Below, in pieces: positions 1 to 33,335 of a stretch of 33,335 nucleotides of DNA. The stretch comes from Candidatus Limnocylindrus sp. Its GTDB lineage: Bacteria; Chloroflexota; Limnocylindria; Limnocylindrales; Limnocylindraceae. The position numbers and the translations under genes were made by a program. The notes under the pieces were generated by a model. It searched no databases, was not told where the DNA came from, and saw only the letters and a program-made list of their open reading frames with translations. The stretch spans positions 1 through 33,335 of the forward strand of contig JBBAWM010000007.1 in NCBI GenBank assembly GCA_040397175.1. Reading direction: 5' to 3'. The number at the start of each line of letters is the position of its first letter. Positions within the stretch are counted from its first letter, which is position 1.

Positions 1-739
1 CGCCACCGACTGGCGTTCGCGTGATGGTCTGAGAAACAACCGGCGTTCCGCCAGTAACGGTGACGGCGTCGGCGTCAGCGGTAATGACGTTAATGGCTGT
101 GGCTATCGGGGTGCCGGGTGTCACCGCGATAGCAGCACCATCGGAGGTAATCGCTAGCGTGTTGCGAGGTGTGCCGGCGGTGATGCTGATCGCCGCCCCA
201 GCGGGCGATATTGCGGTGAAGCCTGCCGTGGATGGTGTGCCACCGGTAAGGGTGATCGCGGCCCCGGCAGGAACTGTTGTCGTGGTGAGTGTGGGTGCAG
301 ACCCAGTGACAGTGATCAGTGCGCCATACACAGCACCAGGCGGTGAAACAGCTACATTAAGCGTCGGTCCCGATCCGGTGACAGTGATGGATGCGGCAGT
401 CGGGCTCAGCCCAGAATTGGTGATGAGTGTCGGTGCGGTTCCGGTGACTGCAATGGCATCACCGGACGTCGTCAGCGTAATCGTGGTAATGAGTAACGGC
501 TCTGTACCGGTCACCGTAATGCGGGCACCAGCAGGAGTGAGAACAGAATTGGTGACCAGTGACGGTGCGGCACCGGTTACCGTGACGGTGGCGGCGGTAG
601 GAGTCAGCGTGTTGGTGGTGGCGGTAGCGGGTGACACCAGATTAGCGCCAAGTGCCCACCACCCGGGGTGATCGGGTGGGCTGTCGGTCCACGCGGTGAA
701 GTCGGAATCAGCCGCGAGTTTTAGAAACTGAATGCTCAT
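1..739 (-). CDS. Minor tail/fibre protein with ~22-aa Thr/Ala/Pro-rich repeats (3' end runs off the window)
   Basis: Not in the ORF track. Hand translation from ATG 739 gives MSIQFLKLAADSDFTAWTDSPPDHPGWWALG..., open to base 1, with repeated units like LTPAGARITVTGTEPLL and LSPTAASITVTGSGPTL. It lies in the tail operon. Confidence 0.75.
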   Translation of the reverse strand, partial: MSIQFLKLAADSDFTAWTDSPPDHPGWWALGANLVSPATATTNTLTPTAATVTVTGAAPSLVTNSVLTPAGARITVTGTEPLLITTITLTTSGDAIAVTGTAPTLITNSGLSPTAASITVTGSGPTLNVAVSPPGAVYGALITVTGSAPTLTTTTVPAGAAITLTGGTPSTAGFTAISPAGAAISITAGTPRNTLAITSDGAAIAVTPGTPIATAINVITADADAVTVTGGTPVVSQTITRTPVGG

Positions 740-751
740 AGGTAGTGGCTA

Positions 752-1417
752 CTACGCCGCAACAACTTCAATAGTGATCTGAGAACCGTAGACAGAAGTC
801 GAAGGCGTGGTTTGCGTTACCGCTGGGGCGCAGTCCGTTATGTTTTTGGTAAGTAATTCCAAAGCCACTAAACTTGTTCTGTTAGCAAATCGTTGGGTGT
901 ATCCCTGTGGTGCCGCGCTGAAATTTGCCGGGGTAGAATTGACCGAGTCACCCCAGCCAAAGAAATGCAAAAGTACAGAAGTGCTGGTCGCTTTCGTTAA
1001 GGTTGTACCGGGAGCAGTCCACGGTATATTTGTGGTTGTTGCAACGGAGTAACCGCCAATGGGGGAAGATGCAGCACGCCGCACTACCGCAACCATCATT
1101 CCGCTAGTGTTTGTCCACGTTCCCGACGTGTGATTGTTTGCAGTAGAAACACAATAATATGCGCGTGCAATTCCAAAACCGCTAGCCGCAGTCTGAACAA
1201 TTGAAGTCCACGTTGGCACGGTGCCACCAGCACTGGCAGCCGCAGGAACTGCCCCGCTTGCCCCAGCCCTAGCGCAAATGACAATAACGTCACCTGATTG
1301 GTGCGTCGGGATGGCGATGCTTGTAGCGTAAGCACTACCAAAGCCCGACAGATAAGCGCCAGGGATAGAGTACGTTAGCGAAGAAACTAACGCGGTTGAC
1401 AGCTTACGAATTGCCAT
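752..1417 (-). CDS. Putative virion structural/minor tail protein (221 aa, S/T/A/G-rich)
   Basis: ORF track. Start overlaps the upstream stop (TAATG). Beta-rich composition, tail-operon position, locally low GC. Confidence 0.65.
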   Translation of the reverse strand: MAIRKLSTALVSSLTYSIPGAYLSGFGSAYATSIAIPTHQSGDVIVICARAGASGAVPAAASAGGTVPTWTSIVQTAASGFGIARAYYCVSTANNHTSGTWTNTSGMMVAVVRRAASSPIGGYSVATTTNIPWTAPGTTLTKATSTSVLLHFFGWGDSVNSTPANFSAAPQGYTQRFANRTSLVALELLTKNITDCAPAVTQTTPSTSVYGSQITIEVVAA

Positions 1418-1746
1418 TAGGTGATCTCTGCACCAAACGCAGTAAACGTTAAATTCGCCGTGCCGCCATACACTGTGATTACATCTGTCGTGGCAAGGCT
1501 AATACCGGCACTGATGTTTATGGAATCATTCGCCGGAATTGGAGTGTCATAAGCAATATAGTGTGAAGTTGCTAAAGTTGCACCGGCAGGCCGAACAGCA
1601 ATACGGAATGTATCGGTGGCTGCCGCCCGATTGCACACGTTAATCGTGCTGATGACCGCACTGGTAGAGGCTGGGACGGTGTACACCGTCGTAGCCGTGG
1701 TCGCTGATGGTGCGCTTTGTCCCAACACTTTGTATGTTGTCGGCAT
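1417..1746 (-). CDS. Small beta-rich virion structural protein (109 aa)
   Basis: GAAAGG RBS before ATG. MPTTYKVLGQSAPSATTATTVYTVPAST...NVCNR resembles small structural proteins of environmental tailed phages (from memory). Confidence 0.7.
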   Translation of the reverse strand: MPTTYKVLGQSAPSATTATTVYTVPASTSAVISTINVCNRAAATDTFRIAVRPAGATLATSHYIAYDTPIPANDSINISAGISLATTDVITVYGGTANLTFTAFGAEIT

Positions 1747-1786
1747 TCCAATCCTTTCTGACGTTCAAGAAATCGATTGGGCAGGC

Positions 1787-2221
1787 TTACGCCATCGTAA
1801 AAACAGGGTTTGAACTGGTGTTATCCGATTTCACGGTGATTGAATTTCCTGCGGCCACGGTCACGTCGGCGGGAGCGGAGTCCAAAAGCGAAAAGGCCAC
1901 CACGTTAGATCCGGTCTTGTACAAGACAGCCCACCTAGCAACGATGCTTCCGCCACTCGCGGTCCACGACGGGTTGGAACTAAAGTAGACGGCCACCGAA
2001 GTGGTACCAGTCTGCGACAAAGTGACCGCCACGCCAGTGCTGGCGTAACCGTTTGCATTCGCAACTTCGTTAGTGACACCCGCCCAAGTCGTGGACGATG
2101 CCGAAATGTTTGATGTGGAAGTTACCAATGCAACTTTGTAGCCCGAGCCCACCACAAAGGTGCCGTTCAGGATGTCGGCCCTTGCGCCGTTAACAAGAGT
2201 CCATGCTCCAGGTGCAGCCAC
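1787..2221 (-). CDS. Virion structural/tail-fibre-associated protein (144 aa)
   Basis: AAGGAG RBS before GTG. Pattern YKVALVT...NEVANANGY...PSWTASGGSIVARWAVLY is typical of a widespread phage tail-region family. Confidence 0.7.
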   Translation of the reverse strand: MAAPGAWTLVNGARADILNGTFVVGSGYKVALVTSTSNISASSTTWAGVTNEVANANGYASTGVAVTLSQTGTTSVAVYFSSNPSWTASGGSIVARWAVLYKTGSNVVAFSLLDSAPADVTVAAGNSITVKSDNTSSNPVFTMA

Positions 2222-2248
2222 TTCAGTTCTCCTTCAGAGTTGTGCGTT

Positions 2249-2530
2249 TCACCAAGGCTCCACGCGAGGTTGGACAATCAGATTCTTGGTAACCGAGAAC
2301 GTTTCGTTCGAACTGGTGTTGATCAGACACGTCACTGCATAGCTGTTGCCAGCAGTACCACCGGACAGTCGGACCCGGGCCACTTGGCCGGTGAAATCGG
2401 TTGCGCCCACCGTCAATCCCGCATCGGCGGTCACGGTCACCGACGAGATCAGTTCACTAGCCGACAGGAAGTTTGACCAGTCGATAAAGTAATCAGCCAC
2501 ATCGGCAGGGCTCTTGGGACTCCACGACAT
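2249..2530 (-). CDS. Putative fibre/tail adaptor protein (93 aa)
   Basis: Start reassigned to ATG 2530 behind AGGAG. KSPADVADYFIDW...RLSGGTAGNSY.VTC.I.TS matches the 'KDP..vlDY.iDW...wLSGG..G..Y' phage adaptor pattern. Confidence 0.7.
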   Translation of the reverse strand: MSWSPKSPADVADYFIDWSNFLSASELISSVTVTADAGLTVGATDFTGQVARVRLSGGTAGNSYAVTCLINTSSNETFSVTKNLIVQPRVEPW

Positions 2531-2538
2531 GAGTTCTC

Positions 2539-2628
2539 CTATAACCAAAGGTCGGTGATGGCGGCAGCGGTGAGTAGCACCACGGTGGAATAAATGCCGA
2601 TGGCGGTCAGGGTGTCGGCGATCATCAT
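2539..2628 (-). CDS. Micro membrane protein (29 aa, MMIADTLTAIGIYSTVVLLTAAAITDLWL)
   Basis: Hand-translated. ATGA overlap with the upstream micro-ORF; its TAG stop overlaps the next gene's RBS; one hydrophobic stretch. Confidence 0.45.
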   Translation of the reverse strand: MMIADTLTAIGIYSTVVLLTAAAITDLWL

Positions 2629-2738
2629 TCCCAGTCTGGCCAATACGAGTCGTCACACAATGTGTTGACGGCTGCATAGATGAACCCAGCCCAAAACACT
2701 GCTGCGATGGAAGCGGCTACAGCGATTTTTCGGCACAT
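2625..2738 (-). CDS. Micro membrane protein (37 aa, MCRKIAVAASIAAVFWAGFIYAAVNTLCDDSYWPDWE)
   Basis: Hand-translated. Starts 2 nt after the SGNH gene stop; basic N-terminus, one TM-like segment, acidic tail. Confidence 0.5.
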   Translation of the reverse strand: MCRKIAVAASIAAVFWAGFIYAAVNTLCDDSYWPDWE

Positions 2739-2740
2739 GA

Positions 2741-3856
2741 TCAGTTCACTGGTTTGATGATCGTGAATGCGCCGGCTGCTTTGACCTTCGGCGTGATCGG
2801 GTAGAACTGATCAATAAGCCGATATCTGATGTTGCCGCTTGTTCTCGCCGTAAAAGGATCAACCGCAATTCCTGCGATTGTTCCGGTGTATCGCTGAGTT
2901 GCGTCCGGCAGATTACCGTTCGCCGCGTTGACGGTGAAGTCGTAGCTGCCAGCATTTGTGGGTGTTCCCGCGAGCAGGCCGGAAGATTTGTCTAGCGTCA
3001 GCCCGCCGGGAAGCATTCCGCCGGTCACCGTCCAGGTGACCGGTGTAGTGCTAGTTGCGGACAGTCGTTGTCCGCTGCCTACTCCGACTGCTAGCGGCTG
3101 CAATATTGACGTGGTGATCGTCGGCGGGGTGATATCGGTGGCGAATAACTGTCCTAGCATCCACGTCGCTTCAAGGCGATAGCCCGCCGCGTTGGGGTGC
3201 AAACCGTCCGACATGTACGAAGACGGGGTGCTGGTGTTTGCGATGGCCTGACGTAGATCTAACGCCCACACAAGCGGGTTTGATGGGCTTTGCAGAAGTG
3301 GCGTGGTGAACGGTATTGACTGCCCAACAAGGTCGTTCATCATCCTTGACTGACCGGCAAGGTAGGTGGCGGCGGGAGTGCCGTAGGTGTAGTTCGACAT
3401 GGGGATGATGACAATGTCATTCCACTTATCCAATGCCGTAGATATGAACGTTTGCATCGCGGTGGAAAGTTGGGCAGGCGTCAGTGCCCCCAGCCCCATG
3501 TCATTTAGGCCGGATCTGATCAGAACTATGTCAGGGCGAACGGCAAGGCTGACAGGAATTCCAGCTGTTTGATACGCAGTTGTGGTGCCGCCCAGACTGT
3601 AATTCGCCATGACCATCTTCGGTGCTGAAGATCCAAGCGAAGACCGATACCACGATGATCCTGTTTGCGATGTCACGTTGATGTCCAGCTTCGCCCCGAT
3701 GAACGCGGCTAAACGACCAATCCACGATGTAGCAAAAGCGAAACCGTCGCCACCAAAGTCACCGACACCCTGAACCGTTGAGTCGCCAACACAGGTGATC
3801 CGGGTGCCTAAACCTGCCGCGATCTTGGCCAGCAGAACATCGGTGGGCAGGGTCAT
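2741..3856 (-). CDS. SGNH/GDSL hydrolase with C-terminal putative Ig domain (371 aa), tail-associated esterase candidate
   Basis: All four SGNH blocks present: CVGDSTVQG, YSLGGTT, RSGLND, SDGLHPNAAGY. Then LPGGLTLDKSSGLLAGTPT..GSYDFTVNAAN (putative Ig). Start at ATG 3856 by ATGA overlap. Confidence 0.85.
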   Translation of the reverse strand: MTLPTDVLLAKIAAGLGTRITCVGDSTVQGVGDFGGDGFAFATSWIGRLAAFIGAKLDINVTSQTGSSWYRSSLGSSAPKMVMANYSLGGTTTAYQTAGIPVSLAVRPDIVLIRSGLNDMGLGALTPAQLSTAMQTFISTALDKWNDIVIIPMSNYTYGTPAATYLAGQSRMMNDLVGQSIPFTTPLLQSPSNPLVWALDLRQAIANTSTPSSYMSDGLHPNAAGYRLEATWMLGQLFATDITPPTITTSILQPLAVGVGSGQRLSATSTTPVTWTVTGGMLPGGLTLDKSSGLLAGTPTNAGSYDFTVNAANGNLPDATQRYTGTIAGIAVDPFTARTSGNIRYRLIDQFYPITPKVKAAGAFTIIKPVN

Positions 3857-6228
3857 GTTGTGCTTAAGTTCACGGCTGCGCCCGCCCAAGGACCACCCAC
3901 GCTCGTCGCCGCAAACGTTGTTGTTGATGATGAACTAACGGCATCACCCATAACGAAGCTCTGATACCAAACATTCAAGAAACCGGCCTGGTTTTCCCGT
4001 TGGGACTTGCTATACCCAGAGATCGCACCACCCACGCTCTGGTATGTACCAAACGCTTGGGAAACCACGTTTCCAGCAGCGGACGTAACCGACTGAGACA
4101 GTGCAGTTCCAGAACTAGAACTGGACACCAACGCTCCGATTGACGCTACGTTGGCGTAAGCCGCCGACTGAATGCGCCAAGCGATGTTACTGACCGTGGA
4201 GGAAATCGAGATGGCTTTCACACCAGCATCCACACCAGTCAGCGTTAAGCACACCAAGCCCATTCGTGCGCCAGCAGATTGGTAAGGCACTTCACCCTTA
4301 ACGGTCATCGAAACACCGCCGTAAGTGCCGGCAAATGTGGGGACGGAATTGCCGCCTGCGTTGACGTATTCGACCCACACCACAACGGCATCCCCGGCAG
4401 TAGCCGAAGGGCCATTCGCGGTGATAGTGCCACCGCTCCCAGTGTTAAAGGTTCCCAAAGCACGGAACGATGCGCTTGGGCTAGAAACAGTTCCCGTAAA
4501 TGACCTGTCCGCAAAGGACGATGCGCCGTTGGTTAGGCGAATAGTCACACTGTAGGAACCACTCACTGTTGGTGTACCCGAGATGACACCAGTAGAGGTG
4601 TTCAAAGACAACCCTGTCGGGAGGGCACCGGATTGAATTGCGAACACCAGGGTGGGATAGCCGGTAGCCGTCAGCGTTTGGGAGAACGCAGTTCCTAACG
4701 TGATTGTATTCAGGGTGGACTCAGCGATAGCCGGGGTGGACTCAACGGTTGTTCCGCTGTACGTCTTGTCGTTAGTTCCGTAAGAGTTTGTGGCCCGGAC
4801 GATGGCACTGTACGAACCAGTGACGGTGGCGGTACCTGAGATGACTCCTGTAGAAGTGTTGAGAGACAACCCTGTGGGGAGGGCACCGGAGACAACCGCC
4901 CATGAAGTGGGTGTGCCGGTGGCGGCGAGAGTCTGTGAGAACGCCATTGACCTGTAGATGGTGTTCAACGTTGTTGTTGTTATGGCCGGTGCGGCACCGA
5001 CAACAGATCCGGTGAATGCTTGGTTGCTGAACCCGGCGTCGTTCGTGGCCCTGATGGTGAAGCTGTACGACCCAGCGGCAGTCGGAGTGCCCGAGATGAC
5101 ACCAGACGCAGTGTTGAGAGACAACCCGGTGGGGAGCGTGCCAGAGTTGACAGACCATGTGATCGGAACTGAACCTGACGCATTGATGACTTGCGAGTAT
5201 TGCGATCCGATTGACACGGTTCCGCTCAGCGCCGTTGTGGTGATGGTCGGTGCCACAGCAGCGCTGATTGTTCCGGTGTATGTCTTGGTGTTAGATCCGA
5301 ATCCGTTGGTTGCTGCCACGGTGAAGTTGTAAGAACCGGCTGCCGTAGGGATTCCGTATAACTCCCCCGCTGATGACAGCGTGAGTCCTGCGGTTAGCGT
5401 GCCGGCGGTGACTGTCCACAGGATGGGTGCTGTGCCGGAAGTCAGCAGCATTTGACTGGAATAAATGCCTTGCGACAAGCTGCCCAGGGTAGTTGTGCTG
5501 ATCGTGGGTGGGGTGCCCGATGTGTCCATCCACACGTCACCGTTAATGGCGTTGGTGGGTTGCACGGAACCGATCCAAATCACTGCCACAGTTACTGCTG
5601 GCCTTACATACGCTGCGTTGTTTCCGTGAGTAACAGTGCTGTTGTAGCTGTTCGACGGTAGGAACGGGGTGCCGACAGCGACAGGCCCGGATGCCGATTC
5701 AACCAGCGCCTGGACGTAGGTGCCGTCTAGGGCCGGTGTTAACCCGATGATGCCGTAGCCGCGATCACCCTTTGGGCCTTGCGGCAGCAACTTCGACGTA
5801 GACACTGTTCCGGTAGCCTGTAACACGTTTGCAAGTTGGATGACAACGTCGGTGCTGGGTGCGGTGAAATATCCGTGATCAACGTTGACCTTGTCGCCAA
5901 GCGGTGTACGAAGGTCAAACTCAACTTTGTAGTTGAGGCTGTCGAGTTTGAGCACAGGGTCGTTGGCCCACAGGCGGACGCCGATAGCGCCGGAGCGTTC
6001 CGATTTCAGCCGGCCGTCAACGTCGATGTATCCGGTGAAAGCCTGCAGTTTGAAACCAGCCGGACGCGGCGAATACGTCGGAGCCAGTACCGGCCTGTTG
6101 TCTGTAGTCAGTGGTGTGAAGGTCACAGTGCCTATCAGCGGCACGATGTCGGCGTCTATGCCTGAATCGGAGGAGTCGGTCTGCGATGCGAACAGATCGT
6201 AGTTGACGGTGAAGTTGGTGATGCTCAC
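3853..6228 (-). CDS. Minor tail/adhesin protein (791 aa) with four putative Ig (He_PIG-like) repeats
   Basis: N-terminal baseplate-anchor-like region (PLIGTVTFTP...GVRLWAND), short GPKGDRG collagen-like linker, WIGSVQPTNAINGDVW motif, four GxLPTGLSLNTxxGVISGTPT..GSY-type repeats, beta-rich C-terminal domain. Confidence 0.85.
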   Translation of the reverse strand: MSITNFTVNYDLFASQTDSSDSGIDADIVPLIGTVTFTPLTTDNRPVLAPTYSPRPAGFKLQAFTGYIDVDGRLKSERSGAIGVRLWANDPVLKLDSLNYKVEFDLRTPLGDKVNVDHGYFTAPSTDVVIQLANVLQATGTVSTSKLLPQGPKGDRGYGIIGLTPALDGTYVQALVESASGPVAVGTPFLPSNSYNSTVTHGNNAAYVRPAVTVAVIWIGSVQPTNAINGDVWMDTSGTPPTISTTTLGSLSQGIYSSQMLLTSGTAPILWTVTAGTLTAGLTLSSAGELYGIPTAAGSYNFTVAATNGFGSNTKTYTGTISAAVAPTITTTALSGTVSIGSQYSQVINASGSVPITWSVNSGTLPTGLSLNTASGVISGTPTAAGSYSFTIRATNDAGFSNQAFTGSVVGAAPAITTTTLNTIYRSMAFSQTLAATGTPTSWAVVSGALPTGLSLNTSTGVISGTATVTGSYSAIVRATNSYGTNDKTYSGTTVESTPAIAESTLNTITLGTAFSQTLTATGYPTLVFAIQSGALPTGLSLNTSTGVISGTPTVSGSYSVTIRLTNGASSFADRSFTGTVSSPSASFRALGTFNTGSGGTITANGPSATAGDAVVVWVEYVNAGGNSVPTFAGTYGGVSMTVKGEVPYQSAGARMGLVCLTLTGVDAGVKAISISSTVSNIAWRIQSAAYANVASIGALVSSSSSGTALSQSVTSAAGNVVSQAFGTYQSVGGAISGYSKSQRENQAGFLNVWYQSFVMGDAVSSSSTTTFAATSVGGPWAGAAVNLSTT
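4577..5145. repeat. Three similar ~56-bp direct repeats encoding the Ig repeat cores
   Basis: Copies at 4577-4632, 4835-4890 and 5090-5145 (spacing 258 and 255 nt), consensus like ccYgagatgacaccag..gtgttgagagacaacc..t.gggag. Confidence 0.8.
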
Positions 6229-6494
6229 GCGGCCACCTCGTATCCTGCGGTGATTTCAGCGTCAGACAGTTTCCGTAAACCGCCATCTACGACAAGCCAG
6301 TCACCGATTTCGACGGTGACTTGGCGTGTGGGGTTGTCGGCGTTCAACTCCAGCCGCCAGCCTTCCCCCACTGGGGCTAGGGCTCCGCGCCACCCATCAC
6401 CGGACAGGGCTCCCAGGGCGTCCAGCATTTCGGTTTGGTCCGTAAGATGCCACGCCGTAATTGGGGTGGGTTTGCGGGTCAACGTCACAGACAC
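6225..6494 (-). CDS. Hypothetical tail-region protein (89 aa)
   Basis: AGGAG RBS; GTGA overlap with the downstream gene. Confidence 0.7.
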   Translation of the reverse strand: MSVTLTRKPTPITAWHLTDQTEMLDALGALSGDGWRGALAPVGEGWRLELNADNPTRQVTVEIGDWLVVDGGLRKLSDAEITAGYEVAA

Positions 6495-6503
6495 TGTGTT
6501 CTC

Positions 6504-7517
6504 CTAAATGCTGGTGGGCTTGCGATCCGCTGCGGCCCACAGATCGATGGCACCGGGTGCGGTTTGGGTCAGGTTGAAGAAACGATTACCGGCGAATGCG
6601 GCGACACCGCAATACAAGTTGGATGATCCGTAGGCACTGCTGGTGTCGGTGTAGGACAGCCGGTTGATGCCGTTCTGCTTCACCACGAAGTAGAGCGGAT
6701 TGTTACTGGTGCCGTCATAGCCGCCGAGATATAGCGAGAACTGATCCCCTGGATTGGTGGTGATTGACGTTGACGCCCACACCCCACCCCACGGAACCGT
6801 GGTGCGCGACGAGCCTGGGGTGACCTTGCCGATAGCCAAATCGTTGTTCCCGATCCGGGCGTACACAAACTCTGTGCCGGCCGCATTCATCCGCCCCAGC
6901 AGATACAGGTAGGCGTCTTCAAACAGTGGGCTGTCGGGCGGGGTAGATACCACTGCGAACACGGCTTGGTAGTCGGTAGCCAACGCAGTACTAAACCGGT
7001 AGACATCTTGCCGTGACAGGAACCCAGACTTTTTCCACACCGCCTGCCCAGACCCGTTAGGTCCGAACGTTCCCCCACCCGCACCATCCGTGGATGTGCT
7101 GGAAGTGACCCGGGTCCAGCTAGTAGAACTGAGGTTGGCTGCGTTGGCCCCGCTGAACCCATCATTGACCGATACGCCGCCGGCAACATCCGACGCCAAC
7201 GCGGCACCGGTCAGGATGGTGATCTGCTTGTTGGCGTAGTTCGCCGAGTTCTGGGCGTTAAATGCATTGTCGTAAGCCTTCTTCGCCCTGTCCTGTAGTG
7301 CGTAACCCCACTCCGTGAGCGAAGCAAAAGGGCGAACCCCAAGGATGTTGATCGAGCCCAGCGCCAACGCCACTTGCGCCAACGTCAAATCAAGGATGAT
7401 CTCCCCGATAACACCGACCTGGGCGGGCGTTAACGGCTGCACACCTTTGACCGCAGGCGGCGGAATGTGAACCGTGGTAGAAGGATTTACCTTGCTACCC
7501 CAATCCGGGTATGTCAT
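6504..7517 (-). CDS. Minor tail protein (337 aa)
   Basis: ATGA-coupled. N-terminal helical segment followed by a beta-sandwich-like region; position after the hub genes. Confidence 0.75.
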   Translation of the reverse strand: MTYPDWGSKVNPSTTVHIPPPAVKGVQPLTPAQVGVIGEIILDLTLAQVALALGSINILGVRPFASLTEWGYALQDRAKKAYDNAFNAQNSANYANKQITILTGAALASDVAGGVSVNDGFSGANAANLSSTSWTRVTSSTSTDGAGGGTFGPNGSGQAVWKKSGFLSRQDVYRFSTALATDYQAVFAVVSTPPDSPLFEDAYLYLLGRMNAAGTEFVYARIGNNDLAIGKVTPGSSRTTVPWGGVWASTSITTNPGDQFSLYLGGYDGTSNNPLYFVVKQNGINRLSYTDTSSAYGSSNLYCGVAAFAGNRFFNLTQTAPGAIDLWAAADRKPTSI

Positions 7518-8368
7518 GGGATCGGAACAACCTCAACCATGAACGTGGTCGTTGACTTCGACGTGGTGAACGTCTGTGTGGTGCTGGCCTGTTGTTCGGC
7601 ACGCAGATACACCACCGTGGCAGTGCCGGCAGAAATCTTGCCCACCGTCGAAGCGGACCCGGCAGGCACACCGGAAACCAACAGGACACGGTCGGTGCTA
7701 CCCGCTAGGCCGAAGCCCCGGCCCACCACGTCACCGCCGCTAGCGGTACCCACGCGGGCGATCAGATCAACGCGGCTATCCGAACCCGAACTGGTGATCA
7801 CCGATTGGGCGTGAACCCGCAGCCGGTAGTCAAACGCTGGGGCGGGGCTGATGCTCACCGAACACAACGTTCGTGCAGAGCCGTCAGTGTCGGTGGTGTT
7901 GGCAATGGTGGCTGGCCAGTACTGCCCACCCACCTTTGGGGCGATCCATGTTGCCTGCGCCGAACCCACCTTCTTTGACAGCAGATAACCGTCCGTGGCG
8001 GTGCCGGTCACATCCGATGCAGTCAGGATCGTAGATGTTCCCGAGGTACCCGGGGCACCCTTATGGATGTTCAATGTCAGCCGGTACACCGGGGATGTGG
8101 TGTAATCTCCCGGAGTAATCGTTGTCCAGGTTGCCGAATCAGCAGTGGGGTCGTTGTAGGCCAGGGCGTTCAGGACGATGGTGGAATCTATTTCGGCGTG
8201 CTTACCGGGATCGCCTTTTACCAGGGCGGGGATTTGTGCAACACCACCGGGCGGGCCCAGCATGATGACCGCCGCCTTCGATGCGGGATCGAAGGTCTTG
8301 GGGATGCGGACTTCGCCGTTCCAGATGTAATAGTGTTCGTCGTCAGTCGTCCATGTAGAAACGGCCAT
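7514..8368 (-). CDS. Minor tail protein (284 aa)
   Basis: AGGAG RBS. IPALVKGDPG and YRLTLNIHKGAPG motifs typical of mycobacteriophage minor tail proteins; synteny. Confidence 0.8.
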   Translation of the reverse strand: MAVSTWTTDDEHYYIWNGEVRIPKTFDPASKAAVIMLGPPGGVAQIPALVKGDPGKHAEIDSTIVLNALAYNDPTADSATWTTITPGDYTTSPVYRLTLNIHKGAPGTSGTSTILTASDVTGTATDGYLLSKKVGSAQATWIAPKVGGQYWPATIANTTDTDGSARTLCSVSISPAPAFDYRLRVHAQSVITSSGSDSRVDLIARVGTASGGDVVGRGFGLAGSTDRVLLVSGVPAGSASTVGKISAGTATVVYLRAEQQASTTQTFTTSKSTTTFMVEVVPIP

Positions 8369-8378
8369 GCGTGGGCTC

Positions 8379-10049
8379 CTATTGTCCTGGGGCGAGAGTC
8401 AGTACGTTGACGGCTTCTTGAATGCCGGTAATCAACCTTTGAAATCTGGCGATGGGTGCTTCTTCGGCTTTTCCGTCACCAATCTGCACAATCACTTTGC
8501 AGCGTTCTTTGCGGTTGTCGGTGATCACAATGTTTTCGATGTAGTCGGTGTACAGGGTGCCGTTCTCCGCGATGGACATCATGCCGCCGGGGAAGATGTC
8601 TTTCCCGACGCTGTACGGAAATCCGTTTCTGAACTGGCACACCGCTGATCGGTATCCGCGACTATCAAACATCGCCGAAATGAAACTAAATAGGGCGTCG
8701 ATATTGAAGGGAGCAGCACCGGTAGAGACGAACTTTTCTGGCCGGCCGTAGGGGCCCATGTCGTTGCGGCGGTTAAAGTTCTCTACAAGCTGGAAGGAAA
8801 GCAGCACGTCGTTAAACAACCCGTCAAACAGATTCGATGGGATACCGGTCAAACCGATCACGATCATTATGCAATCAAGAATCCAGGAAGTTGTTGCGTT
8901 GATCACGTCGTTCAGCCACTTGGGACTCTTGCCGCCCACGATGATCTGCCAACCTTGCGGATGATGGTCAACAATCTCGTAACCTTCAAGCGGTCCACGC
9001 GGATGATCAATAAGCAGGGTCCACGGCACCACATAGTTCACGCCGATACCGGGTGCAATGTAAACACCGTCCGGGGCGTACAAGCCATCCGGGTTCAACA
9101 GAGGGGACAACACCCCACCAAGCATTGACTCTTCCAGGTTCACCAACTGCTTGATCACCGAATCAAGGATTGTGTTGGTGGGCCCGACGACGTTAGAGCG
9201 GTCGGTCACACGAACGACATAAGTGGGCAGGTGAAGGTTTGCGAACGAATCGGGTTGCGGATCGCCCGGAAGCCACAACTCCACATCCACTGTGACGCCA
9301 TACGACTTCACCAGCTTGTCGATGACCACCGCCACCGGCTCCATGCGCGAGGTGATCGACACCAGCGGCGAAGTATCCAACAGCGGGTTGGTATGCACCA
9401 CATAAATCGGGGTGGACAGAACATCAAGGACATTGCCTTGAGCCTCAAGCAAAGTGCCGAACCATGCCCGCCAGTCCAGGTTCCCCGAACCCAGATTGTT
9501 GACCAGTTCCCACATACCCGACTGCATCCGAAACGCTTGCTCCGCAATCATCACTTCAATGGCGGTACACAGCGGAGCAAAGTAGACGGCCCGGGATGGG
9601 ATCTGGGCTTGTATTGGGAGCAAAAAATTGGGCCAGACGAGCAGGTAGGACAGGTAATCGAACAGGCCAAGTGCTTTGATCTGTAACGTTTTCTGTCCAG
9701 CGTCCAGCTTGTAGGTGGCGGTGTCCACGGTGTACGCCCACCGCAACGCACCCACTTCTACCGTCAACCCAACGACTTCGGTGCGACACTTCCTCAGCAA
9801 CGGCAACAACGGGTCGGTGCCCTTGAACGTCATCTGCAACACCGGAACACCGTTGCGTGGATGTGATGCAGTTAAGTCAATGTAGTCGTGGGATTCCCCG
9901 ATGGGTTTCCAAAACTTGTCGTACACGGTGACGGTGATCTGGGTGGGTTCAGCAGCTTTCGTCCGGGCAACCAGCGTTGACAGGGCAACCGCATTGGAAC
10001 CAGTGGATGCCAGCGCCGACTTCAACTGGTCTGGGGTTACAGCGGCCAT
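8379..10049 (-). CDS. Minor tail protein, baseplate hub (Gp37-like, 556 aa)
   Basis: Second gene after the tape measure. Motifs VYDKFWKP, LVWPNFLLPIQAQ.P, IIVGGKSPKWLND and VQIGDG fit the conserved actinophage hub. Confidence 0.85.
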   Translation of the reverse strand: MAAVTPDQLKSALASTGSNAVALSTLVARTKAAEPTQITVTVYDKFWKPIGESHDYIDLTASHPRNGVPVLQMTFKGTDPLLPLLRKCRTEVVGLTVEVGALRWAYTVDTATYKLDAGQKTLQIKALGLFDYLSYLLVWPNFLLPIQAQIPSRAVYFAPLCTAIEVMIAEQAFRMQSGMWELVNNLGSGNLDWRAWFGTLLEAQGNVLDVLSTPIYVVHTNPLLDTSPLVSITSRMEPVAVVIDKLVKSYGVTVDVELWLPGDPQPDSFANLHLPTYVVRVTDRSNVVGPTNTILDSVIKQLVNLEESMLGGVLSPLLNPDGLYAPDGVYIAPGIGVNYVVPWTLLIDHPRGPLEGYEIVDHHPQGWQIIVGGKSPKWLNDVINATTSWILDCIMIVIGLTGIPSNLFDGLFNDVLLSFQLVENFNRRNDMGPYGRPEKFVSTGAAPFNIDALFSFISAMFDSRGYRSAVCQFRNGFPYSVGKDIFPGGMMSIAENGTLYTDYIENIVITDNRKERCKVIVQIGDGKAEEAPIARFQRLITGIQEAVNVLTLAPGQ

Positions 10050-11743
10050 CGTCGCCTAGGCGTCAACGCCGCCACCACTTTAGAGTTGGCGTTACCGTCA
10101 TCAATCTTGATAAAGATTTGGCTGGTCGTTGGTTCCGATCCCGGAGACTTGGCCGGCACCGCCTTCGTGAACCGGCCTGTTAGGTACGAATACAGGTTGC
10201 CTTGGGGCGGAAGAATCCCAAACAGCGATTCAAACTGCTGTAACAGTGGCGGCACATTGTTGTTCGATGCGAACGACACCAACGCTTTGATCAGTTGCTG
10301 AAACACGTTCAACTCTTGAGCGGTGGACACCGTGTCTGGGGTTAGATCAACCACGGAGCGCCGGCGGGGTTCCGTCTCAATCAACACAATCTGGCCGTCT
10401 AGCAACGGCCCGAACTGGACGGTGTCGCTGCTATCAGGTCCGTTACCGATGTTGAACATCCCCGGCCCATACAAAAGGTATCGGGGCCACGCCTCAACAT
10501 CGCCTGTGTTAGTCAGGGATGCATACCCAGACTGCGACACCGTGGAGTTATCGCCCGAGGAAATCTTGCGGACACTCGCCGGGGTGGCTTGGGTGAGGAT
10601 CGCCAGCGCCGCCGACATCCCGAACCCGATCCCCCGGTGGGTGGAGTTCAACACCGACCCGGTGCCTTCTTCCTTGAACGCCAACGTGTCAAACCCGTTG
10701 CGAAGAACTTTGAACAGTCGGGTGTCGCCTTCAAAGCCACACAGCAGCGTCCACTTATCCCCCAGCAGCGGCGGGATCACTAGGAACCGTTCGGCCAGCA
10801 ACGTGGGGCCGAAGTTGTTGAACCGATGCAACGACACGTACCCGAATCCAAACCGTGCCCGGATGCCGTTGCCGTTCCAGGTGCCGTCGGTGTTGCGGCC
10901 CATTCGGCCCCAAATGTCGTTAAAGGCCGACTTCGGCAATGACACTTCGGGAATCGTGCCCAACACAATGTTGATCACTTGGTTGTCAGTGTCGGTGGAA
11001 AAGTCTTTGTACGGTCCTGCCACCACCTCGCGGGAGAAGTAGGCAGTGCCGTCACGCCACCGAGCTTGCGAACCGTCCGCGTAGATGTTGCCGCGATCAG
11101 CGTTAGGTGGCTGGTCGTAACGCAGCGGCCAGTTCGTACCCAACGTTGTGGCGGTCAGGCTGCCGGCCGTGAAGTTGAAGGTTTCGGTCATGTCTTCGTA
11201 GGCGAACTCAAACACGCCTACCGAATCGTAGGACCGCCAGAAGGCGTCATCGATGCGGGCAGACCAAATGAACCGCTGCCGATTGGCTTGGGCACGCATC
11301 AACGCCTCACCCGGTGCTTTCAACCAGCGCACCGGAGCCCACCACAAACCCTGCTCTGGGGTAAACACATGAAGTTCGCCCTGCTGCTTTGAATCCCACG
11401 CCGCCACCCAGTCCCGAATGACCTTGCGGGTACCCGCTGGGGTTACGCCCTGGGCTTCGACGACCATATCGATTTCGGCGGCTTCGTAGATGGCGTCATT
11501 GAAGGTGACACCGTCCTGGTTGGCCCCGGCCTGATCCAGCAACTTCCAGTTCGGGATTAACCCTTTGATGGATTCGCGTCCAATCGTGACGCCTTCCTGC
11601 ACGCCCGCCGCCGGAGCCATCGGACCCATCAGGTGGAACACCGCCGAGTCGTCATAGGAAACATAGGAGATGTGGGGTTCTTTGCCTTCAAGCAGTCGGC
11701 GGGCACCGTTAGGGGTGAGTTCCCCAGGCGGGTAGGAGATCAT
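10037..11743 (-). CDS. Distal tail (Dit-like) minor tail protein with inserted domain (568 aa)
   Basis: First gene after the tape measure. GLWWAPVRW...FWRSYDS and TNTGDVEAWPRY motifs flank a large insertion. Confidence 0.85.
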   Translation of the reverse strand: MISYPPGELTPNGARRLLEGKEPHISYVSYDDSAVFHLMGPMAPAAGVQEGVTIGRESIKGLIPNWKLLDQAGANQDGVTFNDAIYEAAEIDMVVEAQGVTPAGTRKVIRDWVAAWDSKQQGELHVFTPEQGLWWAPVRWLKAPGEALMRAQANRQRFIWSARIDDAFWRSYDSVGVFEFAYEDMTETFNFTAGSLTATTLGTNWPLRYDQPPNADRGNIYADGSQARWRDGTAYFSREVVAGPYKDFSTDTDNQVINIVLGTIPEVSLPKSAFNDIWGRMGRNTDGTWNGNGIRARFGFGYVSLHRFNNFGPTLLAERFLVIPPLLGDKWTLLCGFEGDTRLFKVLRNGFDTLAFKEEGTGSVLNSTHRGIGFGMSAALAILTQATPASVRKISSGDNSTVSQSGYASLTNTGDVEAWPRYLLYGPGMFNIGNGPDSSDTVQFGPLLDGQIVLIETEPRRRSVVDLTPDTVSTAQELNVFQQLIKALVSFASNNNVPPLLQQFESLFGILPPQGNLYSYLTGRFTKAVPAKSPGSEPTTSQIFIKIDDGNANSKVVAALTPRRRWPL

Positions 11744-14700
11744 CGTGGACCGCCCGCACCGTTAGCCACCATGCCGTGCCACGCCACCTGATCGGCTATC
11801 GACCTGCCGCCGTCCGGGGTGTAGTTGTTCATCTGTTCCACGTTGACCATCGGTGCATTAGGTTGAGTGGTCTGCTGATTTAGCGCAGCGGCCTGCTCCG
11901 GTGTTTGCGCCGGGGCCGGTTGGCCGGCCGGTGCGCTTTGATCCCCCGCCTTGTTCGGCAGTGCAGGCTTCGCCCCTGCAAACCCGGAAGCGATCTTGCC
12001 CACCCATGAATTGCCGGGATCGGCAATTGGGGAGCCGTGCGGCAGGAACGTTTCCAACAACCCACCCACACCAATACCGGCTAGCTGCCCTGCGTAGGCG
12101 GCGGTGCGGTTCGCTAACTGCACACCGATCTGCGCGGCCTGCCCAGCACCCGGGGCGATAGCATTCAAGGCGGGTGCTGCCGCGCCCACCGCAGTGGTGA
12201 TGGCCTGCATCGGCAGACCACCCAAGCCTTGGAAACCGTCACCGCCCTGCACGGACTGCGGCACTGAATTCATATCGGTGACAGGCCCGCCTTCGGCGTA
12301 ACCCTTGACCGCAGAAGCAACCCCGCCCGGGCCACCCATACCGTTGACAGTGTCGGCCGGCAACACGTATTCGCCGTTTGACAGCATCGCAGGAATGTTG
12401 TCACTGGTACCAGTTCCGGGACCGACAACACCGCCACCCAACGGACCCGGCCCGATGTTGCCCAACACGCTTCCCGTAGCGGCTAGGTTTTGGGCACCCA
12501 TCATGCCGATCAAACCAGAGCCGCCCTGAATTGGGTTCGCCGCCGATACCGCTGACAGTTGCCCGATCATCGGGGCGAACGCCATATTTGCCAGCATGGT
12601 CGTCAGATACTTGGCGATACCCGGTAGGCCTTCGGAGATCCCGAAGTCATCGGCCAGGGGCGCACCCACATCCCCGAGTCCCTTACCGGCTTTGGCTTGC
12701 TGTGCTTTCTGGGCTTCGCGGAAGGTGCCGAGTTTAGCTTCTGCTAGAGCGGCCTGGGCTTCCTGTGCGTTATCGGTGACTTCGCTAAGACGCTTCTCCG
12801 CATCCGCAACATTCTTGGCGGCGTCGGCCCGCTGCTTGCTGTCAGAAGTCAGATCGTTTTCAATCTCAACCTGCCGTGCCTTCGCTTCCGCTATCGCTTC
12901 GTTAGCTTTGTTGATGTTGTCCAAAGCGTTTTCGTACTGCTTGGTTTGCGACTTCACCCGGCCAGAGTCAGGAAGGAACGTTCCCGCCTTGCCGTACTCG
13001 TTGTACCCGGCTGTTGATCCGGCCGGCACTGGGGCGTACTGCGGCCCGAACGGGGAAGGCACCATCTGCACCGGGGTGGTGGTAGCACTAGCGGGGCCAA
13101 CATCCGCAGCGGAAGGGAAGTCAGCAACAGACGGGGATGACGGGGCTAAACCCGGACCCACATTTGACGGTGCGGCAGTAGGCCCAACCGGTGCGACTCC
13201 CGGTGTCCGGTTTTCCGGTTGACCAGGCAGAGGATTGTTTCGGCTACCCGGTGCGCCGTGCGGCCCGTTATACGACGACATTGATTGGCCTGGAAGCGGT
13301 ATCGGTGACGATTGGCGCGTGTGGACGTGAATGTTGTTGGGGTCGTTACCGCCATGCTCGTCATACGTCTTCTGGTCGTAATAGCCAGGATTGATGACGC
13401 CGCCACCGATGCCTGTCTTTTGGTGCGTAACAGGGTTTTCAAAGATGACCTGTTCCATTGACTGCGGAATGGTCTTCAGGTAGTCGGAGAACCGTTGCAG
13501 GTTTTCCGTTGGACCGGTCCAGTCGATCCCACGATTCAAGTGGTTGGGGTTGGGTGCGTAACCCGACTCTTTGCGGTCATCTTCTTGGTGCTTCGCATAG
13601 GTGCTGGGTTTGATCCCGAACGCCACCGCAATGTCATTAACCCAGGTTGGGAACTGCGCCCCACTGCCGCCGTAGCCGCCACTGTTCGTGCCAGTCGGAA
13701 GACCATAGGAACCGGGCATTCCTGTAGGACCGCTACCACTGGAAGCAGTACTGCTTGTTCCGGCACCGCCTGTGTCAGGCGAACTATCGAAGTGGCCGCC
13801 ACCACCGACCCAACCTGTCGGGCCAAGCCCAAACGCCGACATGATGTCACCGATGATGCCGTCATCGTTTCGCAGCTTATTGAACTCCAAAGCTATGCTG
13901 GCGATGGTGTTGACGGCCAAATCTTGGGTGCTGATCAGTGTTTCGTTCAGCCAGTTGAAGAAGCTAGTCGCAGCGGGTTTCAAGAAGCTGCCGAACTGGT
14001 TAGACAGTTTGCGCCACGACTCCGAGAAATCGTCAGTCGCCTTTGTTGCGTCGTCAATGCTGTTCTTGGTGTTGTCGACTGACGTGGGGAGCTTGTCGAT
14101 TTCGAAGCGGCCTTCGATGATGGATTTCAGGATCGGCCCGAATCCTTTTCCGAAATACTGTTCGGCTAAATCCCTAGCACCACCAGCACCCAGATCGTTC
14201 CCGGCGTCGTGTAGGGCTTTGATTTGGGTGACCATGTCCCGCAAGCCTTGCGCCGGGTCTTGGCCCGCAGCATTCAGTTTTTTGAACGCCGCCGTCAAAC
14301 CGCGCAACGCCTGATCGGCCGGCACACCGGCCTGCTCAAACAACGCAATCGTGGCTGCGGCCTGCGTGGCCGACATACCAAACCCAGACAAAACTGTGCC
14401 ACCCTTGTCCAGGGTGGCAATCAGATCATTGACCGGGATGCCCATGCTCTGGAACGTGCCATACAGTTCGTTCAGGAATGGGATCTGATGTTGGGCGTCG
14501 ACCTTGAACATTCGGAAAATCATTCCGAGACCGCGCACATTGGTCTGCTCTCCGGTCAGATTGTTAAGTTGCGCCAGTTGCTTCATCATCGCGCCGAGTT
14601 CGTTACCGGACAGACGCAGAGACTGCACCGACTGGGCGGCGATGTTCCCAAGTTGTTCGTGGGTGGCGGCGGTGCTGATACCAACCTTCTCTACCTGATA

Positions 14701-15315
14701 GGTGATCGCCTGAAGCTCCGCACCGACCTTGCCGGTTCTTGCGGTGATGCCATCGGAGATGTCGTCCCACGCCTTGCCCATGTCATACAGCTTGTTCGCT
14801 GCGGCAATAGCACCGACCGCGAGTGCGGCGAACCCGCCAATAGCGACACCCATTGCCAACCCAACACCACTCAACGATGAAGCCAGCGACGTGGCCTGCG
14901 ACGTTAGCCCGCCGATACGCGTACCGGCAGTCATGTTGTTCAGTGTTGCCAACATTGACCCCGCAGACTTATCGGCCTGCTGGAAAGTGTTTGCGGTGTC
15001 GCGGACAGCCCGTTCCGTTTCGCGGGTGACCTTCGCTAACCGTTCCTGCTGAGCGATCAGCTTCGCCCCGCCCGTGCCCCTCTCCTGCAACTCGTTGAGC
15101 TTCTGCTGCTCAACCCGCAACTTACCGGCAGCATCCGCAGCCTTATCAAACGACTTCTGCAATTCCGTGGAGTTGGTGATCGACTTTGAAAACGACTTGG
15201 AGAACCCTGTTCCGGCTTGCTCACCGGCCCGGGCGAAATGCTTCTGCACGGTGGTGGATGAATCACGCAGGGAACCGTCAACAACCTTGGTGATCACGTC
15301 AAGCGTTATCGCCAC
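11740..15315 (-). CDS. Tape measure protein (1191 aa)
   Basis: Longest ORF, follows the tail chaperones. Ala/Gly-rich helical N-half, GPGTGTSDNIPAMLSNGEYV motif, embedded H..D..HxH domain. Confidence 0.95.
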   Translation of the reverse strand: MAITLDVITKVVDGSLRDSSTTVQKHFARAGEQAGTGFSKSFSKSITNSTELQKSFDKAADAAGKLRVEQQKLNELQERGTGGAKLIAQQERLAKVTRETERAVRDTANTFQQADKSAGSMLATLNNMTAGTRIGGLTSQATSLASSLSGVGLAMGVAIGGFAALAVGAIAAANKLYDMGKAWDDISDGITARTGKVGAELQAITYQVEKVGISTAATHEQLGNIAAQSVQSLRLSGNELGAMMKQLAQLNNLTGEQTNVRGLGMIFRMFKVDAQHQIPFLNELYGTFQSMGIPVNDLIATLDKGGTVLSGFGMSATQAAATIALFEQAGVPADQALRGLTAAFKKLNAAGQDPAQGLRDMVTQIKALHDAGNDLGAGGARDLAEQYFGKGFGPILKSIIEGRFEIDKLPTSVDNTKNSIDDATKATDDFSESWRKLSNQFGSFLKPAATSFFNWLNETLISTQDLAVNTIASIALEFNKLRNDDGIIGDIMSAFGLGPTGWVGGGGHFDSSPDTGGAGTSSTASSGSGPTGMPGSYGLPTGTNSGGYGGSGAQFPTWVNDIAVAFGIKPSTYAKHQEDDRKESGYAPNPNHLNRGIDWTGPTENLQRFSDYLKTIPQSMEQVIFENPVTHQKTGIGGGVINPGYYDQKTYDEHGGNDPNNIHVHTRQSSPIPLPGQSMSSYNGPHGAPGSRNNPLPGQPENRTPGVAPVGPTAAPSNVGPGLAPSSPSVADFPSAADVGPASATTTPVQMVPSPFGPQYAPVPAGSTAGYNEYGKAGTFLPDSGRVKSQTKQYENALDNINKANEAIAEAKARQVEIENDLTSDSKQRADAAKNVADAEKRLSEVTDNAQEAQAALAEAKLGTFREAQKAQQAKAGKGLGDVGAPLADDFGISEGLPGIAKYLTTMLANMAFAPMIGQLSAVSAANPIQGGSGLIGMMGAQNLAATGSVLGNIGPGPLGGGVVGPGTGTSDNIPAMLSNGEYVLPADTVNGMGGPGGVASAVKGYAEGGPVTDMNSVPQSVQGGDGFQGLGGLPMQAITTAVGAAAPALNAIAPGAGQAAQIGVQLANRTAAYAGQLAGIGVGGLLETFLPHGSPIADPGNSWVGKIASGFAGAKPALPNKAGDQSAPAGQPAPAQTPEQAAALNQQTTQPNAPMVNVEQMNNYTPDGGRSIADQVAWHGMVANGAGGPR

Positions 15316-15695
15316 TAGGTTGCTCCTTCCCGCGTAGTTCGTTTAATGCGTCTTGGTGTCGACGGTTTCTGTACTCGTCTTCGGAGTTCTCCACGAAGGT
15401 CTGCATCGGGGACTTCAACATGGCCGGCACATAGCCCTTACCGTCTGCCCGAGATAACGCCACTTCGTTGACCAGGCGGGCCTGCACATACTGTTCGTCG
15501 GACCAGTCACCGCCACGAACCGCCCACGTCTTAAACGACGATTCATCCGGTAAACCATCAAGCAGTGCAATCAGGCGGCGTGAATCCATGTCACCGGTAA
15601 ACCAGTCACGGATGTCTAGGCGGTAGAAGCGCAGTAAATCGGATTCGATTTCCCGGGAGAACACACACCAGAGGGCGAAAGCGTCAGACGCTTTT
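15299..15695 (-). CDS. Tail assembly chaperone C-terminal extension (gpT-like), reached by frameshift
   Basis: Overlaps the end of 15684-16184 in the +1 frame. EIESDLLRFYRLDIRDW...MDSRRLIALLDGLP is the typical actinophage gpT pattern. Confidence 0.85.
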
Positions 15696-16184
15696 GGAAT
15701 CTCCCTGGGTCTCCCGGTTCTTCCGCCACTGCGCGAACTCGTCATCCATCTGCGCCATCAGCATCGTCACTAACCCGTAGGTTCCGCCGGCTGCTTCGAA
15801 CCGCTGCGCTTTGCCCTCACCCCACAGCGCAGCCAGATAGCGGGACTCAAATGGCTGTGCTACCGGCTTGCCTTTGATGCGGTGCGGGACTTTCAGCACC
15901 TTCTCCGTGAGTGGCTTACCGGTTTCCGGGTGGGTGATGATGTCGTTGGTGAGTGGGTTTTGCACTTCCACGTCTTCGTGGTCAAGGGTTTTCACCCACT
16001 CGTCCAGTTCCGACATCGCTTTGATCTGCTCCGGTGACCACAACACTTTGGCGCGGATGTCGTACACTTCGCCGTCGTGTTCGATCTCTTTGACACCTTC
16101 AAACCCGAAGTACTGGGTCACTTGGGTTACCGCATCCTCAAGGGAAAGGCGGCGGCGGGTTGTTGCTTCATCATGCACAGACAT
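15684..16184 (-). CDS. Tail assembly chaperone (gpG-like, 166 aa)
   Basis: Between major tail and tape measure genes; AAAGGA RBS; ends in GAT TCC AAA AGC GTC TGA. Confidence 0.88.
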   Translation of the reverse strand: MSVHDEATTRRRLSLEDAVTQVTQYFGFEGVKEIEHDGEVYDIRAKVLWSPEQIKAMSELDEWVKTLDHEDVEVQNPLTNDIITHPETGKPLTEKVLKVPHRIKGKPVAQPFESRYLAALWGEGKAQRFEAAGGTYGLVTMLMAQMDDEFAQWRKNRETQGDSKSV

Positions 16185-16236
16185 GGGCTGTCCTTTACTA
16201 GGGCTTAAACAACAATGGTGGGTTGGTTAGTGGTGA

Positions 16237-16306
16237 CTCGCCGGGTGGACGCCAGCCCACCGAGGGCACGCAGAATGCGAAGCCCCGGAAACATCCACCC
16301 GGCGAG
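16237..16306 (-). terminator. Stem-loop after the major tail gene (terminator, attenuator or stabiliser)
   Basis: Perfect 13-bp inverted repeat, 16237-16249 with 16294-16306, enclosing a smaller hairpin. No U-tract. Confidence 0.6.
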
Positions 16307-16313
16307 AGACTAT

Positions 16314-17321
16314 TTACGACGTGGTGATGCTGTTTGACACCGAAGACGTGGCGGTCTGGCCGCTCGTCGCGGTGGCGATCACCTGGAAGGTGTAACTCGT
16401 CGCCGTCGTCAAACCGGTCACCGGGATGGTGACAGTGTTGCCCGACACCGTGGGTGCGGTGGTGGTGGCGGTGGTGAACGCACCTGCACCGGTCTTGCGC
16501 TGCACCACATAGGTCAGCGCATCAGGCTGAGGATCAGCCGTCAGACGCGGCTTGGTGAACGCCACCGACGCAGTAGTGGCGGCGGAGGTGGTAGCCACCG
16601 GGGCGGCACCCCACACCAGCACACCGGCCTGGTTGCGCCACGACAACCCGTCACGAACCAGATACACCGGGGTGTCAACGAACGGGCAGATCAGCGCACC
16701 GTAGGTCAGTTCCAGGTCGTCGGGGTCTTTGCGGTTCAGTTGGGTCTTGCCAACCTTCTTTCGGCTGACCCGGGGGAAAACGTAGGCGAACCGCTGGTTG
16801 CCGTCTTCGGCTAGGGCGACGATCTGCCGTTCGATCAGATCCGACTCCGAAGGCTTCACCGAGGTGTAGCCGGGAGCGCCCGCATCCGCGATGCTTGCCA
16901 GTGGAAGGTCAAACCGCAGAGCATCCACCACCGGGTTGCTCTCGCGGCACGTCCACATGATCTCGTCGTTCTCATCGGTGATGTCGAACCGCTGAGCGCG
17001 ACGAGCCTGCGCAATCTTCACGCCCTCAACGGACACATCCGGGGTGATCATCACGCCGTCGTCCTTCAGCGAACCGACATCGTAGAACTGTCCACCGTCC
17101 AAGGCGGGTTCCAGCAGATCGGAACGGTACAGACCGTCCGTGGCGAACGGGGTGAACCAGCCGGCGGCGTTCAGACCGACAGCGTCGTTCTTCAGGTTGG
17201 TGGTGGGGCCGAAGTAGTCACGGATCAGGATGTTCGTGATCAGTGCTTTGCGGATACCCAACGGGTTGTAGCTGTTGCCGTAAGCGGCGGACCACTCGAC
17301 ACCAGTTGATTGCAGGGGCAT
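16314..17321 (-). CDS. Major tail protein with C-terminal fibronectin-III-like domain (335 aa)
   Basis: Strong GAAAGGA RBS; position between terminator and chaperone genes; C-terminal VTGLTTATSYTFQVIA...S..SN is an FN3 signature. Confidence 0.9.
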   Translation of the reverse strand: MPLQSTGVEWSAAYGNSYNPLGIRKALITNILIRDYFGPTTNLKNDAVGLNAAGWFTPFATDGLYRSDLLEPALDGGQFYDVGSLKDDGVMITPDVSVEGVKIAQARRAQRFDITDENDEIMWTCRESNPVVDALRFDLPLASIADAGAPGYTSVKPSESDLIERQIVALAEDGNQRFAYVFPRVSRKKVGKTQLNRKDPDDLELTYGALICPFVDTPVYLVRDGLSWRNQAGVLVWGAAPVATTSAATTASVAFTKPRLTADPQPDALTYVVQRKTGAGAFTTATTTAPTVSGNTVTIPVTGLTTATSYTFQVIATATSGQTATSSVSNSITTS

Positions 17322-17418
17322 AACTATTTCCTTTCAAGGGGAGAATGTGCATTGCCCTGCACCAGAGCAAGGCCGAGAGACCGAACAGTTAGTTCGGGTT
17401 GCGGTGGGCTGAAGTCTT

Positions 17419-17811
17419 TTAGCGAAACCGAATGTCGATGCTGTAGCGGGCAACGAATCGGCTGATCGGGGCGGCTTCGGTGAAGTTCACCCAAATAGGT
17501 CTCTGCGATGTAGTGCAGGAATCCACCCACACCACCGTGTTGTTGGACAGTGTGACGCGCTGCTGCGGAGCGAACGGCGGGCCAAGCTTCTGCATCCGCT
17601 GATGCGTCAACGATGCTTGCGTTTCGGCCTGCTCATAAGTGCCGGCGAACGTGGAGATTTGGTAGATGGCTGAGTCGGTGACCTTGTCATCTGATCCGGC
17701 GACACACTCCACCAGCCGGAACGGCAACACCGCGCCTGGGGAGCGTTGGGCACCCACTTCGCCCAACGGTTTCAACCAGGCAATGACTAATTCAACACCG
17801 GAAACAATCAC
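17419..17811 (-). CDS. Tail terminator protein (130 aa)
   Basis: Synteny; ELVIAWLKPLG...LPFRLV..VAGSDD...RFVARY pattern. Confidence 0.8.
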   Translation of the reverse strand: MIVSGVELVIAWLKPLGEVGAQRSPGAVLPFRLVECVAGSDDKVTDSAIYQISTFAGTYEQAETQASLTHQRMQKLGPPFAPQQRVTLSNNTVVWVDSCTTSQRPIWVNFTEAAPISRFVARYSIDIRFR

Positions 17812-18233
17812 TTCTTACCCCGCAGATCAGCGATCAACGGCATACCGAACCGCCCCAAAGCAGCCTTCAATTCGTCGCGGGACAAATCGTCGTCATCGAG
17901 AACGTCTTGCACCATCTGCTCATCGCCACCGAAGTGTGCGGCGGTCTTGGCCCGAGGGGCCATAGCCTCTGTGGGCCCAGGCTGCCCGGTGCCGTACTCA
18001 ATCCAGTGCGCTTTAAAGTCGGTGGCACCCACCCCAACCCCGGGCATCCCTTTGTGGGTGAACCTGCGTTTGTACACCTTCACCGACGCCGCATAGACGC
18101 CGTCATCAATGGGTGACACTGAGCGCCAGTAGTCACGAACCTGAAGGGCAAGTTTCTGCAATTCCTGCCGTGTCTCAGCGGACGCCGCCGCCTGCGCGTA
18201 AATCTGCGCTTCAATCTCATTGCGGGAAGTCAT
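17808..18233 (-). CDS. HK97 gp10-like neck/tail completion protein (141 aa)
   Basis: YWRSVSPIDDG.Y and KAHWIEYGT motifs; synteny. Confidence 0.8.
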   Translation of the reverse strand: MTSRNEIEAQIYAQAAASAETRQELQKLALQVRDYWRSVSPIDDGVYAASVKVYKRRFTHKGMPGVGVGATDFKAHWIEYGTGQPGPTEAMAPRAKTAAHFGGDEQMVQDVLDDDDLSRDELKAALGRFGMPLIADLRGKK

Positions 18234-18565
18234 GCGATCTGCTTCTTCAAATCAAGGGACACATGATCGGTGCGGCCCATGAAATCCACTGCCGGTTTCG
18301 CACCCAACACCTGATACGTCATGGCGTTGTACACAATCTCCGATGTCGTATCCACTGCGAGGGCGGCAGCAACCGGGGGAAGGATGCACCGCCACAACTC
18401 TGTTTCCACATCGGTAAGTGCCACCACTTCCTGCACCGTCATCGGTTGCATCGCGCAACCAGACACCACAGAATCCACAGCAGACTTGATCGGGGCGTTG
18501 AAACGATCCCTGCCCGACGTGGAATAGTTTCGCACCGTCACCGTCTGGGCACCCAGCAGCATCAT
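18230..18565 (-). CDS. Head-to-tail stopper (111 aa)
   Basis: Synteny; TVTVR...DRFN.P...V.GC.MQP...YQVLG pattern. Confidence 0.8.
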   Translation of the reverse strand: MMLLGAQTVTVRNYSTSGRDRFNAPIKSAVDSVVSGCAMQPMTVQEVVALTDVETELWRCILPPVAAALAVDTTSEIVYNAMTYQVLGAKPAVDFMGRTDHVSLDLKKQIA

Positions 18566-19149
18566 CGCGGAACCGAAATCAACCTGTACTTAGACAGCGT
18601 GATCTCATCAAGGCCACCGGTCTGCAACATCGTCACAGCCCACGAAGACTCCACATCCCCGGCCTTGCGTTGCGTCATCCCAAAAGGATTTGCCAAATAT
18701 GCGCCGGCCGCTTTAATCACCGAATCCACCAACGGTTGCGGCACAGTCTGAAACCCATGCGTGTAGGTGACCCGTAAACCCTTCGGCAGCGACGGCCACG
18801 AAGGCACCGCCGCCACATAAACCCCGGGGAGACCGGACGTGTCATACAACAACCCGTCCGTAGTCCACGCATAGTTCGTAAGTTCCTGCCACGCCGTCGC
18901 CCCATTGTTGTCCCGCATATATGCCTCAACCTTGGAGATTGATTGCACAGGCGGGCTTGGGAGTTGCGCTGAGCGGCGAACGGGGAACGGATCTACCGTC
19001 ACCACATCGTTGACCACATAGCTGAAGTCCCGCTCGCAGTAAGCCTCAACAGCCGACGACGCCCACGACAAAGCCGCAGAAACGTCAGCGTCAGGCCACG
19101 CCCCTTTCAGGAACGAAGGCACCTGCGAAGCAGAGACCTGGATTGTCAC
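18562..19149 (-). CDS. Head-to-tail adaptor (195 aa)
   Basis: ASSAVEAYC.R, LPSPPV.SI and VTYTHGF..VP motifs; follows the capsid gene. Confidence 0.85.
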   Translation of the reverse strand: MTIQVSASQVPSFLKGAWPDADVSAALSWASSAVEAYCERDFSYVVNDVVTVDPFPVRRSAQLPSPPVQSISKVEAYMRDNNGATAWQELTNYAWTTDGLLYDTSGLPGVYVAAVPSWPSLPKGLRVTYTHGFQTVPQPLVDSVIKAAGAYLANPFGMTQRKAGDVESSWAVTMLQTGGLDEITLSKYRLISVPR

Positions 19150-19304
19150 TTGGTGACAACACCATCCGAGTCAGCAGCGACAACCTTCTTCGCGGCCTTC
19201 TTCACCGGCTGCACGTCGTTATCAATGTCGACGCCGCCATCATCCGCGCCCACCGTGGTGGCACGATCCAACTCGAAATCGGAAATCTTTTCCGTGTGAC
19301 CCAT
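19146..19304 (-). CDS. Small hypothetical protein after the capsid gene (52 aa)
   Basis: Hand-translated MGHTEKISDFELDRATTVGADDGGVDIDNDVQPVKKAAKKVVAADSDGVVTK; GAAAGGG RBS; GTGA overlap with the adaptor. Confidence 0.7.
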   Translation of the reverse strand: MGHTEKISDFELDRATTVGADDGGVDIDNDVQPVKKAAKKVVAADSDGVVTK

Positions 19305-19323
19305 CTGCTTACCCTTTCAAGAA

Positions 19324-19369
19324 CACTGTGTGGGGATGGGCAGGGCTGGTATGCCCATCCCCCACAGTG
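19324..19369 (-). terminator. Long hairpin directly after the capsid stop codon
   Basis: cactgtg-t-ggggatgggca pairs with tgcccatcccc-cacagtg: 18 bp, one bulge, 9-nt loop, followed by TTCTT on the minus strand. Confidence 0.7.
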
Positions 19370-19372
19370 GTG

Positions 19373-20779
19373 TTACGGCTTGTTCTGGAGAACGATCAGT
19401 TCGAACAGTTCGGGACGCTCAACCAGCAGGCCGACACGCTCTTCAGCGCGAGCGGTCCACAGGTTCTGTTCAAAGTCGTAGCCGTTGGTGTTGGCGACGT
19501 TGACCTGCAACCCGCCGAGACGCAGCACCTGACCGCCCTCTGCGAAGTCACCCACCAGGATGTAGCCCGCCGGGATAGCCGGAGTGGATACAACCCGCTT
19601 GCCCCACAACGTGATGCCCGGATCGAGAGCGTCACTGGTGACGCTCTGGGCTCCGCCGTAGTTGTAGCCGAAGAACGAACCACCCAGGTACTGGCCGGCG
19701 GAATCCTTCGACTGCCGCACCGTCAGGAAGTCCTGCGGGTTCATCACGATGGCATCCGGCTCAAAGAAGGTGAGCGTGCGGATGTCGGTGATGGCGGCGA
19801 GAATGCCTTCCGCGATCTGAACACCAGTCGGTGCGGTGCCGGCAGAACCGGTACCAACGACTGCGCGGCCCGGGGTCACCGAGGACACGGTGTTGGTGCC
19901 TGCACCCACACCGACAGTGGACGAACCGGGGATCACCAAGGAACTGACAGCGGTGACTGTCTGCGGCTTGGTGAAGCCAGTGGTTCGGTTGAGAAGACCG
20001 GACACACCGGGTGCGCCGGAACCGGCCAACAACTCAACTTCTTCCTTGCGGACGATGCCCTGAGCCAGACGGGTCTGGATCAGTGACCAGAAGTACGGTG
20101 CGTCGGCAATCAACTCGTCGGTGACGCGGGCCAAGGAAGCGATCTTGCCAACCTGCTCCGTGTACCGAGTCAGTGAGTTGGTGGAAGTCGGCTTGGTTTC
20201 GCCTTCCTTCACCGCAGCGGAGTTGTTAGTCCACGACGCCTCACGGACGTAGGTGACGACGGGGCTGCTGACCGGCATGTTCGGGAACAGTTGCGCGATC
20301 TGGTTGGGGTAGAAACGCAACTCCGTGATCCCGGGCATGAACTGCGGTTCGATGGAGGGGCCGGCCGCGCCACCCAGGAAGTAACCCGAAAGTGACGACG
20401 GTGCGGTGGTGCCGGAAACGGCATCACCCATCAGACCGGTGACGCCCTGAGCCTTGAAGCCCAGTTCGAAACCGACGGCTTCGCGTCCACGGCTGGTAGC
20501 CGCCGACTTGATGCGGTCAAATGCATCTTTGACGACGTCGCGCTGATCGGCAACCGGTGCCACGTCAGCCGGTGCCATGTCCGAAGCGGACGAAAGTCGT
20601 GCGGCACGGTCGTAGGACTTCATGGCAATTTCGATGTCGGCGTTCTTGGCTTCGATGTTGTCCATCGACTGCGAGAAATCAGCGGCGCTGATCTCTCCCT
20701 TTTCAAAAGCGGCGGACTTGGCCTTGACCTCGTTCGCCAGTTCGGTGGCCTGCTGACGCAAGCCCTCTTTGGTACTCAT
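19373..20779 (-). CDS. Major capsid protein, HK97 fold, with N-terminal delta domain (468 aa)
   Basis: GAGGAG RBS; coiled-coil N-terminus; AAVKEGETKP, KIASLARVTDELIAD, AIVMNPQDF, LWGKRVV, ILVGDF and ARAEERVGL motifs. Confidence 0.95.
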   Translation of the reverse strand: MSTKEGLRQQATELANEVKAKSAAFEKGEISAADFSQSMDNIEAKNADIEIAMKSYDRAARLSSASDMAPADVAPVADQRDVVKDAFDRIKSAATSRGREAVGFELGFKAQGVTGLMGDAVSGTTAPSSLSGYFLGGAAGPSIEPQFMPGITELRFYPNQIAQLFPNMPVSSPVVTYVREASWTNNSAAVKEGETKPTSTNSLTRYTEQVGKIASLARVTDELIADAPYFWSLIQTRLAQGIVRKEEVELLAGSGAPGVSGLLNRTTGFTKPQTVTAVSSLVIPGSSTVGVGAGTNTVSSVTPGRAVVGTGSAGTAPTGVQIAEGILAAITDIRTLTFFEPDAIVMNPQDFLTVRQSKDSAGQYLGGSFFGYNYGGAQSVTSDALDPGITLWGKRVVSTPAIPAGYILVGDFAEGGQVLRLGGLQVNVANTNGYDFEQNLWTARAEERVGLLVERPELFELIVLQNKP

Positions 20780-20794
20780 GTGTTTTGAACTCCT

Positions 20795-21703
20795 CTACAG
20801 TTCAGTGGTTTTAGTGATCAGGAATGCGAGCGAACGTGCCCGCAGCGCCGTGGGGTCTGGGGTGTCAACGGCGGCGGCGGCTTTCGCGGCGGCGGCGGTA
20901 TCTATCACAGATTCCATCGGCAATCCAGCATCGCTGGAAGTCTCTTCGGTTTCGTCTGGGTCGTAAATGCCAATTGCTTCCATCAGGTCGTCCACGGCGC
21001 AGCTTGCCGTGTACAACATGTCCAACGCTTGGGTGACCTCCGGGGGAAGCGTTGTGCGATCCACACCCACCAGTAACGCCTGGGCCTGATCCAGCACCGC
21101 ATCAATCCCGGCAATGGTCTGCGCTGGATCAACCAGTTCGTCATCCACCAACGTAGGGGCATCACCCGCATACTTGTATGCCCCACACATCGCACCCAAC
21201 ATGACGGCGGAATCGTGGATGGCCTGCTGATGCGACATCATCACGTCTTTCTTCACCGTCTTGCTAGAGAGAACCACCGCATCGGGGTTGGCCGGCACCG
21301 CGACGAACCCAGCGTTCAGCAGTTCGCGTTGCGGCTTCGCATCCTTCTGCGTCTTATCCACACGGAACGCAACCGAGACTGTTTTGATGTGGCCTTCGTT
21401 GACCAGAGTGCGGACGTTCTGCCCATGCGACGTGGAAGCGAACGTGCCACGAACCTGCAACTGACCCGCATCGTTGATGAAAGGCTTGCCCGAGCCCACC
21501 GTAGAAACCACCGACATGTCGTGATCCGAATCTATGGTGATGTGATCCGGCAGCGGCATCTTCCACTCATCCAGATACAACCGCTCACCATCACGATCCA
21601 GAGTGTCCGTGGACAGGATGACATCAAACTCACCACTGGGATGGGTTGAATCCACCACCGGGGCCACCTGGGCCTCAACGTTCTTCGTCAAAACATCCAT
21701 CAC
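20795..21703 (-). CDS. Capsid maturation protease, HK97 family, with C-terminal helical extension (302 aa)
   Basis: STDTLDRDGE, His in DSDHD, Ser in TVSVAF, FVAVPANPDA; lies between portal and capsid. Confidence 0.9.
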   Translation of the reverse strand: MMDVLTKNVEAQVAPVVDSTHPSGEFDVILSTDTLDRDGERLYLDEWKMPLPDHITIDSDHDMSVVSTVGSGKPFINDAGQLQVRGTFASTSHGQNVRTLVNEGHIKTVSVAFRVDKTQKDAKPQRELLNAGFVAVPANPDAVVLSSKTVKKDVMMSHQQAIHDSAVMLGAMCGAYKYAGDAPTLVDDELVDPAQTIAGIDAVLDQAQALLVGVDRTTLPPEVTQALDMLYTASCAVDDLMEAIGIYDPDETEETSSDAGLPMESVIDTAAAAKAAAAVDTPDPTALRARSLAFLITKTTEL

Positions 21704-23094
21704 AGTTGCCTTTCAATGATCTGTTCGCACGCCTCACGAATCGAATCCCGATCAGTGGGGTGCTTATCCAGCAGCGCAGCGGCTGCTTCCTGAATTGACT
21801 TACCGCGCCCAATCAGACCGCCGATATCCCTGACATACTTTTTCGCAGGGAATGGCACCACATTCGTGGACGGCTCAATCTGGGCTGTGGTGGGCTTCGT
21901 AGAACCTAACGGCTGGATAGCAGAGTTTGCATACAACTGATCCGCGATGGGGCCCGCATCGCAAAGATCGAAAAACGGGCGTGCTTCCGAGGGCTTGGCG
22001 ATACCTGCCTGAACTAGTGACGCCATTGCTTCGGCGCGGGCTTCAAAGTCGCCGCGTAACACTTCCGCCACCGCGAACTGTGCTTTGAGATCCCCACCGA
22101 AATCAGCGCCCACATACCAATCCAAAACAGATTCGATGAACCCGATACGTGGGGCCATTGAATCCCTGTAGACACTCCTCATCATTTCGGTCACATTGCT
22201 GTACGTGGAGTGATCGTGGATGTGAACCGCTGCCGGGGGAAGGTCATACACGGCGCACACTTCTTCGCGGTTAAGTTTCCTGCTTTCGATGTACTGCATC
22301 TCCTCTGCGGAGAGTTGCATCGAAGTAGCTTTCAAGTCGTCTTCAAGGACGATGATGCCGCCGGCATTACTTGAACCGCCAGCGACTGCACGGAACGCAT
22401 CCTGTACCCGCTGGCGTCCATCAGGGCCGAGTTTCTTTTCGGTCTGCAACACCATTGAGGGACGGCCCATGTTGCGCCACCACGACGCTGTAGCACGCCG
22501 TGCAGAGTCTTCACTCATCAACGTGGACCGCAAAGGTTCCAGCCGGGACATGCCGCGCATCGTGCCGAACGGATCAAAGCTGCGGAACGGCACAATGTCG
22601 TCCTGGTGAAACTCCTGATTCGGCTGACCCAAAAACTGGTAGCTCACGGTGCCGTCATCAATACGCCGGATCTTCACCTGGGCCGGATGCATTGGGGCAA
22701 ACCCAACAACCCGTCCGCCTTCACGGATCTTGATCAGATAGGTTTCGCCAAAAATTTCTATCGTCGCCGCCACCCACTGCCAAAAGGAATGCGAGTCCAT
22801 GTACGGGCTGGGCTTCGCAATCAACTTCGCGTACGGGCTGGTGGTGTCCATCATCTTGCCGGTAGGCGACGACATGTCCCACACCTGCAACCCGAGACGC
22901 GCAATCAAATTGCTGATTTTGTTGACAACGGTGTTAACCCACGGCTGCCGGCGATACAACTCCGCATACGTGGCAAACGTCGTTTCCAAATCCAAGCCGG
23001 TACGCGGCGTGAAATACGAGTTGTAGAACTGCGGCGAAAGTTCCGCGAACGCCTGCGGCGCTAACACCCGCTGGGTGCCGTTCGAAAGGATCAC
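21700..23094 (-). CDS. Portal protein, HK97 family (464 aa)
   Basis: GETY.IK, PMHPAQV, GMSRLE, AEEMQYIESRKLNREEVCAVYDLPP, TYSNV, LRGDFEAR and SEAR motifs. Confidence 0.95.
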   Translation of the reverse strand: MILSNGTQRVLAPQAFAELSPQFYNSYFTPRTGLDLETTFATYAELYRRQPWVNTVVNKISNLIARLGLQVWDMSSPTGKMMDTTSPYAKLIAKPSPYMDSHSFWQWVAATIEIFGETYLIKIREGGRVVGFAPMHPAQVKIRRIDDGTVSYQFLGQPNQEFHQDDIVPFRSFDPFGTMRGMSRLEPLRSTLMSEDSARRATASWWRNMGRPSMVLQTEKKLGPDGRQRVQDAFRAVAGGSSNAGGIIVLEDDLKATSMQLSAEEMQYIESRKLNREEVCAVYDLPPAAVHIHDHSTYSNVTEMMRSVYRDSMAPRIGFIESVLDWYVGADFGGDLKAQFAVAEVLRGDFEARAEAMASLVQAGIAKPSEARPFFDLCDAGPIADQLYANSAIQPLGSTKPTTAQIEPSTNVVPFPAKKYVRDIGGLIGRGKSIQEAAAALLDKHPTDRDSIREACEQIIERQL

Positions 23095-23321
23095 GCCGAC
23101 AACTCCTGAAGATAAGCAACCTGGGCGCGATCAACGAACACGCGGCCTGTGATCGGCTCTGGGGTTTCTCCGGGCTGTTTCGGAATGGTGGAGCATTGTT
23201 CAAACACCCACACTGTGGTGTCGTTATCGGTGAGGACGCCAGCGAAGCTTCCTTCGTTGCCTTTCAGCGTGACGGCGAAACGCTGCCGAAGTGCCTGCTT
23301 AATCAGTCTTTCCCGGCGCAT
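23091..23321 (-). CDS. Small Sm/LSm(Hfq)-fold-like protein between terminase and portal (76 aa)
   Basis: Start reassigned to ATG 23321 (GAGGCGGTG RBS). RFAVTLKGNEGSFAGVLTDND..WVFEQC is Sm1-like; GRVFVDRAQVAYLQ is Sm2-like. Confidence 0.65.
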   Translation of the reverse strand: MRRERLIKQALRQRFAVTLKGNEGSFAGVLTDNDTTVWVFEQCSTIPKQPGETPEPITGRVFVDRAQVAYLQELSA

Positions 23322-23410
23322 GTCACCGCCTCTCAAAATTAGTTTGGTCACCAGCGTGTCCGAAATACTGCGCGATCTCCTGCAAGCCTGGGTGGTCGGC
23401 AGTATCACTG

Positions 23411-24904
23411 TTAAATGATCAGCACGTCCGATGTGGCGTAGACGCTGACAGAGTCGTGGATCTGTTCACCCCACGCCGCCTGGAAGCACGCCACCAACGG
23501 GCTGGCGTCTATCGGTGAGTTCTTCCGGTCAATGACCCACGAATCCCCGATCACTTTTGCTCGAGCAGATTCGGCAGCCGAATCCAACACGGGCGATGGG
23601 CGGTGCATGAACTTGTGTTCCGCAATCAGATCGAAGGCGTACCCGTAGCACTTGGTGAGATCAGAGCCGCCCAACTCCACCACTTCGATGCCCGCTTCTT
23701 TCAAAGCATCAATCAGACCGGATGCTGGGGCTCCCCGGGCCTGCAACACCACCGCATCAAAACGGTCTTTGCGTTCAGTCAGCCACGGAACAATCCATTC
23801 CGTGCCGCGCTCCGCAGCCACCACTTCCACATGCAGCAGCCCGTCATCACGGCGGGACGCCACAGCCACATAGCCTTTAGTGCGGGCGAAGTTCACATCC
23901 ACCGATGCGTACACCGACGCGCCATCGGCGCGCTTCGACTCCGGGTCCGTGGTGGCAATCCAGTCGGCCACCGGAATGACTCCCGGCTCCAGGGCGTCAA
24001 CCCACTGACACAGATGCTCAGTCTTGAACCCGGCCATGTTGTCAAACATTGCTTCGGCGCGGCCGGCCAACGAATCTTCTTCAAACAGATAACCCATCGC
24101 TGGGTTCGCCACCGGCCAAAACTCACGGTCCAAAGGATCGGCGTCATCGGGCACGGACCATTCAAACAAGCCGGTGCGGGTGTCATCAGTGGCGCGGGTG
24201 ACGATGCGCTGCACGCAACCGTCACGCAACGAACGCAACACCACCGACGTGGCATCCCCGGCGTTCGACGCCGCCACCACAAGCGATCTGGGGCGTGCTG
24301 TAGTGGTAGGCACGATGGCATTCCACGCCAACCAGTTCTGGTGTTCGCGCAACTCATCCAACAAAGCGAGATCCACCGACAGTGATCGGCCACCCTTGCG
24401 AGTTGATACAGCCGCCCGCCACTCCCGGCCATCCGACAAACCCAACTTGAACTTGCCGTTCGTCTGCGAGAACCGTTCAAACTCAGCCATCAGCAGCGGA
24501 TTCTTCTTCACTTCGTCCACCGCTTCAGACAATGTGGTCTCTGCGAACTCAAGGTTCTGCGCCGAGATCAGAACTTGCTTGGCACCGTCGATGTACAGCC
24601 GCCACAAACCCAAGCCCTTAAGCCAATGAGTCTTGCCCTGCTGACGTGCAATCAGCACCACGATGGTTTGGAATCGAAAACCTATGCCATCCGCCGACTT
24701 CTCAAGGGCGTGTACGTACAGCCACTTCTGCCACGGAAGAAGCTCCCAGCCGAGAACACCTTCGATGAAGTCGATTGCTTCGAAACCCCACGACGTTTCC
24801 GGCGTCAAATCCGTCAACGCCGGGGTGAAAATGCGGGGTTCCGTGCAGCCCTTACGCGGAGGTGCGGCGAGAACGGAGCTTGGCAAGTTCATCATCACCA
24901 TCAT
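23411..24904 (-). CDS. terL: Terminase large subunit
   Basis: LLPWQ motif, Walker A IARQQGKT, Walker B LALLDELRE, SNAGD, nuclease residues ASVD and IDASPL. The exact start among several nearby Met/Val codons is uncertain. Confidence 0.95.
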   Translation of the reverse strand: MMVMMNLPSSVLAAPPRKGCTEPRIFTPALTDLTPETSWGFEAIDFIEGVLGWELLPWQKWLYVHALEKSADGIGFRFQTIVVLIARQQGKTHWLKGLGLWRLYIDGAKQVLISAQNLEFAETTLSEAVDEVKKNPLLMAEFERFSQTNGKFKLGLSDGREWRAAVSTRKGGRSLSVDLALLDELREHQNWLAWNAIVPTTTARPRSLVVAASNAGDATSVVLRSLRDGCVQRIVTRATDDTRTGLFEWSVPDDADPLDREFWPVANPAMGYLFEEDSLAGRAEAMFDNMAGFKTEHLCQWVDALEPGVIPVADWIATTDPESKRADGASVYASVDVNFARTKGYVAVASRRDDGLLHVEVVAAERGTEWIVPWLTERKDRFDAVVLQARGAPASGLIDALKEAGIEVVELGGSDLTKCYGYAFDLIAEHKFMHRPSPVLDSAAESARAKVIGDSWVIDRKNSPIDASPLVACFQAAWGEQIHDSVSVYATSDVLII

Positions 24905-25124
24905 CGGCCGGCGGCGCAGCGATCACAGCAGCCAAACCAAACAATTCGGCCTGCTGCTGCAACACCCGGCGGCAGAACTCCCCCGACTTGTGATCGCCTT
25001 CCAACGCCGAATCCCAGAAAGCGTCCAGCAAACTTTCCAGCCGCCGTTCTTGGAGTTCGACGCGGTCTTTTGGTTTGCTGTGGGGCGCAGAATTGCCGGA
25101 ATTGGGTTTTAGCAGGTCAGGCAT
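24852..25124 (-). CDS. Terminase small subunit (about 90 aa)
   Basis: Immediately upstream of and overlapping terL; helical; C-terminal DELAKLRSRR typical of actinophage TerS. Start taken at ATG 25124. Confidence 0.7.
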   Translation of the reverse strand: MPDLLKPNSGNSAPHSKPKDRVELQERRLESLLDAFWDSALEGDHKSGEFCRRVLQQQAELFGLAAVIAAPPADDGDDELAKLRSRRTSA

Positions 25125-25345
25125 GGTGTAATCCGTTGACTTGAACCGGCCCTGACGTGCGGAAACGTCGGGGGGAGAGGACTGCTCCGGCGGTGAAGGT
25201 AGGCCGGTGAGGTTGCCGTGATTGGAACCCCCCCTGCCCTGTCCGCAGCCAGCAAAAATACTTGAGGGGGTCACCAGCTTTCGCTGAGTTCACCCAGGTT
25301 GATGGTGGGCTGATCATCGTCCTGCCTTTCAGTTGTCGGGACACG
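25125..25345. other. Probable cos/packaging-initiation region (genome-end junction)
   Basis: Gap between HNH and TerS. Minus strand has GGGGGGGTTCC...CACCGCCGGAGCA...CCTCTCCCCCC, i.e. G-run and C-run flanks as at 3'-cos ends of HK97-like actinophages. Confidence 0.55.
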
Positions 25346-25648
25346 TCACCACGCCTCACTAGCGGTGCCGATGGGAATGTCAGGTAGATCAGCGCCACGG
25401 CGTTCGTTGCAAATCTTGTGTGATGGCCGGAAGTTGGCGGGGTCTTCCGCTAGGTCTGGTCGTTGCACACGGGGGATGGCGTGATCCAGGTTGAATGCGT
25501 CGGGGTGTGCTGATGGTAGGTAGTAGTCGATGGTGTTGCCGCATAGCCAGCAGGGCACACTGTTGGCTTTGCATTTGCTTCTGAATGCGGCGCGGAGTTC
25601 TTTGTAGCGGCGGGTGGATCGGCCGGCGTACTTACTGGTTGATGTCAT
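25346..25648 (-). CDS. HNH endonuclease, terminase-associated (HK97 gp74-like, 100 aa)
   Basis: CWLC...LDH...N.RPSHKICN.RRG; directly upstream of cos region and terS. Confidence 0.9.
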   Translation of the reverse strand: MTSTSKYAGRSTRRYKELRAAFRSKCKANSVPCWLCGNTIDYYLPSAHPDAFNLDHAIPRVQRPDLAEDPANFRPSHKICNERRGADLPDIPIGTASEAW

Positions 25649-25683
25649 GGCTGCTTAAGTGAGGCTTATGCGCGTCGATAACT

Positions 25684-25965
25684 TCAGTTGCCGAGGGTGA
25701 CATCTTCGCGTGTATCAAGTACCGGTAGGTCAATGCGGATTGTCCAGCCGGTCAATTCGGTGTCCACTGTGACCTTTACGCCGAAGCGTGGGTGGGATAG
25801 CCAACGCACTACAGCGGCGATGAACATGCCGACGCCTGCGGGTGGTACGCGGGTTGTCCAGTCAGATGTGGTGTTGTCGGCGCTGAGTTGCCGTAGCTCG
25901 TCGGGGATGATGTCGGGTTGTTGAGGCAACTGTCTTGGGTTGAATGCGGTCACTGGTTCGGGCAT
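25684..25965 (-). CDS. Hypothetical protein (93 aa)
   Basis: Part of ORF 25684-26052; ATG 25965 overlaps the end of the upstream gene. Confidence 0.55.
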   Translation of the reverse strand: MPEPVTAFNPRQLPQQPDIIPDELRQLSADNTTSDWTTRVPPAGVGMFIAAVVRWLSHPRFGVKVTVDTELTGWTIRIDLPVLDTREDVTLGN

Positions 25966-26303
25966 TCGACTAGGGCGAAGTGGTGGCCGGTCATCACCCT
26001 GGTGGGGTTGGCGATGTTGAGTTGCAGTACCCGGGTGTCGCAGTGATGGCAATGCACATTGGCGACAGGGCGGGCTGTTTCGGTGGTTTGGGTGGGCTGG
26101 CTTGGTTCATTGGTGACGCGGTAGCCGTTGTTCTCCAACAGGTGGATGACGGCATCTCCGATGTCGGTTGCGGCCTGCTGCACTTGGCTGCGAAGCCCTT
26201 CAGGCAATAGTTGGCTGCTGAACCCGGGGAGTTGTCGCGGGGTGCCGTCTGGGTGCGGGAGGGCTTGCAGGTTGGCGGCGATCAGTTGGGCTGGTGAACT
26301 CAT
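25950..26303 (-). CDS. Hypothetical protein with C-terminal CxxC (117 aa)
   Basis: GGAG RBS; tight operon packing; CHHC...H...C. Confidence 0.7.
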   Translation of the reverse strand: MSSPAQLIAANLQALPHPDGTPRQLPGFSSQLLPEGLRSQVQQAATDIGDAVIHLLENNGYRVTNEPSQPTQTTETARPVANVHCHHCDTRVLQLNIANPTRVMTGHHFALVECPNQ

Positions 26304-26308
26304 CGCGG

Positions 26309-26602
26309 TTACTCCGAAGGGGTGACGGGTGAGTCGGGGACGATGTCGTCCAGGGCTTGGGCGGCGGCGGTGAGTGCGGACAGGTCAACCACTTCGGCCG
26401 GCACGTTCGCGGCATCAAGTTGGGCCTGAACTTCGGCCAGCTTGGCGACGATCTCTTCGCGGACAGCCCCAAGCTTGGTTACGACGGCGTCGATTGCTTC
26501 TTGGGTGGACATGGTGAGCCTTTCAATTCGGTGGGTGATGTAGGCCAAAATCCAGAGCGTGAACCCGCAGACGAACAGGATGGCGGATTGGAGAAAGATC
26601 AT
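26309..26602 (-). CDS. Coiled-coil protein with N-terminal TM segment (97 aa; internal start at 26512 gives 67 aa)
   Basis: ATGA coupling at 26602; hydrophobic MIFLQSAILFVCGFTLWILAYI; second ATG at 26512 has a GAAAGG RBS. Confidence 0.7.
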   Translation of the reverse strand: MIFLQSAILFVCGFTLWILAYITHRIERLTMSTQEAIDAVVTKLGAVREEIVAKLAEVQAQLDAANVPAEVVDLSALTAAAQALDDIVPDSPVTPSE

Positions 26603-26784
26603 GGTGTCTCCCGCTTGATGGCAAGCAGTTCCCGGTCCACAGCGGTTGACCACAGTTTATGGTTTGGTGTGCAGTAGCCGTCGTAGGTGCGGCAGCGGCA
26701 GTCGGGGTGGTGTTTGCCTTTACGGGCGTAGGCCAGTGCCAGCACCACACGGTCTTCCGGTTTGGACAGTTCAGTGGCGGTCAT
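26599..26784 (-). CDS. Hypothetical Cys/His-containing protein (61 aa), first gene after the late leader
   Basis: MTATELSKPEDRVV...HHPDCRCRTYDGYC; AAGG RBS; coupled to the next gene. Confidence 0.6.
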   Translation of the reverse strand: MTATELSKPEDRVVLALAYARKGKHHPDCRCRTYDGYCTPNHKLWSTAVDRELLAIKRETP

Positions 26785-26805
26785 GGGGATTTGCCTTAGA
26801 AGCAG

Positions 26806-26834
26806 AAAACCCCGGTACCAAGGCAACGGGGTTT
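26806..26834 (-). terminator. Intrinsic terminator in the late leader
   Basis: Minus strand AAACCCCG-12 nt-CGGGGTTT followed by TCTGCTTCT. Confidence 0.65.
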
Positions 26835-26857
26835 GGGCACACTTATGGCGCGTTACA

Positions 26858-26887
26858 AATGTACCACGCAAATTACAGGGTTGTCAT
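26858..26887 (-). promoter_or_regulatory. Putative SigA-type late promoter
   Basis: ATGACA (26887-26882), 18-nt spacer ending in TGG, TACATT (26863-26858): extended -10 in an intergenic gap ahead of the virion operon. Confidence 0.6.
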
Positions 26888-26895
26888 TCACCCTG

Positions 26896-27099
26896 TCACG
26901 GAATGTGTCTGACGCGGCTTTCGGGGACGCAGATCGTTGATTGTGGGTCTAGGCGTGGCCCGATGTTGCCCCAGTCGTGGGTGCCGTCGATGGCGGCGAT
27001 AGCCATGACCCAGCCGTTGGATTGCCGGATCACTTCCCCGGGCACGTCTTCGACGCCCTTGAAATCGATCAGAACATTGTCGCCGGGTTGGAACTTCAC
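26896..27099 (-). CDS. Hypothetical protein, SH3/KOW-like (67 aa)
   Basis: FQPGDNVLIDF.G...PGEV pattern; GTGA overlap. Confidence 0.7.
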   Translation of the reverse strand: MKFQPGDNVLIDFKGVEDVPGEVIRQSNGWVMAIAAIDGTHDWGNIGPRLDPQSTICVPESRVRHIP

Positions 27100-27698
27100 T
27101 CCAGCACGCCAGCAGGTAGGTCAATGCCCAACAGCTTGGCGAAGAACAGGGTTTGGTCAGGGGACCAACTTGCTTTGCAGGCTTGGCATTGGAAGCCGGC
27201 GTTCGGTGTCCACTTCAAAGCTTCTTGCCTGACTAGGTCGCCGCCGGAGTCTTGCCGGTAGACGATAGCTTTCCCGCAACTTGGGCATGGTGCGGTGATG
27301 TGCACTTGAGCTTTGGGGTCAATCAGGTTGATGATGGTTTCGCACCATGCATCAACTGTGGACGCTATGGCGGTGACTTTTTCGGTGTCCTGGGGACGCC
27401 ACGACGTGGCCGAGAGTGCGCCTAGCCTTTGCGGTACGCCGCGTTCTTTCGGATACCAGGCTTGGGTTTCGGAATCCATGTCGCCTAACAACTGGACGGC
27501 ATCAATCCACAGGGGTGGCAGGCTTTTAGCCGGCGTCCTGCTGTCGCCTTGGGTTCCCGCGAGGTCCGCTTGGAGTTGCCGATAGAGGCTTAAGGCCCAG
27601 CACGTTTTGTCGTGGTAGACAGCCATTCTCGGTTTGGTTAAACGGTCGACAGCGTGGGTGAGTTTAGTTCGTGCTGCCACGATGTTGCCGTCAGTCAT
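27096..27698 (-). CDS. Zn-ribbon protein, candidate late-gene regulator (200 aa)
   Basis: SLPPLWIDA and SWRPQD motifs, then CPSC...CQAC; last large early gene before the late promoter. Function inferred from position only. Confidence 0.7.
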   Translation of the reverse strand: MTDGNIVAARTKLTHAVDRLTKPRMAVYHDKTCWALSLYRQLQADLAGTQGDSRTPAKSLPPLWIDAVQLLGDMDSETQAWYPKERGVPQRLGALSATSWRPQDTEKVTAIASTVDAWCETIINLIDPKAQVHITAPCPSCGKAIVYRQDSGGDLVRQEALKWTPNAGFQCQACKASWSPDQTLFFAKLLGIDLPAGVLE

Positions 27699-27861
27699 CG
27701 GTTCTCATTTCGCTAAATATGTATGCCTTGGCTACTTCTAGCAGGCCCAAGATTTCAACCGTGTTGTATCGGGCTGGGGTCCGGATCTTGACTGCCATTC
27801 GTCCGTTCTCATCGATTAATCGGGTCAATGTCACTTCCATCGTGACCAGTGGTTCATTCAT
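27691..27861 (-). CDS. Hypothetical protein (56 aa)
   Basis: Hand-translated MNEPLVTMEVTLTRLIDENGRMAVKIRTPARYNTVEILGLLEVAKAYIFSEMRTDD; fills the gap with 8-nt overlaps at both ends. Confidence 0.7.
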   Translation of the reverse strand: MNEPLVTMEVTLTRLIDENGRMAVKIRTPARYNTVEILGLLEVAKAYIFSEMRTDD

Positions 27862-28066
27862 CCCAAACCCACTCGTAAGGCCCGAACACGATGTCTCGCC
27901 ATGCTTTCCATCGAATTAAACCGCCCGGGGCGCACAATTCGGTGCAGATGGCTTGCTGGGTAGCGTAGGTGTGGGCCTGGACAAGCGTCGGGTATCTGTC
28001 GGCCCATTCTTGACCGTCGTACACCCGCCACTCGCCAAAGCGGAACTTAACCGACCACCTAGCCAT
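27854..28066 (-). CDS. Hypothetical protein (70 aa)
   Basis: ORF track; overlaps both neighbours. Confidence 0.65.
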   Translation of the reverse strand: MARWSVKFRFGEWRVYDGQEWADRYPTLVQAHTYATQQAICTELCAPGGLIRWKAWRDIVFGPYEWVWDE

Positions 28067-28331
28067 GATCGCCGCCCGACATCATGTTTAGCAGTTCGCC
28101 CTTACCGGCCATGTCTGCGTGGCGGCGGGCGATCTGGCGCATCCGGCAGCCGGTGGCGGCGCATGGGTTTGCGAGGTCTAGTGCTTCAATTACCGCGTCG
28201 GCATCCGCGAGCCACGCGGCCCGAACCTCGTCGGGCTGCTCATCGAACGGTGGCACCGGGTGGAGTATCTGCCCGTACAACGCCTTGGCGATGCGGGTGC
28301 GCATTTCCGGCACGGTCTTCGGGTCGCTCAT
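28059..28331 (-). CDS. Hypothetical protein (90 aa)
   Basis: ATGA coupling at 28331; RTRIAKAL...WLADADAVIEAL motif common in mycobacteriophage small genes. Confidence 0.7.
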   Translation of the reverse strand: MSDPKTVPEMRTRIAKALYGQILHPVPPFDEQPDEVRAAWLADADAVIEALDLANPCAATGCRMRQIARRHADMAGKGELLNMMSGGDHG

Positions 28332-28402
28332 CGCCACCACCAGGCGTGGATCACCATGCCGGCCACAACGGCCACCACTGACGCCGCAATCACTTGATTC
28401 AC
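28328..28402 (-). CDS. Micro membrane protein (24 aa, MNQVIAASVVAVVAGMVIHAWWWR)
   Basis: GTGA and ATGA overlaps at both ends; one hydrophobic helix. Confidence 0.55.
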   Translation of the reverse strand: MNQVIAASVVAVVAGMVIHAWWWR

Positions 28403-28575
28403 TTGGCTTGTCTCCTGTCGATCAATCTTCCGAAATGCACGACACGGCCCGGGAGTGGTTCTGCCGGCTGGATGGTGTTCGTACACAGGTGCTTGATGCG
28501 GGCGGCGCAGATGTCGCAAGTCCACCCGAGTGCCGTCTGGACGCGGTCATCGGCTTCGTCAGCGATCCACTTCAT
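28399..28575 (-). CDS. Small zinc-finger-like protein (58 aa)
   Basis: ATGA overlap with whiB; CDIC.A....C...H..R pattern. Confidence 0.7.
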   Translation of the reverse strand: MKWIADEADDRVQTALGWTCDICAARIKHLCTNTIQPAEPLPGRVVHFGRLIDRRQAK

Positions 28576-28805
28576 GCGATGCGCCGCATTTTGCGTCTGT
28601 CGCGCTCCGAAACCCCGCCCCACACACCGAACCGCTCCCCGAACTTCAGGCTGTGTGTGAGGCATTCAGGGGCCACAGTGCAGCCTTTGCAGATGCGGAT
28701 GGCTGCCCGCGAGGATTTGCCCTTCTCAGGGAAGAACGTTTCCGGGTCTGTTTGGGCGCACACAGCTTCGCCCATCCAGGCCGGAACGTGGATATCAATG
28801 ATCAC
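28572..28805 (-). CDS. whiB: WhiB family transcriptional regulator (77 aa)
   Basis: W...AVC...DPETFFPEKG...IC.GC.V..EC...FGVWGGVSERDRR: four Cys and the GVWGG turn. Confidence 0.97.
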   Translation of the reverse strand: MIIDIHVPAWMGEAVCAQTDPETFFPEKGKSSRAAIRICKGCTVAPECLTHSLKFGERFGVWGGVSERDRRKMRRIA

Positions 28806-29035
28806 GCGGGGGTGTCTTTCTTTAATGCGGCTTTGATCGCGGAGCGGTGGCGGCGGGCGATGGCTCCGTAGTCGACGTGGTTGCAGCGCCCAAGCTCGTT
28901 CAGCCTTATGCCGTCATCGCCGCAAAACTCGCAGTGCGCGGTCATGTACTCGTCAGGTGCGGCATCGGGTTCGTCCTGCTGACCTTCAACTTCGGCCGGC
29001 AGTTCTTCGATCTCATCCCCGAAACGGTCACGCAT
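28802..29035 (-). CDS. Hypothetical Zn-binding protein resembling the C-terminus of actinophage replication proteins (77 aa)
   Basis: CEFCGDDGIR...CNH; overlaps neighbours. Confidence 0.65.
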   Translation of the reverse strand: MRDRFGDEIEELPAEVEGQQDEPDAAPDEYMTAHCEFCGDDGIRLNELGRCNHVDYGAIARRHRSAIKAALKKDTPA

Positions 29036-29192
29036 TTTGTCTGCCCCCCCTGCGCGCGATGCTTACGTAAGTTTCAAGATCAACGTAAGTAGTTCTCTGT
29101 AAGTCGCGTGCGTACGTGCGTGCATTGCTAAATCGAAAAGTGGTAAGCAGTGCTTGGGCATATGCTTGGGCATTGCTTGGAGCATCAGACAT
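29028..29192 (-). CDS. Short ORF across the iteron-like region (54 aa), possibly the out-of-frame linker of the initiator
   Basis: MSDAPSNAQAYAQALL...NARTYAR... from ORF 29028-29414; overlaps both neighbours by 8 nt. Confidence 0.4.
   Translation of the reverse strand: MSDAPSNAQAYAQALLTTFRFSNARTYARDLQRTTYVDLETYVSIARRGGRQNA
29121..29185. repeat. Iteron-like repeats, candidate replication origin
   Basis: TGCTTGGGCA at 29151-29160 and 29163-29172, TGCTTGGAGCA at 29174-29184, with dyads GCAGTGC, GCATATGC, GCATTGC and a further GCATTGC at 29122-29128. Confidence 0.6.
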
Positions 29193-29550
29193 CTTTGAAC
29201 TGCCTTCCGTTGCGGTTCGCCCACCGTGCAGCCGCCGCCTTCTTCGCCTTATCGCTTCGCCTTGTGGCTTCCTCGTTCGCCAGTTGAAACTCAGACCAGC
29301 CGTTGATGTCCCACCCGCCCGGTGCGGGACGCCACAGATCGTGCGCCACCAGTTGGGCGGCATCGGATGAGGTGGCACCGAACACCCGCAGCGCGGCCTT
29401 GGGCACGAATCCACCTAGGTTGTGGCGTCCCGAGTAGCACATGGCTTGGAGGTGGGCGACGATGGCGCGGTGCTGCCGGTCTTCCTGTAAGTACAGAAGT
29501 TTTGGATTGTCAAATATTGTGGTGTCCAGCCGAATCCACATCAGCCCCAT
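29185..29550 (-). CDS. Replication-initiator-like N-terminal DNA-binding protein (121 aa)
   Basis: WIRLDT...DNPK...YS......GFVP......LV...LW.....GW.I.GW.EFQ...RRS.KAKKAAAARW matches phage initiator N-domains; GGGGAG RBS. Confidence 0.7.
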   Translation of the reverse strand: MGLMWIRLDTTIFDNPKLLYLQEDRQHRAIVAHLQAMCYSGRHNLGGFVPKAALRVFGATSSDAAQLVAHDLWRPAPGGWDINGWSEFQLANEEATRRSDKAKKAAAARWANRNGRQFKDV

Positions 29551-29886
29551 CTATGCGCTCTCCCCTGTTGGTATGACGTATCCCAGGTCGTCCAGCCACA
29601 CCCATTGGGTGCGTCGGTAGTTCACGATCACGTCGGCCGGCTGGAACCGGGATCGCACGGACCATCCGTTGTCGAATGCGTGCAAAGGTCGTTCGGTGAC
29701 CACTCCGTGGCAGCCGGTGGTTCCCGAGCCGCACAAATGCAGGGCATTGGATAAGTCGTGTGCCCCGCCTTGGCTGCGGTTCTTGCGGTGATGCCAATTC
29801 GTGGCCGGTGCGACACCGCACAACTCGCACACACCTTGGGATCGGATACGCAGCAAGTCGCGCTGCTTCTTCGAAATGTGGGTCAT
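29551..29886 (-). CDS. HNH endonuclease (111 aa)
   Basis: CELC...HHRKNRSQGG....SN..HLCG....GCH. Confidence 0.9.
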   Translation of the reverse strand: MTHISKKQRDLLRIRSQGVCELCGVAPATNWHHRKNRSQGGAHDLSNALHLCGSGTTGCHGVVTERPLHAFDNGWSVRSRFQPADVIVNYRRTQWVWLDDLGYVIPTGESA

Positions 29887-29993
29887 GCGGGCTTCGCTAT
29901 CGGTGTCAGCGCCGAGTTTCCGATGGCTTCAAGGCCAGCTTTACGCATTTTTGGGTGCAAATGTGCGGCGTCATCGACGGGAAACCAGGACAC
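29883..29993 (-). pseudogene. Truncated N-terminus of a second replication-initiator gene (36 aa)
   Basis: Hand-translated MSWFPVDDAAHLHPKMRKAGLEAIGNSALTPIAKPA; GAGGAGG RBS; matches the 'WF.VDD..H.HPK...AG.EAIG' initiator start, then breaks off. Confidence 0.7.
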
Positions 29994-30707
29994 CTAGCCC
30001 TCCTCAGATAGAAGTTTGGTGACCATTGCAAGTACTTCCGGGTTGAGCTGACGCCGCAACGTAGCGGCAATTAACTCGGCACGGTCAGCCCGGATGGTGA
30101 ATGTCTTCGGGCGGAACCCGGCCTTGACGGCGGCGGCGTGGGCGCTTACTTCCCCGTCGAGCACCTGGGCGTGAAGGTCGGGGCGGTGCTTGCGCAGCCG
30201 GCGCAAAGCAGCGGATTCCCTATTCCCACTTGGCCTTTCATCAAAACAACCGTGTACATTGTACACGGTTGTTTTAGGGTCCGCTGCTATGCAAGAGGCG
30301 TCACGCATACAGTCCGGGTCACAGTTTTCGATACCTGGGCAGCCAGATACGAAACACTCATCAGCCCACTCGCTAACGCCACCTTTTGCTGCGTTCCGGT
30401 TCCCGGTGGGCGCACCTTCTGGCTGCTGCATTGCCGCGTCGAGCGCATCAATAAACGTTTGGTCAGCCCCGGCCGCGTAGCCCTTAATGTTCTTCACCGT
30501 GGTGTTCAGTCCGCGCGGTATCCCGCCAGTGACCCACTCCGCGAAGCTTTGCGGCTCACATGCCTTCCCAATGGGCGGCTCGTAGTGCTTCCACGCCTCG
30601 GCCTCAAGCACTTTCAGCAGTGCAGCCCTAGCCTTCGCAAGGTCGGGAACCTTCATGTTGAACGCCAGGATGGCGTCCTGTACTAGAGTCCAGTTGTCGT
30701 CAGCCAT
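29994..30707 (-). CDS. Uncharacterised protein coupled to the HNH-helicase (237 aa), possible C-terminal helical DNA-binding region
   Basis: Start reassigned to ATG 30707 (8-nt overlap with the helicase). Motifs SFAEWVT..IPRGL and GNRESAALRRLRKHRPDLHAQVLDGEVSAHAAAVKAGFR. Confidence 0.8.
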   Translation of the reverse strand: MADDNWTLVQDAILAFNMKVPDLAKARAALLKVLEAEAWKHYEPPIGKACEPQSFAEWVTGGIPRGLNTTVKNIKGYAAGADQTFIDALDAAMQQPEGAPTGNRNAAKGGVSEWADECFVSGCPGIENCDPDCMRDASCIAADPKTTVYNVHGCFDERPSGNRESAALRRLRKHRPDLHAQVLDGEVSAHAAAVKAGFRPKTFTIRADRAELIAATLRRQLNPEVLAMVTKLLSEEG

Positions 30708-32694
30708 GGTTGCCACGCAGGAACTTCGTCTGCTCACGCGCGTAGGTAGTGGCCTTCTCCAACTGCGTGATAGTGATGTTCTTGTTCGACTTCCACACGT
30801 CGAAAATCTGGCCCAACTCCGTATTGCAATCCCGCACAGAATCACGGAACGCGGAGAACTCTCCCGCCTTGACCCGCTGGCCAGCCCACGCATTCACCGC
30901 CGCAGTTTTGCTATTGATACGCGACTGTAGTTTGGCGAGCGGGTCGGAGGTAGGGGCTGGCGGGGGTGAGGGCGAGGTGAGGTTGAGCATGCCTCGCTCG
31001 CGGAGCTTGGACAGAAGCGAGAGCGTCTGCGTCGGTTGGCCGCCCATCTCCCTAGCGAGCGCGGCTAGTTCGGCGTCATGGAACTCGCCAGCCGCTGTGG
31101 TTCCAGAGAACGCGGCCTCGGCGCTTACGAACCTGTCTCGGGGGTCTCCCCTTTCCCCGCAAAGCCATTCACGGCTGAACAGCGCATCATCATCAATTCC
31201 ATACTCGTCCTCATCCAGCTTGGCTATCTCGGCCAACGCCTGTTGGTCCTCAATGTCAGCGGCGTAGGTCCGCATGTATTCGTCGTCGGGAATGTAGACC
31301 CAAGCGGTTTGGTCAGTGGCTTTCGACAGTGTTCGGACAACACGAATAACCCTGCCCACCGCTTGAATGAAGAAAAGTCGGGTGCGCGTCACGGTGGCGT
31401 AGACGAGCACCTGGAGCCGCGGCACGTCAACCCCTTCACTGATCTTGTAGACAGTCAGTACCCACTTGGCGTTACCGTCCGTGAACTGCTTATGCAGGTC
31501 GTAGCTGGGATCATGGCCAGAGCGTTTGCCGTTCGGCTGCTTGCGGCCATTGCCCGGCTTATGCGAGTCGGTGGCGTATTCCTGCGTGTAAACGTGAATC
31601 GGGCCACCAGATATCCGGTGCAGTAGATCAGCGCCGGCAACTGCGGCATTAGTGCTACTGAAGATGATGAGCCCACCCGCCGCCACGTTTTCCTCGCGGA
31701 TCAGATCAAGCTGAGCGTTGGACTGCTCCAACACCAACGGCAACCAGTTGCCCTGGGGATTAAGGACGTGACGACGAGCCTTACGTGCAACATCCTTCTT
31801 GCTCTTGGCGCTAATCTTGACGGTTACCTCGTCGGCGTCATCCTCCATCCACGTCACGTCGGCGTCGTACCGCTCAAATACGGCAGAGTTGACCGGAGGT
31901 GGCTTCATCGTCAATGCGCGGCCGTAGTTGTAGTCAGCCACGCACGAATCCGGCAGCATTGAAATCTCTTTCGTCCATGGACCCTCGGTGTGAACGAACG
32001 GCACTGGCTCTTCATCCGTGCGGAATGGCGTGGCCGACAAGCACAAGACCGACTTGATATAGGGCCTTGCTGCGATGAACGGAACCGACCACGCCTGCTC
32101 GTCGGCCAAGTGGTGAACCTCGTCAAGAATAAGCAAGCTATTTGGGTTTGCGCGGTAGAGCTGCGTGATGATGTGAGGATTGGCCGCCGCGAACGCGAAC
32201 GTCATAACAACCGCACCTACAGGCTTCTCACAGTCCGCGCAGATGGTCGCCCAACCATCGCCGTTGACCACGGCAGACGGGCAGATACCTACGGCATGAA
32301 GAGACTTACGCCATGATCCGGTTGAGTCTGCCTGCGGGACTAGGATGATCCCGAACTTCCCCTCCGCCTTCAATATTGCCGCCGCACAGAACGTCTTCCC
32401 CATGCCCGGGAATGCCGCGATTAGAAACCGCGATGCGTTAACGAACTGGTATTTCTCCAGAACCTCACGTTGCCAGCCCAAAAGCTCAATGCCCACCTTG
32501 TTGCCTTTCTTCAAATTGCATGGAGGGCAGAGTGCCTGCCCGTTGATTACGTCGGTAATGCCGTTTTTTGAGTACGGATTGACGTGGTCGCCGTGCCATC
32601 CCGGCTCCAACTGGATCCCGCACTCCTCACACTTGCCATCTGCGGCCAGATACATCGCGGCCCGTTCGCTCTTGTTGAATCGGCGGCGGTTCAC
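30700..32694 (-). CDS. HNH endonuclease fused to SF2 DExH helicase (about 664 aa)
   Basis: N-terminal CEEC...GDHVNPYSKNG.T...NGQALCPPCNLKKG; helicase motifs LLGWQ, AFPGMGKT, LILDEVHH, LSATPFR, ISEGVDVPRL, FIQAVGRVIR. Start GTG 32694 by GTGA overlap. Confidence 0.92.
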   Translation of the reverse strand: MNRRRFNKSERAAMYLAADGKCEECGIQLEPGWHGDHVNPYSKNGITDVINGQALCPPCNLKKGNKVGIELLGWQREVLEKYQFVNASRFLIAAFPGMGKTFCAAAILKAEGKFGIILVPQADSTGSWRKSLHAVGICPSAVVNGDGWATICADCEKPVGAVVMTFAFAAANPHIITQLYRANPNSLLILDEVHHLADEQAWSVPFIAARPYIKSVLCLSATPFRTDEEPVPFVHTEGPWTKEISMLPDSCVADYNYGRALTMKPPPVNSAVFERYDADVTWMEDDADEVTVKISAKSKKDVARKARRHVLNPQGNWLPLVLEQSNAQLDLIREENVAAGGLIIFSSTNAAVAGADLLHRISGGPIHVYTQEYATDSHKPGNGRKQPNGKRSGHDPSYDLHKQFTDGNAKWVLTVYKISEGVDVPRLQVLVYATVTRTRLFFIQAVGRVIRVVRTLSKATDQTAWVYIPDDEYMRTYAADIEDQQALAEIAKLDEDEYGIDDDALFSREWLCGERGDPRDRFVSAEAAFSGTTAAGEFHDAELAALAREMGGQPTQTLSLLSKLRERGMLNLTSPSPPPAPTSDPLAKLQSRINSKTAAVNAWAGQRVKAGEFSAFRDSVRDCNTELGQIFDVWKSNKNITITQLEKATTYAREQTKFLRGNHG

Positions 32695-32849
32695 TGATCC
32701 CCCTGTGTTTTGCATTCGCAGCGAATGGAATGGTCGTCAACGCCGTAGCATTTGCCGGTATCGCCGTCATGCTTCAGCACGAAGTGTCCGCACCGGCAGA
32801 CGTTGAACGTTCCGCAACTGATTAGGTTCTGCCATTCTTTGTCGGTCAT
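32691..32849 (-). CDS. Small Cys/His-rich protein (52 aa)
   Basis: Hand-translated MTDKEWQNLISCGTFNVCRCGHFVLKHDGDTGKCYGVDDHSIRCECKTQGDQ; 4-nt overlaps at both ends. Confidence 0.7.
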   Translation of the reverse strand: MTDKEWQNLISCGTFNVCRCGHFVLKHDGDTGKCYGVDDHSIRCECKTQGDQ

Positions 32850-33199
32850 CGAACCTTCTCCAACTCAATTTCCGATTTGACCAAAGACCCCACCGACCTG
32901 CCGACATCCACTGACCCTTCGACAGCCCGGATCTGTGCCCGCTTATCCCGCACCGAACAATCAGCCGCTTCAGCCGCCAAACGCTCCACATGGGTTTGTT
33001 CCGTGGCAACGTATTTGCGGATATCCATAGACCCTTCAGCGGTCAGGAACGCCCGGGCGTACGCCATCACGTAGGTTTCGCGTTTCTCCACTGCTTCGCG
33101 GTCAAGCTGACCCAAGGCTTGAGTCAACGAATCCATTTCGCGGGATAGCTGCGCCAGCCTTGCGGCGACACCCGACAACGTGACTTCGTATTCAGGCAT
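32846..33199 (-). CDS. Hypothetical helical/coiled-coil protein (117 aa)
   Basis: ORF track; TGATG overlap upstream and ATGA overlap downstream. Confidence 0.75.
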   Translation of the reverse strand: MPEYEVTLSGVAARLAQLSREMDSLTQALGQLDREAVEKRETYVMAYARAFLTAEGSMDIRKYVATEQTHVERLAAEAADCSVRDKRAQIRAVEGSVDVGRSVGSLVKSEIELEKVR

Positions 33200-33335
33200 C
33201 AGTTGTCACCCCGGCGTGCCTGCACTTCATCGCGGGACGCCACACCTTTGCGGGTATCAGCGGCCAACACCGCCACAATGGCTCTTCCCCAGGCTGAGGT
33301 TTCCGCGTTCTGGATCTCCGAGTCCCGCGTATACG
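33199..33335 (-). CDS. 3' end of a putative ssDNA-annealing (Sak/Rad52-like) protein, partial
   Basis: Hand-translated YTRDSEIQNAETSAWGRAIVAVLAADTRKGVASRDEVQARRGDN*; the 'NAETSA.GRA...ASR.EV' motif recalls phage annealing proteins. Confidence 0.5.
   Translation of the reverse strand, partial: YTRDSEIQNAETSAWGRAIVAVLAADTRKGVASRDEVQARRGDN

Follow-up and report, generated by a model that had tools for sequence, protein, structure and literature searches.

We identified a mobile two-gene cassette in the window (the whole 33,335-nt stretch of DNA that was analysed), and the second of its genes carries a single palindrome that covaries with a residue of the protein encoded around it. Gene A is predicted to encode an ATP-driven DNA-cutting motor. 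The palindrome, together with the residue/base covariation, suggests that the partner protein encoded by gene B likely binds a single site within its own coding sequence. There is about an even chance that the pair represents a new class, a self-addressed nuclease-motor, in which an HNH-SF2 motor is directed towards its own genome or away from it, the specificity subunit having its target palindrome in its own coding sequence.

The HNH-helicase cassette and its partner gene

Table 1. Coordinates of the cassette, its parts and the flanking genes in the window
Feature	Position	Strand	Remarks
Gene A: HNH endonuclease and SF2 (ResIII/RadD/XPB-like) helicase or translocase	30700..32694	-	664 aa, GTG start
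Gene A N-terminal HNH domain, residues 1-66	32497..32694	-	PF01844, E 2.6e-10
Gene A SF2 motor core, two RecA-like domains	31231..32484	-	Profile matches; Foldseek RadD, E 3e-13
Gene A helical C-terminal region	30718..31071	-	Shared with the chromosomal HNH-less family
Gene B (partner)	29994..30707	-	237 aa; unnamed family
Perfect DNA palindrome, 16-bp arms, 1-nt centre	30243..30275		Predicted partner binding site, gene B linker
Gly161-Asn162 and predicted helix 164-174, putative recognition helix	30186..30227	-	Asn162 tracks base pair +/-2
Mobile block, approximate limits, including gene A ribosome-binding region	29920..32705		Loose ends 32705 (X3, X4), 29920 (X3)
Flanking free-standing HNH gene, outside cassette	29551..29886	-	111 aa; homologue of Marvin gp65 and Tweety gp65
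Flanking gene, outside cassette	32846..33199	-	117 aa; homologue of Marvin gp64
Initiator-like ORF (29185-29550) with short repeats after its stop, outside cassette	29145..29550	-	121 aa; Tweety layout identical

The first-pass annotation had described an HNH domain with its expected residues, fused in frame to an SF2 helicase and overlapping a 237-aa gene, and our analysis agrees with it: the overlap is 8 nt, and all of the HNH residues were located (C22/C25, D36-H37, N51 and C56-C59-N60, with zinc cysteines at 22, 25, 56 and 59). The Pfam family PF01844 matches residues 22-66 well above its cut-off (40.7 bits versus a gathering score of 21.4), and a match to PF02945 (E 0.0014) indicates a weak resemblance to endonuclease VII. 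Downstream of the HNH domain, Pfam detected ResIII (PF04851, 33 versus 22.5 bits), DEAD and Helicase_C, and SF2 motifs I, II, III, V and VI are intact (GMGKT, DEVHH, SATPFR, SEGVD and QAVGRVIR). Among the cassette ORFs, H37, N51, K100 and an N or H at position 60 are each found in 71/71, and D191/E192 and R448 in 70/71. The fusion is not a one-off, a possibility that the annotation had allowed for, because PF01844 is present in 114 of the 120 gene A homologues among the matches listed.

Gene B was earlier called uncharacterised, and no match to it was found in Pfam, PADLOC, PHROG or NCBIfam. It belongs to a family of 2,926 clusters at 50% identity (E<=1e-10), and its predicted structure consists of a helical N-domain (residues ~3-95), a low-confidence linker and a helical C-domain (161-237). 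Foldseek returned nothing from the PDB at E<=0.001, the fold search with VIA yielded nothing clear (best Z 5.2), PDB profile searches reached best E values of 0.03-0.08, and the sole returns from BFVD were uncharacterised phage proteins. An Atlas score of 0.81 for DUF3102 is a lead only.

The annotation had left it to a survey whether the two genes co-occur; they do so in 83 non-redundant loci, mostly viral. No third conserved gene was found across these loci, the other frequent clusters being opposite-strand or overlapping shadow ORFs. Among 401 actinobacterial genomes, two contain the partner. In loci that lack the helicase, it adjoins primase/AAA_25 motors (L254 and L255) or comes after a DUF3854 gene pair (L258), and in two Kitasatospora loci its N-domain is kept behind the helicase and its C-domain has been exchanged.

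The cassette moves as a block, as expected of the exchangeable module that had been proposed. Near-identical cover in runs X3-X5 is almost confined to this block, whose ends are sharp and set in different flanks, and in one run, possibly the window's source, contig depth is 20.6 inside the cassette and 36-38 beside it. Phages can do without the module: Marvin has an empty slot, its gp64 directly abutting gp65, and the pair is present in only 1 of 50,697 phage records. Phage PIS 136 is a carrier. The further claim that the pair ends at a broken initiator stub had to be abandoned. The 111-aa HNH gene intervenes, and the 121-aa ORF is matched in length and break by its counterpart in the viable phage Tweety (77% identity over 99% of its length to the 124-aa gp74, with an identical stop position and similar repeats beyond). 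This ORF is short, its match to phrog_3926 taking in just ~120 of that family's 312 positions, but the short form is common to viable phages such as Tweety.

Across loci, the neighbours of the cassette are repressors, integrases, recombinases, initiators and methyltransferases, a context that gives little support to the role in phage exclusion or defence suggested in the first-pass annotation. Downstream, the families seen most often are those of replication initiators, loaders and primases, and many carriers, seemingly including the window, have their own initiator adjacent. The most frequent neighbour family is a methyltransferase (10/83 loci); none was found among the five neighbouring genes scanned in the window. 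PADLOC matches at E<=1e-10 were few in 300 flanking ORFs, which were crudely called and came mostly from viral contigs; most were methyltransferases, with <=2 members per family. No promoter match was found at the cassette, and terminator-like sites were at or below chance.

A palindrome in gene B and the residue that tracks it

The centre of the palindrome (position 30259) is the middle base of the Asn150 codon. There is one copy of the palindrome, and G000 contains no second occurrence of its 10-bp core. A palindrome is present at this fixed spot in 99 of 133 partner homologues, compared with 7.6% of synonymous shuffles; control windows gave 6/252 elsewhere in partner genes and 10/237 in helicase genes, and 34 of the 133 partner genes fall below 8 of 10 pairs. 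This anchored, mismatch-tolerant test was devised after we had seen a weaker one, which accepted perfect arms only (41/133 at p<0.05). Every one of the four pair types occurs at positions 3 to 11, position +/-4 is often mismatched (68/99 paired), and symmetry falls off beyond +/-11. In 91/99 cases the centre falls on the second position of a codon, usually one for Asn or Ile, and additional copies of the site exist in 2/99 loci only. The palindrome is retained with the partner in 14 of 17 helicase-less loci; none above 8/10 was found within ~1.4 kb in the two Kitasatospora loci with a swapped C-domain. AT content is 0.61 at the palindrome and 0.32-0.43 around it, and no AT-rich stretch flanking it was found.

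The base pair at +/-2 is C:G in 34/34 cases with Gly-Asn in the partner and T:A in 43/44 cases with Gly-Thr, the tracking residue opening the predicted helix that comes after the palindrome-bearing linker. Two Gly-Asn sites that lie in a different reading frame also fit this rule, and the synonymous third base obeys the palindrome symmetry in 66/66. Residue and base pair switched jointly 20 times on the partner tree and 13 times on the helicase tree. All independent pairs are consistent with the code (7/7, p 0.016); the partner tree alone has five supported pairs, too few for significance (p 0.06). Because the palindrome is ~30 nt from the codons of the putative recognition helix, site and reader could swap together as a cartridge, and the joint changes are possibly inflated by block exchange. 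Of the 'targeting or inhibitory' partner envisaged in the earlier annotation, it is the targeting role that gains support from this covariation.

Relationship to known systems and to a chromosomal helicase

The first-pass annotation could not assign the pair to a named system, and PADLOC, NCBIfam and literature searches gave no match for it. Neither the pair nor the site is described in the non-subscription literature searched, although candidate lists of defence screens could hold the pair, and the one HNH-helicase that came up there is a CRISPR-linked protein with a C-terminal HNH. No PADLOC model spans most of either protein; the best match of gene A, PbeA (E 2.8e-15), covers ~160 of 672 positions. 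PbeA, SauUSI-type fusions (PDB 7clg is presumably SauUSI) and Type III Res subunits likewise join an N-terminal nuclease to a ResIII-type motor. However, PbeA is described in PMC10853773 as having an HKD nuclease and the partners PbeB-D, and TIGR04095 scores only 36.4 bits on gene A against a cut-off of 600, which places the cassette outside PbeABCD/Dnd. Type I/III restriction-modification systems have a conserved methyltransferase beside the Res gene, whereas the cassette does not. The nuclease-NTPase defence systems of 10.1101/2025.07.10.664194 (Hachiman, AbpAB, Azaca and Hna) are likewise compact operons in which an accessory gene accompanies a nuclease and an SF2 NTPase, and the cassette falls within the definition given there (one to three genes, nuclease and NTPase, no methyltransferase). 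It differs in its HNH nuclease ('HNH' is absent from the main text of that paper), in its carriage in phage early regions and in the covarying site held by the partner gene.

The motor of gene A has RadD and XPB-Bax1 as its best fold and profile matches; these share only 14-17% identity with it and have neither a fused HNH nor a site-bearing partner. For the partner there are weak leads only: its N-domain aligns with Spo0J at Z 4.7 (60 positions, rmsd 2.3) and with ParB at Z 4.4, its C-domain gives 0.81 for HTH_ParB, and KorA came up at E 0.16. Unlike ParB, it shows no CTPase (ParBc) domain in the predicted model; neither this domain nor a Pfam match was found among 93 + 63 members, and hhalign probabilities are 2% and 25%.

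Initiators such as lambda O and P2 A carry the origin within their own coding sequence. RepC of repABC is a precedent of this kind (PMC3155836); with such initiators the cassette shares a single conserved cis site inside the coding sequence of the predicted reader, and replication neighbours. It differs in having a dyad palindrome in place of iterons or an AT-rich region, in lacking AT-rich DNA for unwinding next to the site, in matching no initiator family, and in its coupling to an HNH-SF2 motor instead of DnaB or an HUH nickase.

The helicase had been assigned to the actinobacterial family of Rv2917. A chromosomal, HNH-less actinobacterial SF2 family does exist (80/401 actinobacterial genomes match at E<=1e-80) and has the motor and C-terminal region in common with gene A, but the window protein is a long-branch member of the tree and not its close relative. 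In contrast to the cassettes, this family lacks both HNH and partner in 74/74 loci. It forms one clade nested among the cassettes, and monophyly of the cassettes is not rejected (p-AU 0.18). Loss of HNH and partner may have yielded this widespread chromosomal helicase, a direction that the p-AU value does not establish. Rv2917 is listed in a table of PMC2587704 as an SF2 helicase labelled SdrA; the SdrA of S. avermitilis is an unrelated DeoR regulator.

Possible roles of the palindrome and the motor

We tentatively favour a reading in which the partner loads the motor at the site, the HNH nicks and the motor unwinds, which would make the site an auxiliary origin of replication or recombination. 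A partner dimer would very probably read the two half-sites via the helix after Gly161-Asn162, and it is fairly probable that the partner N-domain docks the motor. The HNH would then nick near the palindrome and the motor unwind or translocate; the nick would supply a 3' end from which rolling-circle or recombination-dependent copying could start, to the advantage of the carrier, an outcome that we regard as possible at somewhat under an even chance. The palindrome and its covariation, the replication-type downstream genes, the partner's place beside primase/AAA_25 motors when the helicase is absent, the absence of a palindrome above 8/10 where the Kitasatospora C-domain was swapped and the RepC precedent count for such an origin. 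Against it count the adjacent initiators of many carriers, the dispensability of the module, the lack of an AT-rich flank, the partner genes with fewer than 8/10 pairs and the early-region address, which is the usual place for any lytic accessory gene.

The nuclease-before-SF2 order of PbeA and PDB 7clg would also suit a system in which the partner-bound palindrome marks the phage's own genome and the HNH-helicase cuts unmarked DNA, either the host chromosome or a co-infecting element, giving exclusion or host shut-off without a methyltransferase. The patchy, mobile spread of the cassette, its frequent specificity switches, the single-copy site and the recognition of 1-3-gene nuclease-NTPase operons as a defence class in 10.1101/2025.07.10.664194 are in line with this, but the PADLOC matches in the flanks, which are mostly to methyltransferases, the coupling of the cassette into an early operon, where no promoter match was found, and the long-range protection that one mark per genome would demand make it somewhat unlikely. 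An autoregulatory operator, at which the partner acts as a roadblock tuning its own level and those of downstream replication genes and separately restrains or assists the helicase without loading it, seems unlikely: retention of the site in helicase-less loci, the weak likeness of the partner domains to ParB/KorB/KorA-type binders and the initiators often just downstream fit it, yet it leaves the tight coupling to DNA motors unexplained, and a site ~450 nt into the second gene could not repress the upstream helicase gene.

The sharp block ends in different flanks, the drop in depth inside the cassette and the empty slot in Marvin could point to a selfish homing-type element, whose HNH cuts cassette-less alleles in mixed infection and whose motor promotes conversion, the palindrome serving as immunity only. 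This is quite improbable, as there is no conserved insertion site, flanking families each occur in at most 10/83 loci, and neither terminal repeats nor a target duplication were conspicuous at the cassette. That the palindrome is not a protein site at all, and instead reflects a motif in the protein, a hairpin in the RNA or a cruciform serving the HNH, would accord with its centring mostly on Asn or Ile codons and with the PF02945 match, but we consider it extremely improbable, because synonymous bases are symmetric, other-frame sites fit the rule, and the 1-nt centre, the +/-4 mismatches and the fall-off beyond +/-11 suit a dimer footprint.

If the self-addressed class is real, a nuclease-motor would be aimed without methylation or guide RNA, and if the motor loads at the site, the targeting logic would be unlike that of restriction-modification, CRISPR and HUH rolling-circle initiators. 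A large unnamed family gains an activity that can be tested, a site predicted for every member and a specificity switch of one residue, and with these a natural set of orthogonal protein-site pairs is on offer. The module could let temperate phages start nick-primed copying or distinguish self from non-self, and the possible loss of HNH and partner suggests where an uncharacterised chromosomal helicase of Actinobacteria may have come from.

Conservation and mobility of the cassette

Genes A (the helicase) and B (the partner) form a conserved two-gene unit. Among 75 partly redundant viral loci collected with the helicase query, 58 encode the fused HNH, and gene B lies within 2 kb downstream in 50 of these. 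The other eight end at a contig edge (two), carry a coupled 216–253-aa ORF, possibly a remote partner, that the partner profile does not score (three) or have no such gene (three). In the 60 viral loci collected with the partner query, the helicase is upstream in 53, two loci are truncated, two have a distant ResIII helicase instead and three have none. This co-occurrence bears out the two-gene cassette proposed in the first-pass annotation, and the HNH–helicase fusion noted there is recurrent: 7,999 scored candidates included 417 gene A homologues, and PF01844 was present in 114 of 120 homologues among the matches listed. The HNH and motor residues are nearly invariant across cassette homologues. 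The 53 metagenome loci comprise 18 with the helicase upstream, 15 with room for it but none present, 19 that are undecidable and one unscored; the 15 helicase-less loci include one with a distant ResIII helicase, two with a coupled primase/AAA_25 motor and one with a DUF3854-linked gene. Clustering of 115 cassette loci at 90% left 83 non-redundant loci, and no further family recurs in more than 10 of these. Both genes were found, adjacent, only in PIS 136 among 50,697 phage records, and the partner in 2 of 401 actinobacterial genomes.

The AlphaFold2 model of gene A (pLDDT 84) resembles RadD, XPB and HsdR at low identity. In that of gene B, two helical domains predicted with confidence flank a linker of low confidence, and this protein matched nothing in the Pfam, PADLOC, PHROG or NCBIfam libraries.

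Coordinates of features in the window and in the collected loci (L)
Feature	Source	Position	Length	Remarks
Gene A	window	30700-32694	664 aa	HNH fused to SF2 motor
Gene B	window	29994-30707	237 aa	8-nt overlap with gene A
Partner linker	window	~30240-30421		Cys-rich; ~40 aa longer than in relatives
Palindrome	window	30243-30275	16-bp arms, 1-nt centre	perfect inverted repeat; centre on Asn150 codon
Initiator-like ORF, then short imperfect repeats	window	29145-29550	121 aa (ORF)	same break and similar repeats in phage Tweety
Tail-region genes	window	2741-6228		putative Ig repeats; one fused to GDSL lipase domain
Coupled genes behind divergent HNH-helicases, unscored by partner profile	L110; L131; L134	9980-10627; 9872-10630; 10109-10852	216-253 aa	
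Helicase gene split by IS200/IS605-type transposase gene	L008	4925-6121		
Partner N-domain fused to unrelated region	L137; L138 (Kitasatospora)	11887-13284; 11884-13320	~370 aa (unrelated region)	
Partner coupled behind primase/AAA_25	L254; L255	1568-4365; 1391-4170		partners near-identical, motors different
Partner coupled behind DUF3854-linked genes	L258	205-2380		

An HNH-less chromosomal relative does exist: 74 of the best 80 of 571 genome loci lack both HNH and partner, and six are cassettes. The helicase is matched at E ≤ 1e-80 in 80 of 401 actinobacterial genomes, nearly always from profile position ~70 onwards, and two genomes contain both forms. A table in PMC2587704 lists Rv2917, the M. 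tuberculosis protein to whose family the first-pass annotation likened the motor, as an SF2 helicase. Trees that sampled 25 and 10 of the 74 loci place the HNH-less helicases in a single clade embedded among the cassettes. Cassette monophyly was nevertheless not rejected by an AU test (p 0.18) on the 38 rows left once 31 long or redundant ones had been removed, so domestication of the chromosomal helicase from a cassette is no more than a lead. Another clade without HNH or partner (L100, L111, L113, L118 and L129) stands apart from the actinobacterial one.

The window spans the whole of one contig (C7; 33,335 bp, GC 0.58) in a 1.38-Mb assembly with main contigs of ~0.63 GC; contigs C6, C8, C11 and C14 are likewise of lower GC. 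Because a Pfam search identified portal, capsid, tail and WhiB genes, four genes matched mainly Mycobacterium phages in a search against phage records, the 16S of the assembly has what we take to be a Chloroflexota-like look and none of 24 same-genus genomes gave a strong helicase match, the contig is probably a co-binned, mycobacteriophage-like actinophage.

The suggestion of an exchangeable module is supported. In phage Marvin, the genes homologous to the 117-aa gene and the downstream HNH gene of the window directly adjoin, leaving an empty slot that in the window contains the cassette and a 52-aa ORF. Cover by near-identical DNA in three sequencing runs from other studies is almost confined to 29920-32705; two of the runs have loose ends at 32705 and one at 29920. 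The segment 30240-30421 is skipped by one contig of run X2, and further loose ends lie near 30139 and 30421-30426; these contigs suggest that close relatives differ in the linker segment. The supposed broken initiator stub is not a scar, since Tweety gp74 shares its length, stop and following repeats; together, the ORF and repeats may be a split initiator accompanied by its origin. DNA methyltransferases, the commonest neighbour family of the cassette, lie just upstream of the initiator-like gene in Tweety and Wachhund (L229 and L230), where they fill the slot.

A palindrome in gene B and its covariation with the partner

The palindrome occurs once in the window, no further copy of its 10-bp core exists in the assembly, and Asn150 is at least 90% conserved in the partner family alignment. 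We scored 10 pairs around the best centre 3–20 codons before the conserved Gly (Gly161 in the window protein) in 133 distinct partner linkers. At least eight pairs matched in 99 linkers; 61 had nine or more, and 25 had all 10. The threshold of eight was also reached by 7.6% of synonymous shuffles and, among control windows, by 6 of 252 others from partner genes and 10 of 237 from helicase genes. Of 80 cassette representatives, 62 carry the palindrome, as do 14 of the 17 loci without a helicase. Pairing extends to ±11 with varied base pairs, and the site is AT-rich, unlike its flanks.

The residue that follows the conserved Gly, where predicted helix 164–174 starts, covaries with base pair ±2: C:G accompanies Gly-Asn in 34 of 34 genes, and T:A accompanies Gly-Thr in 43 of 44, the exception being unpaired. 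At ±3, Gly-Thr-Ser is associated with A:T (24/24) and Gly-Thr-Thr with C:G (8/12). In the preceding codon, the synonymous third base obeys the symmetry in 66 of 66 cases, and two Gly-Asn sites that lie in a different frame also conform, so this covariation is not a protein constraint. The match holds across different spacings, flanks and frames. Low-scoring genes show a weaker trend (Asn with C:G 12/17; Thr with T:A 6/11; one Asn with T:A). Residue and base pair changed jointly 20 times on a partner tree (64 rows, linker and helix left out) and 13 times on a helicase tree (38 rows), counts that physical linkage of site and helix could inflate; all supported independent pairs were concordant, five on the partner tree (p 0.06) and seven on the helicase tree (p 0.016).

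Putative function and relation to known systems

For the non-redundant loci, our neighbourhood scan took in a maximum of two crudely called ORFs per side (150/154 upstream and 150 downstream). Upstream matches include repressors, integrases, DnaB and RecE/RecT, and downstream matches include initiators, DnaC loaders, primases and methyltransferases; no family exceeds six members among the 300 flanking ORFs. PADLOC matches were mostly methyltransferases. In this sample, biased to viral contigs, the neighbourhood looks like a region of early replication genes rather than a defence island.

We predict with considerable confidence that a partner dimer binds the palindrome within its own gene. Its N-domain would then probably dock the HNH–SF2 motor, as suggested by two Kitasatospora loci that retain this domain alone. 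The ~370-aa region fused there has a helix-turn-helix-like stretch, judged by eye, and no clear palindrome. Tentatively, the docked motor may nick and unwind DNA at the site as an auxiliary origin, a reading based on the replication neighbours, the coupling of the partner to primase motors and, by analogy, the origins inside initiator genes for which PMC3155836 offers a precedent. Attack on site-less DNA, with the palindrome as a self-mark, is a somewhat unlikely alternative to the auxiliary origin, and a palindrome serving autoregulation is less likely again. Homing seems improbable, and a palindrome with a non-protein role very improbable indeed.

The cassette may be likened to a site-loaded nuclease–translocase. 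Judged by their defining features, it belongs neither to Pbe/Dnd nor to Type I/III restriction-modification, and the partner is not a ParB; the nuclease–NTPase systems, as outlined in 10.1101/2025.07.10.664194, share only a loose architecture with it. The literature searched contained no description of the cassette or palindrome. The novelty of the cassette would lie in a self-encoded site and a residue-to-base code, with a putative function.
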